Source of the DNA: the human T2T-CHM13v2.0 reference genome, Homo sapiens
Length of the DNA stretch: 64,000 bases
Strand: one strand, 5' to 3'
Assembly: GCF_009914755.1 (NCBI RefSeq)
Contig: NC_060928.1
In this document: piece by piece, positions 1 to 64,000 of the stretch
How the letters are laid out: each line of letters starts with the position of its first letter
How positions within the stretch are numbered: the stretch's first letter is position 1
The notes under the pieces: generated by a model
Database searches by the model: none
The model's input: the letters and a program-made list of their open reading frames with translations, nothing else
What the model was told of the DNA's origin: nothing
Position numbers and translations under genes: made by a program

Positions 1-200
1 GAGGAAAAATTGTATGGCTCCTATGGATACGTCTCAAAGTATTCTAGGAAGCAAGTTGTTCCCATTGTGCAGTTATTGCTTTGACATCTGGCCTTCCTTA
101 CTTACCTCTGCTACAGAAAGAATCCAGAATGACTTGTAAGGCTGGTAAACCCAGTGATTCTTGGAATACTTTTTCAAGAATGCTCCTCCAGGAATGCTCT

Positions 201-478
201 TGGAGTCTCACTCTGTAGCCCAAGCTTGAGTGCAGTCGTGTGATCCTGGCTCACTGCAACCTCCGCCCCCTGGGCTCAAGGGATTCTCATGCTTCAGCCT
301 CCTGAATAGCTGGAATTATAGGTGCCCGCCACAACGCCTGGCTAAGTTTTTGTATTTTACTAGAGACGGGGTTTCACCATGTTGCCCAAGGTGGTCTTGA
401 ACTCCTGAGCTCAGGCGATGTGCCCGCCTTGGCCTCCCAAAGTGCTGGGATTACAGGCATCAGCCACTGCACCCGGCC
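201..478 (-). mobile_element. Alu (tail missing)
   Basis: Alu consensus reverse complement ending ...cactgcacccggcc. Confidence 0.92.
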
Positions 479-959
479 TGAAAACACATTTTCTTAATGG
501 GACTAAACTTTTCTAGCTGAATTGATCTATTTTAAAACTTGCCAATGAAAGCTCCTTAGTAGTATCTGCTAATTAAATGCAGTTTTTATACCTAACGGAC
601 CTTTTAAAGAATGTGTGCACTTTGCAAACCCCATTGCTTCTTGCCGTATCTGAGCACTTGCCACCTGGTGGTAAGGAGACCATTCCATCTCCTTCACTAG
701 ATGGTAGCACCTGGAAGTCAGGGATCATTGCTGACTTATCTTGCCTCCCAACATTGATCATGCAGTAGGTGTGGATGAGAAAGAGGGAGATAAGGGAAGA
801 AAGGGGGCTGTGAATAAACGCTGTTGCTTTCTGCTTCCTTTTTAGGAGTTAAAAGTCTCTTCAGCTACCTGTTTAGGAGTATGAAAGCAAATCTAGGAAA
901 TGGCCTCTGCAGTTTTCCGAATATGACAAATCATTTAGTTTCCTAAGCTTGTTACTCTA

Positions 960-1195
960 CAGTGGGACTTCTCAACCTCTGCACTGTTGATATTGTGGCC
1001 TGGATGATTGTTTGTTGTGTGGCCTGCCCTGTGCATTATAGGGTGTTTAGTTAGCAGCAGCATCCTTGGTCTCTGCCCACTAGATGCCAGTAGTGCACCC
1101 CATCCCCAGCTGTGACAACAAAAATGTCTGCAGGCATTGCCAAGTGTGCCCTGGAGGCAAAATAGCCGCCCCCTAATTGAGATTGAGAACCGCTG
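960..1195 (-). mobile_element. MER20 hAT-Charlie DNA transposon
   Basis: TIR-like cagtgggacttctcaac / ttgagaaccgctg; internal ccactagatgccagtag and gtgacaacaaaaatgtct match MER20 as recalled. Confidence 0.85.
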
Positions 1196-3857
1196 CTGCA
1201 TAGGAGCTCCTGTCTGGGACAAATGCCCACCAGAGAAACCAGCAAGTAATAGAAATGTGGCTTTGGAAGGGAACTTAGAAATCATCTGGAATGTTGTATC
1301 CTGGAGAACTCCTCGCCCCACACCAGCGCCAGCACCCCTCCCCAACCCCCTACACCACCTCCACCTTTATACTTATGCTTTATACCTGCAGAACTATAAC
1401 CTAAGGGAAGGAATGAATATAAAAAAGAAAAAAATACAACTATATGAGGTAATACTGTTTAGGGCTTGTAGGGTTATTTGTTTTAAGTTTGCTTACAGAT
1501 CATGAACATGTGTCTACTTTCAGGTTACTCAAAATAAGAAAGCATAAGCTTATAGAAATAGGTCAGGGAGAAAAACACAGAAAAACTAATGTGCAGCACT
1601 ACTAAAAAAGAATTCAAGGTGTATGTTGAACATTTTTCAGATTAAAAAGAACTCACTGGAATGTGGCTGGATTGCTAGTATCGCCCTGTGGAGCTATCTG
1701 GGCTTCATATGAGGCTATTCTAAGTACATGCATCAAAAAAGAGATATAGAAGAGTATTTAAAGTAATGATAATTGGCCTTTTTCAAAAAATGACTTGCTT
1801 TCTAAACCTGAAAAATAGCCATCATGATACTAGAGAAATAGCTGAGATATTAATATTTCCTCTGTAGATTGTTTTGTTTTATAAGGGCATTTTGTGTCTT
1901 ACTAAGAAATCTCACATAAAAGTAAGAACACCAAATTAAATATTAGCTCTTGTGGTTATTTTAAGACTCATCTCAATAACCAAGAGAATTTGGTTCTCAC
2001 ACTTTGTACCTTTTGATTGTAAACAGCTTTAAACAGGTTTATGTTGTACTTCATCAAAAATTATAGAGGATCTGCAGACTGAGACGCATTGGGACTGAAA
2101 TTAGGCAATTCAGAGTTTCTCATGCATGTAAGCTGCTTTTATTTTGATCCCTATCATTCTTAGTCTGTCTTTTCAAATATTCTACTGGAAGGACTGTTGT
2201 GAGTTGAGGGCAAAGGAGAAAATGGCAGGGTCTCGAGCCACCAGGCCTCATAATACCTGCTCTTTGAGGTAGAGTAAAAGCTAACTGATGAATGTTTTCC
2301 AGAATAATATTTAGATTTAGTCTGGTGGTTTTTTTTTTTTTCTTGTTTTGTTTGCTTTGGTTTAAGCTCAATACAGTCACATCTGAATTTACACAACAAA
2401 AATGTTTCCGAAAAGTTGTGGATGAATCCATTTTTAATAAGCCAAGTACTATAAAAAGCATCAGAAGAACTTGTTAACTGAACTTATCCTAATGTTCTGA
2501 TCACCTGTTTCTTTTAATAGACATAGTGGTTGCAACAATGCTTTGATTAGTTCCTTTTTGGAAGCTGGCTTTTGTTGGGGGGAGGGTTTTTGTTTCTTGT
2601 ATCTTAAACTTGACACCTTGATTCTCATTGAAAAAACTTTCAACCATGTATGGTTGGTGATTTGTTGAAATTTATAACTGAAAATCTGCCACTCTGCTTT
2701 TAGTATTTGAAATGCCTTGGCAGGGAGACGTTTTTCTCAGAACAGATCTTTTGGAGGACCTCAGGAAGTTAATTATTCTGGCAAGAAGTTCTTTTTGAAC
2801 TTTTTTGGATCATTATGATATTATGCTAATTTATCTAAAAAATGGATTCTAAGTTGAATAACTGTATAGTCCTGGCAGATAAGAGCATGTCAGATGTCTT
2901 GGCACAGTTTGGGGACAGAGGGGACTTTCCCACTTCTTTATGTAATCCACCATCATAATGTGGGAGTTTTATGAAATTTCTTCTGTTATACAGAAATACT
3001 TAGCTTTTTAGGCCGTATGTGCTGCTCAGTGAAAACAAGCTCTGTGTATGTCTGTATATGTTTAAATGAAATGAAAAAGAGAAGTGAAATCCAAGAAATT
3101 TCTGGTTTGCAGTGGTGATTATTTTTAGCCACGTTCATGTGTTTTAAACAATCCCTTTTAGGTCTGTTGAATGTAGCTTGGAACAGAACGTCCCATAGAA
3201 ATGATAGTATAGTACACGTGGTGGCAAAGTTTCCATATTAGCCCTCAAAGATTATTTAACTCATCATATACTCACACGCTTTGCCGTACAAGGGGCAATG
3301 ATGTATAGCGTATAAAAACACTGTTTAATAATACTCAACCTACAGCAACTTTCAATACTAAGAATGAAATAAAATTGAAAAATTGTAAAAATGCATAAGG
3401 ATAAATTTTGTTTCTCTGAAAAGGTTGCTTTTGAGGAAAAGTAGTTTTAAAGAGACTTGGTGGTGTGGTAGAAGAACTCCCAGCAGACCTGAAGATGTAG
3501 CAGATGTATAGCAGTTTGGGCATCTTGGACAAGTAAATCATACTCGCAAGCCTCAGTTTCTTTTAATGTCATGGGGATAGTTGTGTGGATCAGAGCAGAA
3601 TTTGTGTGAAGGTGATTTGCAAACTGTAAAGTCCTATGCAAATATACAATATATGTTCTGGTTCTTTTCTTAATTATGAAAATCTTGTATCCTGGCCTTT
3701 TTCTTGACACTCATATATTAGTAACAAAAATCTTTATGCTTAGCAACAATTAGTAAGGTCCTATTTCGCTCACAAATACAATAAATGCATGTTATTTTGA
3801 CCTACATGGATGATAGAAACATTTGCTTTTTTGTGACAGCCTATTGGAACTTCCAAA

Positions 3858-3860
<3 letters not shown>

Positions 3861-3902
<42 letters not shown>
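3861..3902. repeat. (TC)21 microsatellite
   Basis: Perfect dinucleotide run. Confidence 0.97.
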
Positions 3903-3905
<3 letters not shown>

Positions 3906-4810
3906 TTTCTAGTCTCTAAACCTCTCTTGTTTTTTCTTTGTCTGAGTATCTTTCTGAACCACCGTCTCAAGTTTCAGGTTATACGACAGAGCTCATACTC
4001 CAAGCCCTGGCCTCTCTCTGACCTTGTGCCTCTGGCCTGGGACAAGCTTCACACTGCCAGACTCTGCAGCTGACCCTTTGTATCTCCCAGTAGTCTGAGC
4101 AGCATTCATTTGCTCAAGGTCTCACCAGAGACCAAACAGGGGCAGCCTCTCTGGAGAGACCATGGCCTCCCAACAGTATTTTTGATGTCAGTGGCCTAGC
4201 CTTAGGCCCCGAAGCCAGGAACTAGATGTGATAGGGGCCAAATCCCCCAAACCCGAGGAGCTTTTCTGGTAGAAAATGTGTTATGAAAAAAAGGGGGACT
4301 CAGTGGCCATTGCAGACCAAAGCCTCATTCATTGAGGTGGGGTAGGGGTTGCTGGGGACTACAATTCAGAGTTATATATGTAACAGAGTTATGCATATAA
4401 TTCAGCAAACAAAGAGGCAAGTTGAAAAGGGTTTATTAAAGTATTAATGTTTGTGTCAAATGTATAAAATTCAGGAAACAGGCAGAGCAATAACATTTAA
4501 TGTTGGAAGAGGACTTAGAGATACAAAAAATAGAGTTTATTCATTCTGGAGCAGAGAAATCTTAAGCCGGATAGGTTAACTGATTTGCAAGTGTCTCCTG
4601 CCTTCCAATCCTGCATCCTTAAGGATATCCTTAAGATGATACATCTGGGTTTTGCGATGCTCTGTTCTCCAGGTACGGTTAGCAGTGATTTTGCATAACT
4701 ATGTGCTGAGACCCTAGGATCTAACAAACTATAAAGGTTAGAAATGAAATATGAGGTAGCCTACTATATCAGCCACCTCTGATTCCCTTCTCCCACCACA
4801 GGGAGAATTA

Positions 4811-5113
4811 GATTGACCGGCTGATCGATTGCTTGATTGAGACAGGATCTTGCTCTGTCACCCAAGCTAGCCTGCAGTGATCTCCACTCACTGCAGCCTC
4901 GACCTCCTGGGCTCAAGTGATCTTCCCACCTCAGTCTCCTGAGTAGCTGGCACTACATGTGCACACCACAGTGCCCGGCTAATTTTTTGTATGTTTTGTA
5001 GAGACAGGATTTTGCCATGTTGCCCAGGCTGGCCTTGAACTCCTGGGCTCAAGCTATCCTGCCTTGGCCTCTCAAAGTGCTGGGATGACAGATGTGAGCC
5101 ACTGTGCCTGGCC
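4811..5113 (-). mobile_element. AluJ with degenerate (GATT)n tail
   Basis: Alu reverse complement with J-type motif ctcctgggctcaag. Confidence 0.9.
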
Positions 5114-5337
5114 AGTAATATGTATTAAGTAAGGTAATTTGTAGGAGCTTAGAGAGAACCAGCAATATGACACAGTTTCTGCTCTTTTGGGGCTTACAAT
5201 ACAGTATTATATCATCAGAGGGGGTCCATTCTGAACCATACCTTGAATTAGGCATTAGCATACTAGATTCTAATTTTGTTTCTTCCATTGAATTTCTAAC
5301 GTGGACCCTGGTTAAGTCTAAGAGATCATTTAAATCG

Positions 5338-5417
5338 TGGGCCTCAGTTTTTTTATTCATAAAATGAGAATATTGACATGGGCCTCAGTTTTTTTATTCA
5401 TAAAATGAGAATATTGA
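5338..5417. repeat. 41-bp tandem duplication within a MIR core
   Basis: tgggcctcagtttttttattcataaaatgagaatattga occurs at 5338 and 5379. Confidence 0.93.
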
Positions 5418-5761
5418 ATCTTGAAACCCTGTTATTTTTACATTCTGTGTACAAAAGTCTCATGGTACTATCTTTAATTTTACTTATCAGATTTTGAATC
5501 TCTAGTGCTCTTTTTATTTCAAGATATTCTTAGCCAAGCTATAAAATCAAACTAATTTATATGCTGTTATGAGGCAACTTAGCAATTCATATAACCACAG
5601 GCTAGAGAAAGTTTGGACATATATAATGGTTCATTTCTTCAATTTTAAGGCAGAACTACATCCCAAGCTTATGTAAAATAATTTGAATTATTATATATTC
5701 CCATAGTTCTGCCTCAAATAAAATATAACTGTTTTTGAAAATTCAAAGACTTAGAAAGTAA

Positions 5762-5995
<234 letters not shown>

Positions 5996-6659
5996 TAATA
6001 TGATTTGCAGATGTTTAGTTTATGTACACCAGAAAGAAATAGTTACGTATATTTACAGTTCATGGTTCTCTGCAGCAGCGCTGAGTGTATGCCAGATATG
6101 CTTTCCGTTAACTAATTGTAGGGATTTTCTGTGGGTTGAGAGTTTTTTTGCTGTTGTGTTGGAATTTTACTGACCTATCTTTCCTCCCTCTCCATGTTCT
6201 TCCCAGTAGTTCAAATAGCATTCATATGTAAAATGACTGGTTAAAATATGGGAGATCATCTCTGGCTGTTGGAGAAGTCACCCATTTAGGGGATCAACCT
6301 GTGACTGAGGAGGCAGGACACTTTCTGTAGTGGGAGGAACATGGGCCACATACAAACAGATTTAGTTCAAATGCCAGTGCTACCTCTCCCTTGCATTAAG
6401 CAAGTTACTGAAACCTTCAGAATCTAGTTTTCATCTGTAATATAGGAATAATGATGATAATGCTTATATCACCAGGGAATTTGTCTTTCTGAAAGGGCTA
6501 GCACACAGTAGGTATTCAATGCAAGTTAGCTTTTGCCCTTGCCTTCAAATCCAGGGAACACATGGCAGCAACAAGACTGTAGCCCTGGGAGTTGCTATGT
6601 CTGCAGCCTCTTTAAGGTGTTAGGCAGACAGGATGTAAGCACTAGAAAGATTCAGTATG

Positions 6660-6855
6660 GTATCACCGGCTGTAGTGGTTCAGCCCTTGGCCTCTGTAGC
6701 CCAAGAGCCAGTGTTCGGGTCTACTAACTCTGTGCTCTTGAAATGTCTCCTACTTTTAAGTCAGTTTCCTTATCTGTAAACTGAGACTAATGGCATTTAC
6801 CTAATTGGGTCGTTGGAGATCAAGTACCTTAATTGATATAAAGTGCTTAGAACAG
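6660..6855 (+). mobile_element. MIR SINE
   Basis: Core tcagtttccttatctgtaaa and end ataaagtgcttagaacag. Confidence 0.7.
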
Positions 6856-9020
6856 TCCCTGGGAGGTGGTATTTTGCTCCAGTCTGTTATAGGGAGGATC
6901 ATTTTGTTGTTAGAGTTCAGTGAAGACCGTTTTTTAAAATCGTGTGGAATGACTATAGGCATTATAAAGACAACTGAAGAAGCTCTTGTTTCTGAACAGT
7001 ACTTGGCCAGTTTCTTTAACAGGAGATGGCTTTGCTTTTAGAAGCCTGCCCCAGAGTCTTCCATCTCTTCCACTCTCCCTGCACGTCCGCTCTGTATGGC
7101 TTTTGTTATTAATGTGGAGCAGTTGAAGTCACTGACTTGGGTGCAGGCCAGGCCAGCATTACTGAGGTCATATATTACTTTCCTAGACTCTAGTCATGAA
7201 CAGGATGTTGGAAGTCAGAGGTACAGAGAAGCTGCCTTTTTAGGCCGCTCACATGAAAGGTGTGTTTGCTTTCCTCAATCATTTTTATACTAATAGATTG
7301 GAATCTTATTCAGTATCTTGGTAGCATTTTTTTCTTTTACTCTACAACCTTTATGCCGCCAGGCTGTCATTTGGCTTATTCTTTGGTTAGACAGACTAAT
7401 GCTGTTTTGTTATGCACTTTCTTCATTGTTATTTCATTGTTGAAACATCTCTTCCTCGGTTAACTAAATATTTATTTAAGGCAGGTAGAATTTCTCAGTG
7501 AAGCTGTATATTTGTTTAGGTATTATAGATATATTCTAAAACATTTAGGGATTATTCAGTCTATATATTTTTTTCTCTTGGAAATGAAATAATACTGTGG
7601 AGAAAGTATTCATTGAAATAACAAGTGAAAGTGTGTTTCCCTCAGGAATAGTGTAAAAAGAACTTGCTTTTATTTTCTGCTTTGCTTTTGTATTTGGGAC
7701 TTGGGGAAACTATGCTTTTGTTATTTTGGAAAAGCAATGGAATTTTATCAGACATTTTCCTGAAACTCCCTACTTTCTCTTTTTCCTGAAATACTACCTT
7801 CAAAGTCCTGTTTTGCTCTGTTAGGAGGTTCCATCATTCAAAAAGTGAAAGAGCTTGGTTAGTTGAGGTTATTTTGTTGATCTGTTGGCTTTAAAGAAAG
7901 AAGAGACTGTCAGAGAAAGTCTGAGAAACAACACTTGGAGGATCATATGACCAATAGTGTGAAACTGAGGACGCTGATTTGTTAGCTTGAGCAGTTAAGA
8001 CTTTTTTTTTTTCAATGTCTGCAAGTAAATACGTGGCCTCAGACCCTGTTATGCTTTATGATGGGTGAGAGTGCAGAGAAAGTAACGTTCTCCAGGTTTA
8101 AACTTTATTCTGACTCTGTTCCCTAATCGTGAGGATTTTTATGTTTTTTGTAACTGTTGTTGTGAAGTAGAAACTGATTTCTAGTTGACTTTGGCTATTA
8201 CTAAATTGTGACATGCATGCACTTCTTTTTAATTTAACAGTTGTTTTCTGCTGTTTTCTCAGTTTGAAAGTAGTAATTATGAATAAGAATTCCTAGAAAT
8301 ATTCTTCTTCCATAATGATATGTCACAGATGTTTGAGTGCTACACACACACTCCTCTCCATTTTTAAGTCAATTTAGTGGAGATAAAATGTAGATAATAG
8401 CTGTGTGTTGTAATGACTCTGGCCCACTCCCCAGAGGCTCTGTATTTCCATAAGTTATGGGACCCCTCTGATCTTTCTGAAATGGCCACCATCAGATCAT
8501 TGAGACTTGACATGCAGTTTAAAATGTGTGTTTCTGAGATTTCTATATATGATTTGGACACAGAATAACTTGTGCTGTTTCCAAAACCACATTCTTTGTC
8601 CTCTTATAGAACCCAATGAAAGGAGGAAGCTGTGCCTTAAATGTCATGTTCTTTATGCTTAGTTCCTTTAAAAATGTATACTTTTATCATTTGTTATAGT
8701 AGAAGATTTTGAAAATTCTGAGAAGTGTAAGAAAAGAAAAATTACTTGTAACTCTACTACTCAGAGAAAAACTGCTGTTAAAATATTGAGGTATTTACTT
8801 CCAGACTGATTTTTCTATACATATTTATATAGCTATATATAGTTATTCTTTTGTAAGAGTGACTATAAACTGTTTTGAAACTGGCTTTTTTAACATAACA
8901 ATATATGTGAGCACATTTTCCACATCCCCAAATATTTTTGAAAAATATTTCTTTTAAATATCTGCATAGTTTTGTACCCATTATAATTTGGCTCTGGAAG
9001 AAGTTCAAGATATGCCAAAT

Positions 9021-9385
<365 letters not shown>

Positions 9386-10614
9386 TTAAAAGGGAAATTG
9401 AGAACATGCTAACTTTGTGCTTTATTCAAGATAGACTTGTTTATTCTTTGCTGCATTTCTATAACAAAACATTTCAGCTGTATAATCCTTGGTATAGCAA
9501 TGACTAGTTATAATAATTAATTTTTAATTAGCTGTTCATGAAGTTTTCAAAACATCAACTTTTATCGCATTAAAAAAGTGAAATAATTTTGAAACATTTC
9601 TTTCCTTTAAATTTGAAGTAAGGTTAAAGTTTTTTGCAACCAAATTTGGGGTTCATCTACCATGGTAAGTTGGTGCTATTGGCTGTGCTATAATTTCAGG
9701 GTGAACTTGACTTTCCTTGAGTTTCCAGGCTGTACAGGACAGGAAAGGCTGTGGCCGTCAGGGAAATGGAGCCAGATGGTCCTCATGATCGATGCCAAGC
9801 TCCCAACAGAGACAAATGCTACACCCGACAGACTAGGGGCAACAGCACATGTTAGGGTGATTGCTCACCCTTTCCTGGAGAGGGGAGAGCTCTTCCCTTC
9901 TGCTGGTGTATTTTGCAGCTAGTTTTTGCAGGCTCTGTTCAGTCTGGTGTAGCAAGTGTCCAGGCAGTTAACTTCTAATGGGCAGTGAAGGAGGAGGTGA
10001 TGGCAGTAGCTGGGGCCGAGTTGGCAGCTAGTAGGGCTGTCTGATGAAATCCACATTTTGGCATCCTTGAAGTCTTTCAAAGGAATCTGACTAAGTCACT
10101 TAACCTTGTGTCATTTTGGTTTACTTGGCTTTTAAAGGGTAGTGGTAATTAAACCAATGGGAGCCATTAGTTAGTAGATCTTAGTGGCAGTTTTCAGTTT
10201 AAAAATGGAAACCTACAGTCACAGAGCCATTGACTCGTAATAACACAGTGGCTTGTCCTTGACCCAAGGGAGTTGATTTGGGGAAATGAACATATCTGAG
10301 AGTCCTGTGTCCTGAGTTTATATATCAGCATAGCTACTTAGGAGCAGTATCACTTTGGGCATATTTCTTAACCTCTCTGAATCTCCTCTGTAAAAATAAT
10401 CATAATTCTTCAAAACATAAGTGAGAGCTTATATTTTATATAAGTATGTGGCACAGTTATTAGTTCCTCACTAGATATTAATTAGTTCCTATGAAAATGA
10501 TAGATTAGTGCCAAGTCATCTGACCTCCCTGTGTAGGCTTATTATTGATCACTGGGGGTCTGTAGCCCTGGAACAGTGTTTTCTTTTCTGAATTAATTAC
10601 AGCCTCATGTACTG

Positions 10615-11000
10615 AGCTAAACTCGAATATGCAAATCTTTATGAAAAGATGCCCAAAATACAGTGACTTAAACAAGTTAAGAGGTTGTTGGTGCTTTCCT
10701 CCTCTCAGAAGAGCTCAAGGGATCCATACTGATTCAGGACTAGCATGGTACTTCAATAGAAAAATTCCTTCCTCTCGTTTCTCTGCCATCTTGAGAGAGT
10801 TGCCCTCATCTTCACAGTCAAAGATGGCTCACCATGATCTCATTTCAGCCCAAGGGAAAGGAGATGATCTACAAGTTGTACAGATCATTTTCATTTACAT
10901 CCTATTGGCCAGAACATGACCACAGCAAGCTTCAAGGGAGGCTGGGAAATAAAATGTTAGCCAGCAGACACCCTGCTAGAGCTTCTGTTACTATAGAACA
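10615..11000. mobile_element. MLT1-type MaLR LTR remnant
   Basis: cccaaaatacagtgacttaaaca.. and cctattggccagaac..cacagcaagcttcaagggaggctgggaaat motifs typical of MLT1. Confidence 0.6.
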
Positions 11001-11086
11001 AGATCAGCAAACAGTGGTCTGAGTGCCAAGTCAGCCAGCCAGAAATTATTTACAAATTAAGTATAGTTTGTAAATAAAAGTGTATT

Positions 11087-11374
11087 GGCCGGTTATGGTA
11101 GCTCATGCCTGTAACCCCAGCTCTTGGGGAGGTCAAGGCAGGAGGATAGCTTGAGCCCAGGAGTTCAAGACAAGCCGGAGCAACATGGTGAAACCCTGTT
11201 TATACAAAAATTTAAAAAAAACTAACCAGGCGTGGCTGTGCGCACCTGTCGTCCCAGCTATTTGGGAGACTGAGATGGGAGGATCAGTTTAGCCCAGGAG
11301 GTCAAGACTGCAGTGAGCCATGATCACGCCACTGCACTCCAGCCTGGGCAACAGAGTGATAAATAAATAAAAAT
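11087..11374 (+). mobile_element. AluJ inserted in MER58A
   Basis: Full-length; TSD aaagtgtatt on both sides. Confidence 0.92.
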
Positions 11375-11444
11375 TAAAGTGTATTGGAACACAGATGTGC
11401 CCATTTGTTTATAAATTACCTGCTTTCACATGGCAGTGGAAGAG

Positions 11445-12094
11445 TTGAGTATCCAAAATGCATGGGACCAGAAGTATTTCCGATTTCAGATTTTTTTGGG
11501 ATTTTGGAATATTTGTGAATACGTAATGAGATACCTTGGAGAAGAGAGTAAAGTCTAATATGAAATTTATGTTTCATGTACACCATATGCATAGCCTGAA
11601 GGCAATTTTATATAAATAATATTTTTTATTTTTAAGACAGAGTCCTATTCTGTCACCCAGGCTGGAGTGGCAGTGGTGTGATCATGGTTCACTGTAGCTT
11701 TGACCTCTTGGGCACAAGTGATTCTCCCACTTCAGCCTCCCCAGTAGCTGGGACTAAAGGCATGCACTACCATGCCCAACTAATTTTTTGATTTTTTATA
11801 GGGATGAAGTCTTGCTACATTGCCCAGGCTAGTTTCAAACTTCTGGGCTCAAGCAATCCATCTACCTCACCTTCCCAAAATGCTAGGTTTACAGGCATGA
11901 GCCACTGCGCCTGGCCCAATTTTATACAATATTTTAAATAATTTTGTATATGAAACAAATTTTGATTGTGTTTTGACTGCAACCTGTCAAATGAGGTCAG
12001 GTATGTGAATTCTCATTTGTAGTGTTGTGTCAGTGCCCAGAAAGTGTCAGATTTTAGAAGATTTTGGATTTTCAGATTAGTAATACACAACATG
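11445..12094. mobile_element. Tigger4-type (Zombi/MER46) TcMar element, split by an Alu
   Basis: gttgagtatccaaaatgcatgggaccagaagtatttccgatttcagattttt ... ggattttcagattagtaatacacaacatg followed by TA. Confidence 0.75.
11622..11916 (-). mobile_element. AluJ inserted in Tigger4
   Basis: Full-length; TSD caattttata on both sides. Confidence 0.92.
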
Positions 12095-12346
12095 TAGTTG
12101 CTGCAGAGATCATATGGCCTGCAAAACCTAAAGTATTTATTATCTTGCCCTTTACAGAAGATTTTTTTGTTGATGTCTACTGTAGACAATGGGGAAATGA
12201 ACATGGGAGGAGCAACTGGTAGTCTCTGCCACAGTAAAGAGAATGATAAGAAGGGTGAATCACTGCCTTTGAAATGTAGAGTTAGAACTTTGTACTTAGG
12301 CATACTAGTGGCCCATGGGGCAGTGAGTTGGTATGCAGGTGATTGG

Positions 12347-12657
<311 letters not shown>

Positions 12658-13605
12658 CAAGTGATTGTTGAAGAAGCAATGTTCAGGGACAGATTTGAGG
12701 AGCCAGGCATGAAGTAGCCTGGTGGAGGTAAAGGGATGAAGGCACAGAAGGCTGCTTACTGACGTGAGCTTCCATCTTTAAAGTGGAGCATCCTAACTCC
12801 TGGACTTTTCCCTCTTCCTGCAGCTCACTGCTCTGTCTTGCATTCGATTCTTGCTTATCAGCAGTGCCACCCCTGTAGGTCAGACTCTTTCCTCCCATTG
12901 ACTTCTTACGGGTCTCCCTGCCTGGACATTCACCCTCCTCCACAGTCACCTCCTCTAAGTGTGGCTCTTATATTAGTCCCATCTCAAGAACTTCCAAGGA
13001 GTCCCTGTTACCTACTCAGTAAAGCCAAGCCTCTAAGGTCCTCCCGCTCCTTGATCCTGATCTTGATCCTATCCTGTCTTCCTTCACAGTCTTACACACA
13101 CCCTAGATTCCAGCCCAACAGAAACACCTTGTGCCTGCGCTGTACTTTGCCACCACCACGTATTTGCTGTTGTCTCCTTGCTTCTGTCCAAAGGGTTTGG
13201 GGATTTGGGACTATGGCTTAGCACATGGTAGAACATTCATGGCTGGGCAGAGGGGGTTTCTGACTTTGTTTTGGCATCTCTCTACATCTGTATTTCCCTC
13301 TCCAGCCCCTACCCCCTTCCCTTACAACCTAAGGATAAGCGCTCCCTTTTTGAATGCTCCCTTTTTTAATTATACCAAGTACTATATATAACTCCCAAGG
13401 CACTTACTGCTTTCTGTGTGGGATTATAGTTATTCCATGTATGTTTCTAATCTTCTTGCAGAGAAAGAATCTGAGGCCAAGTCCAGATCTGACTGATCAG
13501 TTTCATCTAGTAGGTGCCTAGTGGCTATTTTGTTGATCAGTGTTGCAATGATGGTGTCTACAAACAGTGCTACCTACAATTTAGTGTGTTTCACTAAAAA
13601 TGTAA

Positions 13606-13980
<375 letters not shown>

Positions 13981-15874
13981 TAAGATCTTAAAAACACCAA
14001 TTTTTAGGTAGTTTTTAGCAGAAAAGAAAAAAAAATCTATTTAACTGTTTTCTTCAGACCTGAAGCAGTATTTAAATACATTCATATTTAGAAGTTTTAA
14101 ACAGTTCCTTGAAAAGCCAAGGCTGAGCCAGAAATCAGGCAGAGCTTTTGCAAGGCATAAGGAGGAGCATGTGGGCAGAAACCCCTGTGAGTGCAAGAGG
14201 TGGGCCACCTGCAGGAAAACTGCCCAGTCCACTCTGCAGAGAAGGATTGGAGCATTTTCTACACCAGCCTGCCAGGGACACACCTGACTGCACAAAGATC
14301 CATCTAAAATCACTCACATTATACTCACAGAAGGTGGTATTTTCACAGCTTCATCTTTCCGCAGTTGGTAATCAAATGTAAGAAGAGCTTTTATTTTTAT
14401 AGGAATGATTTAGCTTATGGAGTACCAATCTCATCCTTTTCCTTCCTCTGTCTTTTTAACCAAGCATAGAATGAGGAGACCAATGTATATAATCAAATAC
14501 TTGCGTATGCTGGAAAAGAATTTATGTCATTCACTCATCTCCTTTTAATTAAAACCTAGTGAGATTGGTGGCAATGTTGGGAAGCAGATGGATGAGCATG
14601 AATTTCAAATGTGTATTTAGAAAAATTGAAAGGATTGGTAGGAAAGATATTAAGTAGGCAGTGTGGTCGGGAGTTGAACCTGTGAGTTCAACAGCAGGCG
14701 CTTGTAGCATAAAATATAGTAGTGCTTCCAGACCCCTCTGACCTAGGGATGTCTAAGAGATAAGGAGGGAAAGTGCAGGGGTCTCTTTTCTTGTGGTTTA
14801 TGCATTTTGAAGTTATTAAAGCATAAGACAATTTGTTCTGGAATTTTTACTCAAGATAAAAACTATGACCATTGTGTGAACATTACTGCTTCACCTCCCT
14901 CTCCTAACTCTACTTTTGTTTACTATTCCATATCCAGTGTCTAGCAGTGTACTCATCAAACAGTAAGTGCTCAGTACATATTTGTTGAATGACTAAATAA
15001 GTGGATTCTGGCACTTAATTATAAGAGCTTTTTGGAAGATGAAAAGATTCTTAAGCAAAATGATTTTTTAAAGATGTAAAGACAAAAGAAGCTTATCTTC
15101 CAGTCCCCTTCCTCACTTGACTCTGCCAGCCCCCTTCAATACATGCCTCACTGGCACCTCTCCTGGATTTAGCTTTAAAAGTTTGGGAGGAGTGAAGGTG
15201 TGTGTCCTCATATTACTAAAAGAAGAACCCTAGTGTTGTGTAACAGTGTTTCACAGGCTCTTTCATAATAAACATAATATTAGACACAGCCAAAGTAAGT
15301 TCATTTTGAATTAATAATCCAGTATTTCATAGTGCTGGTTCGAGGTACAGATCTAGGCCTTGTGTGCAACAGAATAGAATTTTAGAAGTAGAGTAAAAAG
15401 TTTCATCCACTAAGCTGTTTCTCATTGGCCTGCAGTCTGATTTCTTTCAAAGTTTTGGAGTTTAACACAAATTTAGGTGTTCAGCTAATAATAAGATTAA
15501 GGGTGTTTGTGGGCAAACCAAATATAATTTATATCCCTTAATTTTGAGCTCATAATGTTTCTGCTCTGGGTTTATAAGAGATACCACCGAAGAAAAATCT
15601 CAATTAGAGTGAGATAATTTGTAAAGTAATAAGTAGGGTTTTTTTTGTTTTTTTTTTTTAGGAAGCACACTAGTGTAGTGGTTAGGTTTTTGACTTTGCA
15701 TCATAGAGACCTGCAGTTGATTATTTTACCAACCTCACTACTCTTTTGTCTCAACCCTCCAAATCTTTGTTTTTTCACCTGGAAACTGGGAATAGTAACA
15801 GTACTTTCCTCAGAGACTCATTAATAAGATAATTCATGTAAAACACCCAGAACAGTGCTACATAATAGTGTTCA

Positions 15875-16370
15875 TACCAGTTATGATTAAGCCTATGCTG
15901 CTGGGCCAAAGAGCCCCCAAAATACAGTGAATTAAAGGGCATACAACTTTTTTTATATTGCTCATATAAAAGGGTAAGCATTCCAGGCTTGCAAAGAATC
16001 ATGTTCTTTGCAGAAATTCAGGCACCCAGATTTCTTCCATCTTGTTGCTCCATGCTTCCTACATCTCAGGGTTCATCTACATAGTCAAAGATAGGTCGCA
16101 GGTATGTCTGTGTCCCAGCTTGAGGGGACAGGAAGAAGTGTGGAGGCAGCATGCGCAATGTCTTCATGCTCAGTCCTAGAGAAGGCACACATCATTGCCA
16201 TGTACTTTGCACTGGGGAGAATTAAGTCACATGGCCGCCCACATCTGGCTGCCAGAGAGGCTGAGTGGTATAATTTCTACCTGGATGACCATGTGCTCAG
16301 TTACAATTCATTCATTGTGGAAGAACAGAAGAACAGATTTGGGTGAGCAGGTAATGGTCTGCCCCACAGT
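15875..16370. mobile_element. MLT1-type MaLR LTR remnant inserted in a MIR
   Basis: cccccaaaatacagtgaattaaa, ttccatcttgttgctcca and aagtcacatggccgcccacatctggctgccagagaggctg motifs. MIR-like sequence flanks it (15660-15872 and gtgcttaataaatg at ~16370). Confidence 0.6.
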
Positions 16371-16699
16371 GCTTAATAAATGCAACCATTATGTATTTAT
16401 TTAAAAATAACATTTCAAGTAACAGTCTAAATGTCTTTGTTCTGGGGAAGAGGAATCAAAGAGCTTCTGTAACACAGAATTTGTGCTACATAGCACATAT
16501 CTCCCATAAGTGTTATTTTTATTTTTTGGAAGGGAGTCTTTTAAGTATTGAACTTCAAATCAAGGTAAACCTTGAGGGAGAAAAGAAAGAGTGGACAAAA
16601 AGCAGTAGAAGGGATGGGAATGTATTAAAAGGAATGAATGCTAATTAGCTATATGCTCTTCCTTCCTCTCAGCCAGCCATCTGGGCAACAAGAAAGGCT

Positions 16700-17030
16700 T
16701 ACTACAGTTAGATAAATTTAACCCCTTCTCTGACCTGGCAAGGACAAAGTACACTGGCTTCTGAAGAAACTTTTTCTTGGGAGCAAGGTAGTTATTTCAA
16801 AGCACAGAAAAAGGCGGCGGGGGGCACAGAGAAGCACAGAGAAGCGGGGGCAGTTGCACAGGTAAAACATTCATCTTGGCTTTTCTTTTTAAAAGATAAA
16901 CTTTGTCCCACGTAAAGAGGAAAACTGCATAGATATTCATTGAGATTATCTGATTTGTCACTGTTGCCAAAGAAAAAACAAAGGTAAAATACACGAGTTT
17001 CTGCATTCAGAAGAAAGTATTTCAGGTAAA
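16700..17030 (+). promoter_or_regulatory. Candidate internal promoter / non-coding alternative first exon of GAB1
   Basis: Non-repetitive patch with GC boxes (ggcggcgggggg, gcggggg), GATA sites (agataa, ttatct) and three AG|GTAAAA donor-like motifs after 16861, 16983 and 17025. Confidence 0.4.
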
Positions 17031-18382
17031 AATTAACTATTAAGCAACTTTTCTCAGCAGAAGAAATGCCCAAATTCTTAAGGACAGCCAAGTTGTGAGT
17101 TAGAGAGCTAGTGTTATAACAGATATTTTTAAATACATATATGAATTACCTCCTTACGTTACTTTATTCTTGTGTTTTTAGCAACTGTTGAAAACAATTA
17201 TAAGAAATGAAATAATGTCCTGAGCTGCCACATGGTATGTTTTAAAATCTGCGATTTTATTCTTGACAAGTAACATACACTACATGCTTTTGTGTGCAAG
17301 TAATGCTCAGATGTTTGATAACGGAGTGATCTTAAAGAGGAGGCATCTGTTTTTGTTTTTATAAGTAGTTCATTGCCTAACTACCAAAAATAGCTGCAGT
17401 TATTTTAAACAGATGGTCCCAAGTTAATAGGGAAGAAAGTAGAAGTGAGTCTATTTCCCCAGTTTTTATTTTTACCCCACAAAAATGGTAAAAATAATTA
17501 ACAGTATATAATTTGAACAAATTCTATCAGAATGCTTTCTTCTAAGTTATTCTTTCTGAGAGAGGGGATTTGTCAATTGAAGTATATGATGTGGTGGAGT
17601 TGAAAGCCAATATAAATTGCTTAAATTTCTACTTTCTGATAGCGTTCATCAAAATGATTGCTGCATTGTTGAAATAGAGCTTTTGATTTTTAAAAGACAA
17701 TTAAATTGTGGTAAGATACATGAAACCTACCAAAACTTACTTCAAAAGTTTTGAAGTCTTAAGAGGGTGGTAAGTGGTGGTGGTGACATGTTAAGAGTAG
17801 GACCTTGCCAGATGACCAGAAAGAATATGGGTTGATGACATTAATATTTTTATGATTTCTGAATTCCTCAGGAGTCCTAAGTTAATAGTTAATAACCTAC
17901 TCTTTAGTTTCTGACATTGAAGATAATGAATATTTTGATAATGCAACAACGAATTTGTATTTATAAGGGACTTTGAAGAAGAATGCATTTGTGTGGTATA
18001 CAGATGCTGTTACTATACATCAGTTTCAGTAGATTACAATAGTACTTGGGCCCAACTACTATCGTATATAGCTATCCATCTGTAAAGAAGATGGATATCT
18101 GAGGTTTTTTACTTCTGAAATACTAGGCTGTTAAAGCTTACTGAGATTTTTACTTTCTATTAGTGATAGCAGTACCTTTTTCATGTCTATGGGCTATATT
18201 TCCATGTATATGTCCACAAAGTACCTGCAGTTCTTTGATTTTGATTTTTGCATTTTCTTTACTGTTTCATGTGGACTATGGGCTGTAAGCTGCTTACATT
18301 GAATCTTTCAGTTTTGCTTCTGTCTGAATTTGTCTAGATGAAAAATACTAGACTGGCTCATATGAAATGATAAAATTGTAGA

Positions 18383-18570
18383 CCAGGGTAGCAAACTATG
18401 GCCTGTGGGCCTGATACTGTTTAAGAAGGTTTTTCACATTTACAAAGGTTTTTTTTTTTAAAAAAAAAAAAAGAAAAAAAAAGAATATGAGACAGAAACC
18501 ATGTGTGTAGCCTACAAAACCTAAAATATTTATGATCTGGCCCTTTACAAAAAGGTTTGCTGTCCTCTGT
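18383..18570 (-). mobile_element. MER58-type hAT element
   Basis: ccagggtagcaaactatggcctgtgggcc ... ctaaaatatttatgatctggccctttaca..tttgctgtcctctg. Confidence 0.72.
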
Positions 18571-18579
18571 CATAGACAA

Positions 18580-18835
18580 ATAGTACAGTGTTAAGTGGTT
18601 AAGGGCACAGGCTCTGGGTGAGGCCAGACTACTAGGTTCAGATCCTGGCTTTACTATTTCCAGTATGACCTAGTCAAGTTACTTAATGTCTTTGTGACTC
18701 GTTTTCTCATCTATAAATGGGAATAAATTACAGCCTACCTCATAGGGCTGTGATGAGGATTAAATTAATGTATAAAGTGCATAGAACAATGTCTGGTACT
18801 TAATGAGTATTCAATAAATGTTAATAATTGTTATT
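18580..18835 (+). mobile_element. MIR SINE (near full length)
   Basis: agtggttaagggcacaggctctg...ttttctcatctataaatgggaataa...taaagtgcatagaacaatgtctggtac...caataaatg. Confidence 0.82.
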
Positions 18836-19220
18836 GCATTGGAAAAAATCTTGAAAGATCATGTAAACTAATTTTGGCTTTCCAGTGGTGAGTGTCCGCA
18901 TTATTAAAGACCATTTTTCTGATTTCTGCATCAAGAGTGGAGGGTCATTTTCTTTTTAATGGTGCCTGCTTTACCCAAAAAAGAAAAGAGAGGCCCATAG
19001 TCAAATGTAAAAAAATGCTTGAAAACATAAAAAACTGTAACCACAGCTGCTTTTTAAGAAAAGGACAATCAAAGCTCTTTGAATTAAATGACACTTAAAA
19101 AACAGCACAAAGATCCTTTTACATACTTAGGACAAGCATAAGAAGAAATAAAGTGGAAATAAAAGATGTGGAAGATAATGTTAGAAGGAAGGGGAAACAG
19201 GAATGAGAAAGGTAGTCAGC

Positions 19221-19524
19221 AGCTGGGCGCTGTGGCTCACACCTGTAATCCCAGCACTTTGGGAGGCCAAGGCAGACAGATCAGGAGGTCAGGAGATCGA
19301 GACCATCCTGGCTAACACGGTGAAACCCTGTCTCTATTAAAAATACAAAAAAATTAGCTGGGCATGGTGGCACGTGCCTGTAGTCCCAGCTACTCAGGAG
19401 GCTGAGTCAGGAGAAACACTTGAACCCGGGAGGTGGATGTTGCAGTGAGCCGAGATCGTGCTACTGCACTCCATCCAGCCTGGGGGACAGAGTGAGACTC
19501 TGTCTCAAAACAAAACAAAAAAAA
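19221..19524 (+). mobile_element. AluSc/Y-like
   Basis: Full-length; TSD aaaggtagtcagc. Confidence 0.93.
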
Positions 19525-22500
19525 GGTAGTCAGCAGAAGAGGAGAAAGATTCGGATCAAAAGGGAAGCTGGAGGTTTTTCAAGGAAGTCCAGTGTTGACA
19601 TCCCTCCTTCCCTTGGGAACCCACCTCAGTTAATCTGTGTGTCCAATTTAAATGCTTCCATTTGAAGAAAAGCCTGACTTGTTTATTTTCTATTGCAGAA
19701 ATAAATTTTTATCATCAAGTAATATTAACTGAATATACATTATATGTAACTTGTGTTCCCTCAGAAAACTGATCACATGTATACAAAAGCATCATATTTT
19801 GTATCTTTATTTTTAGGTCAAGCAATTCTGTACCCCTTAGCCACTTAGTTTCATCATCATCATCAAACATTTTTTGGGTTCCTAAATATGTTTCTTCATG
19901 TTTAATACTTCTTTATTCTGCTTGTTCTTTCAAGTAGGGAAAGGACAAACTTAATTATTTACAAAATGTAGACGATGGTTAAAAAACAGGAAAAAAATTT
20001 AATGAAGTGTAATTCATTCTCTCTTTTTCCTTCTTTTGTACTCAGGTTGTTTATTCTGTTGATGGATATTGGACTGGAGTGATGAGTGTTCTAGGATGGG
20101 TATTTGATGATGCCAGGGGACTCAAGTAATGGCTTTGCATGAAGATTACACAGTAAAGCTGCACATTGATTACCTCATCTTATTAGCTGATGGAGATGTT
20201 TGAGAGGACAAGATTGCAGGGCTTTCAAGCCTGTACAGCTACCAGGATTTGATCCTAAGAGCTTGATCATTGTCATTGCCCATAGGGACTGTGTTAAGAA
20301 TAGTGGTGGTTTACTACTTAAACGCATGAGAGTGTTATAACAGTTCCCTATGTCTTTTGAATTGTTTAGATAAGGTTAGGACTTTCAGATCAACTTGAGT
20401 TTTAATTTTTAGCATTTATAGAATTCTAAAATTAATCCTGTTTGTTTTTGTCTTCCTCCACTAAAATTTAAGTTTGCTGAGGTAGACAGTTTTGTTTCTG
20501 GAACCACTATCCCTCCAGCGGCTAGAACAGTGGAACATGTTCAATAAATATTCAATAAATATTTTTGAATAAGTGAATGAATGAACAGGTTAAATGTAAT
20601 CTTTATTTTTTAATGAACTATCCTTTCCAGAGACATACAAATTGCCAGTTGATGGCATTTTTTATTTCTTTTTGTAAAAAGAGTATTTTAAAATTTGAAT
20701 GAGTTCTATCTAACAGATAACACAGTTGAGTACATTAAAAGGGACCTTGAACACAAAATCCATGTTTTCGTGGATTAGTATTTTTGCAGCTTAAATGGTG
20801 AACGATAGGATTGTTAGATGCAAATAACTCTGGAAATTAAAGACCTTTAGTTGTAACTCTCCCTAAAATGTTTGTGAGAGCTTGTAAAATGTTGTTCACT
20901 TTATTCTATTATAAAAGGGCATTATAATAAATATGAAGTTTTGAAACCATGTTCTTTTAAATGAGGTGAATTATAGAACTCTGTTATTAGCCATTATGCT
21001 GTGCCCCTTCTTTTAAAGCATATCCCTCCACATACCCTTTCTAAGGACTTGGGGGTAACAAAATGAGGAGTAAGTGAAGAAAGAAGAAGGCACAGCTTGT
21101 CGAGATTGATGGACCGCCCCCCGCCCCCGGGAGAGCAGCGTAGGAAATTGCAGGATGAAATTTGTGTGCCAGTCTTGTCAGCACCCATTCCTGTTGAAGG
21201 AGAGGGCATATGGATGAGGTGGGGAGGATTCCAGCAGAGGGGACCCAGGAAAGGGGAGGGGGTGGGGACAACAGGAAGTGTAATGGGAGGCTTGGGGAAA
21301 GTTGAAGATCTGATAAAGGTAGTTGGTGAGGTGAAGAAAGGAGAATCCACTAAAACTTGACCCTAGGAGCATTCTCCGCCGAATGGCATGGGGTAGTGAC
21401 CCTGACTCTGGACAAGGAGAGAAGCAAATGTACTCCTAGCCCTACTTGGGACCTTAAGGAAAGACTCATCCATGGCCATGATAGTGTAAATGCTGTTTAT
21501 TGGTTTTAAGCTCTTTAACTCACCCTTTGGAGTGAAAAACAATAGAAAGTTAAGCTGGTTACAGAACAGACTGTAAATGTTATAAACCTTGAAAATGTAA
21601 ACTATAGATACAGCAGATGGAAATTAGGCAGTGGAAGGGCATGAGGAGAGATGGGGGGAAAGGATGAAAACTGATTGTTCCAAGGAGCTAGAAGATGCAC
21701 TCTAAGACTGATTAAAAATAGCAGCTCGATCGGGTGGCTTAATGTCATTCTGGTTGAGGGACTGGAATATGTGGTGCCACTATATTGGGATAAAGCAGGA
21801 AAGTGAGATGTCAAGACAGGACTTCAGTAGATCTAAAAGAGGTAAGTCATATATAAGCATATTATTTGGAAATATGGGGTTTCTCTTTCAGTGTCCTGAT
21901 AAGAGACTGGATTCAGCCCAGATGGTTCAAATGCATACTTTAATGAATGGACTACTTATGGTATTATGGGCTGGTTTACATTCTTGGGGTTGAGGGACAG
22001 AGGAAGAAATAATAAATACTAATTTTAAAAACTGTACACAGGCTTATTGAGCACTGAGGCAGTGGAAGAGTGGCCACTCAAGGGTGCAGTGGTCAGGGAT
22101 GTAAGGAGCCCCTGCTGGAAGCACAGGGAATAAATGCTCCCACTTCTGCCCAAACACAGAGAAAGGCAGAGAGTGAGTGGGGGTTAGGTAAAGCAGGGAG
22201 GGGTAAGAGAAGAATAACCAGCAGGGAAGGTAGGTAGAACTTGGGTTGGGGTGATCGTGTTGCCTGATAAACTGTTCTGTACAGTTTGATAATCTCTTGC
22301 AGGGAGATGGAATATTTTAATGTAAATATTTGCATTTAGCACCTACTATTTCATCTAATGTGACAGGAGCTTGGTGGACCAGTAGTGACTTGAGCAAGAT
22401 CTCTGCCGTCAAGTAGCTTATAGTCTGATTGGAAAGACAAGATGCTACCAAAACTAGCAAAAAACAAACAAAAAAATGATTACACATTGTGATTAATGCT

Positions 22501-24006
22501 ATAAGTTTAATTTCAGAGCACACAAAAAGGTTAATCCTGCTTGTATAAACTTAATTCTTTAATAATGATACTGCAGGCATTTTTACAATATAGTTAATTA
22601 TTTGGGAGTGGGAACAATTCTTTTGAGTAGCCCATTTTGCTCTATTTAACTATAAATACACTACATGCTACAAATCAGATGTACAGATGAAACAGCTGCT
22701 GCTTCGTTGTTTTGTTCCTGTTACTCATTTTAATGAATAATTTGAACAGACTCCAAAACATTAAATTATATGTATAAACATACTTTAAGGATTATATCAT
22801 AATGTTAGTGTATTTAAAACTTAGTGGTGATGTCATTACCTAAATATAGTAAATTTTAAGAAAACAAATTATTTGAGCTATTTTACCCTCTATAAATACT
22901 TTGGCAGTAAAACAGACAAGGGCTAAAAATCAACCCAAGCATCCATATCCAAGTATAGAGAGCTGTGAAATTCCCCCACTTTCTTCCTCCTGACATATGA
23001 ACCTTGATAATTAAAATATATCTTTCCAAGGTCCCTGCATGAAATTTGACTTTTCTTGCCTTTCTAATGGAGATATGAGCAATGGCAGAGACAGGGAAAA
23101 GGACTTAGAAGCAGAAGAGTTTTATTCTGTCTTCCTTGATACTTCCTGTGGCTGAAGGGTTTTGTCCAAAGGGAAAAGATAAATGAACAGAGGAAGATAG
23201 ATGTAGGCTCATTCCTCATGCCTCCCATCTTCCGTAGCATTCACAGCAGTCTGAGAACAGACAAATTCAAGTCCTGGGTTCCTATATCCTGAGCATTTGC
23301 TTATTAAAATAAACCTTTGAATACTTCATCTACTCTGATTCAGACTACTCTCTTTCCTCCATGAAAAAGCTGGTGAGGGTGTTATAAGCTGATACTATAT
23401 ACATGTAAGATGTAGTCATGAATCATTGGAAGCTCACTGCTTTTAGAACCTGCCAAAATTACCATACTAATGCACTTCTATGAAGGGTGTTAAAATGGTA
23501 ATTAAGCAAATAAACTCTGCTTATTTTAGTACCTTTATTCATTTCAGAATATTTTTTGTATGGATCTCTCATTTGATTTTTACACAGTTTTTAGAAGCAG
23601 AATTTCTGCTGTTGCAGGGGGAAGTTTTATATGTTCAAGTACTTAAATATGAGAGAAAATCTAGAATTGCCTCTACAAATCATTTTGTTTGTAATAATCA
23701 TGAGTTACACATTCTGTTTGCTCTAGAAATCAAGAAACAGAATAGTGGATCATTTAAGGCCAGAAACTATATCCACTACTTGTATCTCCCTTTTGGGATG
23801 GTTTTCTGATGTTTTTTTCAGTGTGTGTCATTTGTATAACCCTGGCCGGCTGTCTTGAAAATATATGTCACTAATCATGGTAGGGGGTAGGTGGGTGAGG
23901 GGGTCATCTGATTGGTTGTTTACATAAATTAGTTGTAGTGTCTGTTATCTTCATATTTAAATAACTGTATATGTTAGTATAAAACTCCAGTATAAAATGG
24001 GCAGCT

Positions 24007-24137
24007 GGCCAGGTGCTATGGCTCACATCTGTAATCCCAGCACTTTGGGAAGCTGAGGCAGGAGGATCGTTTGAGCTCAGGAGTTCGAGACCAACCTAGG
24101 CAACATGAGGAAACCTCATCTTTACAAGAAAAAAAAA
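24007..24137 (+). mobile_element. FLAM (free left Alu monomer)
   Basis: Monomer plus A tail; TSD taaaatgggcag. Confidence 0.9.
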
Positions 24138-25169
24138 GTAAGTAAGTAAAATGGGCAGTTGGTTTAGAAGAGAGACAGACAAAACCCATACCCTTTCTAG
24201 ATAGAAAGATCCCCATCTAGATGAGTGTGCTTTCTGATAGGAGTCACACAGCCATACCTGCCATCACTGAACCATTGTGTCTTTTACTTTACCTGTTCTT
24301 TGATTTTGAAATACTGTGGAAATGATTTCTCAGATTTTCAGAGTTGTCTTTATGGAAATGATTTTGTTTTAGTTATTCACGTCTAGGACATCTGAAAACC
24401 AAAAGTAAAGTGGCCAGACCATGTCAGTCTAGAAACTAGCAGCCAGTAAATTGTCTTCTTAAATATTAAGAAAGCAATATACTACCTAGATGCAATCAAA
24501 GATGTCAGCTTTTCCTTAAAAGGCAATGATCAAAAGTCCAAAGGTGCACAAGGAAATAGTTAAACCTACCTAAGTTGAAACAAAAGTTTTGGCTTTAGGA
24601 CAAAAGGGTTTAATAGGAATTCACAAGTAACCTTTCTATTTTTGAGTGACTGATTTGCAGTTCAAACTACAGGTAACCTCTTTGTGCTTTGTGTTTTATA
24701 TTGTTGTTGTGTTTTTGTTTGTTTTCCCACGTGTTGGCAGTGCTTGCCTTTTTTGAAATTTTCCCTGCTCATAAACACTCCACTAGGGGGCAGACAAAAG
24801 AATAGAGAAGAAAAGAAACCCATATCAATACACTGCATCCAGTATACATTTACATGACATGTTTGCTGCTCCTTCTCTATACTGTGGCGGAAGTCTTTCT
24901 GTTCATTCATCCTTCTTATAAGGGCACTCAAAGTGATTTTTAGCAGTCTTATTTTTACATTTAAAATATAAACATATTTCCACAAGTTAAATGGTAATTT
25001 TAAAATTCATTGTCATAGTAATTTTTTATGGTTTTTCTGGTATGTCTACCAGTGAACCACTTAATAACGAACACTTAGTTGTGTATTGATGACTGTAATG
25101 ATGATCCCTATAGGGTTTATCTTACGTGGAGCATTTGTTTACCCATCCACACTAAATTGAGTCTTGCTC

Positions 25170-25471
25170 TTTTTTTTTTTTTTTTCGAGATAGGGTCTCA
25201 CCTGTCACCCAGGCTGGAGTGCAGTGGCGCAATCTTGGCTCACTGCAACCTCCGTCTCCTGGGTGTTCAAGTGATTCTCATGCCTCAGTCTCCCCAGTAA
25301 CTTGGATTACGGGTGTGCACCACCATGCCTGGCTCATTGTTTTGTATTTTTAGTAGAGACAGGGTTTCACCATGTTGGCCAGACTGGTCTTGATCTCCTG
25401 ATCTCAAATGATCCATCCTTCATGGCCTCCCAAAGTGCTGGGACTACAGGCGTGAGCCACTGTGCCTGGCC
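25170..25471 (-). mobile_element. AluS
   Basis: Full-length; TSD tgagtct. Confidence 0.93.
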
Positions 25472-25914
25472 TGAGTCTCTACTTTTTGTCAGGCACATGT
25501 CCAAGTTTTGAGAACAGAGCAGCAAAGAGAAAGAGCCTGGATGGTAGAGTGTGAAAAGGGGGGTGGTTATGGCTGCCTCCTAAGCCATTTGGTGAAAAGA
25601 CTAGGCTGTGAAAGGAAACGGAAGAAATTCTTGATGGCTAATGCTGGGTGGTTTTTATTTCTAATTATTCCTTATAACAGCTCATAATGATTAGAATGCC
25701 ATATGGAGCTGGAGTTGGGGCTTCACTTGTGAGAGAATAAGCTCCCCTTCTTAATCTATGCCATGTCTAGGGAGGCTAGCTGAAGACTTTTTATTTTTTA
25801 TTTTTAATTCTTCCTTTATCTTTGCTCCAGCAAGAATCAAATCCAGTTACCAAAAATGTATTTACTTCAGCCAACCTGGGGTTACAGAATCTTTAAATGA
25901 AAATGTTATTGCTT

Positions 25915-26213
<299 letters not shown>

Positions 26214-29200
26214 GTCATTGCTTTGCCTCTTTGTGGTCAGTTATTCAACAAAATACAGAACGGTGTTTTTGTTTTTATTTCTTTTTTATATCATAAAATT
26301 TATTTTAACTACGGATGTTTTGTTTTCTCAACTTTCTCTCTAGTTTGGAACAGTTATCTTTGTAGATAACTATAAGTAGATTGTCTAGTAAAGTTTTAAA
26401 GTATAAACACTTGAATTGCCTAGGAGTTAAGCTAATTTTTTTTCTGAGACTGTCTTCAGGTTACAATGCTTAACATAAATTGAAATATCAAGAGATCTTT
26501 TTTTGGAATAAATTATTCATCTGTTAGATCTAATAAATCATTCTGCACACTGTGAGATTGCAATTGTTGGTAAACAAGGTGATAACATTTCTGTTGAGAG
26601 GATTATACAGATTTGTTTTAGTCATTATTTGCTTAGAGCATCAACTGCATTCTGTACCAGATTGGGCAAGGCCTAACAGAACATTCATTGAGTGATAATT
26701 AAATATCTTAAATGCTACAATGTTTTGGGGATGCTGTGTTAAGTTAGAAAGTAAATAAATATCTAGTGTTTTTATAATCATGAAATGCATTTTCTTTATG
26801 GGTTTCAGGAAGCATTTCAGTTAGGACTTCACCTTTCCCTCCGTAATTCTAGCATGGTAAGCAAGACTTGGAAAAAGTCACAATAGGTGGAAAATTAAGG
26901 AATTAAAAATTTAAACCTGCCTCAGAAGGTTGTATGGCTCCTGAAACCAAAGATACATTCATCCTTATTTTAAAAACTAGCTACTTAAAAGTATGTATGA
27001 TATGAATAAAGATTAGATGAGAATATGGAGAAATAGATTTTTTGATGCTGGCGAGATTATGTATAATTTTCGCCTTCACTTTTCAGTTGACGTTGTTGCT
27101 AGTTATTTATTTAAAATAAATTTGTTAAAGTAAATGCCCATATAGCTTACATGATTTTTTTCTGGAGAACACTTTCCTTGGATATTGGGCAACCTTCAGA
27201 AATAATAGACTCCACCACAGTACTTTAAGAGGCACAGACATTTAAAATTTATGATATACAAGTATAAGCTAAGTTTATGTTTGCAGGGTTTTTTTTTTCT
27301 CTTTAACAGCTGCTAGAATTTTAAGATTTCTTAGAATTAAAGACGAGATAAAATTTAAACCAATGCTATCCAAAAATTAATATCTAAGAATAACTTCGCA
27401 TAAATTATAGAGACCAAATAGGCTTTTGTCTACACTAATAAAATGTTCCTTTGAATCCTTAATAATCTTAGTATAACTGCCCTAGGCAATCCAGGTTGAT
27501 TGAAGCATTATGGATTTTAGTTGGAAAATTTTCCCTGTGTTTGATTTAGAATTATCTAGCTTTTTCAGGAACAGAACAATAAATAGAATTGTTGTCTTTA
27601 ACATGCCTACCCTTCTGTACCAGCTGGGATATGAGGACTTTTATCTGTGTTCATAGCATATATATCTGTGTTCCACTTGACTTCTGGTCTCCTTTTCTCT
27701 ATTTCACCAGCATGTACAGTCTTAGGAATGAGGAATGGGGAAGAGATCACTGGATTAGAGAGGGGATGTGTTGAGTGGAAAAATACAGGCCAAATAACTT
27801 CCTTCAGAATTTCGTGAAGGTCAGGTCCCATCACAAAGGGTTGGAGATTTGTGGTATTTTGAAGCCCTCTAATTAAATAGGGGAATAGGTACCATCTTTT
27901 CCTTTCCTGTTCACCTTTCCCTGTTCTACCCTTCTTCGTTCTAGTTAAATACCAGCAATTGGATATGTAAAGTAAAATACTGAAATGTGAAATTCTGTGG
28001 TGAAATGTGGGATGTCCAGATGACATCTCTGAAAACCCAAAGCCAATCCCTGTGCTCCAAACTGAAGGTTTATATTTAGAAGACAGTGCAGATCCTGTAT
28101 TTTTAAATTGCTGTAAACATGTTTATGTGGTTATTTTTAGCTTTTACAGACTTTAGTGAACTTCCAAGTTGGCAAGTCAGACACAGTCGGTTGTTGTCTG
28201 TTACCTCAGATGCCAGCACTTTCTGAATGACTCTGGTTGTCTCACTGGGTTTCTAACATGTTGAAAGCAGATGAGTGTGTAAGTTATCTTGTGTCAACTG
28301 CACATGGTCTATCTAATCTATCTATATGGGTGATTGTATTACTATACATAGTGTACTTGTTTTCTTTTTTCTTTTTTTTTTGTTTTTAAGCTTTTATGAA
28401 CTGGTAACAATTTTGCTTGGAGCTCAAGATGAGTTGGGTCCTGCCAGATGGCACTGTTATTTCTCTGGCAGAAGTAGCTAGTTATTTTCTCTTTTCCTTC
28501 AACACTTCTCTCCTTGTCCTCAAGCATTAAATCATGCATATACAATACAAATCCTTACAGCCGCTGTTATTTTCAGTCCATTGTATCTATTTCCTGTTGA
28601 CCGAAGGTTATGAGGCTTGGGTAGTGTAGAGGGAGATGAAAAGTTGACAGAAAAAAGAAAGCTGGGCTCATTTTAGGGGCAAAACACCATAAAATGGGCA
28701 AGATGGCACTTGGATTTATTGAAAACAAAAAGAAATAAATAGGCAATCGTCTTTCTTGTATGGTGAGATCATTATCTGCATGGTGCATGCATGAAGAATC
28801 GTTTTCCTCCAAGAATCGTGTTTTATGAAAGGGTGACACCCGTAGCCCTCATGGGGAAAGAGGAAGATGTCATTATTGGCACTTGGGCTGAGCCTTCCAC
28901 GTTTGCATCAGAGATCTTGATTTCATTATCTGTGCCATAATTTTTATCTTGCATTCAACCTTGTACTTAGTCCTTCTCTTTAGATGAAGTTATTCATTCT
29001 TGCTTATTGGACTTAATGTAGTTTATAGTCAGTAGCTCCAGAAGGCATAATTTATCTCTTTGGAAGGATGTCTTTCTAAAGAAACTTTTCATTGCCATAT
29101 ATCTTGTTCTGGAAGCTTTAGACTGAGATTTATGTTAAGAAGAAAATGATATTTAAGCGTTATTTTGGCTTTTTACATATAAATCTAATTATGGAAATTT

Positions 29201-29779
29201 GAAATTTGATTTGTAACACTTCAGTGCTTTCCCTTTAGTTCTTAATGTGAAAGTGTTGTTTTTAAACAGTGATCCAAATCTTAATATAGCAGTGTTTTAT
29301 TTTGTTGTAAATTGTGAATGTTTCATAAGAAACTAAGAAAAGAAAATGGGAATGTTTTGTTTTGCTGGAAATTCAAAACAGTAGTTCTAACCCAGAAATA
29401 ATTATTTTGGATTGGATAGCTGAACAAGAAATGGAATTTAGAATCAGTACATTTTTTGAAGATAAATTTTCATTGAAAAATTCTAGATTGTCATTGGCGT
29501 ATTTTATTAATGATCAGTTTTATTTAAGCAACCATTTCCTTTCCTAATCATGACAATAACAACATATGGGACACATTTTTAGGGTAGAGTAAGTTTGTGG
29601 AACACAGTGAAACTAGGAAATAGACCCACATGCTTGTTAGGATCTCAGGCACAACTGCTTACAGTAGCATTACACAATTTAAATATTTGTTGTGGATTTT
29701 ATTATTAAAGCTGTACCTGCTTCAGCAATTGATCTTGCTTGTCTCTTAAGTTGAAGAAATATCCTTTAAAACTGCACTG

Positions 29780-30183
<404 letters not shown>

Positions 30184-33100
30184 TCCAAAACTGCAATTAG
30201 AATTTGCCTCTGTGCAGGAAAATTTTATGTCTTTAATTTGAGAGATAACATGAATTTTCTACTGCATAAACAATATTTATTTTTTCATGGTCTTGTTCTT
30301 TATTTAAACAAGACGTTATTAAACATCAAATGGACATTGACATTATACTTCATAGCATATGCCATTTTGTTCTTATTCTCTGTGATGACGTTACATTCTA
30401 CCCTCTGAGAGACTGGGAAGTCATTACACACACACATACACACAAATGTATGGATATATAGAGAGAGAGAGAGACTATGTAACTGTGTATATATACATAA
30501 AAATGCTAACATAATATTCAATGACTGAAATGTGTGGGCCTTCTCATAGTAGGCACTGTGAAGTTGTAGGTTCCTAATATTAACATATTGGCACGGTTTC
30601 AGTCCCAGGGTTCATAATTGACTTATTCCCTGATTAAGTTAGTTTCACTTTTTGTTCACTGAGCCTTGTGGGCTGGAGATTTGAGAGTTTATGGCTGAAT
30701 TCTTACAACAATAAGAAAACCCACTATTGGTTTGTTGTATCATCCATTATACCTGAAGGCCAAGTTAGTGAAGAACAGAGACAGCATCATTACCAAATGA
30801 ATTAAGACATTCATTCATTTGTTCATTTATTCAGGCAACAGTTATCACCCATGCCTTTTAACCACCAAGTCCTTGCATGCTGTACACTATGCTGAACACT
30901 TAAAGAGAAATAAGACAGAATCTTGGGGGAGGAAAGCAGTTGTACAAAGGGTTGATTGAAATGCCAAGGTAGAGTGCTATGATGGAGGTTTGCACAAGGT
31001 ACTGTGGACATCTTGGAGTAGTCAGCTTGACCTGGCCGAGGTGACAGGGGAGCCAGAATTTGCAGAAAGAAAGGTGTTGCCAATATTCCTTCACACCAAA
31101 TTCCATCTACTCCAAATGGAAAAGATGAGTTTCTTGCCATGATCTCTCAGTATTTTGGGAATTTTGCAAACCATGGGGAGAAAAAAAACTCTTTAAAAAA
31201 AAAAGCCATTCCTAAGCATCACTTTGATGGCTGTGTAAGACTCCTGTATGGTGGTATATCATCGTTTATTTACTCAGTTTCCTACTGTGACTAATCATCT
31301 GGGTTTGCCCAGGACTGAGCCATTTTCTAGGATGTGGGACTTGCAGAGCTAAAACGAGGATAGTCTTGTGAAAACTGGGATAGTTGATCATCCTACCTTC
31401 TACTGAATATTTAGATCATTTCAAATATTTACTTACAGAAACAATACTGTGCTGAAAATTTTGGTGCCTAGGTATTTAGCCACATTTTTTTTTTCATTAT
31501 TTCCTTAGGTGAGAGTCGTAGAAATGGAATTAATGGCTCAATGACTGTGGACATGTTTTGGAGCTCATGGCAGTGCTCATGGTTCTTTATTGCATTTTTT
31601 GCTGTATTCAGCTAGACTGGCAGGAGTCTGCCTGGACATTTGCACCACCTCTGCCTCCGCAAGTTCTTAGGGAGATGAGCCAAAGACTTGTTCTTCACTA
31701 GCTGCAACTTGTGTTCCAAATCTTTAGCTGGCCAGATTGCATGTAAACTCCAACTAACAGAGCCTTGGCCAGAAGTAGGCCAAAAGCCAGTCTCAAAAGA
31801 TGGAGTGAACTCTGTGTCCCGATTTTCCTCTGCCCACATCCTGACCTGAGCTCACTGACTCTGACTGCACATGGTGGTAAGAAAAGGGTGAGATCCAGTG
31901 GACCCAAGGCCAGTGGCCTTTCTTCCCAGTACACACAGCTGTGGGTCACCCCAGGGCACCATCCGACTCACATGGAACATTGCATGTTTAACTTTGTTTG
32001 GCTCCCAGCCAGTTTCTCACTTTTTCCGTCTCCTCTTGGTTAGGGTAAGAAAGTTTGCAAAACCACCAGAGTTAGAGTGTGGGCACAGCCCCAACAATTG
32101 GGAATATGAGGACAGAAGTGAAATGGTACTTTCAAGTAAAAATATACTTAGCTTGCCCCACAGTGCTGTATTTAGAATTAATACAGCCATGAGGTGACAT
32201 ACTTTCCTGTGGAACCTAATAAATAAATTTACCTAATTGGGGTCCAAGGCAGACCAGCCTCATACCAAATTGTCTCTGTAGTAAGATGTATTAAAGTCAA
32301 GTCCTATTTTCAGGGTTCTTAACGTGTTAACAGGGGTCCTGTGAAACCTTGAAACTATACAATATTACCTATATACCTTTTTTCTAAGAAAAGTTTTCAT
32401 TGCTTTAATCAGATGCTCAAAGCCGTCTATGACCCAGAAAAGGTTTAAGAACCACCTATGTATATTAAATACTAAGGGGTTTTTGTCATTGCTTTTTTTT
32501 TTTGGCTTTTTGTTTATTTTATGTAGTGCTTATGCCTAGGCTTTGAGGTAGGCATTAATTTAGCAGTAATTTCAACAAGTAAATTATATGCACTATTACT
32601 GAGAATTCAAAATTCCTGAACTCTTTCCCTAGCTAGTATAGTATTTCTGAGTCAAATTTGATTTTTTTCCTCTTATGAAATTGTTTTATTTCCAACTAAT
32701 TTGTTGTATCCAGGCAATGTACGTAAACTCTAATATCTTAAGTTTATGGAACAGTTGAAAGCTTAGATCTAGGCATTGTTCTGCATTATTTTCAGTGTAT
32801 TCTTTTGTTTATATTACTAAGCTAAAGTTAGCTCGGATAGCACAAGGCTAGAAAATGGTGACAACAGTTTGAAAACAGGAAATTTTAGGCTTCTGTGTGT
32901 TTGGAACAGATGATCATAATGATAGAGCCAGTGGAGTGGAAACTTCCACCGAGCCTGTTTTTTCCTTATTTTGCTCTATGAGAAAAGATGGTGCTTCCTG
33001 GAAAACAACTCAAGTATTTTAAAGCAAATGGTTTTCCTTTGTCCCTGCTTCATGGTTAATTTGTTTTTCTTTATTTTATTTACCCTAGTAATAGTATTAT

Positions 33101-35157
33101 GGAAATATTTTTAATAGGCAAAGTAATTCCTAAAGTGCTTATTTTAGATTTTTAAATATTTCAATGTATTACCATTTACTGCATGGTTTTTAGAGAAAAT
33201 TAAAGCAATATATTATAATGACTTTAAGGAAAGAAAAATAAATTTATTCCTCTATTTTAAGTGTTCCCAACTTTTCTTGTTTGTTTGTTTAACCCCCTAA
33301 GTGCCAGTCTTTAAAATAAAGTCGTGACTCTTTATCTGTCTAGGCTGTTTCCTGGCTGAGACTCCTTCCACATGTATCCCGGAATTCTATATTTAAAAGA
33401 AAGGTTAAATATCCATTCACTAATTGCAGAGTAATAATAAAATAGCATTTCCATATACACATAAACTTTTTGTTTTGTGCACATCATTCCTAGGTTATTT
33501 TAAACATACAATTTTTTAAAATTATAAAAGCAATAAATGGAAACATTTTGAAAAAACAAAGTATGTAAAATATGAGACTCATCTGGCCCTTTCATCTGAC
33601 CTATTCTTAGTTATCAGAGTTAACAACTTAGTATGTGTCCTTCCAGACCTGTTCTCTAAACATAGTGTGTGTTTGTATAAACACACAGTTTGTGCTGTGT
33701 TTGTACAAACACACAGTTATTTCACACAAATGGAAGTATATACCATGTGTACAATTCCGCACCTTGTTTTTTTTACTTAACAGTTATCTTGTGGGCATTG
33801 CTCATGTATATATATCCATGTCACTTTTTGAATGAATTGCCTAGCTTTATTGTGTAGATGTCCCATAATTTATTTGACCATTATCCTGCTGATAAAATTT
33901 AGATTACAACCTATCTTATCAAAAATAGCATTTTCATTTTGTGAAACGCACATCTTCAACCCCGACATTTTACAGATTTCTGAGAGTATATTGAAATTTT
34001 GAATTCTACTAAAGAAGTCACAATAATGGTCTTTCCTTAAATATCAGTTGTGAAATACCTTTTAAGAGATTTCAAAATAAAAAATTCCGCTCTACTTTTT
34101 TCCCCACACTTTCTCAGGAAAAGAGCGGGTTAGTAAAATTACAGTGGTGGAGCTTCCTGGTAGAAGGGAAGTTGGCTCAGGAATGTAGAAAGTATTGCTC
34201 TTCAGCTATCTGGACAAGGTATACTTTGTTAGGGCTTAACAACTACCAAGAGACCCCAAGATGCAGTCAGCAGAGTTCTTTTTCAAGTGCTTAAGGGAAT
34301 GGGCTTGTTAATGGACTACTTGCGTGATGTTGCTGAGAGCTCAAAGGAACAGGAGCTGATGCCTTATCTCAGGGGAAGTTGAGGAAAGCTTTAAAGAACA
34401 GGTCTTGAGCTAGGTCTTGAAGGATGAGTAGGAGCTCATGGTGAGGGAAATAAGGTATTTCAGACTGAAAAAGAAACAAGGACCATGTGGGTGCTGTCTG
34501 AGGCCATCTGTGGAGGTGAGAGATTGGAGAGATGAGACAGGTAAGTATGGTTTTGAAGAACCTTGTATGCTATCTTACTGAAGGAGTTTGGACTTCAATA
34601 ACAACTTTGAACTTTCCCCCCCCCCGCTCTGAAATCTTTTCATTTAGTCTCAGTGGCTGTCTGTGATGATTATTCTGATGGACAACATCTCACCAAGGCT
34701 TTGAGCACTTACAATGCATGAAGTGCTGTTGCAGATAGAAAAAAAAAAAGGAATTAGCTTTCAAGGAGCTTAATGTCCAGTTGGGAAAATAATTCATAAG
34801 TATTTGGAGAGTTTGGAAATGTAAAATAATAGACTGTTCCAATCTATTCTACAGCAATGCAAGAGATATTACAGAGCAGTAATTGATTGTCAGTGGTAGG
34901 AAGGTAGGGTGTGGGGAGGAAAGGGGAAGGTTGGGAAAAAAGAACCTTGAAGAATGAATTGGGTTTGAAAGATATTTGCTAGTGGTAAATATTGTGAACA
35001 AAAATAGGAAGATAGAGACAGCATTGGCATGAGCAGAAGATATTAATATAAGAAGATGAAGAATGAGACGTAAGCTTGAAAGGACCTGTGTTTGTTTTGT
35101 TTTGTTTTGTTTTTGAAATTTTACTTTAAAGAGCAATATAATCCTATTGATTGGATC

Positions 35158-35340
35158 TATGGTTCTTAATCATGGTGGCACATTAGAATCATCTGTTGAG
35201 TGTTTAAACCTGCCTATTCCAATCTTCACCCCACCCCCATACACTACAATTTAGTTGGCTTAAGGTGAAACCCCAAGCTTTTTTTTTTTTTAAGCAAAGC
35301 TCTCCGGATATTTCTAATGTGCATTCAGGGCAGAGAACCC
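35158..35340. mobile_element. MER5A-type hAT element
   Basis: tggttcttaatc..cacattagaatcatctg ... ttctaatgtgcattcagggcagagaacc. Confidence 0.65.
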
Positions 35341-35574
35341 ATGGACTACCCCCGACCTCTTCTCTGATCTTCTCTCTTGCCTGCCCATATATTGGCCACT
35401 TCCTCAATAATTAGCTCTTCCAGTAAAGGTACAGGGAAAAGATGAGGGAATTTTGGCAAGCATCACACCAGGCATGTGAGCTGTCATTTATACCACAGAG
35501 AACTCACAAAACAGGGTGTACAGCAGTTACAATGTTTTTCTTTAAAGCTGAAGCCATTTGCTAGTTAGGTTAAT

Positions 35575-35655
35575 TAGGCAAAATTTGTGAATTTGTTAGT
35601 AACGTTACAGCCATATAGGCAAAATTTGTGAATTTGTTAGTAATATTACAGCCAT
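35575..35655. repeat. 41-bp tandem duplication
   Basis: taggcaaaatttgtgaatttgttagtaa(cg/ta)ttacagccat at 35575 and 35616. Confidence 0.93.
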
Positions 35656-38600
35656 TAATGGCTTGGGGTTAATCCAGGTTAAAAAATGTTTCCTTCCCAC
35701 CAAATAGTGGGACTCCCATCTGTACTTTCTTGCCAGTATGTACATACCCATACTCTAGGGTGTGTGATAAGCCTGCCTTAAGACCTAGCTTCAGTGTGAC
35801 AGTTCTACAGGTGAGCATATCCAATTTGCTAAATACAGGAAATGTTTAAAAGAATAGTTCTTTTAAAATGATGTTTAAAAACATCTCTCTTATGTCTGTA
35901 GAGTTTTAAAAACAAATTAATTTGTTTACACACCTCTATGCTTGCCTGACCAATTCTTGAATGGGCTGGGCAGATCGCAGTTATATCACTATCCCTGCAA
36001 TGCATAAATAGTATGAGAACTTCTGTATTTTTAATCCTTGCCTCAAACATTTTGTATTGCGTATTTAGCAGACATTGACTGAGCACCTCCTTGGCGCTAG
36101 GCAATGGGAAAGGAAAGAAGAAAGGTTAAAATGGCTCCAGCCCTCAGTACATTCAAATGCACAGATGTCAAATGATTTAGGAAAAAGGTGGAAATGGAGA
36201 GCTCAGAGCCAACTCGGATGGTGCCCCGAAGAGGGCTGAGCTAAATCTAGGGGGTAGATTTTGTGCCAAGGGGTGAGAGGCAGGACAGAGCAGAGTGTTT
36301 GGGAAACTACAAGTATTTCCAATGTGGTTGGAAGGCAGAGGGGCAAGAAGTGACGCTGGAGAGATTTAGGGGTGGAGATGGGGCGGGAGTTGATTGGAGG
36401 GTCCTGTGTACCCTGCCAGAGTTTGGGTTTTATCCTGTAGGCACAGGGGGCAGTCACTGAGCATAGGGAATTGGCTTCAGAATTTGGTACTTTTAAGTTA
36501 CCCCAAAATCCAGACTTAACTGTTGACTTCTTGTTAACAAATTATTTGTTCAACTCAAAATTGGAGTGACTATTGCATATAAGAAATGGCTACAAAATAA
36601 GTTTTTACATAGTCCTTCTCAACTATGCAGACATCTTGCAAATTTCAGCTTCTTCATTACCTGCTCGTAATGGAAGTCTAGTCGTTAAAATGATTTTTTG
36701 TGTGAATTTCTTTTAAAATTACTTTGAGTATTTGGTTTTGAAGGTTTCTAGAAAGCCTGTCCTTTTTGTCTGCTCCTGCTCTGCAGGATTGGCAAGGCAG
36801 TGTACGGCTTTCTCTGGAGCTACCAAGGCAGCAAGGATAAAAATAGGACAAACTTTAAGAATCTCAGATATTTTCAGATAACAAAGACTGATTTATGTGG
36901 GCCCGTTTTGTGCTCTGACAAAACATAGAGACGCTTTTGTGCTGTGATTAGCAAGGGTGCTGATGTCAGTTCTCTTGTCGAGCATCAAGCTTTATTCTGT
37001 GGCTAAATTGTGCTTTGTACCATAATCCAGAGAACCTTTGTATCTGCCTTATTAAAGTGTGTAGTTTATGTAATTGCTTTTGTTTTCCAGCTTAATCTGT
37101 GCCAGATTCAATGAGGGTGACTCATTTTGTGACTGAGACAAACATTCACATTTGGACCATGTTAAAAATAAATAAATAAATGGCAGGTGCTGCTTGGCTA
37201 AATTCTGTGTTTTAATGCTGTAATTTCCTGCCGTAAGGGTTCACGTCTTGTATAATGTCTACTCAGCCTCTGTAATCACTAGCCCAATATATCTAATGCA
37301 CCTCAATTCATTGCTACTCATTTCTTGATTATTTATTTTAGTTCCTAAGGGCTTTTTGAATTGTAACAATGTGATTTCAACAGGGAAGCCAAGGAATGGA
37401 TGGGGGGGAGCCACAGTTAGCCGGAAAACAAAGAGTGACACATAAGCTGTAGCAAAAGGACATGTTCTGTGCTTTTCTGTTTTTGCCATTTTCCCAAGAT
37501 GTTTTGTGCATGTGTTTTGGTAAAGTTGTCTTAGTTATGTTTATTTTATTATGTATATGTTCAGTATTGGAGCTCTTTTTCTCAAGTGGAAGATGCTTTG
37601 AAAGCACTCTCTTCATTGTGGCCCATGTATCAAATCTAATCTCAAAAATTTTACAAGTCTACTCTCTCAGGAGAATTCTGTTTATTTATTGTACAGATAT
37701 GCTATGTACTAGGCACTGTGCTATGGCAAATAAAGCAGGCGTGGTCACTATCTTCTTGAACTTTTCAGTCTGTTTGGGGAGTTACGTACTACACAAATAA
37801 ATACAAAGAAAAATTGAATTGCAAAATTACACAAATCACTACGTAGGTAAGTAATAGGATCTCTAAAACTATGCTATTAGTTTACACTGGAGTTGGTTGC
37901 ATTGAGGGTGGTCAGGGAAGAGAAGCCCTGAAGGTTGGAGTTGGCCAGGCAAAAAGTGAGGGAAAGAATATAATGTATTTAGGGGAAAACATGTGCAAAG
38001 TCCCTGAGGCAGGTAAGAGTTTAGCCTCCTATAAACCCTATTATTGGAGGGGGAAAAGTGACAGTTGATGGAAATTGAGAGAAAAAAGACAGGAAACTGT
38101 ATTTAAAAGATGAACTATACAAGCATAGCAATATGGTACTATTTATTAATAGTATAGGGGCAAATGACACTCTATACAGTGCAACAGCCTCTGAGAGTCT
38201 CCTGAAGTGCAGTATAGAAATGGATGCTTACAATACTTAGTCTGAATCATTGGGGAATGGATTATGTTTGGTGAAGTATGTAGTAAAGCATTTTAGAAAG
38301 ATTTGCGTGCAAGACAATAAAGTTTTAAAAAGTCATTTCTGTATTTAAAGATGAAGCTTCACTATCTGGAGAAATCACTTACTGAATGATATGATTTCTT
38401 GAGGGCCCTGCATAAATAACATCATATTTTATATTCTTTTGCTTTACTTCTGCATTACTTTTTAAAGCTTACTGCTTGAGAGGGAAGTATCCATAGAGGG
38501 ATAATTTTACTAAGAGATGATATTTATTTATTTTGCAGTAAGTAGATGCATATTCAATGAATGGATTTTTATAGTCCAGAAAACAGTGCTAAAATCATGT

Positions 38601-39053
38601 GAATCCAACACTTTATGACTTTTCAATATTATCTAAAACATCTATAGGACTCTACCCTGCCTTCCCTGGACACAAATTATATACTTATTCCTTTGAGCTG
38701 CGTGAAGAATGAGAAGTTAATTTAAAATGTTGATGATTAAAGACCTATATAATGTTTTTAGGCCTTTGTGATCTCTGGTCATCCTCTTGTTAAAGGATTG
38801 CCTAAATTTTTCTGTAGAGGAATGCTTGTTCATGTAGCAATACCTCTGCAGACATTTTGCCTGGGTTGCTGTAGTCTCAAGTATTTTCATGTATGTTAAA
38901 TATTTTTTTCCACAATTAGTCAATTCTTTGAAGGTAGGAATAATGAATTATATACTTGTTTTTCTTCCCACAAGTAGCAAAGGGAATGTTTTATTCCACT
39001 GGGGGTTTTCGAGTCCTTCCACTTCCCAGAGCATCCCCACCACCCCGCTGCCC

Positions 39054-39370
<317 letters not shown>

Positions 39371-40007
39371 TAGTCTTACCTAGAATGTTGAATCTGGAGC
39401 AGAGAATGTTTCTTAGTAAATGACTGAGACTTGCTAAAATAGGCCTCTTTTCTGTCTAGCTGCCTCCCTGAGGAAGAATTTCAAAGAGGAGTAAGGTGTA
39501 AGTTTGTTTCCAGGCACACATGTTGGGGTTAAAGGCTGATAAGGAAGGCTGTTTGTCATTTGGTTCTGCTTTTATTATTTGGTGACCATAGATTTAGGGA
39601 GGGTGATAGTAAAATAATTTTTTAGGCTTCTCTAGGTATAGTATTAAACTCAAAATTTACCAGAACTTGTGGAGGGGGTATGTGGTGAGTGTATTACAGA
39701 TTGCCCATGTATGTTTGTTGGGAAGAGGAGGGGAAATATTAGAAAGAGTTAAATCCCATACTCAAGAATACAGGTCTTACTCGTATAGTCTTTGAACAAC
39801 AGGCTGTGTGGCTAAAAGAGAGACACAATCAATTGCTTCCCAGTCAAGAAGCCAGAAAAGCTTCAAAACCTTTCCCCCTCCCTACTCCTTGCCACCGCAC
39901 CTAAAAAAAAGAGAAATCTTTTAAGTGTTTAAAATCTGTAGGAGTCTTATGAAGAAGCAGCTTTATGTGTATTCTTTATGGCATAATATTAATGCATGAA
40001 AATCTGT

Positions 40008-40400
40008 TGCTTTTTTAAAAATTGTGGCAAAATATACATAACATAAAATTTATCATTTTAGCTATTTTTAATATACAATTCACTAGCATTAAGTATTAAT
40101 ACATTCACAGCACCATTGCAACCATGGCCACCATCATCTCCAGAACTTGATCTTCTTCAACTCAAACTCTAGGCCCATTAAATACTGTAATAACTCTCCA
40201 TTTCCCACCCCTCCCCCTCCGCAGGGCCTGACAAATACCATTCTGCTTTCTGTCTGTATGAATTTGACTACTTGAACTACCTCATATAAGTGGAATCATA
40301 CAATATTTGTCTTTTTATGACTGGCTTATTTCACTTAGCATAATGTCCAGCTTCATTCTTTTGCGTATGGATTTCTAGTTTTCCTAACACCATTTGTTGA
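40008..40400 (-). mobile_element. Old L1M 3'-end fragment
   Basis: ctcatataagtggaatcatacaatatttgtc..gactggcttatttcacttagcataatgtc, a typical L1M 3' UTR reverse complement. Confidence 0.82.
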
Positions 40401-40705
40401 AACCATGACTTTTTCATATTTAGTAAAAACTGAATCCTCCTTGATGTATTGCCTCAATATTATATAGTAGGAGATTTAATCGAACATACTGAATATATAT
40501 ATACATTATTAAGTTAATTGAGTTATGAGTAAACGTTGCTTTTCAGAGTGGCAGATTATCCTGTGGTAAAAACACACACACAAACACACACATATTGTGA
40601 CTTTCTCTAAACAATGCATTTGTAAAATCAGTTTGATAAATGTGCATCTTCTTGAAAACATTATCTCAAGTTAATACTGAATGGATATTTTTGTTTTGTT
40701 TCTAG

Positions 40706-41000
40706 GCATGGAAGAGGAGATGGTTCGTGTTACGCAGTGGCCGTTTAACTGGAGATCCAGATGTTTTGGAATATTACAAAAATGATCATGCCAAGAAGCC
40801 TATTCGTATTATTGATTTAAATTTATGTCAACAAGTAGATGCTGGATTGACATTTAACAAAAAAGAGTTTGAAAACAGCTACATTTTTGATATCAACACT
40901 ATTGACCGGATTTTCTACTTGGTAGCAGACAGCGAGGAGGAGATGAATAAGTGGGTTCGTTGTATTTGTGACATCTGTGGGTTTAATCCAACAGAAGAAG
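40706..41000 (+). CDS. GAB1: GAB1 coding exon 2 (most of the PH domain, aa ~25-122)
   Basis: Acceptor ttttgtttctag|GCATGG, donor GAAG|gtaagt; 295 nt. Translates [98 protein letters not shown], the Gab-family PH domain. Confidence 0.98.
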
Positions 41001-41352
41001 GTAAGTTCAAGATATTACTATTCAACTTGAATTCTTCTTTTCTGCTACATTTCCAGAAATGTCATACAATTCTTTGTTATTTTAGTTACACAATATAATG
41101 TTTTATTTTTATAATAGGAACTTGACATTTGGAAAAAGCACTGAATCCTTTAATTAGTTTGGGGAGAAGCTGTTTACCAGTTTTAGAGCGACAGACTTAG
41201 ACATATTGGGGCAGTTTTTAAATATCCTGAAGTAAAAGGTGACAAGAAGACATTTTAAGAACATTTATTGAATTCCAATATAAATATTCAGTTTAACCAT
41301 ATAACACTGTTGATATTTTACTATTTTTCACCTATTAAAAAATAGCACATTT

Positions 41353-41680
<328 letters not shown>

Positions 41681-41716
41681 CTATTTAAAAATATATTTTA
41701 AAACTATATTAGATTA

Positions 41717-42013
<297 letters not shown>

Positions 42014-42022
42014 TTAGATTAT

Positions 42023-42152
42023 CCCATTTATGCCTAGTGTTCCATTATTGGAACGCTAAGCATGTGGGAGTTATTTATATCCCACTGCTCAAGGTCATCG
42101 CCAAGGTCTGATTGCAAACATTCAAAAAATTGCAACCTCAAGCATAAATAGG
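42023..42152. mobile_element. MER85 piggyBac (PGBD3-derived) MITE
   Basis: TIRs CCCATTTATGC... / ...GCATAAATAGG; internal 16-bp imperfect palindrome GTTCCATTATTGGAAC (42039-42054); flanked by TTAT on both sides. Confidence 0.9.
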
Positions 42153-42624
42153 TTATGAAGTTAGGAAATAGCCAAGGTAATTATCATTACCTATGAAATG
42201 CAAGTGAGAATCAGTCACAAAACACAATGAACAAGTACCAAACAAATGAATTACTTAGCACAGGTCCTACAAGGAACATGGAAGAAGAAAGAGGGGCTCA
42301 AGGTTTGGGTAAGAGGTAGTGAAGGAAAGCTTCTGAAAGGAAAATAAATTGCAAAATGTAGGCTTTTGAAAGAAACAGTATTTCTGTGTAAATGAAAGGA
42401 GGGACGCAGAACCCTCCAGGCTTAGGGACTTAGGAAAGAACAGACCCAGAGAAGGAATCGAATTTTACTTGACTGGGGCAGTAAGGCTCTGAGTGAAAAA
42501 GGCCCAGGGACAGTTGCTTACAAATCTTGAATGAGGGACTGAGATTTGGGGTGCCTATCCTGGAAAGAGCTGAGTGACTATAGAGGGCTCAAGAATTTTA
42601 CAAGTGGAATTCTACCTCGGGTAC

Positions 42625-42938
<314 letters not shown>

Positions 42939-45900
42939 TCGGGCACTTTTTAATAGCTGGCTGACCACTTCTTCTCTCTGCTCTTCCTTTTTAAACAAAC
43001 GCTCAACATGTAGGTAGGGGACTCCAGTACAAAGTAGTTTTGTAGAGCCAAGAATCAGAAATAAAGGTGAACTGTGGTCTTTGACCTTCTTGTCTTTGTG
43101 GTTATACTCACATTTAGAAGCGTGCATTTCCGAACATCTACATTTAGGAGTGCTGTAGATACCATAAGGAGTGGAAAATTGTGTTAATAATCAACACCAA
43201 GATTCGGATTGAAGTGGAGCTAATCATCTCTAATGAGCTCAGGCCAGCGTGCCGCTTCCTCTCTGGCCAGTCAGCAGCCCTGGGGAAAGGAGCCTGCCAG
43301 GGCTGGGGTTTGCCCAGTGGGGTCGGGGAAACCCCTTAATGAGGGCGTTCAGAATCTCACGGGAACAGCAGTCTAAGAGGGAAGGAAGGGTCCAGCTTAG
43401 CTGGGAGGGGGCTGATGAAATAGAGATCTTCAGCAGAGCTCTAGTGATTAAAAACCTCAAGAAATTGTTTCACAGGAGGAATTAAGGGTTCAGTTGTTTT
43501 CGTGAAGTTACTAAACGTGGTCACAGTGTAAGTGGGCATGGGGGTGCTACTTCTAACTTCAGTTAAAACCCTTTCCTGTTTGCATTTATAGTTTATATTT
43601 GAGTGCAGCAGAGGGTTTCAGAGTTAAAATTACAAATGAGGTAGCTCTTTTTAATGGTTAACATCTAGTCAGTTGATGTCAATGACATCAATGATAATTA
43701 TTGGATTTAGACAGCACATTAGTTTTATTATGTGATGGATTTTCAGTTAAAATAATTTGTCATTTTATTATCTTCTTCTTGTTCCTTTGCCTATTGCCTT
43801 TTCAATGTAGAATTTGTTTGGGGGGACATAAGGGCAGACTTTTGTCTCTGTTGGTTGTCTGTATAGATTGAGCTGATCCAAAAAGCTAAATCATAGATGT
43901 TCTTCCACCTCTCTTACTTTTTTTTACAATGCTCCTAAATATATTTACAAAGGAAATGAGATGTTCTCATAGAGGATGTGCATTCTTCAGTCAAGGAATA
44001 TGAGTCTAATTTTTTGAAGCCTATTCAAGGGTGGGTAGGGTTGAGAACCCAAAATAAGAATTTTTAATTCTCAAGTGTCTGAGATTAACTTTGCAAGTTT
44101 TAAGGCACAGCGTCTTGTCTATTTGGCCACCTTAGGATGATTCTTATCATTTGGGAGCCTGACAAACACCCACTCTGCTCTGGGAAGGAAAGCTTGGTAT
44201 GCTTTTAGAAAATTGATTGATTAGTTCACCAAATTATTTGAGTTTGCTGACACTCTACTAGGCTGTGGGAATTCATTCAGCAAATATATATTAGGTGATT
44301 AGTTAAGGAGACAAAAGGTAAACATCACAGACTGAGCATCTAATGGGAGAGGAGTCATTAAGAGAAATATCCAAAATAATTCATTGTAATAATTGATGAG
44401 TGCAAGTTTATATATACATATGTATATATAAATTATGCATTAAAATATATATACAGTGCATATATATATGTGTAAAAGTATAATTCTATGGAAGTTTATG
44501 AATATAGTTCTTGTGCTCATAGAGCTTACAGTCAGTCTAGTAGGAGGGACAAATAATCCAGGAATTATACTACTGATTCATAAGCACTCTGCTAAAGAAG
44601 AACTAGATAAGCATAGTTAGCAGCAGCAGTGATCTTTTCAGTGCAGAACTCCCAATTCCTTACAAAATAGATGAGAGGTATATTTAGGTTGAGTGTAACT
44701 CTTGACTTGTGAACTTTTCATCTTTACAATATCCATGGTTGGGAAAGGGTTGTAAGAAAATTCACAGTATGATTAATCAGATTTCTTATATATAGTCTGT
44801 GAGTTGGCTACCAAGTACAGCTGTGTTAATCACAAGTCATTTTTATGTGTTCATTAATAGATAAAACAAGTATCTAAGGACTTTAATCTGCCAATACGTT
44901 CTACATTGAGGTCATGAGCTATATCTAAATGCAACTGCATTTATTTTTTAAATTCTATGATTGAGATTTTTCACAACTTCATCCTGGTTATTTCCCCAAA
45001 TAGCCACATTTAGAAGTGTCTTAATATACTGTGTTGAAGTATTTGTTGAGTTTCTTGGAATAAATCTGTAAAGCATGAACAGTTCTTCATTATGTAGTAT
45101 TAAGCAGCCAAAATCATACTTTATTCTGTAATTTTGGTTTTTGATCCATAATGGCGAAACTGCAAAAAGACTCTCAAAGTTTTTCAGCCATTTAAGTTCT
45201 AAATAGCAGAATACTGCTATTATCCTTTGTAATCATATTCATACAGTTTAATATGACAAGGTAAACATCAAAATGCCTTTGTTCTTCCACTGACTTGACT
45301 ACCTGTTTTATATTCTCTTGTGTCCAAATAGATGTCACCACCAATCACTAAATAATAGTTGTTTTTGTTTTTATCTAGATCTGTCCCAAGCCTTCTGCTC
45401 TTCCTGTTTGAGAGAGCTGACTGTCCTACTGTTGGCTTGAAAATTAGCTAACAGCACAAGATAATTTTTTTACTATGCTAATTTCAGACTAGATGTGAGA
45501 AGAAATAGACCATTTCTATAGACTGGTTATCACAGTCTAAGAAAATAACTGTCCCCAGTCCCTGTGAGAATAACTAATTTTCCCCTGAAAACAAAAGGAA
45601 AAGGGAAAAATCTGACCTGTGTTTTGATTCCAGGAACCTCTCAAAATATCGTTACCATGTTATTTCCGCTGCCCCAGGTGACCACTGCTATTATTGAATA
45701 CTGAAAGTGCTGGCAGGCTATATCTGTTTTTAAGTCCTAGCTCATTAAACTGTGTGTGGTTCCTATGAATGCTTTTCTTTAGTAGATTTGAGGGTAGAAA
45801 CTAATTTTGTTTTTCTTGGAAATGTACAGATTTATTTTTGTTTCTGCAACACAAGGTGGAAGCTGTTAGATCTGCTAAACAAGTATTGGGAAGCAGCTCA

Positions 45901-46129
45901 CTAACTTCATATAAAGGTCTCTAATCTAATTAGATGCAGGATTAGAAAGTTGCCTCTGAGTTGCTTTTCTCAAAATGCCCAGATCATAGTGGCTTAATAA
46001 AAAAAAGTACAATTCTCTGTTTGATATTCTCCCCTTGAGTCAAGTAGATATAAACTAACATGTAAGAATATACATACACTTCCTTTCCTGTAAAGCAATC
46101 TTTCTCAATTAGGGACTTTTTAAAATTTC

Positions 46130-46868
46130 TTTTTATTTACTTTTTTATTGAGGTATAACTTACTACTGTGAAGGGCACAGATCTTAAGTATACAGTTCAA
46201 TGTAGTTTTATGTATTGATCTATATCTACATGTAGATACAGATGTCTGTGTAACTGCCCCTCAGATTAAGAATGGTACTCTTCCCCTCCCCTAGAAAGTT
46301 TTCTCATGCCTCTTTCCAATAAAGCCTCCACCCAAATTAACTTTTTTAAAAATTGCTTTTATTACTGTGGATTAGTTTGGCCTATTCTTGAACTTAGGAA
46401 CCATTGAAACCATTATTTTTTCCAGTATTAAGCCTGTGAGATTCATCCATGTTGTAGCATGTAACAAGAGTTCTTCATTCCTTGTAGCATTTCATTGTGT
46501 GAATATATCACAAATTGTGGATCTATTCTAGTGTTGATTGATGTTTGGGTTGTTTTCAATTTTTAGTTAACACAAAGCTGTAGTGAACATTTCTTTATAT
46601 GTCTTTTGATGAACATAAACACTTAGTTCTTTTGTGTATACACCCATGAGTATAATAACTGTGTTACAGTACAGACGTATATTTAGCTTTAATAGGTTTA
46701 ACAGCTTTAGTTTTCCAAAGTTAGTGTACCAGTTGCCTACCTACCAGCAGCGTGTGAGAGTTTACTTTACATTCTCATCAATGTTTGATGTTGTCAGTCT
46801 TTAATTTTAGCTATTCTATTGGGTGTTAGTGGTATCTTGTGGTGTTAATTTGCATTTTCCTGAGAACC
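46130..46868 (-). mobile_element. Old L1M fragment
   Basis: ttattgaggtataactt.., gtgagattcatccatgttgtagcatg and gtggtatcttgtggtgttaatttgcattt motifs. Confidence 0.78.
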
Positions 46869-46907
46869 AATTCAACCAGAGAGTTTTTAGGTTTTTTTTC
46901 TTTTTCT

Positions 46908-46944
<37 letters not shown>

Positions 46945-48646
46945 GCATATTTCCAAGCCACTGCTCCTGAGATCTTGATTTATTGAGTCTCCTGCGGTGG
47001 GGCCCTGTCACCTAGATTTCTAAAATTCCCCACAAGTGATTCTTAGGCCTTCAAACCTCTGGATAAGAATTATGGCATTTGTCAGCATTGCCTAAAGGTT
47101 TAATTTAAAGTCTCCAAGAATATTTCACAATCTACTAAAGAGGGAGTCATGACAAATAAAAAGTTTTTCTACTTGAAACAGATTAAACAGATCATGCTAT
47201 GTTTAAGGGTCTTCAGTAGTTGAGTGAATAAATTGAAGAAACTGCAATGCAGGCTGCTTCACAGAAAATTGCAACTACTGCTATGTCTTATTTGTATCCA
47301 CTTGTTAGATTTGCCTTTTTGAAATGTTCTTCCATAAAAAACGGTGTATTTAGAGTAAGAAAATGGTATGTTAGTATTAATGATAATGCATACTCTTTGT
47401 AGACCCTTATTTGCTAAGTTAGACAGTTCTATTCAAAATGCTTCTCTTTACAGAAAGAAAAATTATTAAGCACACCAGATAAATCATTAATCAATAGAAG
47501 CAGAGTAACCCTGACCTGTTTACATTTAATTGTGAACATAAAGGTAAACTTTTACACTAGAAACCAAAAAAATTATTCTATCAGTAGATATAGCCCATCT
47601 TCAGAGAAAATAAATGTATTTGGTCTCCTGAAAAGAACATGGGGATCACCACAGTTTTATTATTATATGCTCAGATACAGTAATTTAGTGGTTACAAACT
47701 CAAAGAGCCTATCACATCAAGTTTGAAACGTTCTACCTTACCAATAAGAAAGAGTAGAATTGTTTCCTAGGGCTTCAACTCTTCTACCATTTGGGGTTTC
47801 TTTAAGTAATTATTTTGAATGTTTAGAGGCATTGTCTTGGCACCCCAACTTTTGTGAGGGATACTAACACAAGGGTATTATGGTTTCAAATAGGATAAAC
47901 TGTGCATTAGGCTAGGGGTCATGTGGGCCAGTTTATTATTTGTGGATTTCATCACATGATAATCTACTCTTCACTGGAAGCTTGTTCACTGAAAGGCTTT
48001 CCCTAGCAGTACTTAATAGCTTCCTAAGTAAATTTCAATTAGGAGTTTGCTCCAGCAGCTTATTAGCCTTTAATGGATGTTAATTATACTCTTCATGCCT
48101 TCTGATTTAAGAAATGGGAAATAATTTTACACACATAAGCAAACCCTAAACTAATGTTTAGTTCTTAGAAGCTTGATACCAGCATTACTTAGAAAGAGCA
48201 GTAAGTCAGAAACTCAAGGCAGAAAGCAAAATGGTCTATTCTATTACTGGTACAGTAGTATAGAATAGAGGCAAATCACAAGTCTTTATAAAGTAGAACA
48301 GAAGTTTATTTTTTCAGACCAGTTGCTTAGCTTTGGTCAGAAATGCAATGTTCGAGAATATTTACACACAGTGCAATGCTTGTATTAAAATATGCAGAGC
48401 TGAGTACATAGTCAAATTAACATGAGTAAAATAATCCCAAAGACTACAACTTTGAAGATAGTGCATTGTCTGAGCCAAAGTAGTGAAGTAGTTCCCTCTT
48501 CCCTTTTAAAGTCCTTTGTATGTTAATGTGGTTTGGAGTGGTTGGGGTTTCTTTAATGGCTGTTTAAAGGTCTTTTCATGATCTTGCTAGCAAACATAAT
48601 GAAAGTTTTTCTGTAGTTATTGCCTCTTAGAAGTGTGTAAGTCTTC

Positions 48647-49020
48647 AGCTGGGCACGGTGGCTCACGCCAGTAATCCCAGCACTTTGGGAGGCTGAGGCA
48701 TGTGGATGATGAGGTCAGGAGATCGAGACCATCCTGGCTAACACAGTGAAACCCCATCTCTACTAAAAATACAAAAAAATTAGCCAGGCGTTGGTGGTAG
48801 GTGCCTGTCATCCTGGCTAACACAGTGAAACCCCATCTCTACTAAAAATACAAAAAAATTAGCCAGGCGTGGTGGCAGGTGCCTGTAGTCCCAGCTACTC
48901 GGGAGGCTGAGGCAGGAGAATGGCGTGAACCCGGGAGGCGGAGCTTGCAATGAGCCAGATCGCGCCACTGCACTCCAGCCTGGGCAACAAAGCGAGACTC
49001 CATCTCAAAAAAAAAAAAAA
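48647..49020 (+). mobile_element. AluY-like with internal ~79-bp tandem duplication
   Basis: Segment catcctggctaacac...ggtgcctgt is present at 48730-48808 and 48809-48886. Confidence 0.94.
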
Positions 49021-49023
49021 GTG

Positions 49024-49048
49024 TATATATATATATATATATATATAT
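49024..49048. repeat. (TA)n microsatellite
   Basis: Perfect TA run just after the Alu tail. Confidence 0.9.
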
Positions 49049-49888
49049 GTCTTCACGTGCTATGAAAAGGATATTTTTTTTTTAAAAAAAAGGAAACTTT
49101 GAATCTCTGTCCTCTTTTCAGAAAATTGAGAGGATCTTGCAGGTATAAAGAGGGTAAGACACTTCTGTCATTTACAGGTGGGAGAAGTGGAAGGTTAAAA
49201 ATGAGATGGTCCTATTGTGTTAATAAAACAAAGTCAGACAAACGTAATTGCCTGGCTAGGTGATTTTCTTTTCTACTCAGTGCATTTAGTGTATAGCCAT
49301 GAAGTTTAAAAAAAGTGTTAAAAGTGTATCTGTAAAAACAACCACCTGAAAAAGTTATTTTAGTAGTTGCAGTGAAAAGCTAGAATTCATACTGTTTCAT
49401 ATAGGGAAGTATTTCCAGTGAGTAGTGTTTTTTGGTCAGAACTAAAAATTGAGCTGGTTTATTCCATTTTACCATGCCTGTACTGTAGAGGAAAGGGGAA
49501 GTATATGGAATACACTTGTGAATACAGTGTGTAGGATACATTAACAGTTTTCTGAGTGGGCTGCTCTTTTTTCCTCAATACTGTATATATTTTTCTTAAG
49601 CTCTTCTTTAAAAGATAAATATTTTTCATACTTCTCTTAAATCCTCAAGGATTAACTCTGAGTCACCATTTGTGGTATTTTAAATCCTTTTAAATAAATC
49701 TCTGTATTTGCAACTGAATCAAAACAGTAAAACATTTCACAGGGTAGGATCTGATGACCATTTTATAATCAACATTTTTAGATACCACAAGAGGTACTTA
49801 TGAGCATCCACTGAAATTATGGCATTATGTCATATAAATATCCAAAAATTCATTTTTTTATTCTTATGTTTATATATAAGAAAGAAAA

Positions 49889-51230
<1,342 letters not shown>

Positions 51231-51387
51231 ATTAACTCCAGGTATAAGGTGTTAGAGTTTGTTAGATGAGCTATGAAGACTTGACATTACATGGAGTATA
51301 GTAAAGATAAAAAGTTAGAGGTTGGTTCACCTTCTATTTACTCAGGCCAGATTCTCTAACAGAATATTTTTGAACTTGATTCATCTA

Positions 51388-51784
<397 letters not shown>

Positions 51785-52161
51785 CAGAGCGCTCAGTGAG
51801 TGTCTGCCCTGTGAATGAAACATTTTTTCAGCATCTGCAATGTGTAATGCACAATGCATAGGAGTTCTGATCCTTTCTTGTTTGTTATTGGGAACCACAA
51901 TTAGAGATAAACTGTCATATTTAGCCATATTAATACATTATTATTCAGGCTTCATTATTAGGATATGACTTCTTAGGCCCAGAAGGTTGTAAAATGAGCT
52001 AAATAAACATGCTTGTGGTACATTTATGAATATTATAGTTAAATACATAAAGGCATTATCAAAAGCATGTGGATTTATTCTTATAATTTATTATCTAGAG
52101 AAAATAGAGCAGATATTTCACCTCTCTATGGTAAATTAACAAGCCAAATGAAATGCATTAC

Positions 52162-52407
52162 TGATGCAGAACTTTGCTCTGTAGTTCAGCTAAACTGGGC
52201 TCTTGTCACAAGACCAGGAAGGATTAGGAACACAGACACATTGAAGGGTGAGGGGAACAGAATTTATTGGGCCAAAGAGGAAAAGAAGAAAAAAGTACTC
52301 TCAGGAAAGTGAGAGGGGGTCCTCCTAATAGGCTCCCCACCTCACAGACTGAATTCCAGGCCATCACCCAGGATCTGAAAAGGCCAGGCTCCTCCCTATA
52401 TCTATCA
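52162..52407 (-). mobile_element. 3' LTR (MER61-like), internally deleted
   Basis: TG...CA termini; minus-strand AATAAA at ~52263; homologous to 57567-57771. Confidence 0.8.
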
Positions 52408-53983
52408 CTCCCCACTCTAAAGAAGTGCATCTAACTGCCTTTATAATAAGGATAAGGATGAAGACCAATCTTAACTTTTTCTTGCTGACAAGGGTCCCTG
52501 TTTTGGGAAAACAGCAGTCAGATCCCCCTCAGAGGCTTATCTAAGGGTTCCTGGCAAAAGGGGCCATCATTTGAGGCTCCGGTTGCATGACTGTTTGGAG
52601 TTTGATGGCCTGAAGGCGAGAATAGACAAACCGGGTTATTAAAAACATGTATGAAAACAGAACGGGGTTGCGGGTAAATACAGCTAAAAAATCCCAAGGT
52701 CTTTTATCGGTTTGCACAGGGAGAGGGAGGCCAAAGCCTGACTGGTAAAAAAAAAAAACAACAACAACAACAAAACCTTTTACCCTTTTTCCGGCATGTC
52801 AGGCTTCTGTGTTCCCTTCCCCCAAGCACAATCCTAAGTCAACCAGTTTAAGGTTTGGGAAATTAACTTTTCCCAGTTTGGAGGCTACATCAGAGGGGCG
52901 TGTCCCATAGTACAGAGACAAAATTACCTATCAGCAAAGGGAGGACAGAGGAGGAAAAAGAAGATTTTTTTTCAAAGGAGTCCTACGGATTCAGAATGCA
53001 TTTGAAAGGGGTACAGACTAAAGGTGAATGGCTACTCATCTAGAAAGAGGGGAGCAAAGCATCCCAGGTTCCCTTCTCTTCCTAGTGAATACCCAGAGTA
53101 TGTGAGGGAGAGAAAGTGAAGCATCTCTTTCTTTCTTCCATCATTATATCCCCAATTCCCAGCAACCTCTACAGGGTTCCACCCATGGGTATCAAAGTGG
53201 CCTTCACCTATGTTAATAGGGGGGCCTATGGGGGTGGGAATATGTGCTCTTACCCACATATGCCCTATCTCCCCTGCTGTCAGTAGCCTTTGAATTCCCT
53301 AGACTGCATTTATGCCATGGATATTGGTATAACCTTTATCCGTGAAAGGAGAAGCCTGGCTTAATCGGTAGGGATAAGTCACACTCACCTGAGCTGTGCC
53401 TTTTAACTTCCATTATTGTCTGCCTCTGGACCTGTCAGATCTAGTTTTATTTCCTAGGGCTTTTACCCAAAGCTTAGAATTGAGTTTGAGACAAAAATGT
53501 GTCTTGGGGGGTTGTATGGACTCTATATCATAAGCTGAATGCTAAGGTGAAGCTGTGGAATTGAGTCCTCCTCCAACAAGGGAGAGAAAAGGATGTCTTG
53601 TGACACACCCAGATAACTGGTGGCTATAGTTATGCTTGCTAAGATTTGGGTGCATGGGACCTGGCTTTGGTTAGCTCCCTTGGTCTTACTTTTCCAAAAA
53701 GGAAACCTCTGGGTGATGGGCATCCTGTTTATTCCCATCACTTGACAAGAATTGCAGGATATTTGCTTAGAACTAGAATATTGATCCAGATTTATCCATC
53801 CCCTTAGCTTCTTCTGAGCTGCAGCCAGAGATTGCTGGTTGGTTCACAGGAATAAGCAGGGTAAGTTTAAAATGTAGGCAAGAACTTAAAAACAACTAAT
53901 GGGTCTAGAATATAATGACAAATGTATGAGAAGTTTTGAAACATTTCTCTCTCTCTCCAGTCCTCATTTTTGTTAAAAACAAA

Positions 53984-54229
53984 TCACTCATAAGTAGGAA
54001 TTGAACAATGAGAACACTTGAACACAGGAAAGGAGACATCACTCACCAGGGCCTGTTGTGGGGTGGGGGGAGGGGGGAGGGATAGCATTAGGAGATATAC
54101 CTAATGTAAATGATGAGTTAATGGTGCAGCACACCAACATGGCACATGTATACATATGTAGTAAACCTGCACGTTGTGCACATGTACCCTAGAACTTAAA
54201 GTATAATAAATAAAAATAAATAAAAAAAA
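53984..54229 (+). mobile_element. 5'-truncated L1PA 3' end inserted in the ERV
   Basis: L1 3' UTR (..ggggtggggggaggggggagggatagcattaggagatatacctaatg..catgtaccctagaacttaaagtataataaa) plus A tail; TSD-like aaaaacaaatca / aaaaaaaatca. Confidence 0.93.
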
Positions 54230-54308
54230 TCATGATAGGATGGAGTTGTTTGCAAAATAGACTTTAGTCTTATACTTGGCCCATTATTTGCATAAAGTGC
54301 AGCAAGAA

Positions 54309-54614
54309 TTTTTATTTATTTATTTATTTTTGAGATGGAGTCTTACTCTATTGCCCAGGTGAGAGTGCAGTGGCACAATCTCGGCTCACTACAACCTCCG
54401 CCTCCTGGATTCAAGTGATTCTCCCACCTCAGCCTCCTGAACAGCTGGTACTACAGGCACGTGCCACCACACCTGGCTAATTTTTGTATTTTTAGTAGAG
54501 ATGGGGTTTCAACCATGTTGGCCAGGTTGGTCTTGAACTCCTGACCACAAGTGATCTGCCCTCCTCAGCCTCCCAAAGTGCTGGGATTACAGGTGTGAGC
54601 CACTGTGCCCAGCC
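54309..54614 (-). mobile_element. AluS inserted in the ERV
   Basis: Full-length Alu reverse complement with (TTTA)n tail. Confidence 0.93.
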
Positions 54615-57566
54615 TGAATAATTAATTTAACATAGGCCTTTTAGATCGACTTTGTTCCACAAGGAGTCTCAGATAGGACTTTCTAAAGCCAAGTCCATCC
54701 ATGAGTTTGTACCCTCAAATACTTGTGAGTTGGGTAAACGCCTCTCTTCCTGAGATCCCAAGAACATGTGGGTCCTGGGCCTGTTGGAAAGTGGCATTCT
54801 CTACTCACCACAGGTTAGGAACCCTGTACGGGGACTGTGTAGATGAGCTATGAGGCCAATTTTCCCAAGGGGCTGAATAAAGATTCAGCTCTGCAAGTAG
54901 AGCTTGACTCCTTAAAGGGAAGCATACCTTTCTAGTCAAAGCCTTGGTGAAACAACCAGTTTCTCCAATTGCATCCTGTTGCAAAAGAAAATGGATTCTT
55001 ACTGCATTGATGCAAACAACCATATTGCTATAAGTTAAGAATACTCACAACTAGTTTCCAAATTCTGGAGAAGAGAGGCAGAGAGACAACTATGCTCCAA
55101 ATTTTGTTCACAGGATTATACCTTACTCAATTATTAAAGGCCATGAATAGCTCAAAATAAGTTTCCTTGGACTCTGATAAACAAAGATCAGCAGTGTTCC
55201 AAGCAAAAGTCAAAAAGGTTACTTCAGTTTTCTGTGAGTTCAGTCCATTTAGTTAACTCGTTTTGCTTGATGTTCGTGAACATTTCAGCCCTCCATGAAT
55301 CCTGTACATTTTTCCTTTATTCCAATGTCACAATCTCCCAAGTTATCAGAAACCTACATTTGAAAGCACCTGTCAAAGTTCTGTAGCTGATTATAAACAT
55401 CTTTTGAAGAGGATCAAAACAAGACAATTGTCAGTGAGTAATGAAATGTCTACAGTAGTTACAGTCAGAAACACAATTGAAAAAGAAATTTGGTTATCTC
55501 TGTGGTTTACAATAACATAACAACCTTAATTGTGATTGATAGCATATACTCAGACATTAGAATTTTAGAAATCCCATACAATTTTGGAACATATATTAAT
55601 ATTATTCCCTAAGATATAACCTGAAGAAGATTAAACATCATTTTGGCAATCCCATGTACCTAAACATGTCAAATAGTCCTGTTTATCTGTCTTCTGGGTG
55701 CTCCAGGAGCCCTCTGTAGCATCCAGAAAGCCAGGTGTCAGCAAAGACAATTTTGAAACTGAAGTTTGATTTTGGGAAGCCTGTTAATTATGTTAGAGGG
55801 TTAAAGCACTTGATATTATGAAATAGAATTTCAGATTACCATAAGTTATTTATTTTGCCAAAATGATGACTCAAATTCTTGAAAAAGCAGAAACCTTTTA
55901 TAACCCCTTAAAACTTTTGCCATAGAGATTAGTGCCTTAAGAGTACCTTATTGTGCTTTTATTTCAGTGCTCAATTTACAGAAAAACCATATTATATGCT
56001 TTTGAATTTAGTTAATATGTTCACACTTGGAATTTCTTTTGCAAGATTAATTTTTACAATCCTTTCACAACTTGTTTGAACTTCTAGCTTTATCTTATCT
56101 AATTCAAAACAATCCTTTAACCCCAGGCAAAAATTTACATTTTGACATCTGCATTTTACCAATAATCTTTAGGCTTTTTCTATGTCTCAAAGATTAAAGT
56201 CACGTGAACTAAAAGGTACCACACAGCTTTTATCTACCCTTTCAATATTTGATCCAAGCACCTATCCTTCTTTAATTAATTAGAGCTCTTTTTATAGACA
56301 TCACCCAGACAACACATATATAACTACACAGACAGGCAGAAGAAAATCCAGTAACCACAAGATTTTTCATTTGCCAACCTCCGGGTTGAGCCCATAAAGA
56401 GACAGGATTAGGAAAACATGAAGCTTCTAAGGCCTAATAAACAGTTATAACTGGGAGGCAAAAACAGATTTTGAGAGGGATCTATTCACTTTTAATTTCT
56501 GGGGTTTCATGAGGAAAACAGAGGTCTCTCCCCTCTCATGCAAGAATTAAGGGTGGCAAGGCAAAATGGAGAAAAATAATTCAGTTGACTAGAAAAAGCC
56601 CTTTTCCAGCAAAACAAGACCCAGGAAGAGAAAAACATAAAGGCCTTTTAAATATACCTATAATTTGGATATCCACTTTTAATTAAGCTGAGTGCTCTTT
56701 AAGAAAATTCTTTTAAATTCTTTGTTATCCGACTTTAGCTGCGCGAAGTGGTCAGTGTTTCTGGCTTTCAAACTTTACTAAAGGCTCAGAGAAAGGAAAA
56801 CCCAAGGCAGTTGGTGGGGAGGAAGAGAATAAACAAATAGCAAAAGTCACATAGATATCAAACCAGAAAGGACTCTGCCTGAGCTAGGATTGAGCCTGGG
56901 CCACCATTGTAAAATGGCGGAGGCTAAACAAAGCATTGCCACATGGTTACAGGTCACACTTCCAAGGACGTAAAACAAGATGGAGGCCTGCAGCAAAGTT
57001 TGCTACTGACCATACAGAAAGACATGCAAAGCACACCAGATTGGCTAAAGCTTAAGCCCAACCTCACAAATCCTTTTTCATAACTAAAACTTTACAGAGA
57101 AAGAAGAAGCAGTTTTCCTTATCATTCTTGGTCTAGCAAAACTCTGAAAAAAGAAAAAAAAAAGGCCTCGCTTTAAAGCTAACTCCTGACCTGGTGGAGA
57201 ATAGGAAAAGACAGCTTAAATGCAAGGCTGTGTTAACTGCTGACAGCGTGGAGAAAAGAAAAAGATGCCTGGGGAAGAACCTGTCATATGCAAATAGGTT
57301 TCTTCTACCGGGAGAGAGACATGGTGGGGAATGCTGGCCAGCCCACTGCGCAGGGCCTTTTGGCCTTAGCCACTGCTGTCTAACTCGAAAAAAGAAGGAA
57401 AAGGCCAACATTCCTGATCCCTGGGAGTGACGGGAGTTGTGGGGAGGCATAATTCCCTCTAACCTCAGAAGAAATCTGAAGACAAAAAGGCTTAGAAATG
57501 AAAGGTAAAAAGATTTTTTGGTTTGCATCTTACCCTTTCTCATGCCCCACATTCGGGCACCAAAAA

Positions 57567-57771
57567 TGATGCAGAATTTTGTTCCTTAGTTCAGCTAAAA
57601 CTGGGTTTTGTCACGTGACCAGGAAGGATTAGGAACACATTGAAGGACACTTTGAGGGAAACAGAATTTATTGGGCAAAAAGGGAAAAGAAGAAAAATAA
57701 ACTTCCAGCAAAGCGAGATGGGGTCTTTCTAACAGATTGAATACAAGGCCACCACGTGGGAACTGAAGAGA
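57567..57771 (-). mobile_element. 5' LTR (MER61-like), truncated
   Basis: Homologous to the left LTR until ~57771; PBS-like motif at ~57543-57562. Confidence 0.78.
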
Positions 57772-58701
57772 CTTCAGTTTCAACCCAGCTTTTTCTGTTC
57801 TATAATAACAAATTTTAAGAACAAATTTATTCATGTATGAGCATTTGCCTTTTTCTGCATTATTTATGGCCTTCTATTCCTAAACAGACTAACAGCATTT
57901 TTTCTGAGCCTTTAATATACTTGGTTATGTCAGTGACTACAGCGGGATTTTATTCTAGAATTTCACATGGTTTTCAAATTGCTTCATTCTGCACAATTTA
58001 GCTCTTTTCATATTTCTCTCAGAACATAGTTAAGGGAATAATAAATTACTTATTTACTTGCTGGACCTCTTTCCATGAAAATACTACAAAAATCCACTAA
58101 ATGGCAAATAAAGTTATGAGCTGAGGGAAGAGGTGATGCCTTAAAGAAGCTGTTTCCTTGAACATGAATAGACTTTATTTTCACCAGTCCCAGAATTAGA
58201 AGTATTTCTCTGTAGTCTGCTAAGAGGTAGAAAGAAAAGAACGATCATCGAAATAAACAGGGTAAAGAGCTGGCCCTGGTACTCACAGGACCACAGGCCT
58301 GGTAAATACTATGTAATTAAATGGGTCTCCTTGGAAGGTTGGGTTGGCTTAGGAAGCACTTCATTATCATGGAGTTTTAAAGTATCTTTCTCTTCTGCTA
58401 AGGTTGTAGAACAGCTTCCTTCTCATAGCCTCAAAACTGAAGACTGTTCAAGCAAAGGTTAGCCATGGCTTTTTTAGAGGATCTGGAATATATATAGAGT
58501 CCTACTCTTTAGATCTCTTTGACAAGAATAAAAAAATACTTCCTGTATAAAGGTCGCCATTTAGATAGTGTTTGTTTTAGCTGACATTGTCATGATTTAT
58601 TCTGTTTTTGTGTGTTGAAACAATTTGTCTCCAAAGTAGCTTTGTTTTTCCAAAAATTGTTTAACTGTGATAGACGTGATAGTTAAACTTTGGTGTTGCA
58701 G

Positions 58702-58927
58702 ATCCTGTGAAGCCACCTGGCAGCTCTTTACAAGCACCAGCTGATTTACCTTTAGCTATAAATACAGCACCACCATCCACCCAGGCAGATTCATCCTCTG
58801 CTACTCTACCTCCTCCATATCAGCTAATCAATGTTCCACCACACCTGGAAACTCTTGGCATTCAGGAGGATCCTCAAGACTACCTGTTGCTCATCAACTG
58901 TCAAAGCAAGAAGCCCGAACCCACCAG
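58702..58927 (+). CDS. GAB1: GAB1 coding exon 3
   Basis: Acceptor ggtgttgcag|ATCCT, donor ACCAG|gtaaat; 226 nt. The phase-1 start matches the exon 2 end (G+AT=Asp). Translates [13 protein letters not shown]...PPPYQLINV...[20 protein letters not shown]. Confidence 0.97.
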
Positions 58928-59298
58928 GTAAATTATATATGCCCATGTGAGAGAGAGACAGAGGCGTGTGTATGTGTGTACACACTGAGATTCTTACCTT
59001 TAAACTTTTTAAATTTCGATTTGCAGGCTTGAAAGAGACCATCTGTATAGGCATATGTTTCAGGCTTTATATTTCAGGTTTACATTCCCCTATTGATTTC
59101 CGATATTCAGGAGATTGTATCGAAGAGACACAATCTCTGCCATCTTTGGCAAAGAGCAGTTTTCCCTACAAGGCTCTTTTGGAAATCTGTCTCCTATTTT
59201 GTAGTCTTTGTTACAGACTCACAGTATTACTTGCTTAACAGATTTCACTGATTTATAAATGGTGATCTTGCTCCATTTCTTATGTGATTGTAAACCAG

Positions 59299-59379
59299 CC
59301 AAGGGTCATCTTTTGTTTCTGAAGAAGGAGAGGAATACCTTCTACTAGAAGATTTTGAAAGCAAAACGATTCCATTGCA
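59299..59379 (+). CDS. GAB1: GAB1 alternative 81-nt cassette exon (adds 27 aa) between exons 3 and 4
   Basis: aaaccag|CCAAGGG...CCATTGCA|gtgagt; 81 nt, phase 2 at both ends, no stop. Reads (S)QGSSFVSEEGEEYLLLEDFESKTIPL(Q). Strong donor, weak pyrimidine tract. Confidence 0.85.
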
Positions 59380-59565
59380 GTGAGTGTGTTGTGGTGGTTT
59401 TGGATCTGTGTGAGAAATTAATCATAAGGTAAAATCCCAATATAGCAAATTCCATGGAATATACAAATTGGATGTTAGTGAAATTTGATCAAATAAATAT
59501 ATTCCTAAAAATTACGAAACTTTTAGTCTTCATATCTAGCAATGAAGCAGAGCTTACCCTAAGCC

Positions 59566-59866
59566 TTTTTATTTATCTTTTTTTTTTTTTTTTTAGGAGA
59601 CAAGGGCTTGCTCTGTTGCCCATGGCTCACTCATAGCTCACTGTAACCCCAAACTCCTGGGCTCAAGTATTCCTTCTGCCTCAGCCCCCAGGTAGCTAGG
59701 ACTTCAGGTGCATGCCATCTGTATGCTGGCTGGCTAATTTTTTCTTTGTAGTGACGAGGTCTCACTATGTTGCCTAGGCTGATCTCAAACTCCTGGCCTC
59801 AAACAGTTCTCTCACCTCAGCCTCCTAAAGCACTGGGATTGCAGGTGTGAGCCACTGCGCTTGGCC
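59566..59866 (-). mobile_element. AluJ
   Basis: Diverged Alu reverse complement with T tract. Confidence 0.9.
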
Positions 59867-61399
59867 TCCCTTTACAAATTTTTAAGTAGAAGTATATGGA
59901 GTGCAGCACTTGACTGAAGGAATGAATCATCAAGCCTGTCCCAAATTCTTGGTTTCTCTACCATCTCCTTCCCTGCCCCCACACCCCTTTCCTCTTCTAA
60001 GCTATAAGGCATTTTAATTGGATCCTCCTTGTTACTTGATGTTGAATAGTTAGAAGAGTTAAGGCAATAAAGAGTCAAGAAGCAGTTGTTTTACTATTTT
60101 TAAAAGGAGCAGAAAAATGATGATTGAGAGGCCAATCTCTGCCATTAGTAGCTATGTGACAATTAGTGATACCAGTCAACTGAGTACATTTTATTTATGT
60201 ATTAATCAGCTAGGGTCTGGATAGAGAGTATATTTCTTTATAGACATGAAAAATGTTTTTTTAAACAAGATTATAATTAAGCATTATTTTATGACAGATT
60301 TTTTTTTAATGTGGAAAATGATTATTACTGGGCTAGGATCAGACAAAGCACTTGTTCAAAAATTTTAATGTAGAATATGTTAAGATTCACGAAATAGTTT
60401 CTGTGAACCATGCCCTGAGATGATGGAAATAGCTCATATTCATTCCAAAGCTGGATTTCTATGTATTTGTTGTAATGGGATTTTACCTGTAAGAGCAGAA
60501 AAAAATTTATAAATCAACATTTGTTAATATCAAATTCTAACTTGATTTTGCTTGTTTGCTGTGAGTATCTAAAATTATACACTGGCAACTTTGTTACCTA
60601 TGCTACTAACTAATATTTTATTTTACAAAAGTTTACAATTATTTTTCATTAGCAACTTTTTAGAAGCCAACAGCCAAGCGACAGTTCTCAGTATATTTTA
60701 TTTTTATATAGTGTATTTCATTGATTTCACTGGTATCACAGCTTTCCTCTTGCAGTACAACTTATGCTCAAAATCATCACCCAGATGTATTTTGCTATCT
60801 ATATTTTGCAAAAGTGACAGTTAAATAGCAAATATTTATGAGGTAACCACTATGTGCCCAATATTATGCTAGGTGCTATGAAGGTACAAACTATATAAGA
60901 TATAGTCTACTCAGATATAGTCACCTTTGGAGTTTACAAGTAAGAGTTGCTAAGAAGTGAAAACATGCAAGCATTAAATATTTAGAGATGAAGATAATAT
61001 ACCAGAGTTGCCTTGCAAACTCTTGTTTGTTCTGCAAGACTTTAGTTAGAATGTGCTCCTCTAGGAAGCATTCCTCTCAAACTCCCAAGTTAGCTTAAAT
61101 ATCTTTCTGGGTTTTTATAGCATCCTGGTTATGCCTTCATATCTTGTTTTATCGCAGTGTTAGAAACGATGTTTTTACTTACTCTTCACTAACTGTAAGC
61201 TAGTCAGAGCAAGGAGCTTTACTTATTACTCATAATTCCTCTAGCTTCTCTTAACTCTGCATTTGAATTAAATGAAGTACAAATTTTAGAATATGCATAG
61301 GTGCATTAGAAATTCCACAAAGGGACAGTGCAAGTGTTTTTAAGATGGAGAAAACAAAAGCTTCATAGGAAGAATGGAATGTGAACTACACCTAGTTGG

Positions 61400-62345
61400 T
61401 GAGAGAAGAAAATCATTAGTAATTTGTGCAAAAATAGCTTGAGGGAAAGGAGAGATGTGAGCAAGCATGGTGGGAGGAAGATAATGAGGAGGAGAGCCTC
61501 TTGAAGAATAGGATGGAGAAGGTGGAGCCAGGTTATTAGTAACCTCAATGTCAAGTGGATTAGTGTGAGGCCTTATAGTTCCCACACCCTGTAGGGGCCC
61601 TTACTAGGTTTTTCTCTTGAATACATGAGTGGTATAACAACTGTGTTTTGAAAATATTGATCTTATAGAAGTCTGGTCCCATGAATAGATTGAAAGAGGC
61701 AGACAGTAGAGGAAATTCCACTAAGGAGAGTTCAGTCATGTAGATCTCAGCAGGGATGGGGACCTGAACTTGGGATGGTGGCAATGGGAATAGAGCAAGG
61801 GAATAAGTACGCGGCTAAGAAGAAGGGCTCGGTGCCTGCGTGACTGGAAATCAAAGAGAAGGAATCAAGCTGATTGAGTTTTAAGCCTGGAGAATCTGGA
61901 TAAAGTCATTTCTTTCAATGCAAGCCAGGAAAAGCAGTCAACTTAAGAAGTAAATGGATTTCTATTTGAGGCCCACAAGCAAGGTAATACTGGAGTAACC
62001 AAGTAGAAATATTAGTTTGAGAATATGGGACTTGGAATTTGGTAAGATGATGGAAGTTGTCAGCATTCAGAGAAGAAAATGAAGTTCTGAAAAAGGAGGA
62101 TGATCTCTAATAGCGTGTATGGTAAAAGGTTAGAGGACTGAACTCTGTTGGCCATTCCCAGGGAGAGAGACGGGAGGAAGGAGCCAGTAAGTGAAACAAG
62201 GAAATAATCAGCAAGGGAGAAGGGTTTTAAGATCTTTTTAAGATGGAGAAAACAAAAGCACAATGTGGCACAATGTGGGTTTTCTGATAGTAAAGGGGGA
62301 GACTTTACAGAGCGTAGTGCCACATGTTACTAAGAAGTCAGGGAA
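61400..62345 (-). mobile_element. Degraded L2 LINE
   Basis: Purine-rich + strand with L2-like motifs (ggtggcaatggga, aaggaatcaagctga..ttttaagcctgg, gaggactgaactct). Confidence 0.5.
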
Positions 62346-63209
62346 GGTAAGCCCTTTAAAAAAAAATCATAGTTATTTAAAGAAATATTGTTTAAATTCC
62401 TACAGGACTTTGGACAACATGCAGAAGTAGTTCAGGTATCTTGTTTAGCATTAAGGAAGTGAGAGTGTGCTTGTGTTGTTAGCTTCATCTTGTCGTATAC
62501 CCAAATTTTGTGATACCTCAAAATGCAGAGACCGAAAATGTTCATAAATGTACTTTAATGAGATTTCTCAAAGTGAGTTATTGTTTGGAGTTGGTTAACT
62601 CTGTATCACGTATTTCGATCCTCTTTATAATGTTGGCTAAATGTTTGTTAAAGAAAAGTAGTGGAAAGGAAGATATATGAAAACAATTAGATGTTACCTT
62701 CTTGTAAGTCACATTGACCTTATTCAATACCAAGTAATCATTAGACTTTTAATTTTACGGAACAACAAATTTGCCGTGGGGAGGTTTAAGACCAATGGAT
62801 CAACTATATAAACTGTACTAGCACTAGGTTTTTGCATGCTCTTCAGAGGAAATGCTTTTCCTTGTGTCTATGCATTAATCATTTACCTTTCCCAGAGTTT
62901 TGTAATGTTTAATTCCAGTGCTTCAGGGATTGTGTTTTTATGTGCAGATTTAATAGGTGGAGTTGGGGGTGTGGGCAGATATAGGACAGAATTAGAGAGA
63001 ATGCTTTTCTTGGTTTTGTGGTGGCGGTTTTGTTGTCTGATGTATAATCATAAAGGCTAAAGAACATTTGTGCTTTAAATCCTATGGATCACACAAAAAA
63101 TCTAATGAGAAAAGCCCTATCTTTTGATTGCTTAGCGATAAACATGTTTATAAAAAATGTATTCTTAGTCTCCACCTTGTTTATTCTGTCATTAACAATT
63201 TTTATTTAG

Positions 63210-63811
63210 AACGCATGCTGATTCTGCAAAATCCACCTCTTCTGAAACAGACTGCAATGATAACGTCCCTTCTCATAAAAATCCTGCTTCCTCCCAGAGC
63301 AAACATGGAATGAATGGCTTTTTTCAGCAGCAAATGATATACGACTCTCCACCTTCACGTGCCCCATCTGCTTCAGTTGACTCCAGCCTTTATAACCTGC
63401 CCAGGAGTTATTCCCATGATGTTTTACCAAAGGTGTCTCCATCAAGTACTGAAGCAGATGGAGAACTCTATGTTTTTAATACCCCATCTGGGACATCGAG
63501 TGTAGAGACTCAAATGAGGCATGTATCTATTAGTTATGACATTCCTCCAACACCTGGTAATACTTATCAGATTCCACGAACATTTCCAGAAGGAACCTTG
63601 GGACAGACATCAAAGCTAGACACTATTCCAGATATTCCTCCACCTCGGCCACCGAAACCACATCCAGCTCATGACCGATCTCCTGTGGAAACGTGTAGTA
63701 TCCCACGCACCGCCTCAGACACTGACAGTAGTTACTGTATCCCTACAGCAGGGATGTCGCCTTCACGTAGTAATACCATTTCCACTGTGGATTTAAACAA
63801 ATTGCGAAAAG
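63210..63811 (+). CDS. GAB1: GAB1 coding exon 4 (YxxP Crk-type sites, Grb2 SH3-binding PPPRPPKP)
   Basis: Acceptor tttatttag|AACG, donor AAAG|gtcagc; 602 nt. The phase-2 start fits exon 3 (AG+A=Arg). Contains YDSP, YNLP, YDIP, YQIP, YCIP and PPPRPPKP. Confidence 0.97.
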
Positions 63812-64000
63812 GTCAGCTCTAGTTGACTTCTTCTCTATTAGAGGTTAATGATAGAAAATCGATTTTTCTGAATATTTGTTCTTTTAAGCGTAGTTAAATA
63901 TACTATGCTACAAAATACAGTCCATTTTTTTCCAGCTCTACAGCTACCTGGAAGGGTATATTGCATTCATGCTCTGCTGGAAGGGAAAAAGAGTTGGAGT

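What the first reader, a model, noticed from the sequence alone, without database searches (positions are those of the whole stretch)
58862..59379. Cassette exon looks like a diverged tandem duplicate of the exon-3 Tyr183 motif
Seen: exon 3 ends [20 protein letters not shown](R) and the cassette reads EEGEEYLLLEDFESKTIPL(Q). Both have an acidic run, then YLLL, then SK at identical spacing, with a phase-2 donor 14-15 codons after the Tyr. The codons differ synonymously (tac ctg ttg ctc vs tac ctt cta cta), suggesting protein-level constraint. Inference: an ancient partial exon duplication gives a second, more acidic kinase-substrate/SH2-docking tyrosine that splicing can switch on.
Basis: partly seen in the sequence, partly recalled or inferred. 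Interest (0 to 1): 0.72.

Follow-up and report, generated by a model that had tools for sequence, protein, structure and literature searches.

The report
GAB1 muscle exon duplicates ancient motif
The already known heart- and muscle-specific extra exon of the signalling scaffold GAB1 carries a second copy of a short tyrosine motif shared across the Gab protein family; the copy is also present in fish, sharks, lampreys and hagfish, so it likely arose by a very old partial exon duplication and would give muscle cells a second docking site for a still unknown partner.

Summary
The 81-nt exon (59299-59379) is the published striated-muscle 'high-MW Gab1' exon (PMC5115770), which that paper says has no homology to known domains. 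It resembles the Tyr183 motif ending exon 3 beyond shuffles (6 of 20,000). Relatives make the case stronger than the human pair does. Tyr183 sits in a family-wide motif, Y-hydrophobic-x-[LI]-x-[EDNQH]-[CF]-x-[ST], with Tyr in 41 of 41 aligned Gab proteins, and the same phase-2 intron follows it in human GAB1, GAB2 and GAB3. A second copy, found in forms with and without it, occurs in mammals, frogs, bony fish, sharks and two lamprey/hagfish paralogues; ray-finned fish have the family Cys. A profile trained without GAB1 ranks the cassette Tyr first or second in 14 of 15 proteins. No DNA-level signal remains, and part of the human YLLL match is not ancestral. Origin by partial exon duplication before the jawless/jawed split is likely (about 0.87). 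Function is inferred only: no evidence was found that Tyr211 is phosphorylated or binds an SH2 domain. Known exon and known mechanism, but an unreported link between two open questions about GAB1.

The parts
58702..58927 (+). GAB1 constitutive exon 3 (226 nt, phase 1 to phase 2); its 3' end is the inferred source of the duplication
   Evidence: RefSeq annotation given with the finding; translation and phases
58878..58913 (+). Copy 1 of the motif: D-Y183[10 protein letters not shown]; Tyr codon 58881-58883
   Evidence: Tyr in 41 of 41 rows of alignment A2; partial helix P180-I187 by NMR in PMC13435814
58928..58933 (+). Phase-2 donor of exon 3, 47 nt after the start of the Tyr codon; same offset and phase in human GAB2 and GAB3
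59274..59298 (+). Cassette acceptor region with a short, purine-interrupted pyrimidine tract (weak-looking 3' splice site, judged by eye)
   Evidence: sequence
59299..59379 (+). 81-nt cassette exon (phase 2 to phase 2): the striated-muscle 'exon 3-4' of high-MW Gab1
   Evidence: translation matches the immunogen peptide printed in PMC5115770; RefSeq exon of other transcripts
59333..59365 (+). Copy 2 of the motif: E-Y211-L-L-L-E-D-F-E-S-K; Tyr codon 59336-59338 (Tyr211 of the 721-aa isoform P0013), 28 residues after Tyr183
59380..59419 (+). Cassette donor (44 nt after the start of the Tyr codon) followed by a GU-rich tract; candidate muscle splicing enhancer (inferred)
   Evidence: 9 overlapping GU-type words; 0 of 438 40-nt windows of intron 2 reach that count; words chosen after seeing the sequence

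Best explanation
The cassette is the known striated-muscle exon of GAB1 and encodes a second copy of the Gab-family Tyr183 motif; it likely arose by tandem duplication of the 3' end of exon 3 with its donor site before jawless and jawed vertebrates split, and its inclusion would add a second, more acidic site for the same unknown partner 28 residues after the first. Shown: identity with the published exon; the family motif and its shared intron position; the second copy and its optional inclusion across vertebrates; invariance of the Tyr. Inferred: duplication rather than convergence (about 0.87); a new phase-2 acceptor was needed because a whole copy of exon 3 (phase 1 to 2) would shift the frame; both copies bind the same class of partner because they keep the same constrained positions (about 0.6); the site most likely works as a phosphotyrosine docking site written by a receptor or Src-type kinase, downstream of NRG-1/ErbB4 in heart, raising avidity for that partner (about 0.4).
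For: (1) Family motif: in alignment A2, Y0 is Tyr in 41 of 41 rows, +3 L/I in 41, +6 C in 38 and F in 3, +8 S/T in 41. (2) Human GAB2 and GAB3 have the motif at the end of exon 3 with a phase-2 donor at the same 47-nt offset; the cassette donor is at 44 nt, same phase. (3) Second copy in 70 of 120 mammalian hits, 87 of 120 fish and shark hits, frogs and platypus; 179 of the 328 held proteins that match the first-motif pattern, spacing 24-40 residues, 28 or 29 in 159 of 179. (4) Ray-finned fish copies have the family Cys (79 of 87; the other 8, all sharks, have Phe); bowfin copies read YLWLSNCESKK and YLLLEECESKK. (5) Two lamprey/hagfish paralogues each carry two copies, with one-copy forms of both lamprey genes also listed; a Lethenteron second copy reads YLLLEDF as in human and scores 47-56 against human and frog second copies versus at most 34 against any first copy. 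Position +6 switches between C and F in first copies and C, F and W in second copies. (6) Profile from 41 windows of Gab proteins other than GAB1 and the two-copy cyclostome genes: cassette Tyr ranks 1st or 2nd among all Tyr in 14 of 15 proteins; human 11.8 bits versus 4.0 for the best other Tyr; 171 of 200,000 Tyr-fixed shuffles; 6th of 186,315 six-frame windows. (7) Tyr in 175 of 175 matches to a cassette-type pattern with that position left free. (8) Tyr183 is reported phosphorylated in PhosphoSitePlus according to PMC13435814; high-MW Gab1 is tyrosine-phosphorylated after NRG-1, site unmapped.
Against: No DNA signal beyond the protein match and none in introns. The motif is short; two chance windows outscore the human cassette in the six-frame scan, and the hagfish A second copy ranks only 4th of 22. 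Genome-wide single-sequence searches do not link the two copies (they also miss GAB2/GAB3 exon 3, so sensitivity is low). Sharks, tetrapods, one lamprey gene and the unnamed P0125 have Phe at +6, so the Cys of ray-finned fish may be a reversion and not an ancestral state. Copy-to-copy identity is lower, not higher, in cyclostomes. Function: low-MW Gab1 boosted AKT about as well as high-MW Gab1, so no isoform-specific output is shown; the Tyr183 region is partly helical whereas SH2 ligands are usually extended; the AlphaFold model gives the cassette pLDDT under 50 and no helix; neither copy has YxxM, YxxP, YxN or YxxQ (sequence; consensus motifs and recall).
Confidence: 0.6

Rival explanations
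1. Same duplication origin, but the motif is a phosphorylation-independent (or phosphorylation-inhibited) helical binding element, and the cassette doubles that element for a non-SH2 partner such as PAR1b or PAK4, whose mapped binding regions span it.
For: Constraint reaches to +6 and +8, longer than most SH2 ligands (SH2 footprint recalled). The Tyr183 helix is preformed and unchanged by phosphorylation. PAR1b binds residues 152-250 (PMC6341703) and PAK4 residues 116-234 (PMC2747914); both intervals contain Tyr183 and the insertion point.
Against: No Tyr-to-Phe exchange in 41 of 41 first copies or 175 of 175 cassette-type matches, which fits a need for the hydroxyl or phosphate. PAK4 binding is described as phosphorylation-dependent and specific to Gab1, whereas the motif is family-wide. 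Neither partner is mapped to this motif.
Confidence: 0.25
2. The cassette arose independently from intron sequence and converged on an acidic Tyr-hydrophobic kinase-substrate motif; the likeness to exon 3 reflects shared selection, not descent.
For: No DNA similarity beyond the protein match. Acidic-Tyr-hydrophobic strings are a generic tyrosine-kinase preference (recalled). The +2 Leu match in tetrapods and possibly the +6 Cys in ray-finned fish arose late.
Against: None of the other Tyr windows in the same 15 proteins scores above 4.0 bits on the family profile, against 5.8-19.7 for 14 of 15 second copies. The copy is the very next exon, with a donor of the same phase at nearly the same offset. 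The ESKK tail is shared by both copies in shark and bowfin GAB1 but not by the GAB2-like or GAB3-like first copies compared.
Confidence: 0.1
3. The second copy has diverged to a different job (for example an acidic spacer, a sorting or LC3-interaction-type motif) and no longer shares a partner with Tyr183.
For: +4 is E in nearly all second copies but never E in the 41 first copies; +6 is F in sharks and tetrapods. Acidic-YxxL strings fit several generic trafficking motifs (recalled, not tested).
Against: Every constrained family position is still met in the second copy, and F also occurs at +6 in 3 of 41 first copies.
Confidence: 0.15

Closest known systems
High-MW (striated-muscle) Gab1 isoform, exon 3-4 (PMC5115770; parts 1-4 of 5 read, figures not visible)
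   Same: Same 81-nt exon, same 27 residues, between exons 3 and 4.
   Different: The paper reports conservation in mammals and no homology to known domains; it does not mention the likeness to Tyr183, presence in fish or cyclostomes, or a test of the exon's Tyr.
Gab1 Tyr183 helix epitope (PMC13435814; parts 1-4 of 5 read, supplement not read)
   Same: Same first motif; conserved, partly helical (P180-I187), reported phosphorylated, partner unknown.
   Different: That paper aligns human to Callorhinchus only, pairs Tyr183 with Tyr162, and has no occurrence of isoform, splic-, exon, Gab2, Gab3 or invertebrate in its main text. Here the motif is family-wide and its homologous twin is Tyr211.
Tandem exon duplications giving alternatively spliced homologous exons (PMC8373072, supplement search only; PMC9013439, passages)
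   Same: Adjacent homologous coding segments, one of them alternatively spliced, of ancient origin.
   Different: Only the 3' end of the exon is copied, the acceptor phase differs, and the copy is added to the original rather than swapped for it; GAB1 was not found in the one held supplement or in the second paper's main text.
Gab2 Y194 STAT3 site (review PMC2747914, passages)
   Same: Lies in the same exon-3 segment of GAB2 (human ...EYLYLHQC...).
   Different: The YxxQ tyrosine is the one at +2 of the family motif, where GAB1 has L or W; it is not the counterpart of Tyr183 or Tyr211 (inferred from the sequence), and the review says Gab1 lacks that motif.
Paired phosphotyrosines of Gab1 (Y447/Y472 for p85, Y627/Y659 for SHP2; PMC13435814 introduction and recall)
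   Same: Similar spacing: 25 and 32 residues in P0013 versus 28 for Y183/Y211.
   Different: Different sequence class, and the pair exists only when the cassette is included; no binder is known.

Membership tests
High-MW Gab1 exon 3-4 | 81-nt in-frame exon between exons 3 and 4 encoding the published peptide | tested here: met
High-MW Gab1 exon 3-4 | Inclusion restricted to striated muscle | not testable with these tools
   reported for mouse in PMC5115770; no expression data here
Gab post-PH Tyr183-type motif | Y0, hydrophobic +1, L/I +3, E/D/N/Q/H +5, C/F +6, S/T +8 | tested here: met
   human cassette Y-L-L-L-E-D-F-E-S meets all six; family columns; profile score
Gab post-PH Tyr183-type motif | Phase-2 intron shortly after the motif | tested here: met
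   47 nt in human GAB1, GAB2, GAB3; 44 nt in the cassette. Not checked at DNA level in other species
Gab post-PH Tyr183-type motif | Preformed helix around the Tyr | tested here: inconclusive
   AlphaFold model: residues 183-188 at pLDDT 50 or more with a three-residue helix, cassette under 50 with none; low confidence
Mutually exclusive tandem-duplicated exons | Homology between neighbouring exons | tested here: met
   protein level only; no DNA excess
Mutually exclusive tandem-duplicated exons | Same length class and same flanking phases | tested here: not met
   exon 3 is 226 nt, phase 1 to 2; cassette 81 nt, phase 2 to 2
Mutually exclusive tandem-duplicated exons | One-or-the-other inclusion | tested here: not met
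   proteins hold both copies or only the first; a search for forms with only the second was not made
SH2-docking phosphotyrosine | The Tyr is phosphorylated in cells | not testable with these tools
   only one paper holds the cassette peptide string, as an immunogen; phosphoproteome tables were not searchable
SH2-docking phosphotyrosine | Matches a known Gab effector consensus (YxxM, YxxP, YxN, YxxQ) | tested here: not met
   both copies are Y-L-L-L; a generic pY-hydrophobic-x-hydrophobic class remains possible (recalled)
SH2-docking phosphotyrosine | Phosphorylation-dependent binding to an SH2 domain | not testable with these tools
   no candidate partner sequence was folded or assayed

The most novel reading that the evidence does not exclude
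The Tyr183 motif is an ancient, still orphan effector site of the whole Gab family, and for over 500 million years (date recalled) vertebrate muscle has used one splice switch to turn it into a bivalent pY183-pY211 ligand, spaced like Gab1's p85 and SHP2 pairs, that recruits a tandem-SH2 or dimeric effector only in striated muscle downstream of NRG-1/ErbB4.
Probability: 0.2. Interest if true: 0.75.

Novelty: new member of a known kind. Interest (0 to 1): 0.5.

Why it matters
Two GAB1 papers leave open questions that this link joins: what the 27 muscle-specific residues do (PMC5115770 could not separate the isoforms' outputs) and what binds Tyr183 (PMC13435814). If the cassette is a second Tyr183 motif, one partner screen answers both, and the constrained positions (0, +1, +3, +5, +6, +8) say which residues to mutate. 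It also dates the exon to before the jawless/jawed split and shows the motif is family-wide. Gab proteins carry NRG-1/ErbB signals that protect the heart, so a muscle-only docking site would be of interest in cardiac signalling. The exon and the general mechanism are not new.

Tried and rejected
DNA-level test of duplication: no excess identity and no intron similarity. Pfam, PDB sequence and ESM Atlas searches gave nothing for the two segments. Genome-wide single-sequence searches found only self for the cassette and no relevant match for exon 3. AlphaFold with a 41-row alignment folded only the PH domain and a C-terminal helix with confidence. Complex prediction of the PH domain (1-122) with residues 170-228 returned no verdict (score 0.00, controls not folded); it says nothing either way. 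A cassette-like second copy was looked for in human GAB2 and GAB3 intron 3, both fully covered, and in 30 kb of GAB4: none stood out. STAT3 docking by analogy to Gab2 Y194 was rejected because that Tyr is at +2 of the motif. Whole-exon duplication was rejected on phase. No RBFOX or QKI word lies within the upstream intron or 300 nt downstream, and a search for Gab1 with RBM24 listed one general review only. The tree is a quick tree (careful search unfinished) and leaves the placement of the two cyclostome paralogues open. The PAK4 primary paper was not held.

Full report
Observation. With exon 1 giving 24 residues, the two tyrosines are Tyr183 and, in the 721-aa isoform P0013, Tyr211. The local score of 38 is reached by 6 of 20,000 and 2 of 20,000 shuffles of either segment, 10 of 10,000 shuffles of the 374-aa exon 2-4 product, and 31 of 100,000 shuffles with the Tyr fixed; the identity count alone is reached by 1,712 of 100,000. 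These are post hoc tests. At DNA level there is nothing beyond what the protein match implies (34 of 78 versus 33.2 expected) and the introns do not align. From the human pair alone the case would be only suggestive.

What the exon is. It is the published striated-muscle exon of high-MW Gab1: 81 bp, 27 residues, between exons 3 and 4, with the same peptide used as immunogen (PMC5115770, parts 1-4 of 5 read, figures not visible). That paper found the isoform in mouse heart and embryonic skeletal muscle, tyrosine-phosphorylated after NRG-1 (site not mapped), needed for sustained AKT activation on knockdown, but no better than the short isoform on overexpression, and stated that the insert has no homology to known domains.

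What the first copy is. PMC13435814 (parts 1-4 of 5 read, supplement not read) describes Tyr183 as conserved to Callorhinchus, reported phosphorylated in PhosphoSitePlus, centred in a roughly 40%-populated helix (P180-I187) that does not change on phosphorylation, with no known partner. Here the motif proves family-wide. In a 41-row alignment that I chose to span GAB1, GAB2-like, GAB3-like, cyclostome and unnamed invertebrate-like proteins (41 of the 450 held), Tyr183 is one of ten invariant columns; +1 is always L/I/F/V, +3 L/I, +5 N/E/D/Q/H, +6 C (38) or F (3), +8 S/T. The invertebrate label rests on a quick tree in which these unnamed records branch outside the vertebrate groups. Human GAB2 and GAB3 carry the motif at the end of exon 3 with a phase-2 donor 47 nt after the start of the Tyr codon, as GAB1 does; GAB4 has lost it.

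The second copy across vertebrates. Each homologue search listed only its best 120 hits, so counts describe those lists and not whole clades. A second copy is in 70 of 120 mammal-dominated hits, nearly invariant; in 87 of 120 fish and shark hits, the other 33 being forms without it; and in platypus and two frogs. In the 87, +6 is C in 79 (ray-finned fish) and F in 8 (sharks). Bowfin has YLWLSNCESKK and YLLLEECESKK; sharks YLWLANCESKK and YLLLEDFESKK. Two lamprey/hagfish paralogues each have two copies: Petromyzon YFLLAEC/YFLLGDC and Myxine YLLLSEC/YYMLEDW; Lethenteron YLCLTEF/YLLLEDF and Myxine and Eptatretus YLWLTEF/YELLELC. One-copy forms of both lamprey genes are listed from other lamprey species (P0394; P0131, P0395), which fits optional inclusion but rests on gene models; a third hagfish paralogue shows one copy. 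The Lethenteron second copy scores 47 and 56 against the human and frog second copies and at most 34 against any first copy, pointing to one origin before the jawless/jawed split (a date above 500 million years is recalled). The Petromyzon second copy is closer to its own first copy (31) than to jawed-vertebrate second copies (at most 23), which I cannot explain beyond drift or co-evolution. Over all 450 proteins held, 328 match the first-motif pattern used and 179 of these have a second copy, 28 or 29 residues on in 159. Birds were not seen, the only reptile hit is one alligator form without the cassette, and 0 of 11 marsupial proteins show it; this is no evidence of loss.

Independent test of homology. 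A position-specific profile was built from 41 windows that I picked from the motif list, leaving out GAB1 and the two-copy cyclostome genes. It ranks the cassette Tyr first or second among 9-28 Tyr windows in 14 of 15 two-copy proteins (hagfish A: 4th of 22); human 11.8 bits against 4.0 for the best other Tyr; 171 of 200,000 Tyr-fixed shuffles reach it; in six frames of the window plus 130 kb of paralogue DNA it is 6th of 186,315 windows, behind the three true exon-3 motifs and two chance windows. Copy-to-copy identity over Y0..+10 is 6 of 11 in human, 7 in platypus, frogs and shark, 8 in bowfin, 6-7 in teleosts and 2-5 in cyclostomes. The Cys of ray-finned fish may be a reversion, since sharks, tetrapods and one lamprey gene have Phe.

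How it likely arose and works. Exon 3 runs phase 1 to 2, so a whole copy would shift the frame; the cassette runs phase 2 to 2 and keeps the donor in near register (44 versus 47 nt). The simplest route (inferred) is tandem duplication of the exon's 3' end with its donor and recruitment of a new, weak acceptor, which also makes it skippable. A GU-rich tract just downstream (9 words; 0 of 438 control windows) is a candidate muscle enhancer; the link to RBM24- or CELF-type proteins is recalled and untested. Human GAB2 and GAB3 introns 3 show no such copy, so they lost it or never had it. Because both copies keep the same constrained positions and the Tyr is never replaced (41 of 41; 175 of 175), I infer that the cassette adds a second, more acidic site (net -6 versus -1) for the same partner, most likely as a phosphotyrosine. 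The 28-residue spacing lies between those of Gab1's p85 pair (25) and SHP2 pair (32), which allows a bivalent ligand. Against: no canonical Gab effector consensus, a helical tendency, and no isoform-specific output in the one functional paper. A phospho-independent site for PAR1b (residues 152-250, PMC6341703 passages) or PAK4 (116-234, review PMC2747914 passages) is the main rival. The Gab2 STAT3 tyrosine is at +2 of the motif and is not the counterpart.

Is it in print? Searches: GAB1 + alternative splicing, striated muscle/high-MW, Y183, cassette exon/heart, the cassette peptide string (only PMC5115770), the invertebrate-type motif string (none), GAB1 + exon duplication (none), one supplement of PMC8373072 (no GAB1), main text of PMC9013439 (no GAB1; its online tables not seen), and term search in PMC13435814. 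A 2023 review says the role of the isoforms is unknown (PMC10453317 passages). PMC3039663 (passages) motivated the PH-docking job. Subscription journals, figure alignments and unseen supplements could hold the observation.

Verdict. Known exon, known kind of mechanism, real and apparently unreported homology that joins two open questions about GAB1 and gives direct experiments. Origin about 0.87, shared-partner function about 0.6, phosphotyrosine/SH2 mode about 0.4. Interest 0.5.

Noticed in passing
window 59380-59419: GU-rich tract directly after the cassette donor; 0 of 438 40-nt windows of intron 2 are as rich in the chosen words. Candidate muscle splicing enhancer.
   Followed up: partly
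L020 about 6079-6291 (human GAB4 exon 3) and protein P0152: GAB4 has lost the Tyr motif altogether and the GAB4-like P0152 has a degenerate form, while GAB2 and GAB3 keep it.
   Followed up: partly
proteins P0407, P0411, P0412, P0421, P0422, P0424, P0425, P0434, P0439, P0445, P0448: 0 of 11 marsupial GAB1 proteins listed have the cassette, although platypus and placentals do. May be a listing effect or a real loss.
   Followed up: no
proteins P0131, P0132, P0392, P0393, P0395: One cyclostome paralogue has Phe instead of the family Cys in the first copy; in hagfish the second copy of that gene has Cys, the reverse of human GAB1.
   Followed up: partly
window 58818-58820 (Tyr162, PPPY): The PPPY element upstream of Tyr183 is kept in fish GAB1 and in the lamprey/hagfish paralogue A but is not part of the duplicated segment.
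   Followed up: no
window 59297-59304: A second AG lies 6 nt downstream of the cassette acceptor, in frame; use as an alternative acceptor was not checked.
   Followed up: no

What the first reader, a model, noticed from the sequence alone, without database searches (positions are those of the whole stretch)
59299..59379. Hidden 81-nt in-frame cassette exon between GAB1 exons 3 and 4
Seen: cag|...|gtgagt boundaries, a length divisible by 3, phase 2 matching the exon 3/4 junction, and an open frame adding 27 aa (SQGSSFVSEEGEEYLLLEDFESKTIPLQ across the junctions). It is too short for the ORF track. Knowledge (recalled, unverified): a striated-muscle-specific high-molecular-weight Gab1 isoform with a 27-aa extra exon at this position, acting in neuregulin-1/ErbB signalling, has been reported. 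It is therefore probably known but often missing from canonical models.
Basis: partly seen in the sequence, partly recalled or inferred. Interest (0 to 1): 0.8.

Follow-up and report, generated by a model that had tools for sequence, protein, structure and literature searches.

The report
Known muscle-specific GAB1 cassette exon
This 81-base stretch is the already published, already annotated extra exon that heart and embryonic skeletal muscle splice into the GAB1 signalling adaptor; it is ancient and repeats a conserved tyrosine motif encoded just before it.

Summary
Window 59299-59379 (+) is an 81-nt stretch with cag| and |gtgagt boundaries. It is open in the frame set by the GAB1 exon 3/4 junction and replaces R198 with S + 26 residues + Q.

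Yasui et al. 2016 (PMC5115770) describe an 81-bp, 27-aa extra exon between exons 3 and 4 in striated-muscle 'high-MW' Gab1. The human peptide they used for their antiserum equals this translation. Their mouse primers and rat siRNAs map onto the exon. RefSeq lists the exon in non-selected transcripts (hub table). 721-aa isoforms carrying it are in protein databases, including a human TrEMBL entry. It is therefore known, not hidden.

Two points appear to go beyond what I found in print:
- The cassette, in the same junction context, occurs in sharks, rays, a chimaera, ray-finned fishes, a marsupial and placentals. The paper claimed conservation in mammals only.
- Its core repeats the conserved Tyr183 helix motif at the end of exon 3. 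Profile-profile P is 7e-09, against 0.67 for a control. Muscle Gab1 therefore carries that module twice.

What the second copy does, and which factor drives inclusion, remain inferred.

The parts
59299..59379 (+). 81-nt frame-preserving cassette exon of GAB1 (between exons 3 and 4). It encodes residues 198-224 of the 721-aa isoform. The Tyr211 codon is at 59336-59338.
   Evidence: Published peptide. Rodent primers and siRNAs map at 59299-59319, 59321-59345, 59328-59352 and 59354-59373. Residue numbering from P0014.
59276..59298 (+). 3' splice site region: a pyrimidine tract interrupted by purines (TTTCTTATGTGATTGTAAAC) followed by CAG.
   Evidence: It ranks 28 of 347 AG sites in the intron by a crude score whose weights are recalled, so it is a middling site.
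59380..59385 (+). 5' splice site GCA|GTGAGT. The intron side is consensus; the exon side is not (the last exon base is A).
   Evidence: It ranks 14 of 243 GT sites by a recalled position-weight score.
59384..59413 (+). GU-rich run directly behind the donor, with GTGTG at 59384 and 59408. Candidate intronic splicing enhancer (inferred).
   Evidence: 2 GTGTG in the first 100 nt downstream against 0.2 expected from the intron's own density (8 in 4,282 nt). No GCATG within 300 nt on either side.
58860..58910 (+). Tail of constitutive exon 3 encoding [17 protein letters not shown], the Tyr183 helix motif (Tyr codon 58881-58883). This is the first copy of the motif that the cassette repeats.
   Evidence: The helix at P180-I187 is from PMC13435814.
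58702..58927 (+). GAB1 exon 3 (upstream constitutive exon; donor CAG|GTAAAT).
   Evidence: Hub table.
63210..63811 (+). GAB1 exon 4 (downstream constitutive exon; acceptor tttag|A).
   Evidence: Hub table.

Best explanation
This is the known alternative exon of GAB1 that produces the striated-muscle 'high-MW' Gab1 isoform. When it is spliced in between exons 3 and 4, R198 is replaced by S + 26 residues + Q, a net gain of 27 aa. The insert is strongly acidic (7 acidic and 1 basic residue out of 27), which plausibly explains a gel shift far larger than 3 kDa. Its core, EEYLLLEDFESK, is a second copy of the conserved Gab motif [12 protein letters not shown] that ends exon 3. That first copy was recently shown by NMR to be a preformed helix around Tyr183. 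Muscle Gab1 therefore carries two acidic Y-x-x-L modules 28 residues apart, just behind the PH domain. My proposed mechanism is inferred: the second module adds a further docking element, either a phosphotyrosine site with Leu at +3 or a helical peptide motif, which changes partner choice or avidity downstream of NRG-1/ErbB4 towards PI3K/AKT. Shown in print, in mouse and rat: heart and embryonic-muscle restriction, the mobility shift from the cDNA alone, NRG-1-induced phosphorylation of the high-MW form, and lower AKT activation after isoform-specific knockdown. Inferred here: inclusion is regulated through middling splice sites together with a purine-rich exonic element (GAAGAA at 59321) and a GU-rich run directly after the donor. 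That run is the kind of element bound by muscle GU-binding splicing factors such as RBM24 or CELF (factor preferences recalled).
For: Identity with the published exon:
- The peptide matches.
- The mouse primers match with 0 of 21 and 1 of 20 mismatches, and the rat siRNAs with 3 of 25 and 2 of 25, against 0.00-0.01 matches expected in shuffles.
- The two rat siRNAs overlap and together give 3 distinct differences (59335, 59341, 59347). All three are third codon positions and synonymous.

Presence in databases and other species:
- 70 of the 120 listed mammalian proteins carry the cassette.
- 107 of 120 listed ray-finned-fish proteins carry both motif copies. Skip isoforms read ...PEPN-R-AHG and inclusion isoforms ...PEPN-S...Q-AHG, the same R to S...Q junction as in human.
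- 27 of 43 further proteins carry both copies, covering 15 cartilaginous-fish species, a reedfish and a marsupial.
- The human cassette is identical at 26 of 27 positions to Dromiciops, 22 of 27 to Acipenser and 19 of 27 to Callorhinchus.
- Across 81 cassette-bearing sequences, the only invariant residues outside the PH domain are P159, Y183, L186, Y211, L214 and D239.

The repeat:
- Cassette against the 75 aa before it: 1 of 2000 shuffles reach the score in human, and 0 of 2000 in each of Amia, Acipenser, Scophthalmus and Chanodichthys.
- Profile-profile comparison gives Prob 95.8 and P 7e-09 over 21 columns. The control against the upstream linker gives Prob 0.07 and P 0.67.
- The Tyr183 helix, its conservation and its reported phosphorylation are from PMC13435814.
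Against: - The paper itself reports that overexpressed low-MW Gab1 enhanced NRG-1-induced AKT activation 'almost similarly' (S2 Fig, cited in section 24). A distinct function for the insert is therefore not shown.
- No data show that Tyr211 is phosphorylated or that the cassette is helical. My AlphaFold2 run was uninformative (mean pLDDT 50.6).
- A sequence-based predictor in PMC3637500 gave the first copy, Tyr183, a low phosphorylation score of 0.078.
- No bird, reptile or amphibian protein appeared in my listings, so continuity across tetrapods is untested.
- The splice-factor assignment rests on two pentamers in one species, and their conservation could not be checked.
- Adult mouse skeletal muscle barely expresses the exon (section 21), so 'striated-muscle specific' is mostly heart after birth.
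Confidence: 0.95

Rival explanations
1. Chance pattern: an AG...GT stretch that merely happens to be open and divisible by three, and is not a used exon.
For: Such patterns are common: 166 candidates in this one intron. The splice sites are only middling (donor rank 14 of 243, acceptor 28 of 347).
Against: Exact match to the published human peptide and to the rodent reagents. Presence in annotated isoforms from sharks to human. The 3 distinct human-rat differences are all synonymous third-position changes. It ranks 1 of 166 by the crude combined site score.
Confidence: 0.01
2. Real exon, but the insert is functionally neutral. It acts as a tissue-specific spacer that alters gel mobility and does not alter signalling.
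For: Overexpressed low-MW and high-MW Gab1 enhanced AKT activation about equally (paper's discussion). The N-terminal half of the cassette varies in sequence and length in teleosts, with motif spacing from 21 to 40 residues.
Against: The cassette has been retained with an unchanged junction across jawed vertebrates. Y211 and L214 are invariant in 81 of 81 sequences and E215, E218 and S219 are nearly invariant. The cassette core is about as constrained as the first copy. Isoform-specific knockdown lowered AKT activation (abstract).
Confidence: 0.12
3. The likeness between the cassette and the exon-3 tail is convergence on a short linear motif, with both sequences selected for the same partner, rather than descent from a partial duplication of exon 3.
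For: The shared core is only about 11 residues. The exons differ greatly in length (81 against 226 nt). No DNA-level similarity remains to be tested. Position +6 toggles between C and F among lineages.
Against: In fishes the alignment covers nearly the whole cassette and both copies end at their exon's 3' boundary in the same phase. The cassette lies only 371 nt behind exon 3. Profile-profile P is 7e-09.
Confidence: 0.3

Closest known systems
Striated-muscle high-MW Gab1 isoform extra exon (Yasui et al. 2016, PLoS One 11:e0166710, PMC5115770)
   Same: Same gene, same position between exons 3 and 4, same length (81 bp, 27 aa) and the same human peptide. It is this exon.
   Different: Nothing differs. 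The paper states conservation in mammals only and 'no homology to already-known functional domains' (section 20). Here the cassette is traced back to cartilaginous fishes and matched to the Tyr183 motif of Gab1 itself.
Tyr183 helix epitope of Gab1 (Dietrich et al. 2026, Biopolymers 117:e70120, PMC13435814)
   Same: The cassette core shares Y, L+1, L+3, C/F+6, E+7, S+8 and K+9 and the acidic residues before the Tyr with that epitope.
   Different: The epitope is constitutive, being the tail of exon 3, and is shown by NMR to be partly helical. The cassette copy is alternative, more acidic and structurally unstudied. That paper does not mention an isoform or exon (0 occurrences of either word).
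Tandem exon duplication giving alternative exons
   Same: An adjacent, sequence-related coding segment 371 nt downstream, ending in the same phase.
   Different: It is not mutually exclusive with its relative, because exon 3 is always used. It corresponds only to the last ~27 codons of the 226-nt exon 3.
GAB1 isoform a (the other annotated GAB1 insert; recalled, not examined here)
   Same: Another in-frame alternative insertion in the disordered tail of GAB1.
   Different: From recall it is a 30-aa insert much further downstream. Several 751-756-aa database isoforms seen are of a length that would fit both inserts, but this was not analysed.

Membership tests
Published GAB1 exon 3-4 extra exon (high-MW Gab1) | Lies between exons 3 and 4; 81 bp; frame-preserving; 27 aa | tested here: met
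   paper section 20
Published GAB1 exon 3-4 extra exon (high-MW Gab1) | Encodes the published human peptide QGSSFVSEEGEEYLLLEDFESKTIPLQ | tested here: met
   against paper section 6: identical
Published GAB1 exon 3-4 extra exon (high-MW Gab1) | Published rodent exon-specific primers and siRNAs map to it | tested here: met
   0, 1, 3 and 2 mismatches, each with a single hit in the window
Published GAB1 exon 3-4 extra exon (high-MW Gab1) | Inclusion restricted to heart and embryonic skeletal muscle | not testable with these tools
   No expression data are available here. Shown for mouse in the paper (section 21).
Published GAB1 exon 3-4 extra exon (high-MW Gab1) | Isoform is tyrosine-phosphorylated after NRG-1 and supports AKT activation | not testable with these tools
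   Paper abstract and discussion only
Frame-preserving cassette exon | AG/GT boundaries, length 3n, and both skip and inclusion products on record | tested here: met
   70 inclusion and 50 non-inclusion entries among the 120 listed. Skip and inclusion isoforms also occur in fishes.
Gab Tyr183-type motif ([DE]-Y-L-[LW]-L-x-x-[CF]-E-S-K) | Sequence pattern with invariant Y and L+3 | tested here: met
   The motif is present in 27 of 150 family representatives, and twice in 5 of them.
Gab Tyr183-type motif ([DE]-Y-L-[LW]-L-x-x-[CF]-E-S-K) | Forms a local alpha-helix | tested here: inconclusive
   AlphaFold2 on 81 sequences gave mean pLDDT 50.6, a 3-residue helix at 214-216 and none at 180-187, where NMR finds one
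Tandem exon duplication | Duplicate exons of like length used in a mutually exclusive way | tested here: not met
   81 against 226 nt. Exon 3 is present in all isoforms examined.
ITAM (considered because of two YxxL) | Two YxxL/I spaced by 6-12 residues (definition recalled) | tested here: not met
   Y183 and Y211 are 28 residues apart, which leaves 24 residues between the two YxxL motifs

The most novel reading that the evidence does not exclude
The muscle cassette is an ancient partial duplicate of the exon-3 tail, dating at least to the jawed-vertebrate ancestor. On this reading, alternative splicing switches Gab1 between one and two copies of the enigmatic Tyr183 helix/YxxL module, and the second copy gives heart Gab1 bivalent binding to a still unknown partner of that module. 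That would link two so-far separate observations in print, the 2016 muscle isoform and the 2026 Tyr183 helix. It would also offer the two-copy isoform as a natural tool for finding the partner.
Probability: 0.55. Interest if true: 0.4.

Novelty: already known. Interest (0 to 1): 0.2.

Why it matters
As a finding it confirms existing knowledge: the exon is published, annotated and present in protein databases. The useful residue is modest. First, the exon is far older than stated in print, with jawed-vertebrate rather than only mammalian conservation, which argues that the isoform has a function of its own. Second, it duplicates the conserved Tyr183 module, whose function is unknown. This gives a concrete hypothesis of one copy against two copies, and concrete mutants (Y211F, L214A), for work on NRG-1/ErbB4 signalling in cardiomyocytes.

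Tried and rejected
- Searching with the cassette peptide alone failed because the 29-aa query is under the tool's 40-aa minimum. I used the exon-3 peptide instead and looked for the cassette in the returned proteins.
- AlphaFold2 on an 81-row alignment of the N-terminal 239 residues gave mean pLDDT 50.6 and pTM 0.32. Even the PH domain was poorly modelled, so the run says nothing about docking or helicity of either motif. No fold search or complex job was run on it.
- Searches of the own genome for a paralogous cassette, for example in other GAB genes, found only the exon itself. A 29-aa query is weak evidence here.
- Rfam search of 58500-60500 gave 0 matches.
- RBFOX (GCATG) and QKI (ACTAAY) motifs are absent within 300 nt. 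MBNL- and PTB-type motifs are near their expected density.
- Literature searches for a splicing regulator of this exon or for the motif repeat found nothing specific: Gab1+Rbm24+alternative splicing, 'high-MW Gab1', Gab1+cassette exon+cardiomyocyte+splicing, Gab1+muscle-specific+exon+splicing and Gab1+YLLL. One review mentions SRSF1-promoted exclusion of an unspecified GAB1 exon in breast cancer. Supplementary tables of splicing studies were not searched and could list this exon.
- Atlas look-ups for two divergent two-motif proteins gave only 'chordate Gab family'.
- A family tree was only a quick tree, with the careful search unfinished and a midpoint root. It places those proteins outside the named Gab1 clade without resolving where.
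- An ITAM reading was rejected on spacing.

Full report
**1. Observation**

The sequence is as described. The intron ends ...aaccag at 59298, the 81-nt exon runs 59299-59379, and gtgagt follows at 59380. Exon 3 ends ...CCC ACC AG|gtaaat and exon 4 begins tttag|A ACG CAT, so the exon 3/4 junction splits a codon after its second base.

Reading 59300-59377 gives QGSSFVSEEGEEYLLLEDFESKTIPL. The split codons are AG|C = S and CA|A = Q. Inclusion therefore replaces R198 by S + 26 residues + Q, a net gain of 27 residues. The coding frame carries 0 stops both with and without the cassette, while the other two frames carry 10-22. The frame is closed directly outside the exon by TAA at 59291-93 and by the TGA inside the donor at 59381-83.

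**2. Is it more than chance?**

The pattern alone is not.
- Intron 3 (4,282 nt) contains 243 GT and 347 AG sites, and 166 AG...GT candidates of 27-300 nt that are multiples of three and stop-free in this frame.
- Neighbouring frames on both strands are open for up to 58-95 codons.
- The splice sites are middling. By a crude score whose weights I recalled, the donor ranks 14 of 243 and the acceptor 28 of 347, although the pair ranks 1 of 166.

The exon is established by outside evidence, given in section 3.

**3. Identity**

A full-text search found Yasui et al. 2016 (PMC5115770). I read its abstract and sections 6, 8, 11, 12, 16, 20, 21 and 24. It reports:
- an 81-bp extra exon between exons 3 and 4 encoding 27 residues;
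- expression in mouse heart and embryonic skeletal muscle, and barely any in adult skeletal muscle;
- a 120-kDa against a 100-kDa band, reproduced from the cloned cDNA;
- tyrosine phosphorylation of the high-MW form after NRG-1;
- reduced AKT activation after isoform-specific siRNA.

The match to the window is direct.
- The antiserum peptide, 'encoded by the human Gab1 3-4 extra exon', equals the window translation.
- The mouse exon primers map at 59299-59319 (0 mismatches) and 59354-59373 (1 mismatch, Thr to Ala). The rat siRNAs map at 59328-59352 and 59321-59345 (3 and 2 mismatches). Each has one hit in 64 kb, with 0.00-0.01 expected.
- The three distinct human-rat differences (59335, 59341, 59347) are all third codon positions and synonymous. 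This is a small but clean codon-type signal.

The hub's RefSeq table lists 59299-59379 among exons of non-selected transcripts. A protein search with the exon-3 peptide returned 574 hits. Of the 120 listed, all placental mammals, 70 carry the cassette, including a 721-aa human TrEMBL entry. A 2023 GAB1 review also cites the two isoforms. The exon is known. It is 'hidden' only with respect to the selected transcript.

**4. Depth of conservation**

The paper speaks of conservation in mammals. Starting from a nameless-library representative and then named searches, I found more.
- Of 120 listed ray-finned-fish Gab1 entries, 107 carry both the exon-3 tail motif and the cassette, 10 carry one motif and 3 carry none by my pattern.
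- Skip isoforms read ...KKPEPN-R-AHG and inclusion isoforms ...KKPEPN-S...Q-AHG, the same R to S...Q junction signature as in human.
- A third search added 43 proteins, of which 27 carry both copies. These include 15 cartilaginous-fish species (sharks, rays and the chimaera Callorhinchus), the reedfish Erpetoichthys and the marsupial Dromiciops. Of the remaining 16 entries, 15 carry one motif and one carries none.
- The human cassette is identical at 26 of 27 positions to Dromiciops, 22 to Acipenser, 19 to Amia, 19 to Callorhinchus, 14 to Erpetoichthys and 10 to a cyprinid.
- In teleosts the N-terminal half of the cassette varies in sequence and length, with motif spacing from 21 to 40 residues, while the C-terminal core is constant.

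No bird, reptile or amphibian entries were listed. The tool selects candidates by shared words and lists only 120, so this is no evidence of absence.

**5. The cassette repeats the end of exon 3**

In the window, VSEEGEEYLLLEDFESK aligns to [17 protein letters not shown] of exon 3 with score 38. That score is reached by 1 of 5000 shuffles against exon 3 and by 11 of 5000 against exons 2-4.

In fishes the likeness is stronger and spans nearly the whole cassette, up to the 3' end of both exons. No shuffle out of 2000 reaches the observed score in Amia, Acipenser, Scophthalmus or Chanodichthys, and 1 of 2000 does in human.

In an alignment of 81 cassette-bearing sequences, the only invariant residues outside the PH domain are P159, Y183, L186, Y211, L214 and D239. 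Column by column both copies read [ED]-Y-L-[LW]-L-x-[NED]-[CF]-E-S-K.

A profile-profile comparison of the two blocks gives Prob 95.8 and P 7e-09 over 21 columns. The control against the upstream linker gives Prob 0.07 and P 0.67.

The motif is family-wide. 27 of 150 Gab-family representatives carry it, and 5 carry it twice, 28-39 residues apart.

Position +6 of the cassette is Phe in cartilaginous fishes, sturgeons and mammals, and Cys in reedfish, gar, bowfin and teleosts. By parsimony Phe is likelier to be ancestral, so the Cys of many fishes is not by itself proof of descent from the first copy.

**6. What is known about the first copy**

Dietrich et al. 2026 (PMC13435814) is relevant here. 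I read the abstract and sections 4, 13 and 17, and ran a term search. It shows by NMR a local helix at P180-I187 centred on Tyr183. It calls the epitope highly conserved, repeatedly seen phosphorylated in mass-spectrometry studies (citing PhosphoSitePlus), a possible SH2 target, and functionally uncharacterised. The words isoform and exon do not occur in it. Yasui et al. wrote that the 27 residues show no homology to known functional domains. Within the searched library I found no paper connecting the two.

**7. How it most likely works**

Shown in print, for rodents: tissue-restricted inclusion, a protein of altered mobility, NRG-1-dependent phosphorylation, and a contribution to AKT activation.

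Inferred here:
- (a) The oversized gel shift follows from the insert's charge (7 acidic and 1 basic residue of 27), since acidic segments are known to retard SDS-PAGE migration.
- (b) The insert adds a second acidic Y-x-x-L module 28 residues after the first. This could give either a further phosphotyrosine docking site with Leu at +3 or a second helical peptide motif, and so bivalent engagement of whatever binds the Tyr183 module.
- (c) Regulated inclusion rests on a purine-interrupted pyrimidine tract and on a donor with consensus intron positions but a non-consensus exon side (GCA|GTGAGT). It also rests on a GAAGAA element in the exon, and on two GTGTG elements in the first 35 nt of the downstream intron, where 0.2 are expected per 100 nt. 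The link of GU-rich elements to RBM24 or CELF is recalled and untested. No GCATG lies within 300 nt.

Against a distinct function: the authors saw similar AKT enhancement with overexpressed low-MW Gab1. My structure prediction was uninformative.

**8. Other checks**

- The exon's DNA (181-nt query) and peptide (29 aa) match only themselves in the window's own genome.
- There is no Rfam family in 58500-60500.
- Two pairs of divergent, unnamed Gab-family proteins fall outside the named Gab1 clade in a quick, unfinished, midpoint-rooted tree. Three of these four proteins carry two motif copies. Atlas look-ups place them only among chordate Gab proteins. Whether the second copy predates jawed vertebrates or arose more than once stays open.

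**9. Verdict**

The feature is already known and annotated, so interest in the finding as given is low. The added points are conservation back to cartilaginous fishes and the cassette being a second copy of the Tyr183 module. They are modest, testable, and to my searches unpublished.

Noticed in passing
Proteins P0128, P0129, P0133 (two motif copies) and P0132 (one): Divergent, unnamed chordate Gab-family representatives (45-51% identical to human GAB1). Three of them carry two Tyr183-type motifs 28-39 residues apart, yet they fall outside the named Gab1 clade in a quick tree. The second copy may therefore be older than jawed vertebrates or may have arisen more than once.
   Followed up: partly
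Fish Gab1 proteins (for example P0322 and P0340 spacing 24; P0304 and P0305 spacing 39-40; P0375 spacing 21): In teleosts the N-terminal half of the cassette varies in length. It is short in salmonids and has a proline-rich expansion in herring and anchovy relatives. The EYLLLEECESK core stays fixed.
   Followed up: partly
window 59384-59413 (+): GU-rich run with two GTGTG elements directly after the cassette's donor site. Its conservation in other species could not be checked with the collections at hand.
   Followed up: partly
window 40706-41000 (+), GAB1 exon 2: The PH-domain stretch reads LCQQVDAG in the window and in the human and chimpanzee proteins. The majority of the 81 aligned vertebrate sequences have E at the first of the two Q positions (consensus LCEQVDAG).
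   Followed up: no
window 58818-58829 (+), exon 3: A PPPY element (Tyr162) about 20 residues before the Tyr183 motif is also highly conserved: P159 is invariant, and P160, P161 and Y162 are at 90% or more. PMC13435814 notes it as a possible WW-domain site.
   Followed up: no
Mammalian and shark entries (lengths 751-790 aa): Many predicted isoforms are about 30 or more residues longer than the 721-aa form, so the cassette is combined with other alternative inserts further downstream. These were not analysed.
   Followed up: no
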